DNA of 64,000 bases. Origin: Oscillospiraceae bacterium. GTDB taxonomy: Bacteria > Bacillota > Clostridia > Oscillospirales > SIG627. The notes below the pieces were generated by a model. That model ran no database searches, was not told where the DNA came from, and saw nothing but the letters and a program-made list of their open reading frames with translations. Positions 1-64,000 of the stretch are shown piece by piece. The stretch's first letter is position 1, and the number at the start of each line of letters is the position of its first letter. The position numbers and the translations under genes were made by a program. The stretch spans positions 12,770 through 76,769 of the forward strand of contig SVRV01000008.1 in NCBI GenBank assembly GCA_015064635.1, given 5' to 3'.

Positions 1-182
1 AAGATATTCAGGGCGACTTCGCAGGTGATATCTTCGCAAACGAAATTGATCACTTCATCGATTGCATCAGAAATGACAAGACTCCCTCATCAGACATCGA
101 CCAGGCAGTTCAGCTTCAGGCAATGCTCATGGGTATCTACGAATCCTCCAAGGCAGGCAAGGAAGTTCAGCTTACATATTAA
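1..182 (+). CDS. Gfo/Idh/MocA-family oxidoreductase, C-terminal fragment (start lies upstream of window)
   Basis: Frame 3 is open from the window edge to TAA 180-182. The translation ...EIDHFIDCIRNDKTPSSDIDQAVQLQAMLMGIYESSKAGKEVQLTY resembles the C-terminal region of Gfo/Idh/MocA dehydrogenases, judged from memory of the family and not searched. A terminator hairpin follows. Confidence 0.45.
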   Translation, partial: DIQGDFAGDIFANEIDHFIDCIRNDKTPSSDIDQAVQLQAMLMGIYESSKAGKEVQLTY

Positions 183-194
183 GTTAAACGAAAA

Positions 195-238
195 CTACCA
201 CCCAATTCGGTTACGATTTGGGTGGTAGCTTTGTTGTT
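195..238 (+). terminator. Intrinsic terminator after the partial oxidoreductase gene
   Basis: Perfect 10-bp stem CTACCACCCA (195-204) / TGGGTGGTAG (219-228), followed by the T-rich CTTTGTTGTT. Confidence 0.7.
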
Positions 239-242
239 ATAC

Positions 243-273
243 GAAAAAAGCACACCCGTGAGGGCGTGCTTTT
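243..273 (-). terminator. Intrinsic terminator of tsf
   Basis: Hairpin GCACACCC-GTGA-GGGCGTGC with one mismatch. On the minus strand it is followed by CTTTTTTCGT, 12 nt after the tsf stop. Confidence 0.65.
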
Positions 274-284
274 GATAACTTTGA

Positions 285-1211
285 TTAGTTGCCTGCGAGC
301 TGCTTTGCAATTTCTTCTGCAAAGTTCTCTTCCTTCTTTTCGAGACCTTCGCCCTTTTCGTACATAAGGAATGCTTCAACCTTAACGTCTGCGCCAAGCT
401 CCTTAGCTACACTTGCGAGATACTGTTCAACTGTGAACTTCTCTTCCTTAACATATTCCTGGAGGAGGAGACAGTTTGTTGAATAGTACTTGCCAATCTT
501 ACCCATAGCCATCTTTTCGATGATGTTGTCAGGCTTGTTAGCGTTCTTTTCATCGTTCTTGATCTGAGCCATGATGATTTCCATCTCAGCCTTGATAACG
601 TCTGCGGGAACAGAATCCTTGTCAAGGTAAGCGGGCTTCATAGCAGCTATCTGGAGAGCAACGTTCTTTGCTGCTTCCTTGAATTCAGCCTTGTCAGCTG
701 CTGCGCTGTCAGCCATCTTAACCATAACACCGATAGAACCCTTACCGTGGATGTAGGAAGCGATTGTTCCTTCAAGAGTAACGAATCTTCTGATGTTGAT
801 GTTTTCACCGATTTCGAATACCTTGTTCTTGAGAGCTGTTTCAACGTTCTGCTCTGCATCGAAGGGGAGAGCGAGAAGTGCTGCAACGTCTGCGGGCTTC
901 TTGTCAAGGATTATCTTAAGAAGATCCTTAACGAATGCACCGAATACTGCGTTTGAAGCAGCGAAGTCGGTTTCGATATTAACTTCGATCATAGCCGCTG
1001 TCTTTGTAGCCTCGTCGTACATAATGTCAACGATACCCTCTGCAGCGATTCTTGATGATTTCTTATCAGCAACTGCAAGTCCCTTCTCACGAAGGATCTT
1101 TATTGCTTCTTCTTCATTTCCGTCAGCCTCTGTAAGTGCCTTCTTGCACTCCATCATGCCAAGACCTGTCTTAGCTCTGAGGTCTGCAACCTGTTTTGCT
1201 GTGATAGGCAT
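285..1211 (-). CDS. tsf: Translation elongation factor Ts
   Basis: 308 aa. The N-terminal UBA-like motif MPITAKQVADLRAKTGLGMMECKKALTEADGNEEEAIKILREKG is diagnostic for EF-Ts. It sits directly downstream of rpsB, as in the conserved rpsB-tsf operon. Confidence 0.97.
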   Translation of the reverse strand: MPITAKQVADLRAKTGLGMMECKKALTEADGNEEEAIKILREKGLAVADKKSSRIAAEGIVDIMYDEATKTAAMIEVNIETDFAASNAVFGAFVKDLLKIILDKKPADVAALLALPFDAEQNVETALKNKVFEIGENINIRRFVTLEGTIASYIHGKGSIGVMVKMADSAAADKAEFKEAAKNVALQIAAMKPAYLDKDSVPADVIKAEMEIIMAQIKNDEKNANKPDNIIEKMAMGKIGKYYSTNCLLLQEYVKEEKFTVEQYLASVAKELGADVKVEAFLMYEKGEGLEKKEENFAEEIAKQLAGN

Positions 1212-1260
1212 AACTTTATACCATTTGCCACTATTGGCAAATTCCTTTCTTTATTTTAAC

Positions 1261-2004
1261 TTATGCGTTTTCCTCTTCGGTAGCTTCCTCAGCTGCTTCT
1301 TCAGCCACGTCAGCAACCTGCTCACCCTGGTGACCTTCGATAACAGCGTTAGCCATTACTGAAGAGATAAGCTTGATTGCGCGGATAGCGTCGTCGTTGC
1401 CGGGGATTACGTAGTCGATATCGTCGGGATCACAGTTTGTGTCAACGATAGCAACGATCGGAATACCGAGCTTCTTAGCTTCTGCTACTGCATTAGCTTC
1501 CTTGCGGGGGTCAACGATGAATATAGCATCGGGAATACCGCCCATTTCCTTGATACCGCCAAGGTTCTTTTCAAGAGTTTCCATTTCCTTGGTAAGAGCA
1601 ACAACTTCCTTCTTGGGGAGCTGTGCGAATGTGCCGTCCTCAGCAAACTTGTAAAGTGTGTTGAGTCTTGCGATGCTGCGTCTGATTGTCTTGAAGTTTG
1701 TGAGCATACCGCCGGGCCAACGAGCGTTTACATAGTACATACCTGCTCTGAGTGCTTCATCCTTGATAGCATCCTGAGCCTGCTTCTTTGTACCTACGAA
1801 AAGAATGTTACCGCCGTTTTCAGCGATCTCGCGAATGAACATGTACGCTTCTTCAACCTTCTTAACTGTCTTCTGAAGGTCGATGATGTAGATGCCGTTA
1901 CGCTCTGTGAAGATGTACTCAGCCATCTTAGGGTTCCATCTTCTTGTCTGATGTCCGAAATGAACACCTGCTTCAAGAAGCTGCTTCATTGAAATTACTG
2001 ACAT
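1261..2004 (-). CDS. rpsB: 30S ribosomal protein S2
   Basis: 247 aa. [22 protein letters not shown] is the S2 signature region. AGGAGG lies upstream of the ATG. Confidence 0.97.
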
Positions 2005-2113
2005 TTTAAATGTCCTCCTTAAAGTTTTTTACCACCACAGAAGCCTGTTTACGGGACATACCCAAGGTACGAACTGCCGCATTTCACCCCTGTGTGTGTA
2101 TTTTTACCGATAT

Positions 2114-2142
2114 AGTATAGCACACACCCTTTTATTTTTCAA
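2114..2142 (-). promoter_or_regulatory. Candidate sigma-A promoter of rpsB-tsf
   Basis: On the minus strand: TTGAAA (2142-2137), a 17-nt spacer, then TATACT (2119-2114). This leaves a 5' UTR of about 100 nt. It is overlapped by an 11-bp-stem hairpin (2117-2155), which probably terminates the upstream leuS-ORF275 transcript. Confidence 0.45.
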
Positions 2143-2185
2143 GAGTGTGTGCTATAAACTTTTATATTTTACATTTTATTCACAT

Positions 2186-3013
2186 TTAAGAGCGAAGTCC
2201 CTTGGTGAAAGGAGTCACATCAATGTACTTTGCCGCATTGTCATACCAGATGTGTGTGCTGTCGATAATGGCAACTGCAAGGTCAGCATCCGACTTGGTT
2301 GCCGAGCGGTTTGGCTGGGCGGCAATGGCGATTGAGAATTCATCCGAATTGAGTGCAACGGAAAAATATGTTTCCGAATATGAAGCAAGCTTATTTTTGA
2401 TTATAAAGCGTGTTTCGGGGGTTACATTTACCTTTTCGTTTGTGTCGAAAGCACCCTTACCGAAGGTCTTATAAACGTCCGCTGTCATTGTAAGGGGGAA
2501 GGAAACGGCTGTTGCGAAGGGAGTCTCCTCAACCTTTATTCCCCTTACTATCTCAGCATACTTTTCGGGAAGTCTTTTTGCTCCGTCCTCAAATATGTCG
2601 CATACAAGCTTGTCCTTTGTGAGGTTGTCGTAAAGCTTGTTCATTTTACCTTGAAGCTGTCCGTCGGAAGATGCCCAGCGTTCAATGTCCTTGTAGGAGA
2701 TGCCGTTTTTTTCGAGTATGAGAGACTCAAAAAGCGCTTCTCTTGTAGACATGAAAAGGTCAAGGTATTTCATTGCACCGTAGAAGTAACGGCATTCAAA
2801 GGCGGTTACAGCTCGATGCCTTTTATCGTCAAGCTCCTCTCTCTTTGCCTTCATTTCTTCGGCGCTGAGTGAAGCGTCTGCGTAGGAGGAAAAGCCAAGC
2901 CCCATCTTTTCGCCGAGCGCTATTTCTTCGAGCTGTGCCTCGTTCATATCGGGATATATTCCCGCAAGTCTTTCAATGTCGGCGGGTTCTATCTTTATCT
3001 GTTTTTCTTTCAT
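2186..3013 (-). CDS. Hypothetical protein (275 aa), coupled to leuS
   Basis: Long ORF on the same strand that starts 16 nt after the leuS stop. It has no signal peptide, no TM segment and no motif I recognise. Coding is supported by its length and operon position only. Confidence 0.7.
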   Translation of the reverse strand: MKEKQIKIEPADIERLAGIYPDMNEAQLEEIALGEKMGLGFSSYADASLSAEEMKAKREELDDKRHRAVTAFECRYFYGAMKYLDLFMSTREALFESLILEKNGISYKDIERWASSDGQLQGKMNKLYDNLTKDKLVCDIFEDGAKRLPEKYAEIVRGIKVEETPFATAVSFPLTMTADVYKTFGKGAFDTNEKVNVTPETRFIIKNKLASYSETYFSVALNSDEFSIAIAAQPNRSATKSDADLAVAIIDSTHIWYDNAAKYIDVTPFTKGLRS

Positions 3014-3029
3014 ATATTACTCCTGGACC

Positions 3030-5432
3030 TTATTTAACCACTATGTTGACTATCTTGCCGGGAACGTAGATTTCCTTAACAATTGTCTTGCCCTCGAAGA
3101 AGGGAGTGAAACGCTCGTCGCTCTTTACAAGTCCAAGCACTGTATCCTTGTCAGCATCTGCGGCAACGGTTATTGTACCCTTGAGCTTGCCGAGTACCTG
3201 AACAGCGATTTCGATTGTATCGTCAACACACTTTGCCTCATCCCATTCGGGCCACTTGGTAGCAGAGCAAAGTCCTTCTCCGCCAAGTCTTTCCCAAAGC
3301 TCTTCACATATGTGAGGTGCGAAGGGACAAAGAATTGTAACGAGAGTCTTAAGCTCGCAGGTGGTTATCTTTCCTACACTGTATATTTCGTTGATAAGTG
3401 TCATCATTGCCGCAATAGCGGTGTTGAACTTCATCTCTTCAATGTCAAGGCTTACCTTCTTCACGGTCTTGTGGAAGAGAGATTCAAGCTCGGGTGTTAC
3501 GCCGCAACCCTTTGCCATAGCACCGAGTGCTTCAACACGGTCAAGGAATCTCTTACAGCCCTTGATGCCGTTAACGTCCCAGGGAGCCGCCGCACCGTAG
3601 TCACCCATAAAGAGGATATAGGTACGAAGAACGTCTGCACCGTACTGGTCAACCACCTCGTTGGGGTCAACAACGTTTCCTCTGGACTTGGACATCTTTT
3701 CACCGTCGGGACCGAGAATAAGTCCCTGCGCTGTTCTCTTTGCATAGGGCTCTTCGGTGTTTGCCTCGCCGATGTCATAGAGGAACTTGTGCCAGAAACG
3801 TGAGTAGATCATATGACGGGTAACATGCTCCATACCGCCATTGTACCAGTCAACGGGCATCCAGTACTTCATCTTTTCGGGATCTGCTATGCACTTGTCG
3901 TTGTTGGGGTCAATGTAACGGAGGAAGTACCATGATGAGCCTGCCCACTGCGGCATTGTATCGGTTTCACGCTTTGCATCCTTGCCACATACAGGGCACT
4001 TGCAGTTTACAAATTCGGGAATCTTTGCAAGAGGAGATTCGCCACCCTCACCGGGCTCGAAGTTCTTTACGTCGGGGAGACGGAGAGGAAGCTCTTCCTC
4101 GGGTACGGGTACCATTCCGCAGTGCTCACAGTGAACGATGGGAATAGGCTCGCCCCAATATCTCTGACGGTTGAATGCCCAGTCCTTCATCTTGTACTGA
4201 ACACCCTCTTCACCGATGCCTTTTTCTTCAAGGTACTCAATCATACGCTTGATGGAGTCCTTCTTGTTGTCAAAGCCGTTGAGGAAGTCGGAGTTAACCA
4301 TTTCGCCGTCGCCTGTGTAGGCTTCAACCGAGATGTCACCGCCCTTGATAACCTCAATTATATCAATACCGAATTTCTTTGCAAATTCAAAGTCACGCTC
4401 GTCATGTGCGGGTACCGCCATAATAGCACCGGTACCGTAGCCCATCATTACGTAGTCTGCAACGTAAATGGGGATCTCCTTGCCGTTCAAGGGGTTGATA
4501 CCGCAAATTCCCTTGATTTCAACACCTGTCTTGTCCTTGTTGAGCTGTGTACGCTGGAATTCTGTCTTCTTCGCACATTCTTCCTTGTATGCTTCAAGCT
4601 CGTCAAAGTTTGTTATCTTGTCACGGCAACGCTCAAGCATGGGATGCTCGGGAGCAATTACCATAAATGTAACGCCGAAAAGTGTGTCGGGACGTGTTGT
4701 ATATATGCGGAGTGTCTCATCGGCACCCTTAACGCTGAAGTTTACAAATGCACCTGTGGATTTACCTATCCAGTTTACCTGCTGCTGCTTTACCTGGGGA
4801 AGGTAATCCACAGTTTCAAGACCTTCAAGAAGTCTGTCAGCATACTTTGTGATGCGGAGGTACCAAACGTCCTTTGACTTCTGAACTATATCGTTGTGAC
4901 AGATATCGCACTTACCGCCCTGAGAGTCCTCGTTTGAAAGAACTACCTTACAGTGAGGGCAGTAGTTTACAAGAGCTGTGTCACGGAAGGCAAGTCCCTT
5001 CTTGAAAAGCTCAAGGAATATGTGCTGAGTCCATCTGTAATATTTTTCATCTGTTGTATCAATTGTTCTTGTCCAGTCAAAGGAAAATCCTACACGCTTC
5101 AGCTGGTTTGTGAACTTCTCGATGTTGGCATCCGTAAGTATTCTGGGGTGTGTATTGAACTTGATTGCGGAGTTTTCGGTAGGAAGTCCGAAAGCGTCAA
5201 AGCCGATGGGGAAAAGGACATTGTAGCCCTGCATTCTCTTTTTACGGCTGACAACCTCAAGTCCCGAATATGCCTTTATGTGTCCGACATGCATTCCCGA
5301 GCCGCTGGGGTAGGGGAATTCTACAAGTCCGAAGAATTTAGGCTTGTCGGAGTTGTCTTGTGCTTCAAATACATGGGCATCTTCCCATGCTTTTTGCCAT
5401 TTTGATTCGATTTGTTTAAAGTCGTATGCCAT
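3030..5432 (-). CDS. leuS: Leucyl-tRNA synthetase
   Basis: 800 aa. Class I HIGH motif (PYPSGSGMHVGHIKAY) and KMSKS motif (GEKMSKSRGN), with the overall LeuS architecture. GGAG lies upstream of the ATG. Confidence 0.97.
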   Translation of the reverse strand: MAYDFKQIESKWQKAWEDAHVFEAQDNSDKPKFFGLVEFPYPSGSGMHVGHIKAYSGLEVVSRKKRMQGYNVLFPIGFDAFGLPTENSAIKFNTHPRILTDANIEKFTNQLKRVGFSFDWTRTIDTTDEKYYRWTQHIFLELFKKGLAFRDTALVNYCPHCKVVLSNEDSQGGKCDICHNDIVQKSKDVWYLRITKYADRLLEGLETVDYLPQVKQQQVNWIGKSTGAFVNFSVKGADETLRIYTTRPDTLFGVTFMVIAPEHPMLERCRDKITNFDELEAYKEECAKKTEFQRTQLNKDKTGVEIKGICGINPLNGKEIPIYVADYVMMGYGTGAIMAVPAHDERDFEFAKKFGIDIIEVIKGGDISVEAYTGDGEMVNSDFLNGFDNKKDSIKRMIEYLEEKGIGEEGVQYKMKDWAFNRQRYWGEPIPIVHCEHCGMVPVPEEELPLRLPDVKNFEPGEGGESPLAKIPEFVNCKCPVCGKDAKRETDTMPQWAGSSWYFLRYIDPNNDKCIADPEKMKYWMPVDWYNGGMEHVTRHMIYSRFWHKFLYDIGEANTEEPYAKRTAQGLILGPDGEKMSKSRGNVVDPNEVVDQYGADVLRTYILFMGDYGAAAPWDVNGIKGCKRFLDRVEALGAMAKGCGVTPELESLFHKTVKKVSLDIEEMKFNTAIAAMMTLINEIYSVGKITTCELKTLVTILCPFAPHICEELWERLGGEGLCSATKWPEWDEAKCVDDTIEIAVQVLGKLKGTITVAADADKDTVLGLVKSDERFTPFFEGKTIVKEIYVPGKIVNIVVK

Positions 5433-5690
5433 GGTATATCTCCTTTATGTTATGTTATCTTACGGTGTGTCTTTTGGGTGAAAACCGAAAATGAAATGGT
5501 TTTATATTTTCGGCTGTGTTCACTCCTACGCTTTTGTAGTGCGAACAAATCACTCCCAAAAGCATTTTTTATATTGTTGAAAACCTTTGGTTTTCTCCAT
5601 TAGTGAAAATTTCATTTTCTTCGTCCCTCCCTCGCACTGCTGTACATAAGTACAGCGACGGCTTCGGGATGAACGATTTTCCCTCCAAAA

Positions 5691-5733
5691 CTCCCACCTT
5701 TTGGGGTTTCGGGCACGGTGTTATTTTTGGGTG
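5691..5733. repeat. 43-bp perfect direct repeat, copy 1
   Basis: CTCCCACCTTTTGGGGTTTCGGGCACGGTGTTATTTTTGGGTG. It is identical to 5927-5969. The 3' part (ACGGTGT..TTTTGGGTGAAAACCGAAA) recurs a third time at 5462-5490. Confidence 0.9.
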
Positions 5734-5782
5734 AAAACCGAAACAATGCACAGTGCAAGGTGCACAATGCACAATGAAGGAA

Positions 5783-5922
5783 GATTTTGCTTTAGCAAAA
5801 TCAACCTTAACGTTTGCAAAGCAAACATTTCACGTGACTTTAGTCACATTTCACTCACCGAAGGTGAATTTCACGTTTTGACAACGTCAAAACATTTCAC
5901 TGCATAACGCACAGCGTTATGC
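5783..5922. repeat. Chain of six perfect hairpins joined by an invariant ATTTCAC linker
   Basis: The hairpins are: H1 GATTTTGC-TTTA-GCAAAATC (5783-5802); H2 GTTTGC-AAA-GCAAAC (5812-5826); H3 GTGACT-TT-AGTCAC (5834-5847); H4 TCACC-GAA-GGTGA (5855-5867); H5 GTTTTGAC-AAC-GTCAAAAC (5875-5893); H6 GCATAACGC-ACA-GCGTTATGC (5902-5922). ATTTCAC occurs at 5827, 5848, 5868 and 5894. Confidence 0.85.
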
Positions 5923-5926
5923 TCTG

Positions 5927-5969
5927 CTCCCACCTTTTGGGGTTTCGGGCACGGTGTTATTTTTGGGTG
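5927..5969. repeat. 43-bp perfect direct repeat, copy 2
   Basis: Identical to 5691-5733 and 236 bp downstream of copy 1. Confidence 0.9.
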
Positions 5970-6037
5970 TAAATAATTGATAGTTGAAAATTGATAATTT
6001 AAGGAAGATTTTGCGAAAGCAAAATCAACAATAATTG

Positions 6038-6121
6038 TGCATTATGCATTATGCATCGTGCATTGTGCATCGTGCATCGTGCATCGTGCATCGTGCATCG
6101 TGCATCGTGCATTATGCATTC
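6038..6121. repeat. Heptanucleotide tandem repeat (TGCATCG)n, 12 units
   Basis: The units read TGCATTA x2, TGCATCG, TGCATTG, TGCATCG x6, TGCATTA, TGCATTC. The period is 7, so it is not codon-compatible. It begins 10 nt 3' of the rsfS stop codon. A related TGCAnnn x4 patch lies at 5747-5774. Confidence 0.9.
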
Positions 6122-6131
6122 AATAAGGCTG

Positions 6132-6494
6132 TTATGCCAAGAGTGTACTGATATCTATATCCTCTGCATCTGCCCAGAGCTTTTCAAGGTTGAACTTTGT
6201 TCTGGCATCTCTGCTGAATATGTGCACGATAACGCTGTCGTAGTCGATTACCACCCAGTCAGCACCGCCTCTGCCTTCACGTCTTGTAGAGGGGTATCCT
6301 GCTTCGCCAAGCTTGAATTCAACTTCGTCCGCAAGGGCATTTATCTGTGTGTTGTTGCTTCCGCAGGCTATTACAAAATAGTCTGCTATTACTGTCTGAT
6401 TTCCTACATCAAGCATCTTGATGTTAAAGGCTTTTTTGTCGTCAAGTGTTTTTACAACCTTGTCGGCTATTTCTTTTGCTGTTATTTTATCCAT
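6132..6494 (-). CDS. rsfS: Ribosomal silencing factor RsfS (iojap family)
   Basis: 120 aa. DYFVIACGSNNTQINALADEV...WVVIDYDSVIVHIF is typical of RsfS/YbeB. Confidence 0.9.
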   Translation of the reverse strand: MDKITAKEIADKVVKTLDDKKAFNIKMLDVGNQTVIADYFVIACGSNNTQINALADEVEFKLGEAGYPSTRREGRGGADWVVIDYDSVIVHIFSRDARTKFNLEKLWADAEDIDISTLLA

Positions 6495-6513
6495 TTATTT
6501 GTTCCTTTCGGGA

Positions 6514-8376
6514 TTATGTTGGCTCGTCTGTTACCTCTTCGGGTATGTATGGAGTGTCTTCTTCCGGCTCTGTCGGCTCGGTAGGATTGGTTTCCGGAAC
6601 ATTTTCTGTCGGTTCATCCGTTGTAGGCTCACCCTCGATAGGCTCACCCTCAATCGGCTCACCCTCAATAGGGTCGCCCTCAATAGGTTCACCCTCAATA
6701 GGTTCACCCTCAATAGGTTCACCCTCAATAGGCTCACCCTCAATAGGTTCACCCTCAATAGGCTCGCCCTCAATCGGTTCACCCTCAATAGGCTCACCTT
6801 CAATCGGTTCACCTTCAATAGGTTCACCCTCAATGGGTTCACCTTCAATAGGCTCACCCTCAACAGGCTCACCCTCAACAGGCTCTCCTTCAATAGGTTC
6901 ACCCTCGATAGGTTCACCCTCAACAGGCTCACCTTCAATAGGTTCACCTTCAATAGGTTCACCCTCCGAAGGAGTGTCCGGCTCTGTTTGAGGAGGAGTT
7001 GACGGGGTCGAAGGTGTTGAAGGTCTCGAAGGTCTCGATGAGCTTCCACCTGCAACACTTATTTTTGGAGGCTCTGTGTTGATGTCGCTTGCAGTATATC
7101 CGTCGGTATTGACGGTTGAGTAAGCTGAGCGGTATGGCTGTGACATTGTGATGTCACCGGAGTTTACCTTTTTGTTGTAAAGATTGAATGCCTTGTTTAC
7201 AATTTCAAGATTTTCGTCTATATAGAGTGAGTAGTACGATGCACCGCTTGATGAGAAATATCCTTCGCCTTGGGCAGTATAGAAGGTGATATTATCTGTG
7301 GAGAATTTACCGAAATCCACCTTCTTGACGAGTCCCATAAGGTCTGTCAGTGACATTCCGGTGGTTGTATACTCTATAAGAAGAGATGCAACGTTTGTCA
7401 GGCTGTCAAGTGAAAACCACTCGGAGGAGGTAAGCTTTCTTACCAGTGCGGCAAGGAATATCTTCTGTGCATCCACACGTCCCAGATCACCCAGACGGTA
7501 AGTGTTACGGAATCTTACGAACTGCTCCGACTGATTTCCGTTAAGCGTCTGCATTCCGGGGTAAAGGTTTATGTGGAGATTCTGTTCATTGTCGTTGTAG
7601 TACATTCTGAACGGAACATCCACCTCGACGCCGCCGATGGCATCAATTATCTTTACGAAACCGTTAAGGTCAATCATAAAGTAATTGTCAATGGTAATTC
7701 CAAAGGTTGATTCCACAGTGGATTCAAGGTATTTGAGGGATTCTTGTGAAGCCTCTGAGCGTGACAATCCGTTTCGGATGTTACGGCTGTATGCAAAGGC
7801 GTAAATCGCATTGATACGCTTGCTTGAATTCTTATTTATGGGGTCATCCACGTAGGTGTCACGTGGAATCTGAAGGACGTTCATCTTTTGAGTTGAGGTG
7901 TCAAAATTCACAACCATTATAACGTCGGTGTTTGAGCCGACTCTGTCTTTGCCCACTACCATAACGTTATATGCGTTCTTGTTACGGACTACACTGTTTC
8001 CGGCACCACCCTTTAATACTCCTATACCGAAGAAGTCCTCAAGGGTGTATACAGTTCCGATAGTACGCTCTCGGTTCATCCTTTCGGCATTAACAAAGGT
8101 ATATGCCCGTGTATTACCGAAGCTTTTTGTCAAATTGTTTTCAAAGGGTGTATGGTTCTCGTCCATGGAAAAATCAGCTACCAGATACCATATACCAAGC
8201 ACTGCCGCAATCAGCAAAATAAAGGACAAAAGACCAACGAGAACTCCGATAAGAATTTTCTTTTTCAGACTCATTTTCTTCTTTGTCTCGTTTTTTGTAC
8301 TTTCTTTTTTGGGGGATATATCCCTACGTGCTCTCATTCTGACATTGGCACTTGTTTGATTGTTCGTTTTCTTCAT
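6514..8376 (-). CDS. LytR-CpsA-Psr (LCP) family protein with a C-terminal acidic Pro-rich repeat tail
   Basis: 620 aa. It has a basic N-terminus, a single TM segment ([25 protein letters not shown]), and an LCP core ([22 protein letters not shown]...[11 protein letters not shown]). The tail carries 23 x GEP(I/V)E. Confidence 0.88.
6626..6970 (-). repeat. 15-bp in-frame tandem repeat (23 units) encoding (GEPIE)n within the LCP gene
   Basis: GGYTCACCCTCRATA-type units are visible on the plus strand from 6626 to 6970. They translate on the minus strand as [15 protein letters not shown]. Confidence 0.9.
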
Positions 8377-8391
8377 TTTTCTCCCTTGTTT

Positions 8392-9573
8392 TCAACGCCT
8401 GTAAAAGTCCAGCGCGTCCAAAGTCCGTGGGTGGATAAACGTATTCTTTTCCTTCAAATATGAAACTGTATTTTCAAGTATGTGTTTTACAGCTTCTTCA
8501 AGAGCCCGCCTTTTTTCGGCAAAGCTTCTTGCATTTTCAATCGCATCATGCAAAAAGGCTCTTTCCTTTTTGCAGGTATCGTGTGTTCTTGTCTCCTCGG
8601 TGTAATCTGCCGTGAAGAGAATCATTTCAAAAAGTGACATGTCCGCCTTGCCCGTTGTGTGGGAGGCAACTGTGCGCCACATAGGTTCACCCATTTTTCT
8701 CGCAACGACAGCTCCCGAATTTGCATGAAGGGTGTCGGGGCTCTTTATGTCATTCTCTGTGAGAGCATCGGCAATTTTTGCGTGCTCGTCGGGAGGCAGA
8801 TATTTTGTTACATCGTGAAGAAGGGCGGCACGGCAGAGCTCACCGGCGAATTCGGGACAGAGGTGAGATGCAATATAAAGCGTTTCCTTTTCAACCGCAA
8901 GAGTGTGGGAAAACCTTTTTTCGGGAAGCATTCCCTTTACATATTCTCTGAGCTCCGTCATACTCTTTCTCTCGGTGTAAAGACTGTTTTCTTTGATATA
9001 GTCATATACACCCGTGTCAAGCAGCCTCGAGGATGTATTGTTTTTCAGTGAGTCTCTTATTTCGGTTGATGAAATTTCCACGGTTTTACCCGAAATAAGA
9101 ATGATTCTTGCCCCGAAGGTGTTCTCAAGGTATTCCTTTTGTGCTATTATATCCGAATTTTCATATCTGTCCATAACGGCTATAACGGCATTGTCAAAAA
9201 TCCACTTCGCCTCTCTCCACTGATGGAGGGTTAAGAACATATCCGTGCCCACATAAAGATAATAGTCCCCGGGATATGACTTTTTCAAGCTCTCAAGTGT
9301 AATTTTTGTGTAACTTTTTTCACCGCTTTTTTCAAAAAGCTCCTTTTCGATTTCCGAAAAGATTACCTTTGGCTGATTTCCGAGCGCTATTTTCACCATG
9401 TTCATTCTGTCCTCAAAGTCCGCCCAAAGAGAGGGCATTTCCTTATGAGGAGGGAAAAATGAGGGAATTACAAACACACTGTCCGGAGATACAGCCGAAA
9501 CAAACGCCTCAAGTGCATTTTTGTGACCTGCGTGAATAGGGTTAAAGCTACCCCCGAATATACCTATTTTCAT
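8392..9573 (-). CDS. nadD: Fusion of nicotinate-nucleotide adenylyltransferase (NadD) and an HD-domain phosphohydrolase (YqeK)
   Basis: 393 aa. The N-terminus GIFGGSFNPIHAGH carries the (T/H)xGH nucleotidyltransferase motif of NadD. The C-terminal half has the HD motifs HTLAV...LLHDVTK, typical of YqeK. Confidence 0.88.
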   Translation of the reverse strand: MKIGIFGGSFNPIHAGHKNALEAFVSAVSPDSVFVIPSFFPPHKEMPSLWADFEDRMNMVKIALGNQPKVIFSEIEKELFEKSGEKSYTKITLESLKKSYPGDYYLYVGTDMFLTLHQWREAKWIFDNAVIAVMDRYENSDIIAQKEYLENTFGARIILISGKTVEISSTEIRDSLKNNTSSRLLDTGVYDYIKENSLYTERKSMTELREYVKGMLPEKRFSHTLAVEKETLYIASHLCPEFAGELCRAALLHDVTKYLPPDEHAKIADALTENDIKSPDTLHANSGAVVARKMGEPMWRTVASHTTGKADMSLFEMILFTADYTEETRTHDTCKKERAFLHDAIENARSFAEKRRALEEAVKHILENTVSYLKEKNTFIHPRTLDALDFYRR

Positions 9574-9860
9574 TTTGGAAGTACTATCTTCTTGTTCTTA
9601 CTGCTTTCTCTGTAAAGCACGAACTTTGTGCCGATAACTATAACTACTTCGGAATTTGTCGCCTCGGCAAGAATTGACGCTCCCACAGCGGGACCGTCAA
9701 AGTAGGTATCAAGGGCTTTTATTTTAATAAGCTCTCTTGCTTCAAGGGCAGTGTCTACCTGCTTTATAAAGTTTTCCTCAATTCCGCCCTTTCCAATCTG
9801 GAAAATTGCGTCAATATTTGAAGCAAGTCCCTTGAGATATGCTCTTTGTTTACTTGTCAT
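9570..9860 (-). CDS. yhbY: YhbY/CRM-domain RNA-binding protein
   Basis: 96 aa. LTSKQRAYLKGLA...IFQIGKGGI is the CRS1/YhbY signature. A 4-nt ATGA-type overlap links it to nadD. Confidence 0.85.
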   Translation of the reverse strand: MTSKQRAYLKGLASNIDAIFQIGKGGIEENFIKQVDTALEARELIKIKALDTYFDGPAVGASILAEATNSEVVIVIGTKFVLYRESSKNKKIVLPK

Positions 9861-9861
9861 C

Positions 9862-10467
9862 TTATTTATACCTTTTATTCAATATTTCGGCAAGTGCTGT
9901 GAATGCTCTTGCTCTGTGGCTTATTTTGTTCTTTTCTGAAGCGGGAAGCACGCCGAAGCAACAGTTTGCCTCTCTGCAGAAGAAGAGAGGGTCATAGCCG
10001 AAGCCGCCGTTTCCCTGCTTTTCGTGAAGGATATATCCCTCAACCTCACCTCTCAGGGTAAAGGAGGTGTCTTTGTCTATAAATCCCACTGCGGCAACGA
10101 AACGTCCCGTGCGGTCGGTTACTCCTTCAAGATTCTTTAAAAGGAGTGCATTGTTGTCCTCATCGTCGGCATCCTTGCCGTCAATGGAGGCATATCGTGC
10201 GGAATAAATACCGGGTGCACCGCCGAGGGCATCTACTTCAAGCCCCGAATCGTCGGCAAACGAAGGAATTCCCGACTTATCAAATGCCGCCTTTGCTTTT
10301 ATGAGTGCGTTTTCCTCAAAGGTTTTACCGTCCTCTACGATTTCGCCCTCAAAGCCTATGTCGTCAAGAGTGAGCACCTCAAATTCAAATTCCAGATGTC
10401 TCGAAAGTATATCTGCAATTTCCTTTGCTTTGTGTGCGTTTCTTGATGCAAATACAAACTGTTTCAT
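9862..10467 (-). CDS. rdgB: dITP/XTP pyrophosphatase (RdgB/HAM1 family)
   Basis: 201 aa. FASRNAHKAKE...DDSGLEVDALGGAPGIYSARY...GFGYDPLF are Ham1-family motifs. Confidence 0.9.
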   Translation of the reverse strand: MKQFVFASRNAHKAKEIADILSRHLEFEFEVLTLDDIGFEGEIVEDGKTFEENALIKAKAAFDKSGIPSFADDSGLEVDALGGAPGIYSARYASIDGKDADDEDNNALLLKNLEGVTDRTGRFVAAVGFIDKDTSFTLRGEVEGYILHEKQGNGGFGYDPLFFCREANCCFGVLPASEKNKISHRARAFTALAEILNKRYK

Positions 10468-10470
10468 TTT

Positions 10471-11382
10471 TTATTCCTCAAAAAGTGCTTTTACAAAATC
10501 ATTGGGCTCAAAGGGACGGAGGTCATCCTGTCCTTCGCCTACACCGATGAATTTAACGGGGATGTTAAGCTCCTCCTTTACGGAGAATACTATACCGCCC
10601 TTTGCTGTGCCGTCAAGCTTTGTGAGGACAAGTCCCGTTATGTTTGCGGAATTCTTGAATTCCTTTGCCTGATTTACGGCATTCTGTCCGGTGGTGGCAT
10701 CGAGTACAAGGAGAGTTTCTCTTGCCGCACCCGGAAGCTCACGGTTTATTACTCTGTCTATTTTTGCAAGCTCGTCCATAAGGTTTTTCTTGTTATGAAG
10801 TCTGCCCGCAGTGTCAACGATAAGCACGTCGGCACCTCTCTTCTTTGCAACGGCAACAGCATCGTAAACCACAGCCGCAGGGTCGGAGCCCTCGGACTGA
10901 CGTACCATTTCAACGCCCACTCTGTCCGCCCAGATTCCAAGCTGGTCAATTGCCGCAGCACGGAAGGTATCCGCCGCCGCAAGAATGGGAGTCTTACCCT
11001 CTGATTTGAGATATGATGCTATCTTTGCAATAGAGGTAGTCTTACCTACTCCGTTTACGCCTATTACAAGAATTACGGAGGGCTTTGTATCCAGCTTCAG
11101 GGGAGAGGAGTCGCTTTCAAGCTTGCTTGCAAGAATTTCAAAAAGTGCTGTCTTGGCTACGTCGCCCTCTTTTATTTTTTCTTCCTTTATGCGTGCCTTG
11201 AGTTCGTCGATAATTTCCGATGAAAGGTTTACGCCCACATCCGCAAGGATGAGTGTTTCCTCAAGCTCCTCGAAAAAGTCGTCATCAAAGGCGGAAAAGC
11301 CCGAGAATATAGAGCTTACCTGCTTAACAAGTGCATTTTTGGTCTTGGTAAGACCGTTTTTCAGCTTTTCAAAAAATCCCAT
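10471..11382 (-). CDS. ftsY: Signal recognition particle receptor FtsY
   Basis: 303 aa. SRP-GTPase motifs are present: GVNGVGKTT, DTAGR, TKLDG. It lies immediately downstream of smc, as in many Firmicutes. Confidence 0.95.
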   Translation of the reverse strand: MGFFEKLKNGLTKTKNALVKQVSSIFSGFSAFDDDFFEELEETLILADVGVNLSSEIIDELKARIKEEKIKEGDVAKTALFEILASKLESDSSPLKLDTKPSVILVIGVNGVGKTTSIAKIASYLKSEGKTPILAAADTFRAAAIDQLGIWADRVGVEMVRQSEGSDPAAVVYDAVAVAKKRGADVLIVDTAGRLHNKKNLMDELAKIDRVINRELPGAARETLLVLDATTGQNAVNQAKEFKNSANITGLVLTKLDGTAKGGIVFSVKEELNIPVKFIGVGEGQDDLRPFEPNDFVKALFEE

Positions 11383-14300
11383 CAGTTAATTTCTCCTTGG
11401 TATTCGTCAAGGCTTACACGTATGTAGTCGGAAACGCCCTTTTCCTGCATTGTGATGCCGTAGAGCATATCCGCCGCTTCCATAGTACCTCGACGGTGAG
11501 TTATTACAATAAATTGAGTTGACATAGAGTAACGCTTCAGATATTCTCCGAAACGGTTTACGTTTGCCTCGTCCAGTGCCGCCTCTATTTCGTCAAAGAT
11601 ACAGAAGGGCGAGGGTGAAACCTTGAGTATTGCAAGGTAAAGGGCAATTGCAACAATACTCTGCTCACCGCCCGAGAGCAGTGAAAGACTCTTGATTATC
11701 TTGCCCGGAGGCTGTACATTTATGTCAATTGTACATTCAAGCACGTCCTCGCCGGTTACAACAATTTCCGCACTTCCTCCGCCGAAAAGCTCGGTGAAGG
11801 TTTCACTGAATGCCTTTTGTATTTTTACAAGTGCCGCCGAGAAGGTGTCACGCATTGTATTTTCAAGGGTAACAATAAGCTTTTCAAGTGATTTTTTTGC
11901 ATTGTCGGTATCGTCGAACTGTGCCTTGAGGAAATCGTATCTTTCCTTTGTTTCACGGTACTCCTCAATAGAGTCTATGTTTACCGAGCCAAGCTTCTTC
12001 ATTTCGGCACGCAGCTCGGTGAGTCTTGCCTCTTTTTCTTCCTTGGTGAGGGTGTGATTCGACCTTGCACTTGCGGCAAATATGACCGCTGTGTCAAAGT
12101 CCATTTCATAGTCCTCTGCAAGGCGGGTGAGTATGGAGGTCTTTTCCTTTTCAAGCTCCTCGCTTCTCGCCTTGAAGCGTGTGTAGAGTCTGAGCGAGCT
12201 CTCCTTTGCCTCGGTGAGTTGCTTTTGTGTTACACGCAGTGACATTGATGCCGCCTCAAGCTTTGATGCCGCATCGCTGTGAGTCTTTATCTGTACGTCC
12301 TTTTCGGCTATTGCCTTTTCAAGCTCGATTCTTTCAAGCTCGGTGTCGGCAATCATGGTATTTGCTCTGTCACGGCGTGAATACTGCTCTTTAATTTTTT
12401 CTTTGCCCTCGGCAATTGAGCTTTCCAAGCCCAGCTTTGCACTTTCAAGAGAGTTTATCTTCTCCCTTGCTCCTGCAAGGGCTATTTCTGTTTCATTCTT
12501 TTTGTCACCGAGTAAGGTCGCCTCTTCCATAAGAGTGAAAATTTCATTTTTCAGCTCTTCCACTCTGTTTTCCGCATCGGTAAGCTCCTTCTTTGCCCTT
12601 TCGGTTGCAATGGAAAGCTCCTTGCCCTTTTCAGTGATGCTTACAAGGTTTTCGCTGGTAACCTCGGAGGTTTCCACAACCTTGTTGTATTCCTCTGTTA
12701 TTTCGTCAAGTCTTGCACCAAGAGTTACAAGTCTTTCTTCAATGATATCTGACTGACGCTCAAGCTCGTCCTCACGCTTTTCAAGAAGCTCTACCTCACG
12801 CTCAAGCTCCAGGAAGGAGTTTTCGGTTTCGGTTTTAAGCTTCTCCAGCCTTGCCATCTCGGAGGTGTGGGCGTTCATTGCCTTTTCGGCAGCCTTTGCC
12901 TCATTTTCCAGCTTTTCTATGTCCGCACGTCTTGTGAGAATGTTACTGCTTTTAAGCGTCTGACCTCCCGTGAAGGAGCCGCCGGCATTAATGAGCTGAC
13001 CGTCGAGAGTGATAAGACGTATCTTGAAGTTCATACGTCTTGCAATTTCTCCTGCCGCATCAATATCGGTGGCAACCACCGTTCTGCCAAGCAGATTTCT
13101 CACGATTCCGCGGTATTTCTCGTCACATCTGATAAGCTTTGAGGCAATCGACACAAATCCCTTCATGCCCGAAATTGCCGATACATCTGTTTCACTGCCC
13201 GATACCGTGGTGAGTGGGAGGAAGGTTGCACGTCCCTGATTTGTACGCTTCAAGTACTGGATGGCATCCTTTGCCGCCTTCTCGTCATCCACAACAATGT
13301 TTTGCATTGCCGCACCGAGACAGGTCTCTATTGCTGTTATGTATTCGTTGTCCGTTACAATGAGCTTTGACACGGGTCCATGTATTCCCGAAAGGGAGGC
13401 ACCCATTACAGCCTTGACACTTCCCGAAAAGCCTTCAAGAAGCTTTTCCATACGGGACAGTGTTTCTTTTCGCTGATTTATTTCCATGAGCTTCAGTCTT
13501 GCCTGATGCTTCAGCTCATTTTGCTCCTCCCATTCGCTGTCGATTTCCTCGACCTTGTCCTTGCCCGAGTTGAGGGCAACCGATTTCTTCGCAAGCTCCT
13601 CTGTTATGTCATCAAGCTCACGGTCGGTCTTCTTCTTTTCAGCAAGAGCGGAGTTTTTTGCTTCCTCGGCAATTCTCTTCTGCTCGCCTATGGCGTCAAG
13701 TCTTTCACGGCGGATAAGGTTGTAGCTTTCGCCCTCCTTCTGCATCAGGTCGTTTTCGTTCTTTTCCGCCTGAACGGCTTCAAGAGCTGCACGCTTCTTT
13801 TCAACCTCGGCGTTTGCGGGGTCTATCTCCCCACGCTTGCTTGAGGCAAGAGCGTGCTTTGAGGCAATCTCTTCCTCATTTTTCTTTATATCCTCGATCA
13901 TTGAGGCGATATTCTTTTCAATCTCCTCACGCTGATTTGCCAGCGCCTCAATTGCAACAAGAGAGTCCTTTTCAGCCTTTTCTATTTCTCTGACACCCTC
14001 TTCAAAGTGAGAAATGTCATTCTTGTATATGGACAGATGAGAGAGTGTTTCGGACATTTTTGAAACAAGTTCGTCCTTTTCACGTCTTGCTCCGTCCTCT
14101 GCCATTTTTTCTCTTTGTACCGAGAGATAGTTCTCCTCAATTTCACGGTCTATGGAGTCAAGCTTGATACCCGCTTCGGTAAGTCTTGTGTTTTCCTCCT
14201 CAGCCGTCTTGTCAACCTCTGCCTTTTCCTTGTCTATATCCGCAATTCTTTCGGCAAAGCTTGAAACCTCAAGCTCTGTTCTCTCTTTTTTCAGTACAAC

Positions 14301-14945
14301 GTATTTCTGCGCCTTTTCGCTCTGACGTTCAAGAGAGGGCAGACGGGATTCGACCTCGGTGAGAATATCGCTGATACGGGTGAGGTTGTCCGAAACCTTA
14401 TCAAGCTTGTTTGTGGCATCCTTCTTTTGATACCTTAGCTTTGATATACCTGCCGCTTCTTCAAAAATGCCTCGTCTTTCGTCACTCTTTGTACTTATAA
14501 CATCGGCTATTTTACCCTGACCGATTACGGAATATCCCTCACGTCCGATACCTGTATTGAGGAAAATATCGACAATATCCTTCAGACGCACCTGCTTTTG
14601 ATTTATGTAATATTCGCTCTCTCCCGAGCGATAAAGACGTCTGCATACGTTTATTTCATCGGCATCAAAGGTGGAACGGCGGTCTGTGTTGTCAAGAGTC
14701 ATTACTACCTCGGCATAGCCTGCGGGCTTTCTCTTGGCAGTTCCGTTGAAAATAACGTCTTCCATTTTCGAGCCTCTCAGGGACTTTGGAGACATTTCTC
14801 CAAGTACCCAGCGCACGCCGTCGGATATGTTGGATTTTCCGCTTCCGTTAGGTCCGACTATGGCAGTGATGCCTCTGTCAAAGGATATGACAGTCTTGTC
14901 GGGGAAGGATTTAAATCCATGCATTGTCAATGCTTTCAGAAACAC
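11382..14945 (-). CDS. smc: Chromosome segregation protein SMC
   Basis: 1187 aa. It has an N-terminal Walker A (GPNGSGKSN), long coiled-coil regions, a hinge, a C-terminal LSGGE signature and a Walker B (IFDEIEAALD). The start is GTG 14945, preceded by GGAGG, giving MFLKALTMHGFKSF. Confidence 0.96.
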   Translation of the reverse strand: MFLKALTMHGFKSFPDKTVISFDRGITAIVGPNGSGKSNISDGVRWVLGEMSPKSLRGSKMEDVIFNGTAKRKPAGYAEVVMTLDNTDRRSTFDADEINVCRRLYRSGESEYYINQKQVRLKDIVDIFLNTGIGREGYSVIGQGKIADVISTKSDERRGIFEEAAGISKLRYQKKDATNKLDKVSDNLTRISDILTEVESRLPSLERQSEKAQKYVVLKKERTELEVSSFAERIADIDKEKAEVDKTAEEENTRLTEAGIKLDSIDREIEENYLSVQREKMAEDGARREKDELVSKMSETLSHLSIYKNDISHFEEGVREIEKAEKDSLVAIEALANQREEIEKNIASMIEDIKKNEEEIASKHALASSKRGEIDPANAEVEKKRAALEAVQAEKNENDLMQKEGESYNLIRRERLDAIGEQKRIAEEAKNSALAEKKKTDRELDDITEELAKKSVALNSGKDKVEEIDSEWEEQNELKHQARLKLMEINQRKETLSRMEKLLEGFSGSVKAVMGASLSGIHGPVSKLIVTDNEYITAIETCLGAAMQNIVVDDEKAAKDAIQYLKRTNQGRATFLPLTTVSGSETDVSAISGMKGFVSIASKLIRCDEKYRGIVRNLLGRTVVATDIDAAGEIARRMNFKIRLITLDGQLINAGGSFTGGQTLKSSNILTRRADIEKLENEAKAAEKAMNAHTSEMARLEKLKTETENSFLELEREVELLEKREDELERQSDIIEERLVTLGARLDEITEEYNKVVETSEVTSENLVSITEKGKELSIATERAKKELTDAENRVEELKNEIFTLMEEATLLGDKKNETEIALAGAREKINSLESAKLGLESSIAEGKEKIKEQYSRRDRANTMIADTELERIELEKAIAEKDVQIKTHSDAASKLEAASMSLRVTQKQLTEAKESSLRLYTRFKARSEELEKEKTSILTRLAEDYEMDFDTAVIFAASARSNHTLTKEEKEARLTELRAEMKKLGSVNIDSIEEYRETKERYDFLKAQFDDTDNAKKSLEKLIVTLENTMRDTFSAALVKIQKAFSETFTELFGGGSAEIVVTGEDVLECTIDINVQPPGKIIKSLSLLSGGEQSIVAIALYLAILKVSPSPFCIFDEIEAALDEANVNRFGEYLKRYSMSTQFIVITHRRGTMEAADMLYGITMQEKGVSDYIRVSLDEYQGEIN

Positions 14946-14997
14946 GGGCAGTACCTCCTTTCATGTTATTGATACATTTGTAAACATACATATCAGT

Positions 14998-15026
14998 ATT
15001 ATATAACGAAATGGAGAAAAATGCAA
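14998..15026 (-). promoter_or_regulatory. Candidate sigma-A promoter of smc
   Basis: On the minus strand: TTGCAT (15026-15021), a 17-nt spacer, then TATAAT (15003-14998). Confidence 0.45.
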
Positions 15027-15070
15027 GTTTTTTATTTCTAATATCGAAAAAAGTTCCGAGTTTTTCTTTA

Positions 15071-15310
15071 TTATATCCAGAAACCCAAAGCAAGTCCCAC
15101 AAGGCAGCCTGCCAAAAATAGTCTGAATGGGGAGAGAATGCTTTTTTTCTTTTGGTCTGCCTCAAGGCTTCCGAGCACCTTTTTTGCCTCAAGGATAGGC
15201 TCTTTTTTGTTTTTTAACTGATTTTCCTTTACAAGAAAAAACGCCTGCTCGAAATAGTCCGACCCCGTATCCTTCATTATTACAATGCGTCTGTTTGCAC
15301 CCTTTATCAT
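15071..15310 (-). CDS. Small hypothetical protein with a C-terminal TM anchor (79 aa from ATG 15310)
   Basis: The ORF-track entry is 15071-15343, but its first codon is TTG. ATG 15310 has AAGGAG about 10 nt upstream. The C-terminus FRLFLAGCLVGLALGFWI is hydrophobic. I recognise no family. Confidence 0.5.
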   Translation of the reverse strand: MIKGANRRIVIMKDTGSDYFEQAFFLVKENQLKNKKEPILEAKKVLGSLEADQKKKSILSPFRLFLAGCLVGLALGFWI

Positions 15311-15406
15311 TTTTTGTTTTCTCCTTTTGCAATAGAATTTCAAAAATATTTTGCACCATTTTTTTCCTTTTATGCGGTAAATTTTACCTGCGAATAAAAA
15401 TTATTG

Positions 15407-15435
15407 TTGACAAAGAGATTTTTATATATTATTAT
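15407..15435 (+). promoter_or_regulatory. Candidate sigma-A promoter of the plus-strand operon starting at 15494
   Basis: TTGACA (15407-15412), a 17-nt spacer, then TATTAT (15430-15435). Confidence 0.5.
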
Positions 15436-15493
15436 TGTAGACAATCGGTAACTTCGAAATACACATTTTTATCTGTTCAAAGGCGGCATAATT

Positions 15494-16420
15494 TTGAAAA
15501 GCGGTTTTAAATATTCTGACGACAACAAGAGATATCATACTCAAAACTATCACCTGAGACATACCTTTGGTTCAAAGGTTGCAAAGATCTCACTGGATGC
15601 CGGATTTACCTGTCCCAACATTGACGGTACAGTGGGCAGGGGAGGCTGCATATACTGTCTTGACGGAAGCGGAAGCGGCTCGCCCGACTCACTTCGCTGT
15701 CAGTTTGATACCGTCCGCCGTAAAATGAACGAAAAGTGGGAAACCGATAAATATATTGTTTACCTTCAGGCACATTCAAATACCTACGCACCCGTGGAAA
15801 AGCTAAAGCGGATATACGAAGAAGTGCTGGGATTTGAAAAGGTTGTGGGACTGTCGGTGGCAACGAGAGCCGACTGCCTTGACGAGGAAAAGGTGGCACT
15901 TCTTGAGGAAATATCCAAAAGAACGTATCTCAATGTAGAGCTGGGACTTCAAAGTGTTTTTGACTCCACGGCAAAGCTCATAAACCGAGGTCACACCTTT
16001 GACGCCTTTTGCCGTGGGTATGACAGTCTTGCATCAAAAGGGATAAAGGTGTGCGTTCACCTTATCAACGGGCTCCCCGGCGAAACAAGGGAAATGATGC
16101 TTGAAAGTGTTAAAAGGGTTGCCGATATGGACCCATTCAGCATAAAGCTGCACCTTCTTCACGTACTGCGTACCACTCCTCTTGAGAAAATGTACGAAAA
16201 GGGTGTGTTTGAAACCTTTGAGCTCACAGATTACGTTTCCCTTATATGCGACCAGCTTGAACTGATAAAGCCGGAGACGGTAATACAGAGGCTTACGGGA
16301 GACGGTGACAAGGAGCATTTGATAGCTCCTCTTTGGAGTATGAAGAAATTTGTGGTACTGGATGAAATTGATAAGGAAATGCACCGCAGAGGAACATTTC
16401 AGGGAAGCGGAAGAAAATGA
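15494..16420 (+). CDS. Radical SAM protein, TIGR01212 (YhcC-like) family
   Basis: 308 aa. FTCPNIDGTVGRGGCIYC is the characteristic Cys cluster region of this family. The apparent start is TTG, with no in-frame ATG nearby. Confidence 0.85.
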   Translation: MKSGFKYSDDNKRYHTQNYHLRHTFGSKVAKISLDAGFTCPNIDGTVGRGGCIYCLDGSGSGSPDSLRCQFDTVRRKMNEKWETDKYIVYLQAHSNTYAPVEKLKRIYEEVLGFEKVVGLSVATRADCLDEEKVALLEEISKRTYLNVELGLQSVFDSTAKLINRGHTFDAFCRGYDSLASKGIKVCVHLINGLPGETREMMLESVKRVADMDPFSIKLHLLHVLRTTPLEKMYEKGVFETFELTDYVSLICDQLELIKPETVIQRLTGDGDKEHLIAPLWSMKKFVVLDEIDKEMHRRGTFQGSGRK

Positions 16421-17184
16421 CAGAAATAACATCGAGAAAAAACAGGCTGATTCTTGACGCACTCTCTCTTCATGAAAAAAAGGAGAGGGACGGGAGAGGA
16501 CTTTTCTTTACCGAGGGGAAAAAGCTTCTTGGGGAAGCACTGGGAGTTGGAGTGATTCCCGTAAGGGTATTTGTGACCGACGGCTTTTTAAAGGCAAATC
16601 CCGACATCCTGCGGCTTGAATGTGAAATAATAAAGGTGACCGATGAGGTTTACGGCAAAATAACCGATGAGCACTCTCCCGAGGGAGTTTTTGCGATTTT
16701 TGAAAAAATGCCCATTTCCGTGTCTGAAGACAAGTCTGCATTGCTCATTCTTGAAGGAATTCAGGACCCGGGAAATATGGGTACACTACTCAGATGTGCC
16801 ACAGCCTTCGGAGTGAGAGGGGTGCTCACTGTTTCCTGTGCGGATATATACAGCCCCAAAACCGTGCGTGCATCAATGGGTGCGGTGTTCAAGATGCCTT
16901 GTACCGCATTTGAAAACATAGACGGTGCTGTGGCTTTCGCAAGAGACATGACCGACCTTGTTGTGGCAACAGCTCTTCACACCGACAGCGTGAGTATCGA
17001 GGAGGTTGACATCTCCCATGCCGCCATAATGATTGGCAGTGAGGGAAGAGGACTCAGCGATAGGGCAATTGAGCTTGCAGATAAAAAAATAATAATTCCA
17101 ATAGAAAATATTGAGTCGCTGAATGCTTCGGTGGCAGGTGCCATATGTATGTATACAGCGATGATGAAAAGGAAAAAGAAATGA
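16417..17184 (+). CDS. TrmH/SpoU-family RNA 2'-O-methyltransferase
   Basis: 255 aa. ILEGIQDPGNMGTLLRCA and IGSEGRGLS...IPI...ESLNASVAGAI are SpoU methylase motifs. Confidence 0.88.
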   Translation: MTEITSRKNRLILDALSLHEKKERDGRGLFFTEGKKLLGEALGVGVIPVRVFVTDGFLKANPDILRLECEIIKVTDEVYGKITDEHSPEGVFAIFEKMPISVSEDKSALLILEGIQDPGNMGTLLRCATAFGVRGVLTVSCADIYSPKTVRASMGAVFKMPCTAFENIDGAVAFARDMTDLVVATALHTDSVSIEEVDISHAAIMIGSEGRGLSDRAIELADKKIIIPIENIESLNASVAGAICMYTAMMKRKKK

Positions 17185-18284
17185 CAAAAACACTTTCGTG
17201 GGTATGGCTTACGTCTTCGCTTAAATTTTCATCTCGTGCCATTGCCCGTGTTTTGTACAAGTTCACCCCGTATGAGGCATACTGTGCGGACGAAGACACA
17301 TTGAAGGCGGCGGGAATCGACGGTGACACGGCAGAAAAGCTGCTTGACAAGGACACAGCTCTCGCTTGCAGAATTGTGGAAAAATGCGAAAAAGAAAATA
17401 TAAAAATAATTCCTTCAAGCTCTCCCGACTACCCAAGAGCACTTGAGAGACTCCCCGATAAGCCTTTTGTGCTTTACGTCAAGGGAGATATCACCTGCAT
17501 AAACGGAAGAAAGACAGCGGCTTTTGTAGGGACGAGAAGAATGACGGCAGAGGGGCATCAAAACGGTGAGAGGATAGCACAGGAGCTTATTGATTCGGGA
17601 TATGTTTTAATAAGCGGTCTTGCCTCGGGAATTGATACGGTTGCCGCAGAGATGAGCATAAAAAAGAATGTGCCAACTGTAGCGGTGCTCGGTGTTGATA
17701 TTGATAAGTATTTCCCCGCAGAGAATACAAGGCTTACGGACAGGGTAGCCGAGACGGGTGCTGTCATATCCGAATATCCTCCTTACACCGGTGCCAGATT
17801 TTTCCCCGCAAGAAACAGAATAATTGTGGGACTGTCGGACATAGTGAATGTTATAGAATCACCGTCAAAAAGCGGCTCTATGATAACGGGACGGCTGTCA
17901 CTCAAAATGAAGATTCCGACCTATGCTCTTTGCCTTGAGGGCAGCAGCTTTGACGGTTGCAGAGAGCTTGTGGTAAACGGAGCACTTCCCATAGGAAGCA
18001 CAAAAACGGAGGCAGCGAAAAAAGCGCCCGTCAAAAAGACGCCTTCCGTAAAAAAAGTACCTTCACCTAAAAAGAAGGAGCCCGAAAAAGAAACAAAGTC
18101 CATACCAGATGACGTTGTGGGGACACGGCGTTACATATGGGAGAAGCTGCTCTCGGGACCTGTTGGCGAAAACGCCCTGGTAGACAGCAGTCATTCAATA
18201 CAAGAAGTTTTATGTGCTCTTACCGAGCTGGAGCTTGACGGTTACATACGTGCACTCCCCGGCGGTAGATATGCATTGAAGTGA
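17181..18284 (+). CDS. dprA: DNA-processing protein DprA (Smf)
   Basis: DprA Rossmann-like motifs are present: AFVGTRRMT, SGLASGIDTVAAE, SGSMIT. I prefer ATG 17181 because it forms an ATGA overlap with the upstream stop. The ORF-track start is 17145. Confidence 0.88.
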   Translation: MTKTLSWVWLTSSLKFSSRAIARVLYKFTPYEAYCADEDTLKAAGIDGDTAEKLLDKDTALACRIVEKCEKENIKIIPSSSPDYPRALERLPDKPFVLYVKGDITCINGRKTAAFVGTRRMTAEGHQNGERIAQELIDSGYVLISGLASGIDTVAAEMSIKKNVPTVAVLGVDIDKYFPAENTRLTDRVAETGAVISEYPPYTGARFFPARNRIIVGLSDIVNVIESPSKSGSMITGRLSLKMKIPTYALCLEGSSFDGCRELVVNGALPIGSTKTEAAKKAPVKKTPSVKKVPSPKKKEPEKETKSIPDDVVGTRRYIWEKLLSGPVGENALVDSSHSIQEVLCALTELELDGYIRALPGGRYALK

Positions 18285-18298
18285 TAAAGGAGAAATTT

Positions 18299-20542
18299 AT
18301 GTCCAATTTGGTAATAGTTGAATCACCTACAAAAGCAGGAACAATAAAAGGATATCTTGGCTCAAGCTTTAAGGTCGTTGCATCGAAGGGTCATATAAGA
18401 GATTTGCCCAAAAGTACCCTCGGAATAGATATAGAAAATGATTTTGAGCCCAAATATATCAATATAAGAGGCAAGGCTGAGCTTATAAATGAGCTTAAAA
18501 AAGAGGCAAAAAATGCCGATAAAGTATTCCTTGCAACCGACCCTGACCGTGAGGGAGAAGCGATTTCATGGCACCTTGCAAAGGTTTTGGGGCTTGACAG
18601 CAATAAAGCTTGTCGAGTATATTTCAACGAGATAACAAAGAAGGCGGTCAAGGAGGCAATTCAGAATCCCTCCGCCATTAACCCCGACCTTGTTGATGCA
18701 CAGCAGGCACGCCGACTTATTGACAGAATAGTTGGCTACAAAATATCACCGCTTCTTTGGAAAAAGGTTAAAAACGGACTTTCCGCAGGACGTGTACAGT
18801 CTGTTGCGACCAAGCTTGTGGTGGAAAGAGAAAACGAAATACGTAACTTTGTGTCGGAGGAATCCTGGACAATAGACGGCGTATTCAAGGGGGACGTGGG
18901 AAAGAGATTCAAGCTCAGATTCCACGGAGACCGCAATTCAAAAATAGAGCTTAAGACCAAAGAAGATGCTGACAAGATACTTGCGGGACTTGAGGGTGCC
19001 GAGGCTTCTGTGTCAAGTCTTAAAAAAGGCTCAAAGAAGCGTACTCCCGCACCTCCCTTTACAACCTCACAGCTTCAGCAGGAGGCAAACCGTAAGCTCA
19101 ATTTCCAGTCAAAGAAAACCATGAGTGTGGCGCAGGAGCTTTACGAAGGTATAAATCTCGGTAAGAGCGGCGGCCACGGTCTTATCACATATATGCGTAC
19201 CGACTCGGTAAGAGTTTCCGATGAGGCGGCAGCGGCGGCAGAGAGCTTTATCCGTCAGACCTACGGCGACAAATACTACCCCAAGACACGCAGAATATAT
19301 AAAACAAAGGGCAATGCGCAGGATGCTCACGAGGCTATCCGTCCCGCAGACGTAACCATAACTCCCGACAGTGCAAAGCCATATCTCACAAACGACCAGT
19401 ACAAGCTGTATAAGCTCATCTGGTGCCGATTTGTAGCAAGTCAGATGGAAACAGCTCTTTATGATACCGTAACCGTTGAGGTAGAGACAAAGTCACCGAG
19501 CGCCGAATATATATTCAAGGGCAGAGGCGAGACACTGAAGTTTGACGGCTTTATGACACTTTACAGTGTAACGCTTGACGAGGAGGATCGTGACGGAGAG
19601 GAAAATGTTTCTCTTCCCAAGCTTGAGGAAGGTGAAAAGCTTGCCATCCTTGACATAATTCCAAAGCAGAATTTTTCACAGCCTCCTTACAGATACACCG
19701 AAGCTACCCTTATAAAGGTGCTTGAGGAAAAGGGAATAGGCAGACCCAGTACCTACACTCCCACCATTACAACCATAATTTCAAGAGACTATATTGAGCG
19801 TGAAGGCAAGTTTTTCAAGCCTACCGCACTGGGTGAGGTAATAACCGAAATTATGGACAAATATTTTGGAACAATAGTGGATTACCGCTTTACCGCAGGT
19901 CTTGAGGAAAAGCTTGACCGTATTGCTGAAGGAAAGAGTGAGTACAAGCGTGTGCTCCGTGATTTTTACGGCGAATTTGCCCCCCTACTCGGCAAGGCAG
20001 AGGACGAGGCTGAAAAGGTTCAGGTCAAGGAGACTGTAGAGGAGCTTGATATCATTTGCGAAAAATGTGGCGCAAAAATGGTGTTGAAGAAGGGACGCTT
20101 CGGACGCTTTGCTGCTTGTCCCAATTATCCTCAGTGTAAGAATACAAAGCAGCTTGACAATTCGGGAAATGTTGTGGAAAAGAAGCCTGACGTGGTGGTT
20201 GAAGGTATGACCTGTCCCACCTGCGGAGGAAAGGTGCTTCTCAAAAAAGGCAGATACGGCGAGTTTTATGCCTGCGAAAAATATCCCGAATGTAAGTATA
20301 CAAAGCAGATAGCAAAAGAGGTGGGAGTCAACTGTCCCAAGTGCGGCGGTAAGGTCGTTACAAAGAGGGCGGGCAAGAAGATATTCTACGGCTGTGACAA
20401 CTACCCCAAGTGTGACTTTTCCGCTTGGTATATGCCCACAGGAGAAAAATGTCCTCACTGCAGTGAAGGCTACATGGTAAGAAAGAAGGCGGAGGATGAG
20501 CCGGTTTGTTCAAACAAGAGCTGTCCTTCAAAGAAAAAATAA
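18299..20542 (+). CDS. topA: DNA topoisomerase I
   Basis: Toprim N-terminus LVIVESPTKAGTIKGYLG, a catalytic-Tyr region (ITYMRTDS), and three C-terminal CxxC...CxxC zinc ribbons. ATG 18299 is preceded by AAGGAG. Confidence 0.96.
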   Translation: MSNLVIVESPTKAGTIKGYLGSSFKVVASKGHIRDLPKSTLGIDIENDFEPKYINIRGKAELINELKKEAKNADKVFLATDPDREGEAISWHLAKVLGLDSNKACRVYFNEITKKAVKEAIQNPSAINPDLVDAQQARRLIDRIVGYKISPLLWKKVKNGLSAGRVQSVATKLVVERENEIRNFVSEESWTIDGVFKGDVGKRFKLRFHGDRNSKIELKTKEDADKILAGLEGAEASVSSLKKGSKKRTPAPPFTTSQLQQEANRKLNFQSKKTMSVAQELYEGINLGKSGGHGLITYMRTDSVRVSDEAAAAAESFIRQTYGDKYYPKTRRIYKTKGNAQDAHEAIRPADVTITPDSAKPYLTNDQYKLYKLIWCRFVASQMETALYDTVTVEVETKSPSAEYIFKGRGETLKFDGFMTLYSVTLDEEDRDGEENVSLPKLEEGEKLAILDIIPKQNFSQPPYRYTEATLIKVLEEKGIGRPSTYTPTITTIISRDYIEREGKFFKPTALGEVITEIMDKYFGTIVDYRFTAGLEEKLDRIAEGKSEYKRVLRDFYGEFAPLLGKAEDEAEKVQVKETVEELDIICEKCGAKMVLKKGRFGRFAACPNYPQCKNTKQLDNSGNVVEKKPDVVVEGMTCPTCGGKVLLKKGRYGEFYACEKYPECKYTKQIAKEVGVNCPKCGGKVVTKRAGKKIFYGCDNYPKCDFSAWYMPTGEKCPHCSEGYMVRKKAEDEPVCSNKSCPSKKK

Positions 20543-21858
20543 TGGCAACAGTTAATATTATAGGTGCAGGACTGGCAGGCGTTGAGGCGGCATGGCAGGC
20601 GGCACGAGCGGGAGCGTTTGTAAAGCTTTATGAAATGAAGCCCACGAGATTTTCCCCCGCACATAAATCAAAGGGCATGGCTGAGCTTGTTTGCTCCAAT
20701 TCACTCAGGTCTGATTCTCTCGAAAATGCAGTCGGTATTTTGAAGGCTGAAATGAGTGAGCTTGGAAGTATTGTGATGGAGTCGGCTTTTGCAAACCGAG
20801 TCCCCGCAGGCTCTTGTCTTGCGGTTGACAGAGAAGGCTTTTCGGAATATATCACCGAAAAGATATGTTCAAATCCGAACATTGAGGTAATAACAGGCGA
20901 GCTTGAGGACTTCGACACCGAGGCGATAACCGTTGTTGCCACGGGACCTCTCACCGACGGGAAAATGGCAGAGTTCATCAAGGAGCTTTTGGGAAGTGAG
21001 GGACTTTCCTTCTTTGATGCCGCGGCTCCCATAGTTGAGAAAAGCACGGTTGACATGGACTCGGCCTTTATTGCATCCCGTTGGGGCAAGGGGGAGGCGG
21101 CGTACATAAACTGTCCCATGACAAGGGAGGAATACGATGCCTTTTACAAGGCACTTATTACCGCCGAAACTGCCAAGCTTCATGATTTTGATGAGGATTT
21201 AAAGGTGTTTGAGGGCTGTATGCCTGTTGAGGTAATGGCATCGAGAGGATATGAAACACTCCTTTTCGGTCCCATGAAGCCGGTGGGACTCATCGACCCC
21301 AAGACGGGCAAGGAGGCATTTGCCACCGTACAGCTGAGGCAGGACAACAAGGATGCCACCATGTACAACATTGTAGGCTTCCAGACACATCTGACCTTTT
21401 CGGAGCAAAAGCGTGTATTCGGTATGATTCCCGCTCTGAAGGATGCAAACTTCCTTCGTTACGGCGTCATGCACCGAAACACATTTATAGATTCACCCAG
21501 ACATATGACACCCTTTTACAGCATGAGGGATAAGCGGAACATCTATTTTGCAGGTCAGATGACCGGTGTTGAGGGATATCTCGAATCCGCTTCCTCGGGA
21601 ATGGTTGCGGGAATAAACGCAGCAAGAAGTGCTCTTGGACTTTCGGAAATAGATTTTACATCCATGAGTGCAATAGGAGCACTTGCAAATTACATTTCAA
21701 ACGAGTCGGTTGTGAATTTTCAGCCGATGAATGTGAATTTTGGCATAATTGCACCCCTTGACCGCAAGGTAAAGGGAGGCAAAAAGGCAAGAAACGGCGC
21801 CATAGGTGAGCGCTGTATAGAGAAGATCAAGGAGATAAAGGAGGAGTACGGACTGTGA
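20542..21858 (+). CDS. trmFO: Methylenetetrahydrofolate-tRNA-(uracil-5-)-methyltransferase TrmFO (Gid)
   Basis: FAD-binding N-terminus VNIIGAGLAGVEAAWQ followed by VCSNSLRS... is typical of TrmFO. The topA-trmFO gene order is conserved in Firmicutes. The ATG overlaps the topA stop by 1 nt. Confidence 0.93.
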   Translation: MATVNIIGAGLAGVEAAWQAARAGAFVKLYEMKPTRFSPAHKSKGMAELVCSNSLRSDSLENAVGILKAEMSELGSIVMESAFANRVPAGSCLAVDREGFSEYITEKICSNPNIEVITGELEDFDTEAITVVATGPLTDGKMAEFIKELLGSEGLSFFDAAAPIVEKSTVDMDSAFIASRWGKGEAAYINCPMTREEYDAFYKALITAETAKLHDFDEDLKVFEGCMPVEVMASRGYETLLFGPMKPVGLIDPKTGKEAFATVQLRQDNKDATMYNIVGFQTHLTFSEQKRVFGMIPALKDANFLRYGVMHRNTFIDSPRHMTPFYSMRDKRNIYFAGQMTGVEGYLESASSGMVAGINAARSALGLSEIDFTSMSAIGALANYISNESVVNFQPMNVNFGIIAPLDRKVKGGKKARNGAIGERCIEKIKEIKEEYGL

Positions 21859-22877
21859 GACTTATTGTTGACGTAATGAGCGGAGATTCAGAGGCTTTGG
21901 AGGCAGTAAAGGGTGCACTTAAGGCACACCGTGAGCTTGGTGTGGACATCACCCTTGTAGGAGACGAAAAAACGGTTACAGATGCTCTTGAAACACTTTC
22001 CGTTACCCCGAATGACAGTGTAAAGGTGGTTCACGCCGCATCCGTTGTTACAATGGAGGATGACTATCTTGTAGTAATAAAATCCAAAAAGGATTCCTCC
22101 ATGAGTGTGGGACTCAATCTTCTCAAGGCGGGAGAGGGAGATGCCTTTATTTCCACGGGAAATACAGGTGCTCTTGTTGCAGGCGCCAGCCTTATCGTAA
22201 GAAAGGCGAAGGGTATCAAGGCGGCGGCAATAGGTGCGGTAATACCACTCGGCGCCCCCATGCTTCTTATTGACGCAGGTGCAAATGTTGCTCCCAACGC
22301 CGAAACCATGAAGCAATTTGCTCTCATGGGCTCAATATACATGGAGAATATGTTCGGACTCAAGTCTCCCAGAGTTGCACTTATCAACAACGGTACCGAG
22401 GAGACCAAGGGCAATGACCTCGCCCGTGAGACCTACGGACTTTTAAAGGAATGTCCCGATGTTAACTTCATCGGTAACATCGAGGGCAGAGACGTGGTAA
22501 ATTCCGTTTGCGACGTGCTTGTTGCCGACGGCTATACGGGTAACATAATCTTAAAGCTGGTTGAAGGCTTTGGAAAGTTTATGTCAAAGACACTCAAGTC
22601 CATGTTCAAAAAGAATTTCAAGACAATTATCGGTGCTCTCTTCCTCAAATCAGAGGCAAAGGCACTTAAAAAGTCAATGGATTACACCGAATACGGCGGA
22701 GCACCCCTGCTTGGTATCAGCGCGCCCGTTATAAAGGCACACGGAAACTCCGGCGAAAAGGGTGTTTTCTCGGCTTGCAGACAGGCAAAGACCTTTGTTG
22801 AAACAGGAATAATTGATGAAATTGCAGCTCTTGGTGCAAAAATGAGAGAGGAAAAGAGAGGCACGGAGAATGAATAA
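21855..22877 (+). CDS. plsX: Phosphate acyltransferase PlsX
   Basis: 340 aa. IVDVMSGD...STGNTGALVA...GYTGNIILK are PlsX motifs. The GTG start overlaps the trmFO stop. Confidence 0.93.
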   Translation: MRLIVDVMSGDSEALEAVKGALKAHRELGVDITLVGDEKTVTDALETLSVTPNDSVKVVHAASVVTMEDDYLVVIKSKKDSSMSVGLNLLKAGEGDAFISTGNTGALVAGASLIVRKAKGIKAAAIGAVIPLGAPMLLIDAGANVAPNAETMKQFALMGSIYMENMFGLKSPRVALINNGTEETKGNDLARETYGLLKECPDVNFIGNIEGRDVVNSVCDVLVADGYTGNIILKLVEGFGKFMSKTLKSMFKKNFKTIIGALFLKSEAKALKKSMDYTEYGGAPLLGISAPVIKAHGNSGEKGVFSACRQAKTFVETGIIDEIAALGAKMREEKRGTENE

Positions 22878-23625
22878 CAGAAAAAGCCCGATTTATTCTC
22901 AAAGCTTTTTGGGTGCTCTTGATGAATTAGAGAAAATAATAGAGTATAAATTCCGTGACAGAGACTATCTTTGCAACGCCTTGACACATTCCTCCTTTGC
23001 AAATGAGTGCAAGGCACAAAAAAAGCAGGTTTCAAGCAATGAACGTCTGGAATTTTTAGGTGACTCCGTGCTGTCCATTGTTGTATCGGGATATATTTTC
23101 AATTCTCTTACCTACGAGCAGGAGGGCGACCTTACAAAGATACGTGCCTTTGCCGTATGCGAGGACGCACTGTATCAGTTTGCCTCGGGTATTTCTCTGG
23201 GAGACTATCTTGCACTTGGCAAGGGAGAGGAAAAGACCGACGGAAGGCACAGAAAATCCATTCTTGCCGATGCAACAGAGGCGATAATCGGAGCAATTTA
23301 TCTTGATAGCGGACTTTCTCTTGATGCTGTAAAAGGACTTGTCAGAAAAATAGCACTCCCACGAATAGAGGAGATACTTGACACCATAAAGCGTGGCGGT
23401 TCAAAGAATTACAAGGGTGCACTTCAACAGCTTGTGCAGAATTCAAAGGGAGATATTCTTGAATACGTTTACGTTTCGGAAAGCGGCCCCGACCATAATA
23501 AATCCTTTACCATGAGGGTTATGCTCAACTCCAACGAAATCGGAGTGGGCGTGGGCAAGAGCAAACAGGAGGCAGAGCAGGCTGCGGCGAAAGAGGCTCT
23601 GAAACTTTTCGGAGAAAATGTTTGA
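22870..23625 (+). CDS. rnc: Ribonuclease III
   Basis: 251 aa. It has the RNase III signature NERLEFLGDSVL and a C-terminal dsRBD (GPDHNKSF...GKSKQEAEQAAAKEAL). Confidence 0.95.
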   Translation: MNNRKSPIYSQSFLGALDELEKIIEYKFRDRDYLCNALTHSSFANECKAQKKQVSSNERLEFLGDSVLSIVVSGYIFNSLTYEQEGDLTKIRAFAVCEDALYQFASGISLGDYLALGKGEEKTDGRHRKSILADATEAIIGAIYLDSGLSLDAVKGLVRKIALPRIEEILDTIKRGGSKNYKGALQQLVQNSKGDILEYVYVSESGPDHNKSFTMRVMLNSNEIGVGVGKSKQEAEQAAAKEALKLFGENV

Positions 23626-23683
23626 CTTTTTTCGTGTTTTGAGTTATTATATAATCAGATGATCTTTCGAAAGGAAAAATAAT

Positions 23684-24694
23684 ATGAAAAAACAGTTTAC
23701 AGCCATACTTTTGACAGCGGTGCTCTTAATCTCCATGGCAAATTATGTATTTGCGGCAGGAGGAGTTGAGCTTCCGATGATTCCCATAGGCAGCAGTACC
23801 TCGGTTACAGTAAAGTTTTCCTCGGATACAAACGGCTCAGCTCTCAGCGGTGAGGATGTTATATTTACAACCGGTATTTCCGAGATAGGCTCCGAAGGTC
23901 TTTCAAAGGTAGAATTGTCTTACACATATACAAACGGACTTGAATTCAGAAATGACGTAAAGGTTATAGGTCTTCCTTACGGTTGGATTCTCAGTGAGGT
24001 TATTCACGAGAACAACACTATTTCCTTTTCCGTAAGTGATGCAACGGGCGAAAATCCCGTATCCGGCAGAGACCTTGACATCACATTTACCCTCCGTGTA
24101 GCTGCGGTTTCGGGTTCACAGCTTTCCGCTAATCTCACAAGCGTGGCTCTTTATGATAAGAGTGGCGATTCGATCAGCCGTCTTACAAAGAGAGTTACAA
24201 ACAACACCTTTACAACAGAAGCATCCATTCCCAACATCAGAAATATCGGAGCTTCTCTCCGTATAAACAACACTCCCGCAATGCGTCTTGGTATGATAGT
24301 CAGCAAGGATGAAAGATTTACAAGAGCATTCCCCGAAGGCTTTAAATACGTTGACAGCGGTGACGTGAAGTTTGGTATGCTTGTAATTGAAGAGACAAAG
24401 CTCAACGGTGAGCTTACGGTTAAAACAAGCGGTGTTACCCAGGAAATATTCAAGGAAATATTTTCCGAGAGCGTAAACGAAATCGTTTTTGTTCATACCA
24501 TTGACAACATTACAATGTACAAGAAGAACTACGTGTTCAGACCCTTCATTATGTACAGAGAAACTCCCAACGGAGAATATATGTACCACTACGGTGAGGC
24601 AAAGACCAGAAGTGCAAAGACGGTTGCCGAGATGGAGCTTCTCAGCGAAACAAGTACAAAGAAGATTGAAATGCTCAACAAATTTGTCAAGTAA
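23684..24694 (+). CDS. Secreted hypothetical protein (336 aa)
   Basis: Sec signal peptide MKKQFTAILLTAVLLISMANYVFA|AGG. The mature part is beta-rich, and the N-terminal ~150 aa are vaguely cohesin/Ig-like by eye, with low certainty. It has its own terminator. Confidence 0.75.
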   Translation: MKKQFTAILLTAVLLISMANYVFAAGGVELPMIPIGSSTSVTVKFSSDTNGSALSGEDVIFTTGISEIGSEGLSKVELSYTYTNGLEFRNDVKVIGLPYGWILSEVIHENNTISFSVSDATGENPVSGRDLDITFTLRVAAVSGSQLSANLTSVALYDKSGDSISRLTKRVTNNTFTTEASIPNIRNIGASLRINNTPAMRLGMIVSKDERFTRAFPEGFKYVDSGDVKFGMLVIEETKLNGELTVKTSGVTQEIFKEIFSESVNEIVFVHTIDNITMYKKNYVFRPFIMYRETPNGEYMYHYGEAKTRSAKTVAEMELLSETSTKKIEMLNKFVK

Positions 24695-24701
24695 AAATAT
24701 G

Positions 24702-24733
24702 GCGTGACGGCTTGAAGCTGTCACGCTTTTTTT
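24702..24733 (+). terminator. Intrinsic terminator after the secreted-protein gene
   Basis: Stem GCGTGAC (24702-24708) / GTCACGC (24720-24726), followed by TTTTTTT. Confidence 0.7.
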
Positions 24734-24795
24734 GCTTGATAAACTTATTAAAATAAAAAATTTATACCGGGAATATAAAAAAATCAAAAAAAGTA

Positions 24796-24850
24796 TTGAC
24801 AATACGACACGTGTAGTATATAATATAACCATCATACGACACGTGTCGTA
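24796..24850 (+). promoter_or_regulatory. Consensus promoter with two BlaI/MecI-type palindromic operators
   Basis: TTGACA (24796-24801), a 17-nt spacer, then TATAAT (24819-24824). Operator 1, ATACGACACGTGTAGTAT (24802-24819), fills the spacer. Operator 2, TACGACACGTGTCGTA (24835-24850), is a perfect 16-bp palindrome just downstream of the -10. Confidence 0.7.
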
Positions 24851-24869
24851 GGAAAGAGAGGTAATTATC

Positions 24870-25256
24870 TTGAAAAAAATGGATAAGAGGATTCCGGACG
24901 CGGAACTCGAAATCATGAAGGTGATTTGGCATAACAAAACACCTATTGCTACAAGTGAGGTGAAGCGAATTATTGATGATGAAGGAGTAAATGATTGGAC
25001 GCAACAAACTATACAGACGTTGTTGAATCGTCTTATCGCAAAAGAATTTATCGCAAAAGGGAAGCGTGGAAAAGAGTATATTTATACTCCGCTTATTTCG
25101 GAGAGTGAATATATCAGTTATGAAAGCAAAGTGTTTTTTGAAAAGATGCATGGCAATTCTGTAACGAGTTTAATGCGCGCTTTATTCGACAGCAAAAGAA
25201 TGAGTGATGAAGATATTTTGAAGCTTGAAGAAATATTCAAGGAAAAACAGCAATGA
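24870..25256 (+). CDS. BlaI/MecI/CopY-family transcriptional repressor
   Basis: 128 aa. The winged-helix N-terminus ELEIMKVIW...TSEV...WTQQTIQTLLNRLIAKEFI is typical of the penicillinase-repressor family. The start is either TTG 24870 or ATG 24879. Confidence 0.88.
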   Translation: MKKMDKRIPDAELEIMKVIWHNKTPIATSEVKRIIDDEGVNDWTQQTIQTLLNRLIAKEFIAKGKRGKEYIYTPLISESEYISYESKVFFEKMHGNSVTSLMRALFDSKRMSDEDILKLEEIFKEKQQ

Positions 25257-27139
25257 CAGACTTGGTAAAAGAAGCATTTTTACAGGTTTTAACTTCGTCA
25301 TTTAAGGTATCAATAATTGTAGCTTTATTATTGATTCTGACGAAATTGATAGAAGAAAGATACAGTGCAGGCTTTCGCTATTATTCGTGGCTTGCGATTA
25401 TTGTTATCTTCCTTATTCCGTTTCACAGCATTGGGCTCAGCTATAATGTTGATATCCCCCATTCCACTTTGCATATACAAAGTGAATATAAGGAAAAGCA
25501 TGAAAAAAATACATCTGAAGTGTTTGATGATGCTTTTGAGGAAATGAACTACGAAAAAGAAAAAACGGAGTTTTTTTCTGAAATCCACAGCGAAGGAAAA
25601 AATGAAAAAGCAAATATCAAACAAATTGATATATTGTTTTCGGTTGCGCTTGTTTGGATGCTCGGTGTAGTTTTGTGCTTTGTATTACACTTAAAACGTT
25701 ATTGTTTTTTTAAGAATGCTGTTAAAAGATTTTCACTTCCGACTTGCGACATTCGCATTGAGAGAATTCTCCAAGAGGAGCAGAAGTATTTGAAAATAAC
25801 AAAGGCGTTACCTGTAAGGGTTTGCTGTGTTGTTGATACTCCTCTCCTGACAGGCTTGTTTAGAGAAATGATTATTTTGCCAGATAATAATTATTCGGAT
25901 GATGAGCTACATCTTATATTGAGGCATGAATTAATTCATTACAAACGCAAAGATATATGGTATCAGTTCTTGACTTTGATTTTTGTATCCTTGCATTGGT
26001 TTAATCCGTTTGTATATATTATGGCACGCTCTATAGAGATTGACGGAGAAACATCTTGCGACGAGACTGTACTCAAAAGGAATTCGTACGAAACAAGAAT
26101 TTTTTATGGCGAAATGCTGATTGCATTTTTGAAAACCAAAAATCAAAAAAAGTCTTATTTGACAACTACATTCTTTGGAGGTAAAAAGGCTATGAAAAAA
26201 AGACTTATGTTAATAGCAAGTAAAAAAACGAGGAAAAACGGAATAGCAGCTATGGCGGTTTTATTGATTGCCACTATAATGATGTCAATTACCGTGTCGG
26301 CAGGCAACATTGCATTTGTTGATAGTAAAGATATGGTTAAAAACAGTTCTAAGCGTGAAAATACAATTATAATGGACTTAGGTGAAGCTTATGACGTTTT
26401 TATAGGCTGTGACCCCATTCGTGAAGACGATGAAAGTATTAAAGTTCCGCTTAAATCTTTTATGGTTTTCATTGATTATAAAACTGTATCCGAAGAGCCC
26501 GGGAAATCAATTACCATATCAAACGGAAACAGAAATATTGAATTAACGGTTGGTTCAAATACGGTAAGGTTAAATGGTGTTGATAAGTCTCTTGAAAGGG
26601 AAGTTTTGAGCAGAGATAATGATTTTTATCTGTATATTGATGACATCGAAACACTGTTTTCTTATAAAGTATCATATGATTTTGGAAGAAACAATGTAAT
26701 TTTGACAGTAACAGACGAAACTCCCAAAGCGGTTAAAACTAATACTCCGCCGAAACCGCTTCCCGAAAATTACGGAGTTCCCCAAAAAGTAACCGTTTTA
26801 CAGCAGGGTGCTCAGCTTGCAGTTTTTGTTGACGAAACTTCTATAAGCTTTCCTGATGCACAGCCGTTTATTGATGAAGAAAACAGGACACAGGTTCCTG
26901 TAAGAGCTTTGGCAGAAATGCTGAATTGCCGTGTTATATGGAATCAACAAACACAGGGAGTTACTATAATTGGAGATGACGGTACTGTTGTAACTGCCAA
27001 AATCGGTGATGACAAAATAATTGCGGACGGGACAATAATACAAATGGATACCGTGGCAAGAATTATAGATAACAGAACTTATCTTCCCTTGAGATTTGTT
27101 TCAGAAGCTTTGGGATTTAATGTTTTTTGGAAATATTGA
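25253..27139 (+). CDS. BlaR1-like M56 peptidase signal transducer with a C-terminal copper-amine-oxidase-N-like (stalk) domain
   Basis: 628 aa. It has multiple N-terminal TM segments and the zinc motif HELIHYKRKD (HExxH of M56). The C-terminus VPVRALAEMLN..V.W......DNRTYLPLRFVSEALGFNVFW resembles the Cu_amine_oxidN1 repeat rather than a penicillin-binding sensor. Confidence 0.85.
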   Translation: MTDLVKEAFLQVLTSSFKVSIIVALLLILTKLIEERYSAGFRYYSWLAIIVIFLIPFHSIGLSYNVDIPHSTLHIQSEYKEKHEKNTSEVFDDAFEEMNYEKEKTEFFSEIHSEGKNEKANIKQIDILFSVALVWMLGVVLCFVLHLKRYCFFKNAVKRFSLPTCDIRIERILQEEQKYLKITKALPVRVCCVVDTPLLTGLFREMIILPDNNYSDDELHLILRHELIHYKRKDIWYQFLTLIFVSLHWFNPFVYIMARSIEIDGETSCDETVLKRNSYETRIFYGEMLIAFLKTKNQKKSYLTTTFFGGKKAMKKRLMLIASKKTRKNGIAAMAVLLIATIMMSITVSAGNIAFVDSKDMVKNSSKRENTIIMDLGEAYDVFIGCDPIREDDESIKVPLKSFMVFIDYKTVSEEPGKSITISNGNRNIELTVGSNTVRLNGVDKSLEREVLSRDNDFYLYIDDIETLFSYKVSYDFGRNNVILTVTDETPKAVKTNTPPKPLPENYGVPQKVTVLQQGAQLAVFVDETSISFPDAQPFIDEENRTQVPVRALAEMLNCRVIWNQQTQGVTIIGDDGTVVTAKIGDDKIIADGTIIQMDTVARIIDNRTYLPLRFVSEALGFNVFWKY

Positions 27140-27154
27140 ATTATGGAGCAACAA

Positions 27155-27307
27155 ATGTCCATTGCTTTTTCTGTGTGGATTGATGAAAGCAAGAAGATAA
27201 TTTATGTTAAAGAAAACCCGAACGGTAAAGAGATTCTTTTTATGGACAGAAACACGGGCATTAAAATTGTAACAGCCCTTTCTTCAAACGGGTATAAAAT
27301 AGTATAA
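27155..27307 (+). CDS. Possible small ORF (50 aa) downstream of the blaR1-like gene
   Basis: It is below the ORF-track cutoff. ATG 27155 lies 6 nt after GGAG, and an alternative ATG is at 27143. The translation is MSIAFSVWIDESKKIIYVKENPNGKEILFMDRNTGIKIVTALSSNGYKIV. It ends 4 nt before a 15-bp-stem hairpin. I recognise no family. Confidence 0.3.
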   Translation: MSIAFSVWIDESKKIIYVKENPNGKEILFMDRNTGIKIVTALSSNGYKIV

Positions 27308-27310
27308 TTA

Positions 27311-27365
27311 AATCAAAAACTGTAGTAAATTCGATTTTTAAATCATTTTGCTACAGTTTTTGATT
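27311..27365 (+). terminator. Long hairpin, probable terminator of the blaI/blaR1-like operon
   Basis: Perfect 15-bp stem AATCAAAAACTGTAG / CTACAGTTTTTGATT with a 25-nt loop. The T-run lies inside the 3' arm. Confidence 0.5.
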
Positions 27366-27402
27366 ATATAAATGCCTTAGAAGAATAAAGTCTATTAAAA
27401 TA

Positions 27403-27431
27403 TTGACAAAGCTTGTAAATTAATATATAAT
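27403..27431 (+). promoter_or_regulatory. Consensus sigma-A promoter of the 31-aa peptide transcript
   Basis: TTGACA (27403-27408), a 17-nt spacer, then TATAAT (27426-27431). Confidence 0.6.
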
Positions 27432-27595
27432 GTGCCTCGTGGAAGCCTACCGTTATACAGTCTAGTTCTTTGGCAGTTTCTTGTAGACGGTGGCGGTTAA
27501 AAGAGACGGTTGCCTTGTCGGCCCGCATAATTGCGGAAAGGTAAGGTGAGTGCACAGCTTTTATGCGGGAACTAATCCCGAAAGGAGGCTGGTAC

Positions 27596-27691
27596 ATGTA
27601 CGCTTTGACTATTGTTGGAAGTATTTGCAGCATTGCAGGACTTTTGTTCGCAATCTACACACATATTAAGCCCAATAAAAAGGAAAAGTGA
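27596..27691 (+). CDS. Candidate type I toxin: 31-aa hydrophobic peptide
   Basis: It is not in the ORF track because it is under 60 aa. AAGGAGG (27582-27588) lies 7 nt before ATG 27596. The translation is MYALTIVGSICSIAGLLFAIYTHIKPNKKEK, then TGA 27689-27691. That gives one TM-length hydrophobic stretch plus a Lys-rich tail. Confidence 0.5.
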   Translation: MYALTIVGSICSIAGLLFAIYTHIKPNKKEK

Positions 27692-27788
27692 GCCGTCTGC
27701 TGCAACAGATGACTCACTGAGTTTTGAGGTTTGACCTCTATAGTGTTTTGTTTGTATGGTGGCAACCGTCTTGGGCTTCCACTTCTCT
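27680..27788 (-). ncRNA. Candidate antisense sRNA (antitoxin-like), about 110 nt
   Basis: Predicted to run from the minus-strand promoter (27823-27795) to the 27717-27688 hairpin and its T-run. It contains no ATG. It is antisense to the 3' end and 3' UTR of the peptide gene. The ends are estimated, not mapped. Confidence 0.4.
27688..27717. terminator. Bidirectional terminator hairpin shared by the convergent peptide and antisense transcripts
   Basis: GTGAGCCGTCTG-CTGCAA-CAGATGACTCAC forms a 12-bp stem. The two imperfect positions form 1 wobble and 1 mismatch in the minus-strand RNA. On the minus strand it is followed by TTTTCCTTTTTATT, and on the plus strand by the weaker TGAGTTTTGAGG. Confidence 0.5.
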
Positions 27789-27794
27789 GTCGTC

Positions 27795-27823
27795 ATTATA
27801 TCAAATTGCTCAGTATTTGTCAA
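27795..27823 (-). promoter_or_regulatory. Consensus sigma-A promoter convergent on the peptide gene
   Basis: On the minus strand: TTGACA (27823-27818), a 17-nt spacer, then TATAAT (27800-27795). Confidence 0.6.
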
Positions 27824-27827
27824 TACC

Positions 27828-27863
27828 AAAATGCTAACAAAAGGAGCATTTTGCTTGTTTTTG
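27828..27863 (+). terminator. Plus-strand intrinsic terminator (candidate end of a read-through peptide mRNA)
   Basis: AAAATGCT-AACAAAAGG-AGCATTTT, followed by GCTTGTTTTTG. Confidence 0.5.
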
Positions 27864-27902
27864 TTGACATAATGCATACAAATCAATACATTTTGTTACA
27901 TT

Positions 27903-27931
27903 AAACACTCAGTCCTGAGTGTTTATTTTTT
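27903..27931 (+). terminator. Plus-strand intrinsic terminator
   Basis: AAACACTCAG / CTGAGTGTTT stem followed by ATTTTTT. Confidence 0.6.
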
Positions 27932-28005
27932 GCTTGAAAATGCTTTACAAACAGATACTTTTATGATACAATAAACTGATAAAATATTTTTTGGAGGAAG
28001 TAGTT

Positions 28006-29070
28006 ATGTTGACACATAAGATTGCTGTAATAGCCGGTGACGGAATAGGCCCTGAGGTAATTGCCGAGGGTGTAAAGGTGCTCGAAAAGGTTGCCGAGCT
28101 TGACGGAGGCTTTAAGTTTGAATTTACTTATTTCCCTTGGGGATGTGAGTATTATAAAGAGACAGGCAGAATGATGGCAGAGGGCGGTATCGAGGAATTA
28201 AAGAAGTACGATGCTATTTTCCTCGGTGCGGTAGGTGCTCCCGGTGTGCCCGACCACATTTCTCTTTGGGACCTGCTTCTTGTTATCCGCAAGAGCTTCG
28301 ACCAGTACATAAATCTTCGTCCCGTAACACTTTTAAAGGGCGCTCCCTGCCCCTTGAAGGATGTAAAGACAGAGGACATCAATATGACCTTCGTCCGTGA
28401 AAATACAGAGGGCGAATATGCGGGAAGCGGAAGCTGGCTCTTCCGTGACAAGCCCAACGAGGTTGTTATTCAGGACGGTGTTTTCTCAAGAGTGGGATGT
28501 GAGCGTGTTATCCGCTATGCCTACGAGCTTGCAAAGAAGGAGGGCAAGAGCCTTACAAGTATTTCAAAGGGCAACGCTCTCAACTACTCAATGGTATTCT
28601 GGGATAAGATATTTGCCGAGGTGGGACGTGAATATCCGGAGGTAGAGACACATTCTTATCTCGTTGATGCCGCAAGTATGTTTATGGTAAAGGACCCCAG
28701 ACGCTTTGAAATAGTCGTTACCTCAAATCTCTTTGGTGATATTCTCACAGACCTTGGTGCGGCAATAGCAGGCGGTATGGGACTTGCCGCAGGTGCAAAT
28801 CTTAACCCCGAAAGAAAATTCCCCTCTATGTTTGAGCCTATTCACGGTTCAGCCCCCGACATTGCGGGTAAGGGCATTGCAAATCCCCTTGCAACCGTTT
28901 GGTCGGCATCTCAGCTCCTTGATTTCTTCGGCCACGAGGATTGGGGCAAGAAGCTCATTGACCTCATTGAGGAGGTTCTTGTGGAAGGCAAGACACTTAC
29001 TCCCGACCTTGGCGGAAGTGCATCCACGTCAGATGTAGGTGACGAAATAATCAAAAAGCTTGGAGAGTAA
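28006..29070 (+). CDS. Tartrate dehydrogenase / 3-isopropylmalate dehydrogenase-family oxidative decarboxylase
   Basis: IAVIAGDGIGPEV, FLGAVG.P and NLFGDILTDLGA.IAGG.GLA are motifs of the isocitrate/isopropylmalate dehydrogenase family. The overall pattern looks TtuC-like. ATG 28006 lies 8 nt after GGAGG. The ORF-track start 27991 is TTG. Confidence 0.85.
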   Translation: MLTHKIAVIAGDGIGPEVIAEGVKVLEKVAELDGGFKFEFTYFPWGCEYYKETGRMMAEGGIEELKKYDAIFLGAVGAPGVPDHISLWDLLLVIRKSFDQYINLRPVTLLKGAPCPLKDVKTEDINMTFVRENTEGEYAGSGSWLFRDKPNEVVIQDGVFSRVGCERVIRYAYELAKKEGKSLTSISKGNALNYSMVFWDKIFAEVGREYPEVETHSYLVDAASMFMVKDPRRFEIVVTSNLFGDILTDLGAAIAGGMGLAAGANLNPERKFPSMFEPIHGSAPDIAGKGIANPLATVWSASQLLDFFGHEDWGKKLIDLIEEVLVEGKTLTPDLGGSASTSDVGDEIIKKLGE

Positions 29071-29071
29071 A

Positions 29072-30301
29072 ATGGAAAAATTCATAACCCCCAATGACCC
29101 CGGTATAATTGCTAAAACCGACAGCGTATCCGTACAAAATGCAGTTAATGAGGCACATAGACTCGGCTGTTCGGTTGTGATTCCACGCTTTAACGAGAGA
29201 ACGGGGGAGAGCCTTTGGGTTTTTGAAAAGGCGGTGCTTCTGCCCTCGGATATAGAGGTCATTCTTGACAACTGTCACATTCGTCTTGCCGACGGCGCAA
29301 TAGACAATGTTTTCAGAAATTCCAACATATATGATGATGACCGTAATTTTATAAATCTCGGCAGACAGTACAATATCCACATCAGAGGTGTAGGCAACGC
29401 CCTTCTTGACGGCGGAAAGCACAACGGAGTCCTTGAGCTCAATGCTAATAAGAGGGGACTCAGGTGCGATGCAAACAACTTTATACTTCTTCACAATGTA
29501 GAAAATTACACAATAGAAAACCTTGAGCTTATGGACCAGCGCTGGTGGGCTGTTAATATGCATTTTTGCTCTCACGGCAGAGTAGCGGATATCCGTATAA
29601 ATGCAAGAAATAATGTGCCCAATCAGGACGGAATAAACATAAGATCGGGCTGTAGCCATATCACAATAGAAAATATAACAGGTCAGTCGGGTGACGACCT
29701 TATTGCTGTGACCACAATAGGCGGAAATTTCAGATATAAGCCGTCTGAGGACTGCGACATTGACGTCCATGATATAAAGATAAGAAACATCTTGGGTTGT
29801 TCGGGCGCTCAGGCGCTTGTATCCCTTCGTAACCATGACGGCTCAAGGCTTTATAACGTAGAAGTTGAGAACGTTATGGACACGAGGAACCACAACAAAA
29901 ACAATCACCCCTACGGTGTACTCCGTGTTGGAGAAAACCTCTATTACAGAGTCCGTCCCTCCGAAATGGGTGAGACACATGATATTCACGCAAAAAACAT
30001 ATTTGCACAGACTGATGAAACTATCTGTGTAGGTGCAACCCTGAAGGATTGTAGCTTTGAGAATATTCACGCCTCACACATGGCTCACTGTGTCGTGTGC
30101 ACCGACCATCGCCCCCATCAGGACGGCGGTGTAAAAATGGAGAATGTAACCTTTGACGGTATATATGTGAACAGTGACAGACGCAGCTTTGCTCTTACAA
30201 AGTTTAACAACATGCGTGAGGGTGATTACCTTAAAAATGTTGTAATCAAAAACGTAAACGGAGCCGAGCCCGTGGAAACGGAGGGCATGAGGTATGAATA
30301 A
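29072..30301 (+). CDS. Right-handed beta-helix protein, glycoside hydrolase family 28-like
   Basis: NQDGINIRSGCSHITIENITGQSGDDLIAV resembles the GH28 NTDG/GDD catalytic strands. There is no signal peptide. ATG 29072 is preferred over TTG 29060. Confidence 0.65.
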   Translation: MEKFITPNDPGIIAKTDSVSVQNAVNEAHRLGCSVVIPRFNERTGESLWVFEKAVLLPSDIEVILDNCHIRLADGAIDNVFRNSNIYDDDRNFINLGRQYNIHIRGVGNALLDGGKHNGVLELNANKRGLRCDANNFILLHNVENYTIENLELMDQRWWAVNMHFCSHGRVADIRINARNNVPNQDGINIRSGCSHITIENITGQSGDDLIAVTTIGGNFRYKPSEDCDIDVHDIKIRNILGCSGAQALVSLRNHDGSRLYNVEVENVMDTRNHNKNNHPYGVLRVGENLYYRVRPSEMGETHDIHAKNIFAQTDETICVGATLKDCSFENIHASHMAHCVVCTDHRPHQDGGVKMENVTFDGIYVNSDRRSFALTKFNNMREGDYLKNVVIKNVNGAEPVETEGMRYE

Positions 30302-31007
30302 TTTTATTTTTGCATCCCGTGGGACAAGTGACCGTGAGGCTTTGCAGACAGCAATTCTTCAGGCAAAGGAATCGGGACACGACAAGGTAGTTATCCCCGA
30401 GGGAGAGTGGCAGATAGACGAGCCCATCCTCCTCCCGAGCAACATACATATAATCCTTGACGGTGCCACAGTTGTGGCAAAGGACGTTGCCTTCCGAAAC
30501 GAAAACCTTTATTCCACCTTTGGTTGTATGAGAGAGGGCAAACAGAAAAGCATAGTAATAAACGGCAAAAATTCGGCAAAAATAAAGGGCGGAATATTGA
30601 TACACAATGCTGACAATATCCGCATTGAGGACCTTGCATTTGAAGACGGGGGAGTAACACTTTCCTTCTGCCACGATGTAAGAGTACGCAATATTATCAC
30701 CAATACTGTTGCACTTCATCTCATGAATGGGTGCCATCAGATAATCGCTCACTCTCTGATAGGTGAGACAGCACTTCAGGCAATTTCACGCCGTGCTGCA
30801 GTGGGAGATTTCATGAACTGGGATTATGACTATAATTTCGACGTTTTTGAGGATAGTCCCGAAATATGCTTCGGTGTATTTGAAGGCGTTTCGGGAAAGG
30901 TGACACTTTTCTCGGAGGGCGAGATGTACAATATCCGAGGTGAGGCGGAAATGACCGCTGAAAACGGCGAATTTTTCAATATTTACAATATGGTTATTGA
31001 GAGGTAG
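30294..31007 (+). CDS. Right-handed beta-helix (pectin-lyase-fold) protein
   Basis: 237 aa. The N-terminus (LQTAILQAKESGHDKVVIPEGEWQIDEPILLPSNIHIILDGA) parallels that of the preceding gene. There is no signal peptide. It overlaps the upstream stop. Confidence 0.6.
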   Translation: MNNFIFASRGTSDREALQTAILQAKESGHDKVVIPEGEWQIDEPILLPSNIHIILDGATVVAKDVAFRNENLYSTFGCMREGKQKSIVINGKNSAKIKGGILIHNADNIRIEDLAFEDGGVTLSFCHDVRVRNIITNTVALHLMNGCHQIIAHSLIGETALQAISRRAAVGDFMNWDYDYNFDVFEDSPEICFGVFEGVSGKVTLFSEGEMYNIRGEAEMTAENGEFFNIYNMVIER

Positions 31008-31009
31008 TT

Positions 31010-32311
31010 ATGTCAAAAACCAATATTATACCGTCTCGTATTGCTGACGGTGTTACACTCTATTATATAGAGGACAGCAAATATAAAACCAACTATACAA
31101 ACGTTTATTTCACTCTTCCCCTGACCTCGGAAAATGCTACCAAGGCAAGTCTTGCGGCAAAGCTTTTAAAAAGGGGAAGCAAGAGATATCCTTCCATGGC
31201 TGAACTGAATTCGGCACTGGATATGAATTATGCCTCAACCTTGAGCTTTTCATCCTTCAAGGAAGGAGAAAAGACGGTTTTCGCCATGTCTCTTGCCACA
31301 ATGAAAAACTCCTTTGCACCAAACGGCGAGGATATTTATGCAGAGGCTATTGGTATTGCCTTTGATGCACTCCTTTGTCCTTTGACCGAAAACGGAGGCT
31401 TCAAGGAAGAGTATTTTGAAAGTGAAAAGAAGAATCTGAAGGATTCCATCCTTTCGCAGATAAATAACAAGGCATCCTATTCACGCACACGCTTTATCAG
31501 TGAAATGTGCGAGGGAGAAGCCTACGGAACCAACGGAGAAGGCGACCTTTCTGCACTTGAAGGGATAACCTCCGCCGACCTTTATGACTTCTTGAAAAAT
31601 ATGATCGAGACGGCGGTCTGTGATATTTATTTTGTCGGTACTGAGTCCGAGGAAAGAGTAAAGGAGCTCAATAAAAAGGCTTTTTCGGGCATTAAGAGAG
31701 CTTGCGGTGAGCGTATAAAAACAAGCCTTGTAACCGATATAAAGGGCAAAAACGTGACCGAGACACTTGATATTGCCCAGGCTCATCTTTGGATAGGCTT
31801 CAGGACTCCTGCCACATATTCAAGCCCCGATTATCTCAAGTTCGTGCTCTTCAACATGGTAATGGGCGGAGACGTTTCAAGTAAAATGTTTATGAACATC
31901 CGTGAAAAGCTCTCACTTTGCTATACCTGTTATTCCGCACTGGACGGAATGAAGGGAATATTCATGGCGTATGCCGGAATCGACCCCGAAAACAAGGAAA
32001 AGACCTTGAATGCCTTTTTTGAGGAGCTTGAAAATGTGAGAGCGGGTAAGGTCAGCGAAACCGAGCTTGAGGATGCAAAGAAGGCGTATATCAACCGTAT
32101 GAAGGAGATTCAGGACAATCCATCCCTCCTTCCCGCATGGTTCCATATGCGACTTGAAAGCGATATCCCCCGTGACCCGTCAAGCGACGCCGAGGAGATA
32201 GCAAGGCTTACTCTTGAGGACGTGATTTGGGCGGCAGGTCAGATAGAAAAGGATACGGTGTATTTCCTTACAAAAACCGAAACCGAGTCTTACTCGGAGG
32301 TAATGGAGTAA
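31010..32311 (+). CDS. M16-family (insulinase-like) peptidase subunit lacking the HxxEH motif
   Basis: 433 aa. The length and pairing with the next gene are typical of heterodimeric M16 peptidases. I saw no HxxEH motif. Confidence 0.75.
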   Translation: MSKTNIIPSRIADGVTLYYIEDSKYKTNYTNVYFTLPLTSENATKASLAAKLLKRGSKRYPSMAELNSALDMNYASTLSFSSFKEGEKTVFAMSLATMKNSFAPNGEDIYAEAIGIAFDALLCPLTENGGFKEEYFESEKKNLKDSILSQINNKASYSRTRFISEMCEGEAYGTNGEGDLSALEGITSADLYDFLKNMIETAVCDIYFVGTESEERVKELNKKAFSGIKRACGERIKTSLVTDIKGKNVTETLDIAQAHLWIGFRTPATYSSPDYLKFVLFNMVMGGDVSSKMFMNIREKLSLCYTCYSALDGMKGIFMAYAGIDPENKEKTLNAFFEELENVRAGKVSETELEDAKKAYINRMKEIQDNPSLLPAWFHMRLESDIPRDPSSDAEEIARLTLEDVIWAAGQIEKDTVYFLTKTETESYSEVME

Positions 32312-32313
32312 AT

Positions 32314-33615
32314 ATGAATTTCACTAAATATACAAACGAGCTTTTAAAGGAGTCATATTACAAGGGCAAGCACAAAAGCGGTCTTGAGGTCATAGTGATT
32401 CCCAAGGACCAGATGACTCTTTACGCTACCTTTGCCACTCGCTATGGCTCTATGGATAACACCTTCAAGACGGGAAGTGACAGCGAATATATCACCGTAC
32501 CCGACGGAATAGCTCATTTCTTGGAGCACAAGCTTTTTGAAAGTGATGACGGAACAGACACCTTTTCAAGATTCACAGCCCTCGGTGCTTCGGCAAATGC
32601 CTACACCTCAAACGAGGTGACCTCCTACCTTTTCTCGGCTACCGAGAATTATTACGAATCCCTTGAGGTACTTCTTGACTTTGTTACCCATCCCTATTTT
32701 TCAAAAGAAAACGTGGACAAGGAAATGGGCATCATCGAGCAAGAGCTGAGAATGTATGAGGACAACCCTTACCGTTGGATGTATCAGGAGCTGCTCAGGG
32801 GACTTTATCAAAAGAACACAGTCAACATTCCCGTTGGCGGAACTGTGGAGTCCATTCACGAAATTACGCCCGAAATACTCTACGATTGCTACAATACCTT
32901 CTACAACCTGAATAACATGGTACTCATCGTCTGCGGAAACGTATCTCTTGACGGCGTTGAGGCTGTAATGGACAAGGCTTTAAAGGAAAGCTGCGGTATT
33001 GCCATTGAGAAAAAAATTGCCGACGAGCCGAGAGCGGTTGCAAGAGAGTATACCGAGAAGAAGTTCCCCGTGGCACTGCCCGTGTTCAACATAGGACTCA
33101 AGGAAACCGATATAGGAGGAGACGGCAGAGCCTTTATAAAGCGTGAATTCGAGCATATGATAATAGCCGAGCTTATTTTCGGCAAGACCTCACAGTTTTA
33201 CAATACCCTTTATTCCGAGGGGCTTATAAACCAAAAATTCGGCACAGCCTATTATTCCTCCGCTTCATGGGGCTTCTTTATTGCAAGCGGCGAAAGCCGT
33301 GACCCCATATCGGTACGTGACAGAATCAAAGAGGAAATAGAGCTTTGGAGAGCGGGCAAGAAGGAGATATCTTCCGATGACTTTGAAAGAGCAAAGAGAG
33401 TGCTTTATTCCGCTTCTGTTCAGGCGTGGAATTCTACCTCCGATATTGCCGAAGGCTTCCTTGATTACTATCTTGCGGGAGCCGATATGCTCGACCTTCC
33501 CGAGGTGCTTTCGGGAATCGGTATAGAGGACATTAAAAAGCGACTTGAGGTATCCTATGATACAAGTCTTGTTTCAATGACGGTTGCAAAACCCGAGGAC
33601 AAAGAAGGAGAGTAA
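32314..33615 (+). CDS. M16-family zinc peptidase (catalytic subunit)
   Basis: GIAHFLEHKLFE carries the inverted zinc motif HxxEH. ATG 32314, 2 nt after the upstream stop, is preferred over ORF-track start 32227, which overlaps the previous gene. Confidence 0.85.
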   Translation: MNFTKYTNELLKESYYKGKHKSGLEVIVIPKDQMTLYATFATRYGSMDNTFKTGSDSEYITVPDGIAHFLEHKLFESDDGTDTFSRFTALGASANAYTSNEVTSYLFSATENYYESLEVLLDFVTHPYFSKENVDKEMGIIEQELRMYEDNPYRWMYQELLRGLYQKNTVNIPVGGTVESIHEITPEILYDCYNTFYNLNNMVLIVCGNVSLDGVEAVMDKALKESCGIAIEKKIADEPRAVAREYTEKKFPVALPVFNIGLKETDIGGDGRAFIKREFEHMIIAELIFGKTSQFYNTLYSEGLINQKFGTAYYSSASWGFFIASGESRDPISVRDRIKEEIELWRAGKKEISSDDFERAKRVLYSASVQAWNSTSDIAEGFLDYYLAGADMLDLPEVLSGIGIEDIKKRLEVSYDTSLVSMTVAKPEDKEGE

Positions 33616-33618
33616 AAA

Positions 33619-34479
33619 ATGAGTTCACATTGGATATCCTTCCCGGGACTGGGAATAGATGCCTTTAAGGTAGACCCGGTAGCTTTTTCTCTGTTTGGAC
33701 GCAGTATAATGTGGTACGGCGTGATAATATGTCTTGGACTTCTCCTTGCCGTGATTTATACATGGCGTAGATTTATAAAAGAAGGCTTCACCGAGGACCA
33801 GTTTTTCAACTATGCTATCATTCTTATCCCTGTATCTGTGATTTGCGCAAGACTCTATTACGTAATATTCGACCCAACACCCGACTATCATTCCTTCCTT
33901 GACGTCATTGCCATATGGCGGGGAGGCATCGGAATATACGGCGGTATAATCGGCGGTGCAATTGTATCCATTGTTTATGCAAAGGTAATAAAAAAGCCGA
34001 TTCTCCGTGTGCTTGATTGCGTTGCCCCCGCTGTTATGATAGGACAGATGATAGGCAGATGGGGAAACTTTGTCAATGCCGAGGCACACGGCGGTATTAC
34101 AGACCTCCCTTGGAGGATGGGAATAGCACCCTATCACGAGAATATTCCTTACAGTGACGATTATGCGGTATTCTATCATCCCACATTCCTGTATGAATCT
34201 CTCTGGAACCTGATAGGCTTCCTCATAGTTCACTTTGTTATCGCAAAGAAAAAGAAATTCGAGGGACAGATAGCCTTCTTTTACCTTGCATGGTATGGAC
34301 TCGGCAGAGGCTTTATAGAGCTTCTCAGAACCGACAGCCTTGAGATATTCGGATTCAGAGTTTCGGCACTTGTGGGTTTTGCTTCGGCATTGATTTTTGG
34401 AACGCTTTACCTTGTCAGACTCAAAAAATCTAAAGATAAACATGATAACACAGAAGAAAAAGCAGAGGAGGAAAAATAA
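33619..34479 (+). CDS. lgt: Prolipoprotein diacylglyceryl transferase
   Basis: 286 aa polytopic membrane protein. YG..I..G...A, GRWGNF.N.E.HG and FHPTFLYESLWN are Lgt signature regions. Confidence 0.93.
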   Translation: MSSHWISFPGLGIDAFKVDPVAFSLFGRSIMWYGVIICLGLLLAVIYTWRRFIKEGFTEDQFFNYAIILIPVSVICARLYYVIFDPTPDYHSFLDVIAIWRGGIGIYGGIIGGAIVSIVYAKVIKKPILRVLDCVAPAVMIGQMIGRWGNFVNAEAHGGITDLPWRMGIAPYHENIPYSDDYAVFYHPTFLYESLWNLIGFLIVHFVIAKKKKFEGQIAFFYLAWYGLGRGFIELLRTDSLEIFGFRVSALVGFASALIFGTLYLVRLKKSKDKHDNTEEKAEEEK

Positions 34480-35331
34480 ATGGCAGTAATACTTGACGGT
34501 AAGCTGACATCACAGAATGTCAGAGAAAAAATAAGAGCAGAGGTTGACTTAATTCCCGAGGGTACAAGACGCCCCGGACTTGCGGTTATTATAGTAGGTG
34601 ACGACTCTGCTTCACACGTATATGTAAGAAACAAAAAGAAAGGCTGTGAGGAGGTAGGATTTTTATCAAGAGAATATGCCCTTCCTGCCGAAACGACCGA
34701 GGAAGAGCTTATTTCCCTTGTGCGTGAGCTGAATCACGACAACGAAATTGACGGTATACTTGTACAGCTTCCTCTTCCTTCTCATCTTGACGATAAGAAA
34801 ATAATAGAAAATATTGACCCGTCAAAGGACGTTGACGCATTTTCCTATCACAATGTGGGCAGAATCACAGTGGGAGATTATGATTTCCTTCCCTGTACAC
34901 CCGCAGGTGTTATGGAGCTTCTTGATGCTTACGGAATTGACCCAAGCGGCAAGAGTGCGGTGGTTGTGGGCAGAAGCAATATTGTAGGAAAGCCGCAGGC
35001 ACTTCTTCTTTTGCAGGCTAACGCTACCGTAACAGTTGCTCATTCCAGAACAAAGAATCTCGCCGAGGTAACAAGGGGTGCGGATATCCTTGTTGTCGCT
35101 ATCGGAAAGGCGAAGTTTGTCACTGCCGATATGGTGAAGGACGGTGCCGTTGTCATTGACGTTGGAATGGACAGAGATGAAAACGGAAAGCTTTGCGGAG
35201 ACGTTGACTTCGAGAGCGTTAAGGAAAAGGCATCCTACATTACACCCGTACCCGGCGGTGTTGGACCCATGACAATAACAGAGCTTTTGAAAAATACTCT
35301 TACTGCGTATAAGAGACACATGAAGGATTAA
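34480..35331 (+). CDS. folD: Bifunctional methylenetetrahydrofolate dehydrogenase/cyclohydrolase
   Basis: 283 aa. [35 protein letters not shown] and [10 protein letters not shown] are FolD motifs. Confidence 0.95.
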
Positions 35332-35335
35332 ATAG

Positions 35336-36202
35336 ATGCAGCACGTACTACATATTTTAGTGCATTCTTTTGAACACGCATTTTTTGATGCGCTGAAGCT
35401 TTTACCCTTCCTTTTCCTCACCTATCTGCTCATGGAAATGATGGAGCACACGGCGGGGGATAAGGCCACAAAAATAATATCACGCTCTGGAAAGGTTGGA
35501 CCGCTTTTCGGAGGTTTTCTCGGTGCGGTGCCACAGTGTGGCTTTTCGGCATCTGGCGCGGGACTTTATTCGGGAAGAGTCATAACTCTCGGTACACTGT
35601 TTGCAATATTCCTTTCTACCTCCGATGAGATGATACCCGTTATGATTTCAAACGGAGTTGGCGCCTCAACACTTCTCAAGATTCTCGGAACAAAGGTGCT
35701 TTTGGGAATTGCGGTCGGCTTTGTTGTGGATTTGCTCATAAAAAGAAAAGACAATGTAAAAATAGGAGATATATGCGAGACCGAAGGCTGTCACTGCGAG
35801 GACGGAATCTTCCGCTCCGCCATAAGACATACCATTGGAGTGTTTATCTTCATACTTGCTGTAGGCTTCCTGCTTGAAGCGGTGATGGGCTTTGTAGGTG
35901 AGGACGTACTCTCGAGGATAATGTCCGATACCCCTTTCCTTTCAAACGTTGTAGCGGCAACAGTGGGACTTATCCCAAACTGTGCGGCATCCGTTGTAGT
36001 GACCGAGCTGTATATCGGCGGAGTTATATCTGCGGGAGCAATGCTTTCGGGTACACTCACAGGTGCGGGAGTCGGTCTCCTTGTCCTTTTCAGGACAAAC
36101 AAGAGCCTTAAAGAGAATCTCCTTATAACTCTGTCTCTTTGGGTATTGGGTATTGCTTTGGGTATAGTACTTGACCTTGTTGGTTTTGGAGGACTCTTAT
36201 GA
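35336..36202 (+). CDS. Polytopic membrane protein, putative metal transporter (ArsP_2 / putative Mn-transporter-like)
   Basis: 288 aa and highly hydrophobic. The GAVPQCGFSASGA and LIPNCAASVV pair of Cys-containing segments recalls the putative permease family PF11449. This is from recollection and not searched. Confidence 0.55.
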   Translation: MQHVLHILVHSFEHAFFDALKLLPFLFLTYLLMEMMEHTAGDKATKIISRSGKVGPLFGGFLGAVPQCGFSASGAGLYSGRVITLGTLFAIFLSTSDEMIPVMISNGVGASTLLKILGTKVLLGIAVGFVVDLLIKRKDNVKIGDICETEGCHCEDGIFRSAIRHTIGVFIFILAVGFLLEAVMGFVGEDVLSRIMSDTPFLSNVVAATVGLIPNCAASVVVTELYIGGVISAGAMLSGTLTGAGVGLLVLFRTNKSLKENLLITLSLWVLGIALGIVLDLVGFGGLL

Positions 36203-37035
36203 ATAACCCCGTAAAAAAAGTTATAGCCGTACACGACCTTTCGGGCTTTGGCAGATGCTCATTTTCTGTCATAATTCCCACAATGTCGGCTCTCGGTGTT
36301 CAGGTCTGCCCCCTTCCCACTGCGGTGCTTTCCACCCATACGGGAGGATATACGGGCTTTACCTTCCGTGACCTGACAGAGGATATAGTACCTTATTTTG
36401 ACCACTTGATGTCACTGGGTACAACCTTTCATGCATTTTACAGCGGATTTTTGGGAAACGCTTCCCAAATTGAGCAGGTAGAATATATGATTGACCGTGT
36501 AAAGGATAAAATGACGGTTCTTGTTGACCCTGTGATGGGGGAGGACGGAGAGCTTTATTCTACATATAACGATGAAATGATGCACGGTATGAAAAAGCTT
36601 GTGGCAAACGCACATATCATCACTCCCAACGTGACGGAAGCCTGCTTCCTGATAGACGAAGAGCCAAAGGACTTTTACACCTCAGATGACATAAAGCGAA
36701 TGGTGAGAGGGCTCACAAAGCTCACCGGCGGTAAGGTTGTTGTAACGGGAATTGAGGGTGACAGAAGTGTAAACTGTGCTTTTTCTGATGACGGCGGTGT
36801 CACGGTTAATTTCACCTCAAACAAAAGAGTTGGCAGACAGTACCCCGGTACGGGTGATATATTTGCATCTGTCCTTCTCGGCAGACTTTTGCAGGGAAAA
36901 ACTCTTGAAGATGCAATAAAGAATTCATCAGCTTTCGTGAGAAGCGTTATGGAATATTCCGTTCAGTTCGACTATCCCGAAAGGGAGGGCGTTCTCCTGG
37001 AAGCAAAGCTTCACGAATTATTTGAAAACTCTTGA
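36199..37035 (+). CDS. pdxK: Pyridoxal/pyridoxamine kinase
   Basis: 278 aa. HDLSGFGRCS...PTAVLSTHTG, VDPVMGEDG and GTGDIFASVL are motifs of the ribokinase-fold pyridoxal kinase family. Confidence 0.85.
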   Translation: MNNPVKKVIAVHDLSGFGRCSFSVIIPTMSALGVQVCPLPTAVLSTHTGGYTGFTFRDLTEDIVPYFDHLMSLGTTFHAFYSGFLGNASQIEQVEYMIDRVKDKMTVLVDPVMGEDGELYSTYNDEMMHGMKKLVANAHIITPNVTEACFLIDEEPKDFYTSDDIKRMVRGLTKLTGGKVVVTGIEGDRSVNCAFSDDGGVTVNFTSNKRVGRQYPGTGDIFASVLLGRLLQGKTLEDAIKNSSAFVRSVMEYSVQFDYPEREGVLLEAKLHELFENS

Positions 37036-37062
37036 ATATACTTACAAAAAGGAGGTTTTGCT

Positions 37063-37521
37063 ATGATAAATTTTGACCCGTTTAAGAAAATAGGTGAAGA
37101 GTGGGCACTCTTTGGCGTTTCAGCCGAAGGTGACAGCAACGCCATGACTGTAAGCTGGGGCGAGGCAGGCGTGCTTTGGAATAAACCCATTTTCACTGTA
37201 TTTATCCGTCCCACAAGACACACGTATACTCTTGCGGAAAAGACAGATATTGCAACTCTTTCATTCTTCCCCGAAGATTTTAAAAAGACACTGTCATATT
37301 TTGGAAGAACAAGCGGAAGGGACGAGGACAAGCTGGAAAAGCTCCCTCACAGCGTAAATGAAGGGGTGCTTACCTTTGATGATGCGACTATTACTCTTGT
37401 AGGTAAAAAGCTGTATTATTCCGACATTGACCCCAAGAATTTCATTGATTCATCTCTTGAATCAAATTATGACAACGACTATCACAGAGTCTATGTCTAC
37501 GAAATCATTGAAGTGAAATAA
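37063..37521 (+). CDS. Flavin-reductase-like (FMN-binding split-barrel) protein
   Basis: 152 aa. NAMTVSWGEAGVLWNKPIFTVFIRPTRHTY is typical of the flavin reductase-like domain. Confidence 0.6.
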   Translation: MINFDPFKKIGEEWALFGVSAEGDSNAMTVSWGEAGVLWNKPIFTVFIRPTRHTYTLAEKTDIATLSFFPEDFKKTLSYFGRTSGRDEDKLEKLPHSVNEGVLTFDDATITLVGKKLYYSDIDPKNFIDSSLESNYDNDYHRVYVYEIIEVK

Positions 37522-37546
37522 ATATAAAAGCAGGAGGACATACAAA

Positions 37547-38257
37547 ATGATAAACGTTACAATTTACAATGAATTCTATCATGAAAAGGTAAATGAAAAG
37601 GTTGCCTCAATCTACCCCAACGGTATCCATAAGGCAATAGGTGAGCTCCTCAGCGTTGACCCTGAATTTAATATCAGATATGCAACACTTGATGATATTT
37701 CAGAGACACTCACGGACGAAATCCTTGACACAACCGACGTGCTTTTCTGGTGGGGACACGTAAGACATCACCTTGTACCCGATGAAATAGTTGAAAAGGT
37801 TTGTCAGAGAGTATATGACGGAATGGGATTCATTCCGGTGCATTCGGGACATTTTTCAAAGCCCTTCAAAAAGCTTATGGGTATGTCATGTAACCTTAAA
37901 TGGCGTGAAACCGAGGACAAGGAGAGAATATGGTCGATTGAGCCTTATCATCCCATTGCCTACGGCGTGCCCGAATATTTTGATATTCCTCATGAGGAGA
38001 CCTACGGTGAGAGATTTGATATTCCCACTCCCGAGGACGTAATTTTCATTGGCAACTTCTCGGGCGGAGAGGTGTTCAGAAGCGGTATTACATACCACAG
38101 AGGACTTGGAAAGATATTCTATTTCCAGCCCGGTCACGAAACCTACCCCATCTATCATATGCCCGTTGTTGGAACAATTTTACGCAATGCGGCTCATTGG
38201 TGCTATACACCAAAGACAGCAACTCCCTATACTCTCGGATTCTGGGAAAAGAGATAA
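37547..38257 (+). CDS. ThuA-domain (trehalose utilisation-like) protein
   Basis: 236 aa. V.IYNEF.HE, DVLFWWGH..H and GF.P.HSGH resemble the ThuA family. Confidence 0.7.
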   Translation: MINVTIYNEFYHEKVNEKVASIYPNGIHKAIGELLSVDPEFNIRYATLDDISETLTDEILDTTDVLFWWGHVRHHLVPDEIVEKVCQRVYDGMGFIPVHSGHFSKPFKKLMGMSCNLKWRETEDKERIWSIEPYHPIAYGVPEYFDIPHEETYGERFDIPTPEDVIFIGNFSGGEVFRSGITYHRGLGKIFYFQPGHETYPIYHMPVVGTILRNAAHWCYTPKTATPYTLGFWEKR

Positions 38258-38323
38258 TAAGAATGCACAATGCATAATAATGGACAATTTCGGCATTAAA
38301 ATGCCAAAATTTCCGAAAAGTAA

Positions 38324-38363
38324 AACGGTGTGGCAAATACTTGTCGCACCGTTGCTTTTTCTT
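38324..38363 (+). terminator. Intrinsic terminator after the ThuA-like gene
   Basis: AACGGTG...CACCGTT stem followed by GCTTTTTCTT. Confidence 0.55.
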
Positions 38364-38413
38364 AAATCCTTAATTCTACAAAAATTCTTAAAATTGTTTT
38401 TCAGGGAGGAGTA

Positions 38414-38444
38414 GAGGGATGCTTTTTTCAAAAAAGCATCCCTC
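38414..38444. terminator. Perfect palindromic hairpin between convergent genes
   Basis: GAGGGATGCTTTTTT-C-AAAAAAGCATCCCTC, a 15-bp stem located 9 nt 3' of the HAD gene stop. Confidence 0.5.
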
Positions 38445-38452
38445 CGCAATTA

Positions 38453-39091
38453 TTAAAACTCTCTTTTCAATATATCCGCAAAATCCTTGGCGTATATGTC
38501 CGAGGCTTCTTTTATTTCCTTGGTGTACTCAGCCGAAGAGTCATCATAAACTGCGGCGGTGTACATTCCCGATTTTCTTGCCGTGCGGAGTGCGGTGAGG
38601 TTGTCATCAACAAAGACACAGTCACCAACTGTCACACCAAGCCTTTCTGCCGCTTCCTCATATATTATTACCTCGGATTTTGTATGACCGAAATCGTCAA
38701 TGGTCCATACCTTTTCAAAAAGGTCGTACACACCGTTGTTTTGAAGACATTCGTCCACGTAGAGGTGCGGTGATGCTGTCAAAACACTGAGAGAGTGTCC
38801 ACGTCTTATAAGCTCCTCGAGCGTCTCCTTCACATTCTCCTTAAGGCGCACATTTGTGGTGTATTCGTGATACAAGTGGCGGGACAGGTCGTCAAGATAC
38901 TTTTCAAGGGTGATATCAAGTCCGAGAGATATGGTATACTCCGATGCTTTGTAATTGCCGAGAGGAGTTATGGTGTTTACAAAGCCGTCGGGTACGGGAA
39001 TGCCTGCTTTTTCCAATGCCTTTATGTGTGCTCCTGCCCACGTTGGCATTGAATCCACAAGTGTTCCGTCAAAATCAAATATGTATTTCAT
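38453..39091 (-). CDS. HAD-superfamily hydrolase (subfamily IA-like)
   Basis: 212 aa. FDFDGTLVDS is HAD motif I (DxDGT), and VDDN lies near the C-terminus. Confidence 0.85.
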   Translation of the reverse strand: MKYIFDFDGTLVDSMPTWAGAHIKALEKAGIPVPDGFVNTITPLGNYKASEYTISLGLDITLEKYLDDLSRHLYHEYTTNVRLKENVKETLEELIRRGHSLSVLTASPHLYVDECLQNNGVYDLFEKVWTIDDFGHTKSEVIIYEEAAERLGVTVGDCVFVDDNLTALRTARKSGMYTAAVYDDSSAEYTKEIKEASDIYAKDFADILKREF

Positions 39092-39171
39092 GCTATACTC
39101 CTAAATCAAGGCTGTAAAAAGCCATTTCGACTTTTTACAGCCTTTGTGTTACAAAATCTTAAAGTCCGGGA

Positions 39172-40662
39172 TTAACCCATTTTATCAAATACCTTTACAA
39201 CCTTCTTGAAGTGGATTCTTGCATTGCCGTACTTCTTAGCGTAGTAGGATTCGAAGTTGTTGTTGTTCTGTCCGAACATACCGCTGAGCATGAATGCAAA
39301 GCCCTGGAAGCCGTCGTAGAGATAACCGAATTCATACATACGTCCGTCGATGATTATATCGAGTATCTCCTTGGATTCGTTGTCGCGGAGATATCTTGTC
39401 TTGAGAGCAATTTCATAAAGTGTGGGTGTTACCTGCTTGTAGGATTCAGCCGAGAGAGCCTCAATTACAGTTCCCACAAATTCAACGTCCTTAACGGTCT
39501 TGGGAACTGCAAGAACAGTGTGTTCACCGGGAGACATTGTGTAATAGTTTGTTTGGTTCTCATCCCACTTGGGAAGGGGAAGAAGACCGTATTCATCTTC
39601 AAAGTTACGAAGTCCCTCACCTGTGGGTGAGCCGATTGAAGCTATGCTGAACACAGCCTGCTTTGCAAGGAAGAGATCCATACCCTGACGGTCTTCGTTG
39701 TTATGTACATAGTGAACACCTGTTGTGTTGAATACCATGTCGTAGATAGATTTAACGATGTTGTTTATCTTGTCGGTCTTTACGGAAAGAGTGGGAATGC
39801 CCTCTTCATTCTTTGTAACTGTGGGGTTGTCAAATGCCCAAAGCCAAGGGTTGATTCCGCATCCGTATGAGTATGACTGAGCAAATCCGAAGAAGTCTCC
39901 GTCGGACTTGTCGCCTGAGCCGTCCTGGTCAATGTAAATGTCCTTAACGAGATTGTAGAAATAATCGAATGTCCAGTCACCGTTAAGCACTATCTCGTAA
40001 AGGTTGCCCATATCATAGGAGTTTGCAAGATTCTTGTTGAACACAAGACATGTTGCACCCGATGTGGCGGTGTAGTTAAAGTCTGAAATTGCAAGGATAC
40101 ACTTGCCGTCATAGGTCAAGTCGGTAGCACAGCTTGCAGCCCACCAAGGCTTTGAAAAGTCAATGTGGGGAATGTCATACCAGTTAAGAAATATATTCTT
40201 CAAAACCGTTGTACCTGCCGAAGCACTGTGTGAGCAGAAAAGGTCAAATTCGTCAGCACCCGAAAGCACGTTCTTTTCTACCCAAGACTGTACATCGTAG
40301 TAAATAGCCTGATATGCAACCTCAATTTCGCAGTTGAAACGGTCTTCAACTGACTTGTTTCTTGAATATTTAGCGTCTGCTATAAGGTTACCCTTGTTTC
40401 TGTCTTCTTCCTTGATAAAATATTCATCGGTTCTGTGACCGGCAATTCTGAATTTTCTTCCGCCGAAGTCGTTTTCGGGAAGTTCGTCAGCTATAGCCGC
40501 ACGCTCTGCGAAAATATCACCTTCACCGGCAGGTGTAACTGTTCCGCTTGTCTTCTTGTCTGAAGTTTTCTTTTCTTCTTCGTTACTGCCGCATGATACT
40601 GCCATAACCAGCACAGAAAGAAGAAGAGCAAAAACTAAAAGTAAAGATAGAGTTCTTTTCAT
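39172..40662 (-). CDS. Lipoprotein, putative orphan extracellular solute-binding protein; paralogue 1 of 4
   Basis: 496 aa. It has a signal peptide with lipobox LVMAVSC|G. It is highly similar to the three upstream paralogues, with roughly three quarters of positions identical by eye (not computed). The SBP family call is tentative. Confidence 0.85.
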   Translation of the reverse strand: MKRTLSLLLVFALLLSVLVMAVSCGSNEEEKKTSDKKTSGTVTPAGEGDIFAERAAIADELPENDFGGRKFRIAGHRTDEYFIKEEDRNKGNLIADAKYSRNKSVEDRFNCEIEVAYQAIYYDVQSWVEKNVLSGADEFDLFCSHSASAGTTVLKNIFLNWYDIPHIDFSKPWWAASCATDLTYDGKCILAISDFNYTATSGATCLVFNKNLANSYDMGNLYEIVLNGDWTFDYFYNLVKDIYIDQDGSGDKSDGDFFGFAQSYSYGCGINPWLWAFDNPTVTKNEEGIPTLSVKTDKINNIVKSIYDMVFNTTGVHYVHNNEDRQGMDLFLAKQAVFSIASIGSPTGEGLRNFEDEYGLLPLPKWDENQTNYYTMSPGEHTVLAVPKTVKDVEFVGTVIEALSAESYKQVTPTLYEIALKTRYLRDNESKEILDIIIDGRMYEFGYLYDGFQGFAFMLSGMFGQNNNNFESYYAKKYGNARIHFKKVVKVFDKMG

Positions 40663-40731
40663 GTTTTTCTCCTCATTTAATATTTATCTACCCTATATAA
40701 TACCATATTTATCACTTTTAGTAAACAAAAT

Positions 40732-40767
40732 AAATGCACAAAAAATTCATGCGTTTTTTGTGCATTT
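40732..40767. repeat. Conserved inverted repeat AAATGCACAAAAAA-N8-TTTTTTGTGCATTT (copy 1 of 4)
   Basis: It lies 7 nt 3' of the paralogue-2 stop. It is immediately upstream of a TTTACT-17-TATTAT promoter for paralogue 1. Confidence 0.85.
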
Positions 40768-40773
40768 AATCTT

Positions 40774-42258
40774 TTAAAGTCTGTCAAATACCTTCAGAAT
40801 CTTCTTGTAGTGGATTTTTGCATTTCCGTATTTCTTTGAATAGTATGATTCAAAATTGTTGTTGTTCTGACCGAACATACTGCCGAGCATAAATCCAAAT
40901 CCTTCAAATCCACCGTAAATATAGCCGAATTCATATACACGTCCGTCAACGACTATATCAAGAACATCCTTGGATTCGTTGTCGCGGAGATATCTTGTCT
41001 TGAGAGCAATTTCATAAAGCGTGGGAACTACCTGCTTGTATGACTCGGCTGAAAGTGCCTCGATTACGGTGCCTACAAATTCTGTATCCTTGACAGTTTT
41101 GGGAACCGCAAGAACTGTGTGCTCACCGGGAGTCATAGTGTAGTAATTTGTCTGATTTTCATCCCACTTGGGAAGAGGAAGCATTCCGTATTCGTCCTCA
41201 AAATTACGAAGTCCTTCACCTGTGGGAGCACCGATTGAACCGAGAGAGAAGATAGTCTGCTTGTTATAGAACAGTGTCATACCCTGAGGCTGTTCATTGT
41301 CGGGTCTGTAGTGAACTCCGTTTGAGTTGAAGAGGAAGTCGTAAAGGTCCTTGACAATGTTATTGATTTTGTCGGTTTTGATTGCAACCTGAGGAACACC
41401 ATCTTCATCCTTCTTAACCGTGGGGTTGTCAAATGCCCAAAGCCATGAGGATATATCACATCCGTACCAGTGTGCCTGAGCAAATCCGAAGAAGTCTCCG
41501 TCAGACTTGTCGCCCGAGCCGTCCTGGTCGATGTAGATGTCCTTTGTAAGCTCTACAAAGTAGTCGAATGTCCAGTCACCGCTCAAAACTACATCGTAAA
41601 GGTTGCCCATGTCATAGGATGCGGCAAGGTTCTTGTTGAAGTACATACACATAGCACCCGAAACTGCTGTATAGTTGAAGTCGGATACTGCAAGAATGCT
41701 CTTGCCGTCATAGGTTAAGTCGGTAGCACAGCTTGATGACCACCAGGGCTTGGAGAAATCAACGTTGGGAATATCATACCAGTTGAGGAATACGTTTTTC
41801 AGTACCACACTTCCTGCCGAAGCACCGTGTGAACAGAAAAGATCGAATTCGTCAGTACCCGACATAACTGTCTTGTTTACCCACGCTGTTACATCGGTGT
41901 ATGTAGATTTGTATGCAACAGTAATTTCAACGTTGAAACGGTCTTCAACCGCCTTATTTCTCGCATACTTGGCATCCTTGATAAGGTCGCCCTTGTTTCT
42001 GTCTTCTTCCGGAATGAAATACTCGTCGGTTCTGTGACCTACAATTCGGAAGGGTCTGCCACCGAAGTCAGCTTCGGGAAGCTCATCGGAAATTGCCGCA
42101 CGCTCAGCGAAAATGTCGCCTTCCACAGCAGGTCCCGCATTAGTGGATGTTGAGGGCTTCGTGGTTTCTTTCTTTTCTTCCTTGCCGCATGATACCGCCA
42201 TAAGTACCATTGAAAGAAGCATTGCAAGTACCAGAAGCGCTGAAATAATCTTTTTCAT
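40774..42258 (-). CDS. Lipoprotein, putative orphan solute-binding protein; paralogue 2 of 4
   Basis: 494 aa with lipobox LMAVSC|G. Confidence 0.85.
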   Translation of the reverse strand: MKKIISALLVLAMLLSMVLMAVSCGKEEKKETTKPSTSTNAGPAVEGDIFAERAAISDELPEADFGGRPFRIVGHRTDEYFIPEEDRNKGDLIKDAKYARNKAVEDRFNVEITVAYKSTYTDVTAWVNKTVMSGTDEFDLFCSHGASAGSVVLKNVFLNWYDIPNVDFSKPWWSSSCATDLTYDGKSILAVSDFNYTAVSGAMCMYFNKNLAASYDMGNLYDVVLSGDWTFDYFVELTKDIYIDQDGSGDKSDGDFFGFAQAHWYGCDISSWLWAFDNPTVKKDEDGVPQVAIKTDKINNIVKDLYDFLFNSNGVHYRPDNEQPQGMTLFYNKQTIFSLGSIGAPTGEGLRNFEDEYGMLPLPKWDENQTNYYTMTPGEHTVLAVPKTVKDTEFVGTVIEALSAESYKQVVPTLYEIALKTRYLRDNESKDVLDIVVDGRVYEFGYIYGGFEGFGFMLGSMFGQNNNNFESYYSKKYGNAKIHYKKILKVFDRL

Positions 42259-42325
42259 TTTTTCTCCTTTTCAACTTTATTGATATAATTATGATAACAC
42301 ATTTATATTGTTTAGTAAATAAAAT

Positions 42326-42361
42326 AAATGCACAAAAAGCGTTTTCGCTTTTTGTGCATTT
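42326..42361. repeat. Conserved inverted repeat (copy 2 of 4)
   Basis: AAATGCACAAAAAGCG-TTTT-CGCTTTTTGTGCATTT. The stem is extended by compensatory GCG/CGC. It is followed on the minus strand by TTTACT-17-TATCAT. Confidence 0.85.
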
Positions 42362-42376
42362 ATTGAATATTGGCTT

Positions 42377-43864
42377 TTATCCGAGTTTATCGAATACCTT
42401 TACAATCTTCTTGTAGTGGATTCTTGCATTGCCGTACTTCTTTGCATAGTATGATTCGAAGTTGTTGTTTCCGCTTTCGAACATAGCACCAAGCATGAAG
42501 CCGAAGCCTTCAAATCCGCCGTAGATGTAACCGAAGTCGTACATACGTCCGTCGATTACTATGTCGAGAACCTCCTTGGACTCATCGTCTCTGAGATATC
42601 TGGTCTTGAGAGCGATTTCGTAAAGAGTGGGGATGACCTGCTTGTAGGATTCAGCTGAAAGAGCTTCCATAACTGTACCTACGAACTCTGTATCCTTAAC
42701 AGTCTTGGGAACTGCAAGAACTGTGTGCTCACCGGGAGTCATAGTGTAGTACTTTGTCTGGTTTTCGTCCCATTTGGGAAGGGGAAGCATACCATATTCA
42801 TCCTCAAAGTTACGAAGTCCTTCGCCGGTGGGAGAACCAACGCCGCCCATAGTAAAGATAGCCTGCTTATTGAGGAAGAGTGTCATACCCTGAGGGTCAT
42901 CGTTGTCTGTTCTGTAGTGAACGCCGTTTGAGTTGAAGAGGTAGTCATAAAGATCTGAAACGATGTTGTTTATCTTGTCAGTCTTAACGGAGATCGTGGG
43001 AACACCCTCTTCGTTCTTTGTAACTGTGGGGTTATCAAATGCCCAAAGCCAGGTTGAAATAGCACACTGATATGCATGAGACTGTGCAAATCCGAAGAAG
43101 TCTCCGTCGGACTTGTCACCCGAGCCGTCCTGGTCTATGTAGATATCCTTTGTAAGCTCAACGAAGTAATCAAATGTCCAGTCGCCGCTCAAAACTACAT
43201 CGTAAAGGTTGCCCATATCGTAGGATGCGGCAAGGTTCTTGTTGAAGAACATTGCTTCGGCACCGGATACTGCAGTGTAGTTGAAGTCGGAGATTGCAAG
43301 GATACACTTGCCGTCGTAGGTAAGCTCATTAGCACAGGATGATGACCACCAAGGCTTTGAAAAGTCGATGTGGGGGATGTCGTACCAGTTAAGGAATACG
43401 TTTTTAAGAACTGTACCGCCCGCTGATGCACCGTGTGAGCAGAAGAGGTCGAACTCGTCTGCACCCGACATAACTGTCTTTGCTACCCATGACTGTACAT
43501 CATAGTAAATTGCCTGATATGCAACCTCGAGTTCACAGTTGAAGCGGTCTTCAACCGCCTTGTTTCTTGCATACTTTGCATCCGCGATAAGGTTACCCTT
43601 GTTTCTGTCTTCTTCCTCGATGAAATATTCATCGGTTCTGTGTCCGGCAATTCTGAACTTCTTTCCACCGAAGTCATGTTCGGGAAGCTCATCGGAAATT
43701 GCTGCACGCTCTGCAAAAATGTCGCCTTCAACAACCGGACCTGTATTTTTTGTACCTGTGGATGTTGGCGTTTTCTTTTCTTCTTCCTTGCTGCATGATA
43801 CAGCCATAAGTGCGGCTGAAAGAACCATGGCAAGAACAAGAAGCATTGAAATTATTCTTTTCAT
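42377..43864 (-). CDS. Lipoprotein, putative orphan solute-binding protein; paralogue 3 of 4
   Basis: 495 aa from ATG 43864 (MKRIISMLLVLAMVLSAALMAVSC|S), which has GGAGG upstream. The ORF-track start 43942 adds 26 implausible residues that run into the promoter. Confidence 0.85.
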   Translation of the reverse strand: MKRIISMLLVLAMVLSAALMAVSCSKEEEKKTPTSTGTKNTGPVVEGDIFAERAAISDELPEHDFGGKKFRIAGHRTDEYFIEEEDRNKGNLIADAKYARNKAVEDRFNCELEVAYQAIYYDVQSWVAKTVMSGADEFDLFCSHGASAGGTVLKNVFLNWYDIPHIDFSKPWWSSSCANELTYDGKCILAISDFNYTAVSGAEAMFFNKNLAASYDMGNLYDVVLSGDWTFDYFVELTKDIYIDQDGSGDKSDGDFFGFAQSHAYQCAISTWLWAFDNPTVTKNEEGVPTISVKTDKINNIVSDLYDYLFNSNGVHYRTDNDDPQGMTLFLNKQAIFTMGGVGSPTGEGLRNFEDEYGMLPLPKWDENQTKYYTMTPGEHTVLAVPKTVKDTEFVGTVMEALSAESYKQVIPTLYEIALKTRYLRDDESKEVLDIVIDGRMYDFGYIYGGFEGFGFMLGAMFESGNNNFESYYAKKYGNARIHYKKIVKVFDKLG

Positions 43865-43934
43865 TTTTTCCTCCTTAATAGAATATATGGTTATAATATA
43901 GTATACCAAATTATTGCGTAATAGTAAATAAAAT

Positions 43935-43970
43935 AAATGCACAAAAAACAGCTGTGTCTTTTGTGCATTT
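43935..43970. repeat. Conserved inverted repeat (copy 3 of 4)
   Basis: AAATGCACAAAA-N12-TTTTGTGCATTT. Confidence 0.85.
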
Positions 43971-43980
43971 AAATCATTTA

Positions 43981-45468
43981 TTAACCGAGCTTGTCAAATA
44001 CCTTTACAATCTTCTTATAGTGGATTCTTGCGTTACCGTATTTTGACTGGTAGTATGACTCGAAGTTGTTGTTGCCCTTTTCAAACATAGCACCAAGCAT
44101 GAATCCAAAGCCCTGAAAACCGCCGTAGATATAACCGAAGTCGTACATACGTCCGTTGATGAGTATATCAAGAACATCCTTTGACTCGTTATCTCTGAGG
44201 TATCTTGTCTTGAGAGCGATTTCGTAAAGTGTGGGAATAACCTGCTTGTAAGACTCAGCAGAAAGAGCTTCCATAACGATGCCTACAAATTCTGTGTCTT
44301 TAACAGTTTTCGGAACTGCCAGACATGTGTGCTCACCTGATGCCATTGTATAATAGTTCTGCTGATTTTCATCCCACTTGGGAAGAGGAAGCATACCGTA
44401 TTCATCTTCAAAGTTACGGAGTCCCTCGCCTGTGGGAGAGCCTACATTGCCCATTGCGAAAATTGCCTGCTTTGCAAGGAAGAGATCCATACCTTGACCT
44501 GCTTCATTGTCTCTTCTGTAGTGAACACCGTTTGAGTTGAAGAGGTAATCGTAAAGACTGTTTACGATGTTATTGATCTTGTCTGTCTTGACAGCGATTT
44601 GAGGAACGCCATCCTCGTCCTTCTTAACTGTGGGGTTGTCAAATGCCCAAAGCCAAGCGGATACGCCTATCTGCCAAGCGTGGGACTGTGCAAATCCGTA
44701 GAAGTCTCCGTCAGACTTGTCGCCCGAGCCGTCCTGGTCGATGTAGATGTCCTTTGTAAGCTCAACAAAGTAATCGAATGTCCACTCACCGTTGATTACG
44801 GCTTCATAGAGGTTGCCCATGTCGTAAGCTGCTGCAAGGTTCTTGTTGAAGAACATACACATAGCACCCGAAACCGCTGTGTAGTTGAAATCGGAAATAG
44901 CAAGGATACACTTGCCGTCGTAGGTAAGCTCATTTGCACAGGATGATGCCCACCAAGGCTTTGAAAAGTCAACGTGGGGGATGTCATACCAGTTGAGGAA
45001 TACGTTTTTAAGAACTGTACCGCCTGCCGATGCAGTGTGTGAGCAGAAAAGGTCGAATTCATCAGCACCGGAGAGTACTGTTTTTGATACCCAGTTCTGA
45101 ACGTCCGAATAAGCCGCTCTGTATGCAACCTCGATTTCGAAGTTGAAGCGGTCTTCAACCGCCTTGTTTCTTGAATATTTTGCATCTGCGATAAGGTCAC
45201 CCTTATTTCTGTTTTCTTCATCGATGAAATATTCATCGGTTCTGTGGCTGGCAATTCTGAACTTTCTTCCGCCGAAGTCCTTTTCGGGAAGCTCGTCGGA
45301 AATTGCCGCACGCTCTGCGAAAATGTCGCCTTCAACAGCCGGACCTGTGTTTTGTGTACCTGTGGATGTTGACGTTTTCTTCTCTTCTTCCTTGCTACAT
45401 GATACAGCCATAAGTGTGGCTGAAAGAACCATGGCAAGAACAAGAAGCATTGAAATTATTCTTTTCAT
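43981..45468 (-). CDS. Lipoprotein, putative orphan solute-binding protein; paralogue 4 of 4
   Basis: 495 aa. Its signal peptide is nearly identical to that of paralogue 3 (MKRIISMLLVLAMVLSATLMAVSC|S). Confidence 0.85.
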   Translation of the reverse strand: MKRIISMLLVLAMVLSATLMAVSCSKEEEKKTSTSTGTQNTGPAVEGDIFAERAAISDELPEKDFGGRKFRIASHRTDEYFIDEENRNKGDLIADAKYSRNKAVEDRFNFEIEVAYRAAYSDVQNWVSKTVLSGADEFDLFCSHTASAGGTVLKNVFLNWYDIPHVDFSKPWWASSCANELTYDGKCILAISDFNYTAVSGAMCMFFNKNLAAAYDMGNLYEAVINGEWTFDYFVELTKDIYIDQDGSGDKSDGDFYGFAQSHAWQIGVSAWLWAFDNPTVKKDEDGVPQIAVKTDKINNIVNSLYDYLFNSNGVHYRRDNEAGQGMDLFLAKQAIFAMGNVGSPTGEGLRNFEDEYGMLPLPKWDENQQNYYTMASGEHTCLAVPKTVKDTEFVGIVMEALSAESYKQVIPTLYEIALKTRYLRDNESKDVLDILINGRMYDFGYIYGGFQGFGFMLGAMFEKGNNNFESYYQSKYGNARIHYKKIVKVFDKLG

Positions 45469-45548
45469 GTTTTTCTCCTTAAATTAAAAAATAAAAGTAC
45501 ATGGTTACAACATAGTATAACAAATTGTTACGGAATAGTAAATTAATT

Positions 45549-45584
45549 AAATGCACAAAAAGAGCAACGTTTTTTTGTGCATTT
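45549..45584. repeat. Conserved inverted repeat (copy 4 of 4), upstream of the first paralogue
   Basis: AAATGCACAAAAA-N10-TTTTTGTGCATTT. No gene ends here on the minus strand, so this copy cannot simply be the terminator of an upstream paralogue. Confidence 0.85.
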
Positions 45585-45755
45585 AAACATTCAGCCTTCT
45601 ATTGCTGCTTTTTTGTTCAAAATTCTGCTTACGAGTGGGGGGAAGCTATGACGTGATAATTCCAAAAAATCAATTGTATATCGAACTATTTAAGTTGACA
45701 TATTGTGAAGTTTTTGATATCATAAACAAAAAGAACTGATAAGATGGAGAACAAA

Positions 45756-47369
45756 ATGAAAGTAGCGCTTATTCAGCCCCCGTATTCTACGGATTACTCA
45801 AAAATTGACGAATACTTCAAAAAGGAAATAGAATATCTTGATTCATGCGACTCATCAATGGACATTATCGTCATGCCCGAGCTTTGCGATGTGCCCTGCC
45901 TTGCCTCCACCCGTGAGGACAATGAGGCGGCGGTGAGAAAATACAATAAAACATTTCTCGATAAATGCTCCGAGACCGCAAGGAGATGCGGTGCCATTAT
46001 CTTTGCCAACGCAAGGGATAAAAGCGATAAAGGATATCTCAACACTACCTTTGCCTTTGACAGGCAGGGTAATATTGTGGGGAAATACTATAAACAGCAC
46101 CTTGTTCAAAGTGAGGTTGATAAAATAAAGCTTGACAGTGACTATTCCTTTGAATTTTCAGAGCCTGTGGTCTTGGAAATCGAGGGAATGAGATTCGGCT
46201 TCCTTGTGTGCTATGATTTTTACTTCTATGAGGCTTTTGCCAACATGGCAAGATACAACCTCGATGCAGTTATCGGTTGTTCACACCAGAGAAGTGACAC
46301 CCACCTTGCCCTTGAAATAATGTCACAGTTTCTTGCCTATAACACAAACGCATATGTCCTTCGCTCATCGGTTTCCATGGATGAAAGCTCGGATATCGGC
46401 GGCGGAAGCATGGTAGTTTCACCGAGAGGCGAGATACTTCTCAATATGAAGAGCAGAACGGGCATTGAATGTGTGGAAATAGATATAAAGGATAAATACT
46501 ATAAGCCCGCAGGCTTCGGAAATCCTCCGTCATCCCACCACGAGTATATCGAGATAGGCAGACGTCCTTGGAAATACCGTCCCGGCGGCTCGGCAATAGT
46601 GAGAGATGACAAAAGGATGAAATACCCCAGAGTCTGTGCTCACCGAGGCTTTAATACAATTGCCCCCGAAAACAGCCTGCCCGCCTTTGGTGCGGCGGTT
46701 TCAATGGGTGCGGATGAGATAGAGTTCGACCTTTGGGAAACAGCCGACGGTGAGATAGTATCCATACATGACCAAAGCCTTGAGCGTGTGTCAAACGGCA
46801 CGGGATATGTATGGGGGCACACCCTTGAGGAGCTTAAAGCACTTGATTTCGGCATAAAGCACGGCAAGGAATTCGAGGGACTCAGTATCCCCACATTTGA
46901 GGAAATACTCAAAAAATTCTCCTGTCACACCGTTATGAATATACATATCAAATTGAGGGAAAATCACAAGCCTTACAACGAGAGGGCGCTGAAGAAAATT
47001 GTTGACCTTATAGACAAGTACGATTGCCGTAAATATGTGTATTTCATGATATCAAATAACGAGCTTCTCGCCCGTCAATGCAAGGAGATAGCTCCTGACA
47101 TTCCCCTTTGCGCAGGTGCGGGGGATGACCCTTGGGGAATGGTGGATTTTGCCATTCGTGAGGGATGCCAAAAGGTACAGCTTTTCAAACCTTATTTTGA
47201 TAAGGCAATGATTGACAAGGCTCATGAAAACGGAATAATATGCAATGTCTTTTGGTCGGATGACCCGAAGGAGACAAAGGAATTCCTTGAAATGGGCATT
47301 GATACAATACTTACAAACGATTACAACCGCATCGCAAGAGCGGTAAACGAATTCAAAGAGGAGAAATAA
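45756..47369 (+). CDS. Fusion protein: carbon-nitrogen hydrolase (nitrilase superfamily) plus glycerophosphodiester phosphodiesterase (GDPD)
   Basis: The N-terminal half is KVALIQP...VMPELC...GFLVCYDFYFYE (the Glu and Cys elbow of CN hydrolases). The C-terminal half is VCAHRGFNTIAPENSLPAF...GADEIEFDLWETADGEIVSIHD (the GDPD HRG/E-D-H motifs). ATG 45756 lies 6 nt after GGAG. The ORF-track start is 45744. A TTGACA-17-TATCAT promoter lies at about 45690-45720. Confidence 0.85.
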   Translation: MKVALIQPPYSTDYSKIDEYFKKEIEYLDSCDSSMDIIVMPELCDVPCLASTREDNEAAVRKYNKTFLDKCSETARRCGAIIFANARDKSDKGYLNTTFAFDRQGNIVGKYYKQHLVQSEVDKIKLDSDYSFEFSEPVVLEIEGMRFGFLVCYDFYFYEAFANMARYNLDAVIGCSHQRSDTHLALEIMSQFLAYNTNAYVLRSSVSMDESSDIGGGSMVVSPRGEILLNMKSRTGIECVEIDIKDKYYKPAGFGNPPSSHHEYIEIGRRPWKYRPGGSAIVRDDKRMKYPRVCAHRGFNTIAPENSLPAFGAAVSMGADEIEFDLWETADGEIVSIHDQSLERVSNGTGYVWGHTLEELKALDFGIKHGKEFEGLSIPTFEEILKKFSCHTVMNIHIKLRENHKPYNERALKKIVDLIDKYDCRKYVYFMISNNELLARQCKEIAPDIPLCAGAGDDPWGMVDFAIREGCQKVQLFKPYFDKAMIDKAHENGIICNVFWSDDPKETKEFLEMGIDTILTNDYNRIARAVNEFKEEK

Positions 47370-47372
47370 GAA

Positions 47373-48401
47373 ATGATTACTGAAAAGATTTTCGGAAAGA
47401 CATCAAATGGCGAAGAGGTAAAGGAATATATACTTTCAAACGGTAGAGCCGAGGTTTCGATAATCAACTTCGGCGGTGCGATAAGATATATAAAGATGCC
47501 CGATAAAAACGGCGCGATTCAGGACGTTGTACTGGGTTGGGATGACGTTGAGGGCTATGAAAAGGGAAGTGGCTTCTACGGAGCATTTGTTGGCAGATAC
47601 GGTAACAGAATCATAAATTCGGAGTTCACTCTCAACGGCAAAACCTATCACCTTACCCCAAACAATGGCAGAAACCACCTTCACGGAACATTTTCAAAGC
47701 GTGTGCTTGATTCACACATTGACGGGGACAGCGTAGTAATGACACTTGTAAGTCCTCCCGAAGAGGAAGGCTACCCCGGAAAGCTTGCCATAACCATCGT
47801 TTACACGCTCACCGATAAAAACGGATTGCAGATGGGATATACCGCAGCCACCGACGAGGACACCGTTATAAATCTTACAAACCACTCCTATTTCAATCTC
47901 AACGGACAGAACGGCAGAGGAGTCGAGACACTCCGGCTTCAGATGAACGCTGATTTTTATACACCCGTGAATGAGGAGGTAATTCCCACAGGTGAAATAC
48001 TTTCGGTTGAAGGAACTCCCTTTGATTTGCGAGAGGGCTTGAAAGTCGGAGACGGTCTTGCAAGCAATCATCCGCAGATGGCGCTTATCGGTACATATGA
48101 CCATAACTTTATTTTCCCAAAGGCTGACCGAGAGATTCCCTTTGCCACAGTTTATGCCGAAGACACGGGTATAAAAATGGAAGCCTTCACAACGGAGCCC
48201 GCTGTTCAGCTCTATGTCAAGAAAGCACAGGATGTTCCCGCAGCGGAAGAGGGCAAGAAGAACCCCAAGCAGTCAGCACTTTGCCTTGAAACCCAGCACT
48301 ATCCCGCAAGCCCCAATTTTGCTCATTTCCCATCAACCGTTTTGAAGAAGGGTGACACATATCACCATTTCACCGAATACCGATTCAGTGTAGTTGAATG
48401 A
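47373..48401 (+). CDS. galM: Aldose 1-epimerase (galactose mutarotase)
   Basis: 342 aa. GRYGNRI, NHLHG, TNHSYFNL and LETQHYP are mutarotase motifs. Confidence 0.9.
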   Translation: MITEKIFGKTSNGEEVKEYILSNGRAEVSIINFGGAIRYIKMPDKNGAIQDVVLGWDDVEGYEKGSGFYGAFVGRYGNRIINSEFTLNGKTYHLTPNNGRNHLHGTFSKRVLDSHIDGDSVVMTLVSPPEEEGYPGKLAITIVYTLTDKNGLQMGYTAATDEDTVINLTNHSYFNLNGQNGRGVETLRLQMNADFYTPVNEEVIPTGEILSVEGTPFDLREGLKVGDGLASNHPQMALIGTYDHNFIFPKADREIPFATVYAEDTGIKMEAFTTEPAVQLYVKKAQDVPAAEEGKKNPKQSALCLETQHYPASPNFAHFPSTVLKKGDTYHHFTEYRFSVVE

Positions 48402-49225
48402 GAACATTTAAAAAAGCATATGTGGAGATAACCAATGTATGCAATAAAAAGTGTTCCTTTTGCCACGGCACAAAAAGAGTGCCAAAGGAAATGTCCGAGG
48501 CTGAATTTGAAAGGGTACTTGATGAGCTGAAAGGTGTCACCGAGTACATCTACCTTCACGTTTTGGGTGAGCCTCTTTGCCACCCGCAGGCAATACCTTT
48601 TATAAATACGGCGACTGCAAGAGGCTTCAAGGTTACCGTCACCACCAACGGAACGCTCCTTCGTGACGAGCTCCTTGACAGCGGACTTTATAAATTTCAG
48701 GTATCACTTCACAGCTTTGAAGGGGATGACGAGGCAGAGAAAAAGGCATATCTCGACAGAATAACGGGGGTTTCAAAAAAAGCGGCAGAGCGTGGAATAC
48801 TTGTATCTCTCCGTCTTTGGAATTTGAAGACTGATGTGTCAAATGCCTTTACCCTTGACGTATTGGAGAGCACTTTCCCAAAACCTTGGAAAGAGGGGAG
48901 AGATAATTCCTTCACCCTTGCAAAAAATGTATTTTTGAGCTTTGCCAACCGCTTTGAATGGCCTGACATGGAGGCAGAGGAAGGTGATGACACTCTCTTT
49001 TGCTACGGGCTTCGTGACCAGATAGGCATTTTGTCAAACGGTATCGTCGTTCCCTGCTGCCTTGATGCGGAGGGTGACATAGCACTCGGCAATATTTATA
49101 CCGAAAGCCTTTCGTATATTCTGGAGGGTGACAGAGCAAAGGCAATTTATGACGGCTTTTCAAAAAGACGTGCCGTTGAAGAATTATGTCGCAAATGTGC
49201 ATACGCAAAAAGATTCGGACTGTGA
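48398..49225 (+). CDS. Radical SAM protein with a C-terminal SPASM/twitch-like Cys cluster
   Basis: 275 aa. CNKKCSFC is the CX3CX2C motif. The C-terminus carries CYG...VPCCLD...CRKC. Confidence 0.8.
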   Translation: MRTFKKAYVEITNVCNKKCSFCHGTKRVPKEMSEAEFERVLDELKGVTEYIYLHVLGEPLCHPQAIPFINTATARGFKVTVTTNGTLLRDELLDSGLYKFQVSLHSFEGDDEAEKKAYLDRITGVSKKAAERGILVSLRLWNLKTDVSNAFTLDVLESTFPKPWKEGRDNSFTLAKNVFLSFANRFEWPDMEAEEGDDTLFCYGLRDQIGILSNGIVVPCCLDAEGDIALGNIYTESLSYILEGDRAKAIYDGFSKRRAVEELCRKCAYAKRFGL

Positions 49226-49954
49226 TTACAGTCCGATTTTTTTGGGCGATATTCCGGTTATTCTCTTAAAGCTTTGAGAAAAGTATGCGGGGGAAGAAAA
49301 GCCGAGAATATCCGACACCTCGGACACTCTTTTTCCGTCTTGCAGAAGCTCCCTTGCACGATGTATCTTCATTTCGTTGAAATATGCCTTGATTCCGATA
49401 CCCGAATAGACCGAAAATGCTTTTTTTAAGGTAGTGAGACACACTCCGCAATGCTTTGCTATTGTATTTGAACTCAAATCCTTATCCATATTGTCAGCCA
49501 TGAAATTCACAGCATTGTGGTATATTTCCGATAGTGCCTCACGCTTCGTATGAGAGTTTTCATCACGCCCGGAAAGTCTTATGAAAAACGCCTCAATAAG
49601 CTTTACGAGGGCGTCACCCTCTGATTCATCAATTACAGAAACCAGTGCCATATCGGTTTTATTGAGCTCGAAAATTGCACTTTCCTCCACGGGAAAGGTA
49701 TCGTCGGATAACTCAAAGCTTAAAGAAATCAGCTCCGCTCCGCCTTCTGAGGTGACACGGCTCATGTGGAATACACCCGGCTTCCAAATCGCAAAGCTTC
49801 CCCTTGAGAGAGAAAACACCTTGCTGTTACAGGTCAGCTCTATTGTCCCTTTTAGTATTATGTTAGCCTCGTACTTTCCGTGACGGTGACCTATGAAGCG
49901 AAAATCGGGGCTTTGATGCATGTGTCTTGCACCATAGAGATTCAAAATTTTCAT
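49226..49954 (-). CDS. AraC-family transcriptional regulator
   Basis: It has an N-terminal cupin-like sensor and a C-terminal double HTH (IAKHCGVCLTTLKKAF...VSEVSDILGFSSPAYFSQSFKRITGISPK). ATG 49954 is preferred over TTG 49966. It is divergent from the glycosidase gene. Confidence 0.88.
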   Translation of the reverse strand: MKILNLYGARHMHQSPDFRFIGHRHGKYEANIILKGTIELTCNSKVFSLSRGSFAIWKPGVFHMSRVTSEGGAELISLSFELSDDTFPVEESAIFELNKTDMALVSVIDESEGDALVKLIEAFFIRLSGRDENSHTKREALSEIYHNAVNFMADNMDKDLSSNTIAKHCGVCLTTLKKAFSVYSGIGIKAYFNEMKIHRARELLQDGKRVSEVSDILGFSSPAYFSQSFKRITGISPKKIGL

Positions 49955-50067
49955 ATTCTTCACCAAATGACCAAAATATAAAATTTTGTGTCTAAAAGTG
50001 TATTTACTGTTATTTATTTATATTATAGTATATAATTAAATAAATTTCAAGATAAGGGAGAAAAAAC

Positions 50068-52191
50068 ATGGTAAGCTATTGTACTTACAGAAACCATCTT
50101 GCAAAATACGACGATGAAAGCTATACCTTGACACTTGTACATACACCTACGGGGGCGAAGTCTGAGCTTGTGATAGACGGACTTTATCTTGACGGCGAAA
50201 AATTCATAGATATGACAGAGTATGCAAAATGCTCTGTTGGACATACCTTTGACAGCGAAACCCCCGAGAGAAAAATGTCACTCACCTTCATCCCGAAGGA
50301 AAGCGAAAAGGACTTGCCCACATTCCAGATATTCGTGACCGTAAGTTCAAGACAGATAAAGGTTATGTTCTATGAGATGCAGCAATACAGAATAGTATTG
50401 AATGGCACTATGGTAAACGGTGACAGCGAGGATTGCTTCGCCGTGAACCTGAAGGACACAGCCACCGAGGCGATAAGATGTGCCATCGGTCCTGCGACAT
50501 CCCTTTACGATAACGCCCTTTACAATAAAAAGACAGACTCCGCCTTCTGCGTGGAGGGCTGCCGTGATTTCAGAATGCACTATGATTGGAGCAAGAAGTC
50601 CTACGGCTTCAGAATGTCCACCATAAGCGAGGGTGTTGCAGAAATTATACTCTTCAAGATGAAGGAGCATATCCTATCCGATAAATATGATATTGACTTT
50701 GTTCCCCTTAAAAAGAGGGGCAAATACGATGCTCCTCCTGCGGGCTGGATGACTTGGTATGCTGTAAAATTCGACGCCTCCGAGGAAAAGGTGCTCTCCA
50801 ACGCACGCTTTCAGTCGGAGCATCTGAAGGATTTCGGTGCGGACACCGTTTGGGTAGATTGGGAATGGTATCACAAAAAATACGAAAAGGAACGCTTTGA
50901 CGGTGTTGACTGCTTCAATCCCGACCCCAAGAAATACCCCAACGGTCTTGGCTACGTGGCTGATGAAATAAAGAAGTGTGGCTTCATTCCCGCACTCTGG
51001 ATGGGCTTTACAAATGACCCCGCAATGACGGAATACGAAAAGGAGCATCCTGAAATAAGCCTTGCTCACTATGAAACATGGAGCGGAAAGTATTACTACG
51101 ACATAACTCATCCCGAGTACTTAAACGGCTTTCTTCCCAAGGCTGTACAGCAGATAAAGGACTGGGGGTATGAGGCGGTAAAATATGACACCCTTCCAAA
51201 TTGCATATTTGCTCACGAAAGATTCCACCAAAATATGACAGACCCCGACATGACCACTCATGAAGCTTTTGTGGGAATGATAAAGAAAACAAGAGAGCTT
51301 TTAGGTGAGGACTTCTTCATGCTTGCCTGTGGCGGATACGTTTCCTCAATTCTTTGGAGTGCGGGCGTGTTTGATGCCTCCCGTATCGGCCCCGACCTCT
51401 TTACGTGGGAAAAATTTGTGCTGACCATTAAGAGACTTCGAATGTACTATCCCCTCCACAACATTGCACTTATCAATGACCCCGATAACGTGGTGCTTCG
51501 TGACGAGTACAGCAATATGAATCAGGCAATATCAAGGCTTTCAATCGTGTCTCTTCTCGGTCTTCCTCTTACCTTCGGAGATGACCTCCCATCCCTTCCA
51601 AAGGAGCGAGTTGACCTTTTAAAGCGTGCCCTTCCTGTAATGAAGGTGCATCCCACCGACTTCAACAATGCAATCTGCGACGGAAAGACACAAATCATTT
51701 GCCAGAAGATTGCGCTTCCCTTTGAGGAATATCTTGTAACGGGCATTATGAACCTTACAGAGGGCGAGCTTGTCCGTGATATCAGCTTCAAGGAAACCCT
51801 GAGACTTGACGTGGGTAAATACCTTGCCTATGACTATTTCAGAGACGAGTATCTCGGCATCGTGGAAGAGGGAATACAGCTTGACTTTACTCCATTTGAA
51901 ACGAGAGTTCTCGCCCTTCGCCCACTCCTTGACCGCCCGCAGATAGTCAGCACCTCCCGTCACCTTTCCCAGGGTGCGGCAGAGCTGAAAAATGTTGAAT
52001 GGAAGAATAACACTCTTAAAATCACATCAGCGCTTGTTAAGGGAGATGCATACAAGCTTACCCTTTATATCCCCGATGACTTCACCTTCAAATCAACAAG
52101 CCTTGGAGATGTAGAGGTGAAAGGAAATATCCTCACTCTCAAATTTACCCCCGATGACAACCGTGAATATACATTTGTAATAGAGCTTTAA
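50068..52191 (+). CDS. Putative glycoside hydrolase, melibiase (alpha-galactosidase)-like
   Basis: 707 aa with no signal peptide. PAGWMTWYAV...DFGADTVWVDWEWY resembles the GH27/GH36-clan TIM-barrel entry strands. The exact family and substrate cannot be determined by eye. Confidence 0.6.
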   Translation: MVSYCTYRNHLAKYDDESYTLTLVHTPTGAKSELVIDGLYLDGEKFIDMTEYAKCSVGHTFDSETPERKMSLTFIPKESEKDLPTFQIFVTVSSRQIKVMFYEMQQYRIVLNGTMVNGDSEDCFAVNLKDTATEAIRCAIGPATSLYDNALYNKKTDSAFCVEGCRDFRMHYDWSKKSYGFRMSTISEGVAEIILFKMKEHILSDKYDIDFVPLKKRGKYDAPPAGWMTWYAVKFDASEEKVLSNARFQSEHLKDFGADTVWVDWEWYHKKYEKERFDGVDCFNPDPKKYPNGLGYVADEIKKCGFIPALWMGFTNDPAMTEYEKEHPEISLAHYETWSGKYYYDITHPEYLNGFLPKAVQQIKDWGYEAVKYDTLPNCIFAHERFHQNMTDPDMTTHEAFVGMIKKTRELLGEDFFMLACGGYVSSILWSAGVFDASRIGPDLFTWEKFVLTIKRLRMYYPLHNIALINDPDNVVLRDEYSNMNQAISRLSIVSLLGLPLTFGDDLPSLPKERVDLLKRALPVMKVHPTDFNNAICDGKTQIICQKIALPFEEYLVTGIMNLTEGELVRDISFKETLRLDVGKYLAYDYFRDEYLGIVEEGIQLDFTPFETRVLALRPLLDRPQIVSTSRHLSQGAAELKNVEWKNNTLKITSALVKGDAYKLTLYIPDDFTFKSTSLGDVEVKGNILTLKFTPDDNREYTFVIEL

Positions 52192-52199
52192 AAAAATAT

Positions 52200-52245
52200 G
52201 AGCTAAGATACCTTCTTTAAGGATATCTTAGCTCTTTTTCGGTTT
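52200..52245 (+). terminator. Intrinsic terminator after the glycosidase gene
   Basis: GAGCTAAGATA-CC...GGATATCTTAGCTC stem with one bulge, followed by TTTTT. Confidence 0.7.
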
Positions 52246-52260
52246 AGACTTAATGATGCA

Positions 52261-53214
52261 TCACTTTTTCGTTAGCATCTCTTTTGCTATTTCCGCAAAT
52301 GCCTTTGCACTGTTTGACAGAGATGTATTTTTGTTATAAAGTATTTTTGCTTGACGGCAATTTTCCTGAAAATCGGTAATAAAGTAAAGCACGTCCTTGT
52401 TTTCGGGAATATTTTTTATCAGATAATCGGTGGTAATTACAGCGCCAAGTCCGTTTTCCATCATATAGTAGTGTTCTTCAAGAGTATTTGAGTTATATGT
52501 GTGACACGAGGAAACACTTGCATTTTCAATGAATTTGTGAACGTAGCTTTGAATACTGGAATTTTTGCTGACCCTCAAGAATTCCACGTTTTTAAAAAGT
52601 GAATAATCCGATATTATTCTTTCCTCTTTTACTGTATCGGTTACTATTTCACTGTATGGTACGGCAAAGGAAAAGAGCCTTTCGTCTGTTATACCGTCAC
52701 GCCTTACAGCTACTACAAATTTCTCTTTATGCAGGGGTATGTAATCGAATTTGCTTTCATTACAAGTGTAATTTATCATAAGGTTAGCATTGCCACTTTC
52801 AAGCATTGAGTACAGCTCTTTTTTGGGATATCCGCTTCCGAAATTTGCAGTCATTTCCACATGGGGATATTTCTTGCGAAGTATGCCGAAAATTTTCGGT
52901 ATTATTTTATATGACAGAAAATTTGTACCGATTACCACCAGCTTTTCGTGGGACAAATTCGAAAGGAGTTTGACGCGCCGCATCATATTTTTTTCATTTA
53001 TCATAGCTTCGTCAAGATAATCAATATATATTTTTCCCTCACGTGTGAGTGAAAGAGGCGAGGTTCTTCTGTCAAAAATTTCAAACCCCAACTCGTTTTC
53101 ACGCTTTTTTACCGTGGCACTGAGTGAGGGCTGTGATATGTACAGCTCCTTTGCTGCGAGGGAAAAGCTTTTTGTTTGGTATACCTTGTAAATGTATTTG
53201 TTTGCTCTTTCCAT
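52261..53214 (-). CDS. LysR-family transcriptional regulator
   Basis: 317 aa. The N-terminal HTH is FSLAAKELYISQPSLSATVKKRENELGFEIFDR. It is divergent from the 1895-aa gene. Confidence 0.9.
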   Translation of the reverse strand: MERANKYIYKVYQTKSFSLAAKELYISQPSLSATVKKRENELGFEIFDRRTSPLSLTREGKIYIDYLDEAMINEKNMMRRVKLLSNLSHEKLVVIGTNFLSYKIIPKIFGILRKKYPHVEMTANFGSGYPKKELYSMLESGNANLMINYTCNESKFDYIPLHKEKFVVAVRRDGITDERLFSFAVPYSEIVTDTVKEERIISDYSLFKNVEFLRVSKNSSIQSYVHKFIENASVSSCHTYNSNTLEEHYYMMENGLGAVITTDYLIKNIPENKDVLYFITDFQENCRQAKILYNKNTSLSNSAKAFAEIAKEMLTKK

Positions 53215-53261
53215 ATATACCTCATAGATTTTTATTTATACTTTGAAAGGTTTATTTGTAT

Positions 53262-53290
53262 TTGATTATAACATAAAAGTATGTTAAAAT
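53262..53290 (+). promoter_or_regulatory. Candidate promoter of the 1895-aa gene with an embedded LysR-type dyad
   Basis: TTGATT (53262-53267), a 17-nt spacer, then TAAAAT (53285-53290). The spacer contains TAACATAAAAGTATGTTA (53269-53286), a T-N11-A-style inverted repeat. Confidence 0.45.
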
Positions 53291-53319
53291 CAAGATATTA
53301 AAAAGGAGGTATTATAAAT

Positions 53320-56300
53320 ATGAAAAGAATAGTTACTCTTTTAATACTTTTGACTGCTTTGTTTTCTCTTTCCGTGACGGCATTTGCCGAGGAAAGCTAC
53401 AGCAATGCGGATATAATCAAGGAGGTAGTGTATGCCTATGACAGACAAGGCGACACTATTCTTTACGACCAGCTCAATTCAAGGCGGCATGTAGTTGCAT
53501 CACCAGAGGATGCAACCTCGCAGAATACAATCTACTTTGATTGCAGCAGCTTTGTAAACTCATGCTACATAGAGGCGTTTGGTATAAACATTTTGCCGTA
53601 TCCAATTGCCGAAAAATCATGCTCTACTTCAAATTACAATGCTTATGCAAGGGATAACGAGGGAAATCCCGATGTTGTAGGATATTGGGAAAACACCGAG
53701 TGGTCAACAGCCGATGCCAAGCAGAGCATAGTTGATTTTATGAAAGAAAATCTGCAAGTGGGAGACATTTTAAACTATCGCCATTTAAAATCCTCGGGTA
53801 GCACTGCGGGACATGTGTATATCTATGTGGGAAATAACACCTTCTATCACTGTGCGGGTGCCGGTTCATATGTTGTAAATTCATCAAATCCCGCCAAGTC
53901 TTATGAGGAATCAGAGGGGGAGACAAACCGCATACAGTATATCTCGTTTGCAAACATATTCACCACAACAACAAGCTCAAGATATATTTTCAAGGAGACT
54001 GTTGAGGATACGGTTGTATCCTTCAGCCTTCACAGACCCCTTGCTCGTGGGAATGTGACTCCTACCGAGAATAGTCTTAAGAGAATGGCAATTGCGGGAC
54101 TTGACAGCGAGAAAACTTCTTCTGTCGCTCCCAATACAGCTGTTTTTACGGGTGACACAATTACATATACCGTTGCAATGACGAATAGTGCAAGTCAGGC
54201 TCTTACCGGTGTTACACTTACCGATACAATTCCCACAGGCACAGAATTTGTATCCGGAAGCGAAGGGGTAGATGTAAACGGAAGAAACCTTTCGTGGACG
54301 GGGGACGTGGCGGCAAAAGCGACAGTAAGTGTCAGCTACACCGTCCGTGTTGTGTCAAAGCCCGAGGGTGCACGTATTGTAAGCGACAAGACCTCCGTGG
54401 GCGGCATAAAGCTTTTTACAATAATACACACTGTGTCCGAATACTCAAAGGAAGATATTTCATTGCTTGTTGATGCAGCAAAAGGATATATTTCAGGCTC
54501 TGAAAAATTCACAAACGGAGCAGAAATGGCATTTGGGCTTTACCGCAACGTGCTCGGAGTTGATTTGACAAAGTATATGTCAACCGATAAAACCCCTGAA
54601 AGCGGAATATACGCAGACAAAAACGGAAAACTCGTGGGACTTAAAGAGGGCGTTTCGTATGAATATGCAAACCTTAACGACACAAAAATTATAAAAGAGC
54701 TTTCCGATAACGGAAGTGTAACGTCGGAATTTTCATATTCTCCCGTAACAGACTCAACTGTCCTCACCTCGGGTATCTGGGGTGTAAGAGAGGTATCGAA
54801 AAACGAGGTATACACGGTTTATGTTAAGGGGGAGTCCACAGAAAATATTCTTCACACAACAACAATGACATGTAATGGTACTAACAACAGTGGCAAGGTT
54901 GTTGATGTTATTGACCAGGTAAATGTTGCGGGCTGGAACGAAACCAACCGTAAGTCACTCAGCTTTAATAAAGCAAAATGGACCGGTGTAAATATTAACT
55001 ACAGATGTTATACATACTACAATCAGGGCGATCCTCTCAATCTGGGCGGTACAGCTCTCACAGTAGATTATACATCTGTCAAGAATGCTACGAACACTCT
55101 TTTGGCAGCTCAGGCAACAGGTGACCCTGATGCAATAGCAGAAGCACAGGCAGCTTTTGATGAGGCTAATGCAGAGAAGGTCGAAGAAATAAGCGACCGT
55201 TGGTTCACATATCAGTACACAAACGAGGAAATCATCCCCATGGGAGATTTTATAAGCCACACCTTCAAGGTATGGCCCAGACAGACGGGTCTTGCTGTAG
55301 ATGAAGGCGGATTTATGACAACTTATACTTTTATTGTTGTAACGGAGGACGGCAAGCTTGAAGAGAGAACAGTTTACAAGGATATTGTATTTAAATCCGG
55401 TACAAGCGCTGTTCATACAGTAAATATTTCCGACTTTGAAAAGACAGACGGCTACATAATAGGTATTGTTATCCGTCCTTACGGTGCATCGAAGGAAGGT
55501 ACAACCGTTAAACACGTAAAAGATATAATATCCGATCTTTGCGTACAGTTCTATACAGATGGCTATAAGACGATTGCAAGTGCAGATGCGGTTATTTTGA
55601 ATTCTGCCATTGATACTGAAAAACTCACCCTTTCAACCGATTCAGAGTTTGCAGCTATTACAGCACCTTCTCTTTACGGCGGTATGACCATCAGAACCGG
55701 TATGTACAAGATTCCCGATAGTGTACGTTCACGTCTTGTGAAGGAAAGTGACCTTGCAGTAGGCGATATAATCATTGCGGATTGGTCGGGTGGTTGCATA
55801 ACCTATCTTTATATTGGCGACTCTACTCTTATGGCAGTCAACGGCGGAAAGGTGATAACAAAGACTATCGGGGACGACATTTACGGAAGTGATGCCGATA
55901 ACATTCTTGTTTCTCTTTATGCTTATGACAGATATATTGTTATCCGTCCGTCAATGAGTGATTTTGAATCAACTGTTTCGGTTGAATCCATTGAAGTTAC
56001 AAAAATGCCCGATAAGACCGAGTATTTCAGTCACGAAGCCTTTGACCCCACGGGCATGGTGGTGACAGCAATACTTGACAATGGAAAAACAGTGGAAGTA
56101 TCGGGATATACCGTTACAAACACCGCTTTTGAGTATCCTTCTGCAACAGTAACCGTTTCGTATCTCGGATTTACCGACACCTTTGATGTGAATATAGCCA
56201 GAATTGAGGGAATTGAAATTACTTCATTGCCCGAAAAAATGTCATATTACAACAAAGAGAGAATTGATATCACAGGAATGGTTGTCAAGGCACTCTTTTC

Positions 56301-59007
56301 AAATGGTGAATTAAAGGAAATTGTCGATTACACAGTTTCTCCAACAGAATTCACATATCCCGACAATACAGTTACAGTAACCTTCGGTGAATTTTCAAAA
56401 ACCTTCGAGGTTGCACTTTCAAAGGATTATTACACCTTAGGTGTTGCAGCGGCGCACACACTTCCTGAAGGTGCTCTTGCAAACGTTGAGGGCTATTTTG
56501 TGGGTGTAGGTGACGATGGGACAAAGGAAATTCTCATAAAGGATATAAATTCTGACAGCCTTATTGCTGTCCGTAATGTACCGGGTACATATCCCGATTA
56601 TTATTACGAATATGGTGACAAGGTTAAGTTTATTGTAAATGCTGCCATTAGCTCGGGTACATATGATTATGGCAGAAAGTATCTTGTGTACTCGGACGAA
56701 AACACAGATATTGCAGATACAGTTACTTCAAGGGGGAACAATATAACCTTCAACTTTGATAACGTCCTTGAAGTAAAGAGTCAGAGTGATTTTGTCTCAG
56801 TTCTCGGAACAAACGATAATTTCTACAGAATTATAAAGGTTTCGGGGACAACCTATTACAGCGGTTATAAATCATCATCTGCAACAAATCCCGAGCGCTT
56901 CAGAATACATAAGAATCCTAATGCAAAAAGCGTTGCAGATATCCGTACAAACGGCTCGCAGGTAGCAAACCTTACACTTTCAACACATGCGGCAAATCTT
57001 GGTGAAAATTGGTATTCCACCCTTTTCGGATTATCCTACAAGCATGGAATTTTCCCCGGTCCTTCAAGTGACAAGAGCTTCTATGCAGTATATGTAGGCG
57101 CAAACCAGTATTACGACAGAATTGCCATACTTGATGAAAGTTGGGTACTTGACCCGATAAGAACAATGGGCGTAAGTCTTCTTCTTGACGGCAGAATCGG
57201 TGTTAAGGTATACTTTGAGTATGACAGTGCGGTAATCAATACAGACACACTTACCTATTCAGCGACTGTTAAAAATACCGACCACGGTACAGAGGAAAAT
57301 GTCATCCTTCCCATAACCCTTGACGAAAACGGAAGAACAGCTTATTCCATTGTATATGTAAGCCCCAAGGATGCGGGGAACACTGTTATAAATTCAGTTG
57401 TTTCTGCGGGAGATTATTCTGTTACGCTTCCACAGCTCACAATCCCTGATTATATCAATGAGTTCAAAAAGCACTCTGAATATGAAAAATATTCGAATCT
57501 CATAGATGCTCTTGAAAAATATATTTCAGCGGCAGATATTTACTTCGACAAGAATAAAAACTTTGAAGGTATGACAGAACTTACGGATGCTGAAAAGAAT
57601 ATCCTCCGGAATATCACAGCCTTTGCAAATATCACAAGCAAAACGGTAGGAAATCTTGAGCACGTATCCACCTCTCTTATTCTCAATGAAAGTGTTACAC
57701 TCCGCCATTACTTCAAGGTAACAGGAGATATTGACCTTGATGCATATGCGGTGGAAGGTGCGACAGACCTCAAATATGCCAATGGCAGTGAGGAGTATGT
57801 ATATGTTGATACCGAAGACATTCCCGCACAGGAGCTTGGAAAGCTTAAAAACGTGACTGTTGCATTCGGCGAAGAAAGCACAACAATCACATTCTCTGCA
57901 TATAACTATGTAAGTCTTGCCCAGAGTATTAGTGATGCAAAGCTGAAGGAACTTACAAAGTGCCTTTTCAGATATGGCAATGCCGCAGCACGGATTGAAA
58001 ATAGTTCAACTAACGTAATAGAAATAAAGATTGCACAGATGCCTGCAAAGACGGTTTATACACACCGTGATACAATCGAAACACTTGATTTGACGGGCGG
58101 TAAAATTACTGTTATATATTCCGATTACTCTTCGAAGACAGTTGATATAACAAAGGAAATGATTTCGGAAGAAAGTGAGCCTTGGAATATAGGCACAGTC
58201 AACTATGTGCTTGAGTATGAAGGCGAAACCGTGGTGCTTCCCATAGTGTACGAAAACACCGCTATGTCCGTAACCGAGCTCAAAAAGTGCGCAGTCGGAA
58301 GCACTTATGAGTTCACAGGCGTTGTTGTCGGTGCTGTTTCAACACACAAATACGCTGAGCTTCTTATCAAGGACAAAAACTCCGATGAATACATTGGTAT
58401 AATCAATACAGGCGTTGCAGGTTCAATTTATGAACCGAGTCTTGACACGAGTGTGGTGAATATCGGAGACGAGATAATTGTGAGTGCAGCTTATTATCTT
58501 GAGCCTACTAACTCCTCAATCACCGGCAGCAGGGGAAGATATGGTGCAAATGCCACAAATAATGATACATTTGTATCGGGACTCATGATAGTATCCCATA
58601 ATAATGAAGTGGAATTTGACCTCACCTCGGCAACCGAGATAAGTACTCAAACTGAGCTTGAAGCCTTCCTGGATGACACTTCCAACTTCTACAAGCTTGT
58701 GAAGTTTAAGGGAATGAAGGCAATTCAGTATAGGAACAGTTCAAGCAAGTTAGGATACAGAATATTCTTCGGAACAGGCGTGACCACACAGAGCAATCAA
58801 AATATAAATGGAATCAGCCCGTTTATTTTCCACCCCACGGTTGATCTCTATCTAACCAACGGAATAAAATCCTACTTCAGTAATTCAAGTTCAACATCCT
58901 ACTCTTCACCCGCCACCACCGAATACGATGTTTATGCTATGCTTGTGGGAGGCAACAGCTATTACTACGATTTTGTAATATTTGATGACAACTTTATGGT
59001 AAAATAA
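53320..59007 (+). CDS. Giant secreted multidomain protein (1895 aa): NlpC/P60-like, DUF11-like and Big_3-like Ig repeats
   Basis: The signal peptide is MKRIVTLLILLTALFSLSVTAFA|EE. The N-terminal Cys...His pattern (FDCSSFVNSCY...GHVYIYVGNNTFYHC) is NlpC/P60-like. TITYTVAMTNS...LTDTIPTGTEFV is DUF11-like. Three to four units of (V/I)E.I..T..P.K..Y.....D.TG..V.A...G are Big_3-like Ig repeats. I saw no LPXTG, SLH or dockerin motif at the C-terminus. Confidence 0.85.
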   Translation: MKRIVTLLILLTALFSLSVTAFAEESYSNADIIKEVVYAYDRQGDTILYDQLNSRRHVVASPEDATSQNTIYFDCSSFVNSCYIEAFGINILPYPIAEKSCSTSNYNAYARDNEGNPDVVGYWENTEWSTADAKQSIVDFMKENLQVGDILNYRHLKSSGSTAGHVYIYVGNNTFYHCAGAGSYVVNSSNPAKSYEESEGETNRIQYISFANIFTTTTSSRYIFKETVEDTVVSFSLHRPLARGNVTPTENSLKRMAIAGLDSEKTSSVAPNTAVFTGDTITYTVAMTNSASQALTGVTLTDTIPTGTEFVSGSEGVDVNGRNLSWTGDVAAKATVSVSYTVRVVSKPEGARIVSDKTSVGGIKLFTIIHTVSEYSKEDISLLVDAAKGYISGSEKFTNGAEMAFGLYRNVLGVDLTKYMSTDKTPESGIYADKNGKLVGLKEGVSYEYANLNDTKIIKELSDNGSVTSEFSYSPVTDSTVLTSGIWGVREVSKNEVYTVYVKGESTENILHTTTMTCNGTNNSGKVVDVIDQVNVAGWNETNRKSLSFNKAKWTGVNINYRCYTYYNQGDPLNLGGTALTVDYTSVKNATNTLLAAQATGDPDAIAEAQAAFDEANAEKVEEISDRWFTYQYTNEEIIPMGDFISHTFKVWPRQTGLAVDEGGFMTTYTFIVVTEDGKLEERTVYKDIVFKSGTSAVHTVNISDFEKTDGYIIGIVIRPYGASKEGTTVKHVKDIISDLCVQFYTDGYKTIASADAVILNSAIDTEKLTLSTDSEFAAITAPSLYGGMTIRTGMYKIPDSVRSRLVKESDLAVGDIIIADWSGGCITYLYIGDSTLMAVNGGKVITKTIGDDIYGSDADNILVSLYAYDRYIVIRPSMSDFESTVSVESIEVTKMPDKTEYFSHEAFDPTGMVVTAILDNGKTVEVSGYTVTNTAFEYPSATVTVSYLGFTDTFDVNIARIEGIEITSLPEKMSYYNKERIDITGMVVKALFSNGELKEIVDYTVSPTEFTYPDNTVTVTFGEFSKTFEVALSKDYYTLGVAAAHTLPEGALANVEGYFVGVGDDGTKEILIKDINSDSLIAVRNVPGTYPDYYYEYGDKVKFIVNAAISSGTYDYGRKYLVYSDENTDIADTVTSRGNNITFNFDNVLEVKSQSDFVSVLGTNDNFYRIIKVSGTTYYSGYKSSSATNPERFRIHKNPNAKSVADIRTNGSQVANLTLSTHAANLGENWYSTLFGLSYKHGIFPGPSSDKSFYAVYVGANQYYDRIAILDESWVLDPIRTMGVSLLLDGRIGVKVYFEYDSAVINTDTLTYSATVKNTDHGTEENVILPITLDENGRTAYSIVYVSPKDAGNTVINSVVSAGDYSVTLPQLTIPDYINEFKKHSEYEKYSNLIDALEKYISAADIYFDKNKNFEGMTELTDAEKNILRNITAFANITSKTVGNLEHVSTSLILNESVTLRHYFKVTGDIDLDAYAVEGATDLKYANGSEEYVYVDTEDIPAQELGKLKNVTVAFGEESTTITFSAYNYVSLAQSISDAKLKELTKCLFRYGNAAARIENSSTNVIEIKIAQMPAKTVYTHRDTIETLDLTGGKITVIYSDYSSKTVDITKEMISEESEPWNIGTVNYVLEYEGETVVLPIVYENTAMSVTELKKCAVGSTYEFTGVVVGAVSTHKYAELLIKDKNSDEYIGIINTGVAGSIYEPSLDTSVVNIGDEIIVSAAYYLEPTNSSITGSRGRYGANATNNDTFVSGLMIVSHNNEVEFDLTSATEISTQTELEAFLDDTSNFYKLVKFKGMKAIQYRNSSSKLGYRIFFGTGVTTQSNQNINGISPFIFHPTVDLYLTNGIKSYFSNSSSTSYSSPATTEYDVYAMLVGGNSYYYDFVIFDDNFMVK

Positions 59008-59013
59008 GACTAA

Positions 59014-59050
59014 AGCCGTCTCAGGTTTTGACCTGAGACGGCTTCCTTTA
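59014..59050. terminator. Bidirectional terminator between convergent genes
   Basis: Perfect 13-bp stem AGCCGTCTCAGGT / ACCTGAGACGGCT with loop TTTG. T-rich sequence flanks it on both strands. Confidence 0.75.
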
Positions 59051-59051
59051 A

Positions 59052-59729
59052 TTATTTACATAATTCTATGAAATTCTCAAAAAGTCTGTTTTCAATTGGG
59101 TCATCCGCATGGTAGGAAAGCTCGGGATGCCACTGGGTAGCGAAAATCTTTTTGTCACAGCATTCAATAGCCTCGATTATTCCGTCCTCCGAAAAGGCAA
59201 CCGCTTCAAAGCAAGGGGCAAGGCTATCAATATGCCAATAGTGGAAGGTGTTGACCGAGGCTTCAGTGCTTCCAAAAACATCGTACACAAAGGAATTTTC
59301 CCTGATGCTTATCTTATGCTTCAAAAGTCCGTTACTGCAATGTGGGACACCCGTTTCTATCTTTTTAATACTTCCGCCAAAATAGATATTCAGCTCCTGA
59401 AGTCCCGCACATATTCCGAGTATCGGTTTTTTCTTCTCAAGAAAGAAGTCAATAAGCCTTTTGTCCAAGGCGTATTCGTCGACCGGTGCATTGAATTCGG
59501 GAGACGGCTCTCCGTAGTAAGCGGGATTTATGTCGGTAGTGCTGCCGGGAATAATGAGTCCGTCGCAGTCACGGCAGACCTCCTCAATGTTGTCATCCGA
59601 CATAACCGCCACAAGTCCAATGCCGTATTTGTCCGCCATGAGCTTGAAATCGTGGGGGATGCAGTAGCGGAAGTCCCAGGGGCGTCCTTTCTTTAAGTCA
59701 ATGTATCTGAGTACCGTTGCAAGTACCAT
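59052..59729 (-). CDS. Class I glutamine amidotransferase-like hydrolase (peptidase C26 / gamma-glutamyl-GABA hydrolase family)
   Basis: 225 aa. GICAGLQELN is the nucleophile elbow, and QWHPE supplies the His-Glu of the triad. Confidence 0.85.
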   Translation of the reverse strand: MVLATVLRYIDLKKGRPWDFRYCIPHDFKLMADKYGIGLVAVMSDDNIEEVCRDCDGLIIPGSTTDINPAYYGEPSPEFNAPVDEYALDKRLIDFFLEKKKPILGICAGLQELNIYFGGSIKKIETGVPHCSNGLLKHKISIRENSFVYDVFGSTEASVNTFHYWHIDSLAPCFEAVAFSEDGIIEAIECCDKKIFATQWHPELSYHADDPIENRLFENFIELCK

Positions 59730-59736
59730 AGTGAGT

Positions 59737-60594
59737 TCAGCCTCCTATGAATATCTTCGCAAGCGGTGAGTCAATGGGAAGGAACACGGTTTTGTTGTCT
59801 CCCTTCATAGCCAGCTTCAAAGCGTCAAGTGCACGAAGGAATTCGTAGAACTCTTGTCTTTCGGGGCTGTTATACGCCTCGGCAATTATCTTCATGTATT
59901 CCGACTCACCCTGAGCACGGATTTCTTCGGCTTCGGCTTTTGCAGATGAAACGATTATGGAAACCTCTTTGTTTGTGTCGTTGAGAATGAGCTGATACTC
60001 CTCGTTACCTTGGGCAAGGAAGTCTGCCGCAATCTGGTTTCGCTCGGATATCATACGTGCGTAAACCGAACCCTTGTTGTCCTCGGGCAGGTCGAGACGT
60101 TTGATTTCATTATCAATTATTGTTATTCCGTATTCATCGAAGGAAGGTTGTACTGTCTTTACGATTCCGTCGCTGAGAGATTCGCCTCTGCCGTTGATAA
60201 TGTCGGTCTGGTTGATATTACCCACGGCGTTTTTAATTGCGTTATATGTAACAGTACCTATTCTTCTTTCCGCTTCGGGAATGGTGTTGAGTGTCTGAAC
60301 AAATTTGAGCGGGTCGGTTATCTTCCAAAGAACAAAGTTATCAATTACCATTGTTTTCTTATCCTTGGTAATAACGTCGGATTCCGCCTGGTCGAAAAGC
60401 ATAATTGTTTTGGGGAGCTTTTCTGTTTGCTGAATAAAGGGGAGCTTGAAGGAAAGACCCGGCTCGGATACTATTCTTTCAACCTTTCCGAATTCCTTGA
60501 TAAGGGTGTATTCGTTGCTCTTTGTTACAACCGTTGATGCAAAAATCAATACAGCTATAATAACTAAAATTACGGGTATTATAATCTTTTTCAT
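59737..60594 (-). CDS. hflC: SPFH/band-7 protein, HflC-like
   Basis: 285 aa. It has an N-terminal TM segment and an SPFH domain, and is paired with the upstream HflK-like gene. Confidence 0.8.
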   Translation of the reverse strand: MKKIIIPVILVIIAVLIFASTVVTKSNEYTLIKEFGKVERIVSEPGLSFKLPFIQQTEKLPKTIMLFDQAESDVITKDKKTMVIDNFVLWKITDPLKFVQTLNTIPEAERRIGTVTYNAIKNAVGNINQTDIINGRGESLSDGIVKTVQPSFDEYGITIIDNEIKRLDLPEDNKGSVYARMISERNQIAADFLAQGNEEYQLILNDTNKEVSIIVSSAKAEAEEIRAQGESEYMKIIAEAYNSPERQEFYEFLRALDALKLAMKGDNKTVFLPIDSPLAKIFIGG

Positions 60595-60595
60595 T

Positions 60596-61525
60596 TTAGT
60601 TTGCTCCTCCTTCCGTAAAGGATTTTACAGGATAAATGCTCTGGGTTGAGCCGTCCTCTGCACCTATAATAAGCTCGATTTCGGGCATTATGGTTTCCAT
60701 TGCTTCATAGAACATACGCTTCTTTGTAACTTCCTTGTTCTTTTCGTACTCGGCAAAAAGCTCGTTGAAGCGTGCAACCTCACCCTTCGCTTCATTTATT
60801 CTCGATTCCTTGTCGGCCTCTGCGTCACGAAGAAGCTTGTCGGCCTCTGCACGTGCTGCAGGAATTTGCTCGTTTTTATATTTATTGGCATCGTTTGTGT
60901 AGGTGTCCATCTTCTGTCTTGCATCCTCAACGGCATCAAAGGCTGTCATGATCTCAACCGTGGGTGGCTCGGCATCCTGAATTGTGATATTGTGAACCTG
61001 AACGCCTATATCCAGCTTTTCAAGTGCATCTGAAACATTAGCCTTAATGAGTGACTGTATTTCGCCCTTGCCCGTTGTAAGAACGCTGTCAACCTGGTTA
61101 ACACCGATAACGCTTCTGGCAGAGCTCTGTACTATGTTGGAAAGTATTGCCTGGGGCGATTGTGAATTGTAGAGTGATTTAATTGGGTCTGTAACACTCC
61201 ATTCCACAAAGAAGTCAACGTTAACGAAGTTATAGTCACTTGTAATCATTGTGGCATCGGGAGTGAATTTACTTGTAGTTTCGTCATAGCCTATGGCAAA
61301 GCCTTGAATGGTGGTATTTACCTTTTGCACCGACTGAATGAAGGGAATCTTGAAGCCAAGACCCGATTCCTTTACGTAGGTCGGATTTCCGAAGGTAAGC
61401 ACGACAGCCTTTTCCTGCTCATTTACAGTGAATACGCAGTTAAAGGCAACGACTGCTATCAGCGCTATTACGACTAACGCAATGATAGCGGTTTTGACTT
61501 TTTTGTCGATTTCAAAATCAAACAT
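60596..61525 (-). CDS. hflK: SPFH/band-7 protein, HflK-like
   Basis: 309 aa. It has an N-terminal TM segment, an SPFH domain and a coiled-coil tail. Confidence 0.8.
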   Translation of the reverse strand: MFDFEIDKKVKTAIIALVVIALIAVVAFNCVFTVNEQEKAVVLTFGNPTYVKESGLGFKIPFIQSVQKVNTTIQGFAIGYDETTSKFTPDATMITSDYNFVNVDFFVEWSVTDPIKSLYNSQSPQAILSNIVQSSARSVIGVNQVDSVLTTGKGEIQSLIKANVSDALEKLDIGVQVHNITIQDAEPPTVEIMTAFDAVEDARQKMDTYTNDANKYKNEQIPAARAEADKLLRDAEADKESRINEAKGEVARFNELFAEYEKNKEVTKKRMFYEAMETIMPEIELIIGAEDGSTQSIYPVKSFTEGGAN

Positions 61526-62210
61526 GGTTTTTCTCCTTTACATTTACAAAGCTATCAATGGATAGCTCATTTTTACTTACGTTGCAGGTCATTGCAATGA
61601 CTCGGACTCCTTTTTTCATTACTTCAAACAGAGTCCTTGCAAATTCGGGATGAGTCTTGTCATTAGGGGTGAAATAAAGGCATTCCTTCATTTGTATAAC
61701 GAATATGACATATGCCTCATATCCGTCACGGACAGCCTCGGCAAGCTCTTTCAGATGCTTTACGCCTCTTTGTGTGGGAGCATCGGGAAAAAGTACAACA
61801 CCGTTCTCTTCTAAAGTTACTCCTTTCACCTCGGCAAGGATTTTTCTCTCTCCCGATTCGATATAAAAATCAAACCGAGAATTACCGAAGGTGTATTCGG
61901 GCTTCACGAGGTGGGGCGTGCCAAAGTAATTTTTTTCCTTTATCCACTCTCCCACTACCTTGTTGGGTGCCTGACTGTCTATATTTATAAGCCTTTCGCC
62001 CTTGTATACGGCTATCAGGTCGTATTTGGTTTTTCTTGTCTCGATGGGCGTGTGTTCAACTATGACCTTTGTACCGGGAATAAGAAGCTCATGGCATCTG
62101 CCCGTATTTTTTACGTGACAAATTTGCTCTGCTCCGTCAATTTCCACGTGGGCAATGAAACGGTTTGGACGGGAAATAAAGATTCCCTCTTTTGTATTTT
62201 CGTACTTCAT
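61518..62210 (-). CDS. sfsA: Sugar fermentation stimulation protein SfsA
   Basis: 230 aa. The N-terminus RPNRF...V.......HV.NTGR is characteristic of SfsA. Confidence 0.88.
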   Translation of the reverse strand: MKYENTKEGIFISRPNRFIAHVEIDGAEQICHVKNTGRCHELLIPGTKVIVEHTPIETRKTKYDLIAVYKGERLINIDSQAPNKVVGEWIKEKNYFGTPHLVKPEYTFGNSRFDFYIESGERKILAEVKGVTLEENGVVLFPDAPTQRGVKHLKELAEAVRDGYEAYVIFVIQMKECLYFTPNDKTHPEFARTLFEVMKKGVRVIAMTCNVSKNELSIDSFVNVKEKNHV

Positions 62211-62605
62211 TTCAACGTGTTTTCCTGATTTCTGTAAACGAAGAATTTACAGAACAAAAACTCAAGAACAAAATTTGAAAGCATTGTGACAATAAGAACT
62301 ATGTATTCATTGATTCCCGAGCCCTCGGCAATATGTCCAAGGTATGTTGACAGAGGAGTGAACACAAGATAAAAACCAAATACCTTTGCCATGGCAACAG
62401 GGACATTTGCCGCAGACTTGAAGGTGAAGCGTCGGTTTACGGTGAAGTTCCACAAAATTGAAAGCACAAGCGAAATAAGATAGGCGGGCCAATAGGGAAG
62501 GGTGGCAAGCTCATTCAAAAGAGCAAATGAGCCTATTTGTATCACTCCCGCCGATATGGAAAACAGCGTGAATTTTACAATCTGAATAAAAGTATCCTTT
62601 TTCAT
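62207..62605 (-). CDS. GtrA-family membrane protein
   Basis: 132 aa with four TM segments. The FTLFSISAGVIQIGSFALL...NRRFTF pattern is typical of GtrA-like proteins. Confidence 0.75.
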   Translation of the reverse strand: MKKDTFIQIVKFTLFSISAGVIQIGSFALLNELATLPYWPAYLISLVLSILWNFTVNRRFTFKSAANVPVAMAKVFGFYLVFTPLSTYLGHIAEGSGINEYIVLIVTMLSNFVLEFLFCKFFVYRNQENTLK

Positions 62606-62607
62606 TT

Positions 62608-63258
62608 TCAGTCTTTCAGCTTTCCAAGCTTTGCCGTATCTGCAATAACAACAAGCTTCGTATTTTTCTCCAAGGGATGTGTGGGGTCTATGTTTATGAC
62701 AATCCTTTCGTTCTTGTTAAGTGCCACAACGTTGACACCGTACTTTTTACGAAGATTTAAGTCAATCAGCGTTTTGCCTATCCAATCCTCTCTTACTTCA
62801 AGCTCTACAAGGGATATGTCGGCTGTCAGCTCTACCATATCCACAAAGCCGGAGGTGAGCAGATTCTTGGCAAGACGGATACCCGATTCCTTTTCGGGGA
62901 ATATAACCTTATCAGCACCTACTCTCTCAAGTATTTTGGAGCGCATCTCGTCTCCGCATTTTACAATTACAGTACCGACTCCCGCTTCCTTGCAAAGCAT
63001 GGTAGCCATAACACTCGCTTCAAAGCTTTCAGCCATGGCAATGATGACCACGTCCACACTTCCGATGTCAAGCTCACGTATTACGTCGGGGTCAGTAACG
63101 TTTGCACATTTGCACACGGGTATTTCACTTGCGAAGGCATTGACAGTGCTTATGTCTCGGTCTATGGCAATTACCTCTGCACCGCCCTCAACAAGCTCTT
63201 TTGCCACGGCTTTTCCGTAACGTCCGAGACCGAAAACGGCATATGTTTTCTTATTCAT
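62608..63258 (-). CDS. trkA: TrkA/KtrA-family potassium-uptake regulatory subunit
   Basis: 216 aa. It has an RCK N-domain (VFGLGRYGKAVAKEL) and a TrkA-C domain. Confidence 0.88.
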   Translation of the reverse strand: MNKKTYAVFGLGRYGKAVAKELVEGGAEVIAIDRDISTVNAFASEIPVCKCANVTDPDVIRELDIGSVDVVIIAMAESFEASVMATMLCKEAGVGTVIVKCGDEMRSKILERVGADKVIFPEKESGIRLAKNLLTSGFVDMVELTADISLVELEVREDWIGKTLIDLNLRKKYGVNVVALNKNERIVINIDPTHPLEKNTKLVVIADTAKLGKLKD

Positions 63259-63269
63259 ACTGTTCCTTT

Positions 63270-64000
63270 CTATCCCACACTTATGTCTTCGGTGGGATTT
63301 TTTATTATATTTGTGTTTGTGTTTTTTAATTTAAAGGCGACTGCCAGTGATATGGGACCTACACGGCCGAGATACATATTTGCGGTAATGATAAGCTTGC
63401 ACGCTGTGTTAAAGGTTGAGGTCAGATTTCTCGAAAGACCTACCGTTGCTGTTGCACTCACTGTTTCGTATATTATATCAAGAAATGAGCCGTTTGAATA
63501 TACAGACAGCAAAAGTGTTGACAGTGACATTATCGCAAAGGAAATACAAGTTACCGAAATTGCTTTTGTACACGTGATTTTCGGTATGTTTCTTCCAAAG
63601 AGTGTTACCTCATCACGGTTTTTGATTGAAGAGATGACAGTTGCGAAAAGCACGGCAAGGGTAACTGTTTTGATACCTCCCGCAGTACCCACGGGTGAGC
63701 CGCCTATAAACATCAAGAAAAGACATACAATAGCCGAAGAATCTGTTAAATATTCTTGAGGAATTGCGGCAAATCCTGCCGTTCTCGTGGTGACCGATTG
63801 GAAAAATGACATCATCAGCTTTTCGGGAGTCGTACAAGTTCCCATTGTCAGGGGATTGTCCTTTTCAAAAAGGAAAATCATGGCAGTGCCTGAAAAGAGC
63901 AAAATAAATGTAACCGAAAGCGCAATTTTTGAATGAAGGGTGAGTCCTTTGAACGCTTTGATACCCTGTTTTTTTATATTCCTTGTAACCCTTATAATAT
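63270..64000 (-). CDS. trkH: TrkH/KtrB-family potassium transporter, C-terminal part (5' end beyond window)
   Basis: The frame stays open to the window edge beyond the ORF-track TTG at 63902. GGSPVGTAGGIKT is a Trk/Ktr selectivity-filter-like motif. Confidence 0.85.
   Translation of the reverse strand, partial: IIRVTRNIKKQGIKAFKGLTLHSKIALSVTFILLFSGTAMIFLFEKDNPLTMGTCTTPEKLMMSFFQSVTTRTAGFAAIPQEYLTDSSAIVCLFLMFIGGSPVGTAGGIKTVTLAVLFATVISSIKNRDEVTLFGRNIPKITCTKAISVTCISFAIMSLSTLLLSVYSNGSFLDIIYETVSATATVGLSRNLTSTFNTACKLIITANMYLGRVGPISLAVAFKLKNTNTNIIKNPTEDISVG

Follow-up and report, generated by a model that had tools for sequence, protein, structure and literature searches.

Units of the REP/BIME and BOX type are extragenic, multi-copy mosaics of palindromes that lie at the 3' ends of genes and in operons, where they are co-transcribed and can stabilise the upstream mRNA. 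Another hairpin-based element, Gut-1 (Rfam RF01706), was published in 2010 as a motif of three hairpins with covariation, based on 43 representatives from human-gut environmental sequence only; the publication and its supplement give no organism, context or function for it (Weinberg et al. 2010, PMC2864571), and our literature search on Gut-1, RF01706 and the heptamer described below found this 2010 paper only. In Rfam, the family carries the label 'sRNA', and its printed consensus reads UGAAAU-hairpin-GUGAAAU-hairpin(CUUCG)-GUGAAAU-hairpin-GUGAAAU.

We analyzed a 64-kb stretch of DNA (hereafter the window) in which a first-pass annotation had described a chain of hairpins between rsfS and leuS as a constant short linker with variable palindromes, adding that no described element was so organised. 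As judged by the Rfam consensus, this description is the very definition of the Gut-1 family; the organisation is already catalogued, and hence is not new. We report here how the copy in the window compares with the published motif, with the corresponding junction in close relatives and with approximately 110 further arrays, in which the linker is likewise constant and the stems are unrelated.

Results

A six-hairpin Gut-1 array between rsfS and leuS

Six perfect stem-loops stand back to back at 5783-5922, both on direct reading of the plus strand and in an independent palindrome scan (perfect hairpins, stem of at least 5, loop of 3-5), which reproduced the coordinates of the first-pass annotation while returning loops of 3-4 nt rather than the 2-4 nt given there. 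The units are mutually dissimilar in sequence. H1 has a core at 5783-5802 (stem 8, loop 4) which is extended by AAGG/CCTT into a long terminal hairpin (5777-5808) with no U-run after it. It is accompanied by H2 (5812-5826; stem 6, loop 3), whose hairpin GTTTGCTTTGCAAAC is found identically in the array of locus L111, H3 (5834-5847; stem 5, loop 4), H4 (5855-5867; stem 5, loop 3, being UUC on the minus strand and GAA on the plus strand), H5 (5875-5893; stem 8, loop 3) and H6 (5902-5922; stem 9, loop 3), the last forming the 5' end of the chain, toward rsfS, when read in minus-strand sense. H4 had been described as a c(UUCG)g tetraloop hairpin; the palindrome register yields a C(UUC)G triloop here, and the Rfam model has a CUUCG pentaloop. 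Four ATTTCAC heptamers on the plus strand (5827-5900; GUGAAAU on the minus strand) start at 5827, 5848, 5868 and 5894, with the spacings of 21, 20 and 26 that had been noted before. The last linker in minus-strand sense is a variant, GUUAAGG (5803-5811, minus strand), and other arrays likewise end in GTTRRGG.

A chance origin for the hairpins and heptamers was ruled out by shuffles and random placements. Within the 64 kb, more than four hairpins cluster only at 5783-5922, and clusters in 50 shuffles were never larger than three. ATTTCAC occurs 13 times on the plus strand of the window, and placing 4 of these 13 copies within 80 nt was not achieved in any of 200,000 random placements. The H1 stem does recur at 6007-6026 with a GAAA loop, as the first-pass annotation had seen, so that the H1 module is present twice in the spacer; the proposal that selection on structure lay behind this did not hold, since the recurrence is part of a 53-nt duplicated module, the second copy of which is absent in sister contigs, and is thus a duplication rather than evidence of structural selection.

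Comparison with Rfam identified the chain. Gut-1 matched 5822-5902 on the minus strand with 67.1 bits vs. a gathering score of 50 (E 3.4e-11 for the whole window), covering model positions 1-77 of 77 with the four GUGAAAU linkers and three hairpins (H5, H4 and H3). It was the single family above threshold in scans of both the 5000-6600 region and the whole window, which holds a single Gut-1 copy. Within 5000-6600, everything else reported at E up to 10 was noise, including a similarity to a CRISPR direct repeat family (CRISPR-DR) at 21 bits and E 2.8. The array in the window exceeds the model, with H6 before the first linker and H2, which lies outside the model, the variant linker and H1 after the last one; other arrays close in the same manner, and at least 30 of them also score above the Rfam threshold for Gut-1. 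The hairpin chain is therefore a copy of Gut-1, one hairpin longer on each side, with a longer terminal hairpin as closure.

The rsfS-leuS spacer is a mosaic insertion

Both rsfS (ribosome silencing factor; 6132-6494) and leuS (leucine-tRNA ligase; 3030-5432) are on the minus strand and are preceded by nadD/yqeK and a gene of the LCP family, a Firmicute arrangement. The spacer between them (5433-6131) measures 699 nt, compared with 13-39 nt in relatives, and is a non-coding mosaic. Besides the Gut-1 array, it contains three heptamer tandem arrays, two of which are mutually inverted: an array of GTGCATC with about 11 copies (6034-6120, plus strand) is the inverted counterpart of an array of ACAATGC with about 5 copies (5743-5776, plus strand). 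A 47-nt repeat (CTCCCACCTTTTGGGG...TTTTTGGGTG) lies at 5691-5737, with a second, 98% identical copy at 5927-5973 and a partial third at 5462-5490. The best-conserved part of the insertion is a core at 5603-5707, which is about 93% identical to that of a relative discussed below (L265) and harbors a hairpin at 5639-5656 (GCTGTAC-ATAA-GTACAGC) with compensatory changes in L003 and L265. A 215-nt sub-module (5923-6137), comprising a heptamer array, the second copy of H1 and the copy of the 47-nt repeat that comes first in minus-strand sense, is flanked by a 7-nt direct repeat, GCATAAC (minus-strand sense); by alignment, it is present in the window, L001, L002, L004 and L005 and missing from L003, L006 and L007. 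Among all loci fetched, the 47-nt repeat, the extended H1 and the leuS-proximal module were found only in contigs of the window lineage.

Signals of transcription were sparse in this spacer, where a scan for promoters and terminators gave none above shuffle expectation; the count of terminator-like matches in the region was three, near the shuffle mean of 1.2, and two of these, on the minus strand within 5746-5916, are in another register and overlap H6 and the heptamers. An intrinsic terminator was considered for the chain itself and rejected, as no U-run follows any of the six hairpins. A T-box leader is usual upstream of leuS in Firmicutes; Rfam returned no T-box at E up to 10 in 5000-6600 and none at the gathering threshold across the window.

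Contigs with an identical RsfS come in two forms, one identical to the window and one lacking the 215 nt. Since these nucleotides are absent in the short form (L003), H6 begins inside the rsfS stop codon there, with the stop codon included in its 5' arm. The distal 240 nt of the short form are only about 80% identical to those of the window and, in one contig (L003), lead to uxaC, not leuS. We traced more distant RsfS proteins to their own contigs and found rsfS-leuS spacers of 15 nt (88% RsfS identity), 13 nt (83%, L267), 13 nt (83%, L271) and 39 nt (82%), a typical short spacer being TAA-GAGGTGCAATACA-ATG. At 95% identity, a 13-nt spacer is followed by a truncated, unannotated gene that starts with ATGGCATACGATTTT like leuS, and at 92% identity other genes follow rsfS. 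None of the repeats of the window spacer was found in any of these six relatives (95, 92, 88, 83, 83 and 82%). In a scan of metagenomes with RsfS, only distant relatives (at most 55% identity) were recovered, and no array followed rsfS among them.

One relative at 83% identity, represented by two independent assemblies (L265 and L266), has a filled site. Its spacer of 441 nt is 78% identical, end to end, to the plus strand of the window; because it is colinear with that strand, the block is inverted between rsfS and leuS and its array is antisense to both neighbouring genes. Every stem of the hairpin chain in L265 is changed, with loops that are still GAA or ATA on the plus-colinear strand, and the linkers have drifted jointly to ATATAAC and ATATCAC, leaving the array below Rfam detection as Gut-1. 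The junction is thus empty in L263, L264, L267, L268 and L271 and filled, in opposite orientations, in the window and in L265. A 5-bp CATAA stands at both insertion junctions in the window lineage and not in L265, as a possible repeat, and the only inverted similarity between the insertion ends is a weak match of 8-9 nt (ACGSTGTG); clear terminal inverted repeats, a target duplication or a transposase were not found at the insertion.

These comparisons reveal a mosaic insertion that close relatives either lack or, in one case, carry inverted. The block has therefore undergone gain, loss and inversion as DNA. The 699-nt spacer represents an insertion rather than a conserved leader, and the block is not a conserved part of rsfS-leuS expression. 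The first-pass annotation had held that a region unique to one strain, unconserved in relatives and not transcribed would speak against its idea; the lack of conservation applies to the rsfS-leuS junction of the relatives, from which the block is absent, with the exception of the one in which it is inverted.

Gut-1 arrays as a dispersed repeat of gut bacteria

A pattern scan with one genome per species gave at least 120 loci. Among the matches listed, about 80 were genuine arrays and the remainder ordinary tandem repeats from unrelated phyla; the hosts were mostly uncultured gut Clostridia (Oscillospiraceae, Acutalibacteraceae, Ruminococcaceae and Christensenellaceae) from humans and ruminants. 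Arrays above the Rfam threshold were also present in MAGs labelled Bacteroidaceae, Akkermansia and Phascolarctobacterium and in IMG/VR contigs, so that matches to Gut-1 are found in MAGs labelled as four phyla. Our survey of the family covers about 110 arrays from MAGs of gut Clostridia and from MAGs with these three labels. An array has 3-5 units, with linkers spaced 18-26 bp apart. Among the 239 distinct inter-linker spacers of these approximately 110 arrays, 180 are perfect palindromes, vs. 12 of 4780 shuffles, and in the palindrome register Watson-Crick pairs make up 94% of positions. The stems are unrelated between units and between most copies, being near-identical only in recent paralogues within one MAG. 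In the JAZTZP MAG, for example, 7 arrays fall into two near-identical subfamilies, all at contig ends and several of them fused to TAA stop codons that belong to different genes; between copies, one stem shows symmetric changes.

Contig ends are a recurrent site for these arrays: of 105, 28 are no farther than 250 nt from a true contig end, compared with an expected 4.9 (approximately 6-fold). The family also breaks MAG assemblies, a point of practical interest. The arrays in IMG/VR lie 0.3-1 kb from contig ends, beside tRNA genes, and probably represent host flanks of predicted proviruses rather than sequence of phage origin. Taken together, the Gut-1 family behaves as a dispersed, multi-copy and horizontally spread intergenic repeat of gut bacteria.

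With respect to placement, arrays of the family are found preferentially in the 3' flanks of transcription units, more often in sense than in antisense. Among the arrays listed, 28 lie no more than 100 nt after a co-oriented stop codon; many start 2-50 nt past a stop codon, and some fill short spacers inside operons. Solo arrays are co-oriented with the upstream gene by 38:16 and, within tandem gene pairs, by 16:6, although these orientation counts are approximate, given that gene context was taken from crude ORF calls with some spurious ORFs among them. A tRNA gene lies within 400 nt at about 30 of 87 loci, and arrays adjacent to tRNA genes share their orientation by 24:2. At such tRNA flanks, the array usually comes after a terminator and is followed by a second, inverted array. 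At about 10 loci, an inverted pair of this kind sits between a terminator and an extended -10 promoter, directly upstream of that promoter and of a gene for a PF05635 protein, the four-helix-bundle protein of 23S rRNA intervening sequences; the 64-kb window has no PF05635 gene. One locus (L024) carries a hairpin-free heptamer array with GTGAAAT beside a PF05635 homologue, another (L103) has an array followed by a canonical terminator hairpin, and an IS200-like Y1 transposase gene (Y1_Tnp) lies 217 nt from an array at one of about 100 array loci (L013). Inverted pairs leave no room for promoters. Many arrays are located between a terminator and the next promoter, a position in which little RNA would be expected. 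The possibility raised by the first-pass annotation that the element is a known multi-copy repeat lacking positional specificity is thus borne out as to the dispersed, multi-copy repeat and not as to the lack of specificity, given the preference for 3' flanks of genes and tRNAs.

RNA, DNA and the choice of strand

The minus-strand RNA of the chain folds at -54.5 kcal/mol (z -6.6) and the plus-strand RNA at -44.6 kcal/mol, both far below shuffles. On the GUGAAAU strand only, the linker ends close the base of each hairpin with one A-U and one U.G pair, with GAA left between helices, and it is this closure which renders the minus-strand RNA about 10 kcal/mol more stable. Folded as single-stranded DNA, the plus strand has a z of -7.0. 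Among more than 1300 stem pairs in the family, internal positions that are not Watson-Crick comprise 7 G:U, 11 A:C and 5 others; such absence of a G:U preference would be uncommon if selection acted on the GUGAAAU strand as RNA.

The loops are asymmetric between the strands. On the GUGAAAU strand, we counted 45 C(TTC)G, 26 C(TGC)G and 10 C(TAC)G loops, which read C(GAA)G, C(GCA)G and C(GTA)G on the ATTTCAC strand, together with GTAA, GCAA and GAAA tetraloops. C(GNA)G is a very stable mini-hairpin loop in DNA, and C(GNA)G and GNRA are classic extra-stable loops of DNA and RNA; to our knowledge, C(UNC)G triloops have no extra-stable status. Loops of the GNA/GNRA type would be no less compatible with a fold of the ATTTCAC strand, or of single-stranded DNA. 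Choosing the strand from the tetraloops was tried and abandoned, as a c(UNC)g on one strand is a c(GNA)g on the other and both are plausible.

In sum, an RNA function of the GUGAAAU strand is favored by the sense bias and by the strand-specific A-U/U.G closure, while the lack of a G:U preference, the GNA/GNRA loops of the other strand, the inverted copy in L265 and the copies between terminators and promoters speak against it. We conclude that the hairpins matter as structure.

Discussion

Gut-1 has stood in Rfam since 2010 as an orphan "sRNA" from anonymous gut reads and is now placed in identifiable MAGs, where one and the same gene junction can acquire it, lose it or carry it inverted. Beyond the published motif, our analysis adds a taxonomic assignment, the six-hairpin form and the polymorphism of insertion, inversion and deletion at one junction, as well as the repeat-like behaviour, the geometry at tRNA flanks, the PF05635 neighbourhood and doubt on the RNA strand. 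The gain, loss and inversion of Gut-1, together with its behaviour as a repeat, shift the focus toward mobility, the stability or processing of mRNA 3' ends and a factor that binds the heptamer, and away from trans-acting sRNAs of the classic kind or the regulation of leuS. The evidence at this locus points to a mobile mosaic repeat and speaks against a function tied to the site; a role of the hairpin chain specific to rsfS-leuS is not supported. The other roles that the first-pass annotation suggested, namely a scaffold or decoy for a protein binding GUGAAAU, a stabiliser or processing array and DNA-level iterons, are all still candidates.

The explanation that we favor, to which we would give slightly better than an even chance, is that the chain is a Gut-1 copy within a mosaic insertion, that the family is a dispersed repeat and that the co-transcribed row of hairpins serves as a generic barrier or processing platform, not as a regulator specific to leuS. 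Its position in a non-coding insertion that is absent or inverted in close relatives makes the element look like a dispersed intergenic repeat rather than a dedicated rsfS/leuS regulator. According to this scheme, a lineage-specific, non-coding mosaic insertion of about 0.47-0.7 kb has split an otherwise tight (13-39 nt) rsfS-leuS junction, with heptamer arrays, the 47-nt repeat and the conserved structured core as its other modules. Members of the family land beside gene and tRNA gene 3' ends, in most cases oriented so that GUGAAAU reads in the same sense as the transcription unit upstream, and the array in the window would probably be co-transcribed with rsfS and leuS. Its RNA is predicted to fold into a row of short, very stable hairpins, with the A-U/U.G pairs of the linkers at their bases and GAA between the helices. 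We surmise that such a row may block 3'-to-5' exonucleases, or may offer single-stranded GAA/GUGAAAU to an endonuclease or a binding protein. The mode of action would then resemble that of REP/BIME or BOX elements in other bacteria, without being specific for leuS; any role of the array in stabilising or processing RNA is putative. With regard to orientation, a strictly cis-acting RNA would be expected to be in sense, and about 30% of the solo arrays are antisense to their neighbours, as is the copy in L265.

An unlikely alternative is that the array is a feature of DNA, in which either a protein binds to the heptamers or the palindromes adopt folds, as cruciforms or in single-stranded DNA, that act as recognition or mobility signals. 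Such signals might be recognised by enzymes of the HUH/Y1 type, or might be operators for the neighbouring PF05635 protein as a candidate reader; the typing of Gut-1 as a small RNA in Rfam would then be wrong. This explanation would accommodate the lack of a wobble preference in the stems together with the 75% of palindromes that are perfect, the C(GNA)G and GNRA-like loops confined to the ATTTCAC strand, the inverted pairs located upstream of PF05635 genes, after a terminator and before the promoter, the hairpin-free array of L024, the tolerance of either orientation between the same genes as in L265 and the one array near a Y1 transposase gene. However, linkers spaced 18-26 bp apart are poorly suited to phased DNA binding, and a closure that stabilises RNA of the GUGAAAU strand only is at odds with a signal read in DNA, as is the orientation bias toward upstream units, be they tRNAs (24:2) or genes (38:16). 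In addition, the Y1 transposase accompanies only 1 of about 100 arrays, and the PF05635 gene is missing from the window altogether.

We are more doubtful that Gut-1 is a trans-acting sRNA or a protein sponge, whereby single-stranded GUGAAAU/GAA sites between inert hairpins would titrate an RNA-binding protein or a nuclease. This proposal corresponds to the scaffold or decoy idea of the first-pass annotation and to the 'sRNA' label of Rfam. A near-invariant heptamer with free stems across many genomes and nominal phyla is what such a sponge would predict, and the layout recalls the multi-site sponges CsrB and RsmZ, with the array of L103 even running into a canonical terminator hairpin. Nevertheless, the copy in the window is bracketed by neither promoter nor terminator, many copies sit 2-50 nt past stop codons or in short operon spacers, and inverted pairs lack the room for promoters; the absence of the element in close relatives and the joint drift of the linkers to ATATAAC in L265 also weigh against a titration site. 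As for a cis-regulatory leader or attenuator for leuS (e.g., one replacing the T-box) or a regulator coupling rsfS and leuS, which we consider extremely improbable, the sense orientation upstream of leuS and the lack of a T-box in the spacer would fit, but the leuS-specific leader is effectively excluded by relatives whose rsfS-leuS spacers of 13-39 nt hold no leader, by the inversion of the block in L265, by its position before uxaC in L003 and by arrays elsewhere that flank unrelated genes.

As a speculation which we hold with low confidence, Gut-1 arrays may be the counterpart of REP/BIME in gut anaerobes and not sRNA genes at all. They would combine a conserved 7-nt linker with free palindromes and loops of the GNA/GNRA type, fold in single-stranded DNA or in read-through RNA, spread between phyla in the gut and settle directionally in the 3' flanks of tRNA and protein genes, often as inverted pairs by a PF05635 gene, the product of which could possibly read the heptamer.

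How does the locus compare with known systems? In the regular alternation of constant and variable segments the chain is reminiscent of CRISPR, but its constant part is 7 nt long and unstructured, its variable part is palindromic and cas genes are absent. Likewise, the RNAs of type III toxin-antitoxin systems (ToxI, CptI) consist of tandem structured units with a constant A-rich single-stranded site, possibly one of nuclease cleavage; in these RNAs the repeats are identical, and a terminator and a toxin gene (ToxN/CptN/AbiEii-like) come after them, whereas the units in the window are unrelated and the neighbours are rsfS and leuS. An array of the CRISPR or type III toxin-antitoxin kind was accordingly set aside, there being no repeated units and no associated genes. 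With MITEs such as Correia and RUP, the locus shares a short non-coding insertion, presence or absence at orthologous sites and occurrence in both orientations; it differs in that the interior of the insertion is a mosaic of sub-repeats and not a deleted IS, and in that terminal repeats or a target duplication are unconvincing. The resemblance to REP/BIME of enterobacteria and to BOX of Streptococcus pneumoniae extends to Gut-1 arrays being extragenic, mosaic and multi-copy and lying in 3' flanks and operons. In those elements it is the palindrome that is conserved, whereas in Gut-1 only the 7-nt linker is conserved and the palindromes are unrelated; moreover, the RAYT (Y1/HUH) transposase that goes with REP/BIME is not regularly near Gut-1 arrays, being found at 1 locus (L013) among about 100 array neighbourhoods. 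The match to Gut-1 itself is the closest, with (G)UGAAAU linkers between three short hairpins and a CUUCG loop in the middle one. The motif is now assignable to MAGs of Clostridia and other groups, and, compared with the three hairpins of the published motif, the chain in the window has six and is part of a polymorphic insertion.

Results and discussion

Within the mosaic non-coding insertion between rsfS and leuS, the most conserved segment lies at 5603-5707, with about 93% identity to the inverted copy in L265, an 83% relative in which the insertion is reversed between the same two genes. This segment harbors two CCCUCC motifs on the plus strand and a hairpin (GCTGTAC-ATAA-GTACAGC, 5639-5656) with compensatory changes in both L265 and L003, a contig encoding an identical RsfS; it matched no Rfam family, and the element may have its functional core here.

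The chain of Gut-1 hairpins (5783-5922) is flanked in the window by three heptamer tandem arrays, ACAATGC (~5 copies, 5743-5776), ATAATTG (~4 copies, 5973-5999) and GTGCATC (~11 copies, 6034-6120), the first and last of which are mutually inverted, with 68-nt arms of 79% complementarity. A 47-nt repeat, CACCCAAAAATAACACCGTGCCCGAAACCCCAAAAGGTGGGAG in the minus sense, is present in two full copies (5691-5737 and 5927-5973) and in a partial copy (5462-5490) immediately 5' of the leuS ribosome-binding site; among the loci fetched, it was confined to contigs of the lineage of the window. Separately, the LCP-family gene (6514-8376, minus strand) contains a 15-nt tandem repeat (22.9 copies, 6624-6966) encoding a pentapeptide repeat, homologues of which are annotated with an Extensin_1 match.

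In Firmicutes, leuS is usually under T-box control. Since no T-box leader was found upstream of leuS (5433-5700, minus strand) and the rsfS-leuS spacer of close relatives measures only 13-39 nt, translation of leuS in this group appears to rely on the transcript of the rsfS operon and to lack such control. The L003 contig (ERZ28019037 k141_113954) carries at 743-1222 a spacer of the window type that lacks the 215-nt sub-module (5923-6137 in the window) and runs into uxaC (glucuronate isomerase), not leuS. This junction, together with ~80% identity to the window over the final 240 nt of the spacer, suggests that two copies of the element recombined with each other in that genome.

Gut-1 matches above the Rfam threshold were also found in MAGs labelled Bacteroidaceae, Akkermansiaceae, Akkermansia and Phascolarctobacterium (L009, L013, L118 and L123), which means that the motif has either spread horizontally between gut phyla or entered these bins as contamination. 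In L118, a phage-integrase-family gene is situated ~950 nt upstream. In L013, the Akkermansiaceae MAG, a Y1 transposase gene resembling that of IS200 (7303-7842; PF01797, 76 bits) is 217 nt away from a Gut-1 array, the sole such case among ~100 arrays. Other Clostridia MAGs (L017 and L024) bear heptamer-only arrays with GTGAAAT units among them, the one in L024 forming an inverted pair that adjoins a PF05635 homologue. Gut-1 arrays themselves form inverted pairs in several loci (L012, L038, L048, L094, L106, L052, L047, L110 and L028, and, from IMG/VR, L219, L223, L237 and L244), with the first array enclosed by the stem GAAATAAATCC/GGATTTATTTC. A tRNA gene and terminator lie on one side of the pair; on the other is a PF05635 gene, with its promoter or ribosome-binding site next to the pair, encoding a ~115-residue, Avd-like protein of the 23S rRNA intervening-sequence/four-helix-bundle family.

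Follow-up and report, generated by a model that had tools for sequence, protein, structure and literature searches.

The gene-free island studied here (420 bp) probably harbours a module that resembles type I toxin-antitoxin systems and belongs to a family not described before, and it is one copy of a module that is widespread in gut and rumen Clostridia. On our best reading of the sequences, the module would combine a hok-like clamp between the 5′ and 3′ parts of its mRNA with a txpA/par-like antisense RNA that overlaps the mRNA 3′ end. Computational comparison shows that the architecture is conserved, that a short ORF is under coding selection, that the RNA helices covary and that the antisense promoter is conserved.

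An earlier note on this DNA, made from the letters alone, had listed seven signals in the island and interpreted them as a type I toxin-antitoxin locus. Each signal was checked in the window, i.e. the whole 64-kb stretch of DNA that was analysed; all seven are present where the note had placed them, far above chance. The interpretation itself is supported by the conserved ORF, the antisense promoter and the covarying boxes described below.

A family of modules in unrelated genomic contexts

Relatives were collected by scanning with a 20-mer from the region of the stop codon and of the hairpin that begins in it (HP1), which retrieved 63 genomic stretches, 32 from viral contigs and 85 from metagenomes. 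These collapse to 143 unique modules, about 10 of which are chance matches. Approximately 130 distinct related modules are found in MAGs of Oscillospirales/Clostridia from gut and rumen, in human-gut metagenomes and in viral contigs of IMG/VR. It should be noted that most members were found via the HP1 20-mer, so that conservation of the HP1 5′ arm and loop is circular in that set. Nor is the 20-mer ‘invariant’: additional copies recovered with an nhmmer profile have a variable HP1 loop.

The modules lie in unrelated contexts, occur in multiple copies, some of which form tandem arrays, and are also present on viral contigs; one copy adjoins a lysis cassette, and no conserved partner gene was found beside them. 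The earlier note had proposed a search for multiple copies in related genomes, and both multicopy occurrence and tandem arrays were indeed observed there, while the window itself holds no second copy. Multicopy or tandem arrays, copies on viral contigs and a lysis-cassette neighbour are a context typical of type I toxin-antitoxin loci.

Comparison with relatives further shows that the conserved block ends at two convergent promoters. The module alone is kept, in full, between unrelated genomic contexts, and its neighbours differ. Contigs with identical flanking proteins were uninformative in this respect since all of them belong to the same strain (at most 1 difference in 867 nt). Downstream of the module, an AT-rich hairpin followed by a U-run (27827–27866, plus strand; inverted repeat, fold −11.1 kcal/mol) is not kept in relatives, and may, at this one locus, terminate a plus transcript that has read through.

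No family matching the module was found in Rfam, Pfam, NCBIfam or PHROG. The island gave no blastn match to plasmids and phages, the RNA gave nothing meaningful against 50,697 phage records (chance matches only for its 3′ region alone), and a literature search for the conserved motifs returned unrelated primer sequences only. The module family is apparently undescribed.

Plus-strand promoter and extent of the predicted peptide mRNA

The promoter of the predicted peptide mRNA, TTGACA-17-TATAAT at 27403–27431 on the plus strand, matches the consensus at 12/12 positions, as the earlier note had reported. Perfect matches of this kind occur only three times on both strands of the 64-kb window, where about 0.02 would be expected by our own estimate from base composition. 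Among modules with a complete 5′ flank, 94 of 130 carry the plus promoter with at most 2 mismatches. The predicted +1 lies at about 27438–27439, which gives a leader of about 158 nt (from about 27438 to the ATG at 27596); the earlier note had put it at about 155 nt. Across the family, the distance from the −10 hexamer to the beginning of helix P1 (see below) has a median of 7 nt, i.e. P1 begins at the expected +1.

The 3′ end of the plus transcript can be placed more closely than in the first reading. In most loci, the 3′ box that pairs with the leader forms a hairpin of its own with a U-run behind it, and in some loci a canonical GC-rich terminator is inserted directly after the P1 3′ strand. 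The plus transcript thus appears built to end just after the 3′ box. When folded at full length, the plus RNA reaches −127.3 kcal/mol (z = −5.6 vs. shuffles), with both leader boxes paired.

A 31-codon ORF with a hydrophobic core and a Lys-rich tail

The candidate toxin is encoded by a 31-codon ORF on the plus strand (27596–27691, stop codon TGA at 27689–27691), which is nested within a listed 42-aa ORF. Its product, MYALTIVGSICSIAGLLFAIYTHIKPNKKEK, consists of one hydrophobic helix and a Lys-rich tail: the Kyte-Doolittle mean is +1.8 over residues 2–22 and −2.5 in the tail, which has a net charge of +3. The SD sequence AAGGAGG (27582–27588) lies 7 nt upstream of the ATG at 27596. Both ORF and SD had been recognised in the earlier note, although not the conservation of the ORF in relatives, where length and frame are the same.

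In two subfamilies, the 31-codon frame has pN/pS values of 0.43 and 0.30; in each subfamily all five other frames give higher values, and the 31-codon frame contains no stops. Variation at third positions dominates, with 23/31 and 24/28 third positions variable, respectively. Judged by this substitution pattern, it is in the 31-codon frame that purifying selection acts. The peptides of the family (~28–33 aa) are hypervariable, and their coding part is exchanged like a cassette while the RNA chassis around it is conserved; the RNA framework, i.e. leader and 3′ UTR, is better conserved than the ORF. ORF length, hydrophobic core and Lys tail are nevertheless maintained across unrelated peptide sequences, and at least two K/R are present among the last five residues in 134 of 143 modules. 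The SD is 7–8 nt from the start position, which in most members is AUA, AUU or AUC and not AUG; with mostly non-AUG starts, the yield of peptide comes into question.

As the earlier note had surmised, the peptide belongs to no named family in Pfam, NCBIfam, PHROGs or a protein database. A search of the 5.8 billion proteins in the latter gave no candidate, hmmscan of 6–7 representative peptides against Pfam-A and NCBIfam (E up to 10) gave no toxin family, and no PHROGs family matches the peptide. The only tblastn match among the 50,697 phage records has E = 9 and lies in an unannotated faecal phage.

Covarying helices join the mRNA leader to its 3′ end

SD sequestration and 5′-3′ long-distance pairing are key determinants of type I toxin mRNAs (PMC8594479). 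Two leader boxes in the island are 100% complementary to one 3′ box (27759–27782, plus strand), as previously pointed out. The P1 5′ strand, GUGGAAGCC (27439–27447), pairs with 27774–27782 over 9 nt and would close the 5′-3′ long-distance clamp, while the P1b 5′ strand, AGACGGUUGCC (27504–27514), pairs with 27761–27771 over 11 nt. The 3′ box can also fold as a weak local hairpin (−8.0 kcal/mol).

Both helices are conserved in relatives and covary, which is the outcome that the earlier note had asked for. In P1, 96.8% of cells in the alignment are paired and compensatory changes are found at 7 of the 9 pairs; the cognate duplexes (−17.2 kcal/mol) are more stable than the non-cognate ones (−14.5 kcal/mol), and none of 5000 permutations is as good. 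In P1b, 92.9% of cells are paired, two pairs show compensatory change, the duplex reaches −22.7 kcal/mol, and one-base deletions are paired between the two strands in three modules (L017, L023 and L068). Non-Watson-Crick combinations on the plus strand are mostly G.U in P1 (19 vs. 4 A.C) as well as in P1b (18 vs. 6 A.C). On the evidence of this covariation, the two complementary boxes are real RNA helices.

Three additional elements lie within the leader. The P2 hairpin (27449–27491, plus strand) pairs 27449–27456 with 27484–27491 beneath a variable apical part, and has compensatory changes at 8/8 pairs with 71.5% of cells paired in a gap-rich part of the alignment. The PA helix (27522–27569, plus strand) is formed by CCCGCAUAA (27522–27530) and its exact complement UUAUGCGGG (27561–27569); 92% of cells are paired, with compensatory change at 6 of 7 pairs. 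Two local hairpins that would compete with PA, 27523–27536 and 27566–27580, show little covariation and were set aside. Finally, an RBS-sequestering helix (27550–27595, plus strand) pairs 27550–27562 with 27584–27595, and so involves the SD; it is seen in MFE folds, with 75–83% of cells paired and some compensatory changes. The predicted probability that the SD is unpaired is 0.05 in the window, and the family median is 0.2. PA and this SD helix may together fold as a pseudoknot, and a CCGUCU/AGACGG core is found repeatedly, in three of the helices.

For the structure as a whole, 90.4% of cells are paired compared to 33–45% in slid controls, and 0 of 500 shuffles reach any of five measures. 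RNAalifold applied to 42 full-length RNAs recovers P1, PA, HP1 and HP2 (for HP1 and HP2, see below) unaided. In Rfam searches of the window and of 14 related loci, the leader matches no known cis-regulatory RNA family, as no covariance model reaches its gathering score; such a match is what the earlier note had considered damaging to its proposal. A search of 27250–28050 with E up to 10 gave nothing relevant, and we attribute a weak match to Rfam ctRNA_pND324 (E = 1.5; 21.8 bits, with the threshold at 45) to chance.

We also considered whether SD accessibility could be switched by the clamp or by the antisense RNA. When the 3′ UTR is masked, the predicted unpaired probability of the P1 5′ strand rises from 0.00 to 0.48. 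For the SD, the median unpaired probability stays at 0.2 whichever of the three states is considered (p = 0.41 and 0.62); predicted SD accessibility is thus unaffected by clamp state, and a translational switch through the clamp is unsupported. The medians for AUG-start members and the others are 0.03 and 0.21, respectively (p = 0.055); given this p value and the phylogenetic dependence of the sequences, we do not claim tighter SD sequestration in AUG-start members.

A predicted antisense RNA ending at a hairpin in the stop codon

On the minus strand, a TTGACA-17-TATAAT promoter with a TG extension (27823–27795) again matches at 12/12 positions, confirming what had been read from the letters. 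A near-consensus minus promoter sits about 110 nt past the stop codon in the relatives as well: 109 of 125 modules have one with at most 2 mismatches, 66 of them perfect, compared to 5% of random 185-nt windows from the same loci.

Transcription from this promoter would run into HP1 (27688–27717), a hairpin of 12 pairs, including one mismatch and one wobble, which begins inside the stop codon as the earlier note had described, and whose stem is conserved. It folds with −16.1 kcal/mol on the plus strand and −17.5 kcal/mol on the minus strand. A good U-tract follows on the minus strand, where the sequence after HP1 is UUUUCCUUUUUAUU; this tract is the complement of the Lys codons of the peptide. 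On the plus strand there are only 3–6 U, which are part of HP2. HP1 is likely the intrinsic terminator of the antisense RNA, while the plus RNA must read through HP1 because P1 needs the 3′ box. In the extra copies, the HP1 stem is kept and its loop varies freely, with one double compensatory change in L067. HP2 (27726–27738) is a short hairpin of variable sequence, with 84% of cells paired and compensatory change at 4/5 pairs; its G.U and A.C mismatches are about equally frequent (12 vs. 18).

The candidate antitoxin, a minus-strand RNA of about 110 nt (27789–27675), is inferred from promoter, terminator and orphan copies: toxin-less copies of the antisense unit are found in other loci, each with its own promoter. 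The predicted RNA consists of a 5′ stem-loop, HP2, HP1 and the U-tract (fold −33.1 kcal/mol, z = −3.0), and overlaps the last 4–5 codons and the 3′ UTR of the peptide mRNA. Its 5′ stem-loop is the 3′ box as read on the minus strand. The antisense 5′ end is therefore identical in sequence to the leader boxes rather than complementary to them, and constitutes a contiguous copy of the two boxes that are split in the leader.

Proposed mechanism and alternative explanations

We infer two transcripts, their pairing, a route of decay and toxicity of the peptide in the following scheme. The consensus plus promoter would give an mRNA of about 345 nt, in which P1, formed by the first mRNA bases, and P1b would pair with one contiguous stretch at the 3′ end and thereby clamp the mRNA ends around a three-way junction with hairpin P2. 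Within the clamp, the RBS and the bases up to the start codon would be locked in a helix, and we propose that the 31-aa hydrophobic, Lys-tailed peptide is rarely made because its RBS is held in this way. The convergent consensus promoter would give the antisense RNA of about 110 nt, ending at HP1 and fully complementary to the last codons and 3′ UTR of the mRNA. By pairing with the 3′ UTR, the antisense RNA may displace the leader from the 3′ box; a long duplex would form, and the 5′ end of the mRNA would become exposed. RNase III and 5′-end-dependent RNases could then degrade the toxin mRNA, and toxin would not accumulate while antisense RNA is made. A more speculative extension, which we put forward tentatively, is that the antitoxin is a molecular mimic whose 5′ end copies the split leader boxes and strand-displaces the mRNA 5′ end from the clamp rather than blocking the RBS; that leader and 3′ UTR form a reusable chassis for swapped, unrelated toxin ORFs; and that the near-cognate AUA/AUU/AUC starts are selected as a built-in throttle.

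The module could instead encode a non-toxic small membrane protein (a regulator or subunit) controlled by antisense RNA and mRNA structure, with no addiction or killing. We regard this as unlikely. A selected ORF, a structured mRNA and an antisense promoter would fit any tightly regulated small membrane protein, and the peptide has no homology to proven toxins; against this stand the hypervariable, cassette-swapped peptide in its conserved RNA chassis, the unrelated contexts without a conserved partner gene, the tandem copies, orphan antisense units and viral-contig copies, and an expression that looks strongly throttled by the sequestered SD and the non-AUG starts. Such features (hypervariable swapped peptides, unrelated contexts, tandem, orphan and viral copies, and throttled expression) are typical of type I toxins and not of housekeeping small proteins. 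Coding selection restricted to the 31-codon frame (pN/pS 0.30–0.43), with its dominant third-position variation, argues against a structured non-coding RNA that contains the ORF by accident and is never translated, as do the SD at 7–8 nt and the retention of ORF length, hydrophobic core and Lys tail across unrelated peptides. This possibility, which would account for an RNA framework better conserved than the ORF, the missing canonical start codon in most members and the strongly favourable fold (z = −5.6), appears very improbable to us.

The two remaining alternatives concern the DNA itself and the opposite strand. Since the module is edged by inverted promoter hexamers plus GTGGAAACC and occupies many unrelated sites, boxes and promoters might mark the two ends of a small mobile DNA element as inverted repeats, or might owe their likeness to gene conversion, with complementarity at the DNA level. 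Yet the promoter spacers at the two ends are unrelated in sequence, P2 separates P1b from P1 on the 5′ side while the two are contiguous on the 3′ side, and neither a transposase nor a target-site duplication was noticed. Moreover, the plus-strand excess of G.U over A.C in P1 is the pattern expected of RNA-level selection, not of DNA repeats, and we attach very little weight to such an origin. Even less credible is that the real gene is the 101-aa minus-strand ORF (27572–27886) annotated by automatic gene callers. Gene calls place it on 15 contigs, and relatives keep the frame open over 86–89 aa, but its pN/pS is 0.57 and 1.00 in the two subfamilies, its length varies, it contains no Pfam domain, and its frame would open within the minus promoter or upstream of it. 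What look like ‘homologues’ of this ORF are no more than the conserved RNA module read in antisense. Our preferred reading of the locus remains that of a type I toxin-antitoxin-like module.

If this reading is correct, Oscillospirales, one of the major orders in the gut of humans and animals, gain a type I toxin-antitoxin family; according to a 2019 review, earlier homology searches had turned up hardly any clostridial species with homologues of type I toxins (PMC6563280). The module would unite two control principles that have so far been studied separately, namely: a covarying clamp of the hok/aapA type and a 3′-overlapping antisense RNA of the txpA/par type. It also raises the testable question of an antisense RNA that acts by competition with the mRNA's own 5′ end. 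The AUG vs. AUA/AUU/AUC starts provide a natural series for the study of weak initiation. Current gene callers, moreover, mis-annotate the locus by placing a 101-aa protein on the opposite strand.

Comparison with known type I systems

In par of Enterococcus pAD1 (Fst/RNA I-RNA II) and in Fst-like loci, the toxin mRNA and a small antisense RNA converge on a hairpin that terminates both. A convergent layout is predicted here as well, with HP1 as a candidate for such a terminator on the minus strand, whereas the plus RNA would read through it. The peptides of par/Fst and of the module are alike in size (about 30 aa) and in combining a single hydrophobic helix with a charged tail, and in both systems a 5′ structure sequesters the RBS and a 5′-end helix would protect the mRNA. 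The 5′ ends of the par RNAs are complementary to each other owing to direct repeats. In our module the repeats are inverted, so that the antisense 5′ end would equal the leader boxes and both would compete for the mRNA 3′ end. The module peptides match no Fst/Ldr profile in Pfam/NCBIfam, libraries that are expected to hold the Fst model.

The antisense RNAs of txpA/RatA and bsrG/SR4 from Bacillus subtilis overlap only the 3′ end of the toxin mRNA, by about 100 nt, similar to the ~110 nt across the last codons and 3′ UTR predicted here, and duplex-dependent decay is expected in both. SR4 also acts at a distance on the 5′ region, whereas the predicted SD accessibility of our module does not respond to the 3′ end. 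We know of no covarying clamp between the extreme 5′ end and the 3′ end in txpA/RatA or bsrG/SR4, and the module peptide shows no sequence relation to TxpA or BsrG in Pfam, NCBIfam, PHROGs or the protein database.

The antitoxins of hok/sok and of aapA1/IsoA1 from Helicobacter pair with the 5′ region following 3′ trimming. The antisense RNA described here, in contrast, lies at the 3′ end and would pair with the 3′ partner of the clamp; the host is Gram-positive, and the peptide has no match in Pfam, a library expected to hold the Hok/Gef model. What the module would share with hok/sok (fbi-tac) and aapA1/IsoA1 is a full-length mRNA locked by a covariation-supported 5′-3′ interaction, with the SD sequestered (principle: PMC8594479).

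Finally, the phage search, in which the 50,697 records are assumed to include C. difficile phages, revealed no similarity to Clostridioides difficile toxins; the peptides of our module are shorter (~28–33 aa) and its RNA framework is different. The C. difficile loci CD2517.1/RCd8, CD2907.1/RCd9 and CD0956.2/RCd10 are convergent overlapping genes whose toxins have a hydrophobic N-terminus and a Lys-rich tail, and they often reside in prophages (PMC6563280). They belong to the same class, Clostridia, and have in common with our module the convergent layout and the hydrophobic N-terminus with a Lys-rich tail, while their prophage location is paralleled here by the copies on viral contigs.

Elements of the module in the window

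All the elements that the earlier note listed for the island are found in the sequence where it placed them. The two promoters that it had read on opposite strands both match TTGACA-17-TATAAT at 12 of 12 positions; only three such perfect matches occur on both strands of the 64-kb window, and two of these are the convergent pair that flanks the island (about 27403-27823). The Shine-Dalgarno sequence (SD) AAGGAGG (27582-27588) stands 7 nt ahead of ATG 27596, which opens 31 codons running to TGA 27689-27691, and the hairpin HP1 (27688-27717) has its first bases inside this stop codon. Further downstream, a 3′ box is the exact complement of two leader boxes, over 11 nt (27761-27771 with 27504-27514, the pairing P1b) and 9 nt (27774-27782 with 27439-27447, the pairing P1). 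With both boxes paired, the fold of the full-length plus-strand RNA (27438-27786) has an energy of -127.3 kcal/mol (z = -5.6). For the predicted minus-strand RNA, the fold consists of a 5′ stem-loop, then a small hairpin and lastly a terminator hairpin followed by UUUUCCUUUUUAUU.

No Rfam family matches at the module (E up to 10), and the window holds no second copy. The window's only Rfam match is a Gut-1 RNA (RF01706; 5822-5902, minus strand; 67 bits, above the gathering score). On the left side, a 54-aa ORF, which gene callers make 50 aa, directly follows the blaR1-like gene (in the region 27143-27365), and a 19-bp inverted repeat 3′ of it (27311-27365) is probably the terminator of the blaR1-like operon. 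The interval from the module to the dehydrogenase gene has two promoter-like sites (27864-27892 and 27944-27972), the latter of which probably serves that gene, and a terminator-like hairpin (27902-27925).

Distribution and common plan of the family

A protein database search revealed no relatives of the peptide, and blastn of the island against phages and plasmids gave no match. The apparent homologues of a 101-aa ORF called on the minus strand led to three diverged loci with the module; contigs sharing identical flanking proteins were of the same strain. When the window was aligned with the diverged loci, the conserved stretch ran exactly from the left to the right promoter and no further, and the neighbours of one of these loci are quite unlike the window's. 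A search with a 20-mer from the stop/HP1 region matched 63 stretches among GTDB species representatives. It also matched 32 on IMG/VR viral contigs and 85 on metagenomic contigs, many of the latter from human gut. The genome matches are nearly all from Oscillospirales or other Clostridia of gut and rumen (Oscillospiraceae, Acutalibacteraceae, Ruminococcus, Monoglobus, Lawsonibacter, Faecousia, Oscillibacter; also Faecalibacillus). Once duplicates were dropped, 143 modules were left, about 10 of which are chance matches in unrelated taxa.

Several loci carry tandem arrays of modules. In locus L050, a module is present in two identical copies spaced about 950 bp (anchors 997-1016 and 1945-1964, minus strand). 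As read from sequence alone, the leader of one of them is cut off by the apparent 3′ end of a serine-recombinase-like ORF, and in the IMG/VR contig L089 (about 110-1460 and 2262-2314) a module lies directly 3′ of holin-like and CHAP/amidase-like lysis genes. A RAGATH-31 RNA (RF03101, 75 bits) is found 250 nt beyond the L089 module.

In plus-strand order, the family plan comprises a consensus promoter; the 5′ strand of P1, which begins a median of 7 nt past the -10 hexamer, i.e. at the expected +1; the hairpin P2 (27449-27491); the P1b box AGACGGUUGCC; the helix PA (27522-27569); a helix enclosing the SD and the bases as far as the start codon; the ORF, about 28-33 codons long and with a Lys-rich tail at its end; a stop codon fused to HP1; the variable hairpin HP2 (27726-27738); the contiguous 3′ box that partners P1b and P1; a U-run; and a consensus promoter on the opposite strand. 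Since in some loci a canonical GC-rich terminator is inserted between the 3′ box and the minus-strand promoter, the predicted plus transcript includes the 3′ box and stops right after it. A core, CCGUCU/AGACGG, is common to P2 (27449-27456/27484-27491), P1b (27504-27514/27761-27771) and HP1 (27690-27699/27706-27715), and is conserved, not covarying. GRCGGU also occurs once more, between P2 and P1b.

Evidence for RNA helices

Covariation was assessed in an alignment (A2) of 42 complete module RNAs. The proposed structure is 90.4% paired, compared to 33-45% with the partners slid, and none of 500 column shuffles reaches it on any measure. Of the cells in P1, 96.8% are paired, and 7 of its 9 pairs have compensatory changes; such changes are also seen in PA (6/7 pairs), P2 (8/8) and HP2 (4/5). 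P1b (92.9% paired) is mostly conserved, with some compensatory changes and paired single-base deletions. Unguided, RNAalifold predicts P1, PA, HP1 and HP2. Among the non-Watson-Crick cells on the plus strand, G.U exceeds A.C in both P1 (19 vs. 4) and P1b (18 vs. 6), a bias that indicates selection acting on the RNA of the plus strand and not on a DNA inverted repeat. In a comparison of 73 modules, P1 duplexes of cognate ends are at -17.2 kcal/mol vs. -14.5 for non-cognate ends, with none of 5000 permutations doing as well. In the window, the predicted P1 (-19.6 kcal/mol) and P1b (-22.7 kcal/mol) duplexes are clearly more stable than the competing local 3′ hairpin (-8.0 kcal/mol). The comparative evidence thus identifies the complementary boxes as RNA helices, and both they and the ORF are conserved in relatives.

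Coding capacity of the two overlapping ORFs

Two ORFs overlap in the module, namely the 31-codon ORF and, antisense to it, the annotated 101-aa ORF (27572-27886, minus strand; protein cluster P0001, on 15 contigs). In two subfamilies, the peptide frame has pN/pS of 0.43 and 0.30, the lowest among six frames in both, with zero stop codons and variation mostly at third positions; by these measures the 31-codon ORF is coding. The 101-aa frame, at 0.57 and 1.00 in the same subfamilies, is without codon-level constraint, and as a gene it is almost certainly spurious.

The peptides diverge widely between subfamilies, and all keep one hydrophobic stretch and a basic tail. Consistent with the earlier note, which assigned the peptide to no named family, none was matched in Pfam, NCBIfam or PHROG; tblastn against phage genomes gave no meaningful match. 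In most members, the start position 8 nt past GGAGG, equivalent to window 27596, is AUA, AUU or AUC and never AUG (67 vs. 26 canonical in a heuristic tally; e.g. L021:4340-4677, L024, L052 and L059), and the subfamily with these starts is still at pN/pS 0.30. In L053, an AUG is present two codons downstream of this position. The module at L071:571-946 (minus strand) is a mosaic: its leader and 3′ UTR share 74-80% identity with the window type, and its ORF has only 37% identity to that type and 62-69% to the 'ITLQ' subfamily, which suggests that ORF cassettes may be exchanged within a conserved RNA framework.

The antisense unit and a proposed mechanism

Of 125 modules, 109 have a minus-strand promoter (at most 2 mismatches) 88-144 nt past the stop codon (median 110), and 66 of these promoters are perfect; of random windows from the same loci, 5% show such a match. 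The predicted antisense transcript would end at HP1, where the U-tract complements the Lys codons, and one set of bases would thus serve both the peptide tail and the terminator. In about ten loci, the antisense unit and its promoter are retained while leader and ORF are missing; arrays and such orphan antitoxin-like units are found in L052 (near 260-366, 985 and 1127-1231), L069 (2469, 2655), L016, L034 and L135/L149. This indirect evidence is as expected of an independently functional candidate antisense RNA gene.

SD sequestration and 5′-3′ pairing are hallmarks of type I toxin mRNAs (PMC8594479). One explanation is that the clamp formed by P1 and P1b, or the antisense RNA, acts as an on/off switch of the ribosome-binding site. 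We compared the full-length RNA, the RNA with its 3′ UTR masked and the RNA cut after HP1 by thermodynamic prediction. In all three states the SD is predicted to be mostly paired, with a median unpaired probability of 0.2 (0.05 in the window), so these predictions do not support a switch of this kind. With the 3′ UTR masked, the predicted unpaired probability of the P1 5′ strand rises from 0.00 to 0.48. An unchanged SD and a changed 5′ end favour a model of mRNA stability, in which the clamp would shield both ends of a toxin mRNA whose translation is restrained. At its 5′ end, the predicted antisense RNA repeats in one piece the leader boxes that are split in the mRNA, and its 28-bp duplex with the 3′ box is at -57.9 kcal/mol; the antisense RNA may take over this box and thereby free the mRNA 5′ end, and a long antisense RNA-mRNA duplex would then form and lead to mRNA decay. 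We infer these steps of protection, displacement and decay from the predicted structures.

The RNase III gene rnc (22870-23625, plus strand; Pfam Ribonucleas_3_3 and dsrm) follows a plsX-like gene, 4 kb to the upstream side of the module. Its position is probably a coincidence and the gene probably unrelated to the module, but this genome does encode the enzyme that would be expected to cleave the RNA duplex.

Comparison with known type I systems

No description of the module came up in a targeted literature search, and its conserved motifs are absent from the searchable literature. Taken together, the architecture, the coding ORF and the covarying helices support, as far as sequence analysis reaches, the earlier note's reading of a type I toxin-antitoxin-like locus, one that would work like such a system and stands outside any described family. 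A review notes that hardly any clostridial species yielded homologues of type I toxins in earlier homology searches (PMC6563280). The C. difficile systems resemble the module in belonging to the class Clostridia, in a Lys-rich tail and in a prophage link (PMC6563280), but have no sequence in common with it. The 3′ overlap is like that of txpA/RatA and bsrG/SR4. The 5′-3′ clamp is like that of hok/sok and aapA1/IsoA1, whose antitoxins, however, target the 5′ region. As in par/Fst, the predicted convergent RNAs meet at a hairpin and the peptide has about 30 aa, but the repeats, which are direct in par/Fst, are inverted in this module, and therefore the antisense 5′ end equals the leader and not its complement.
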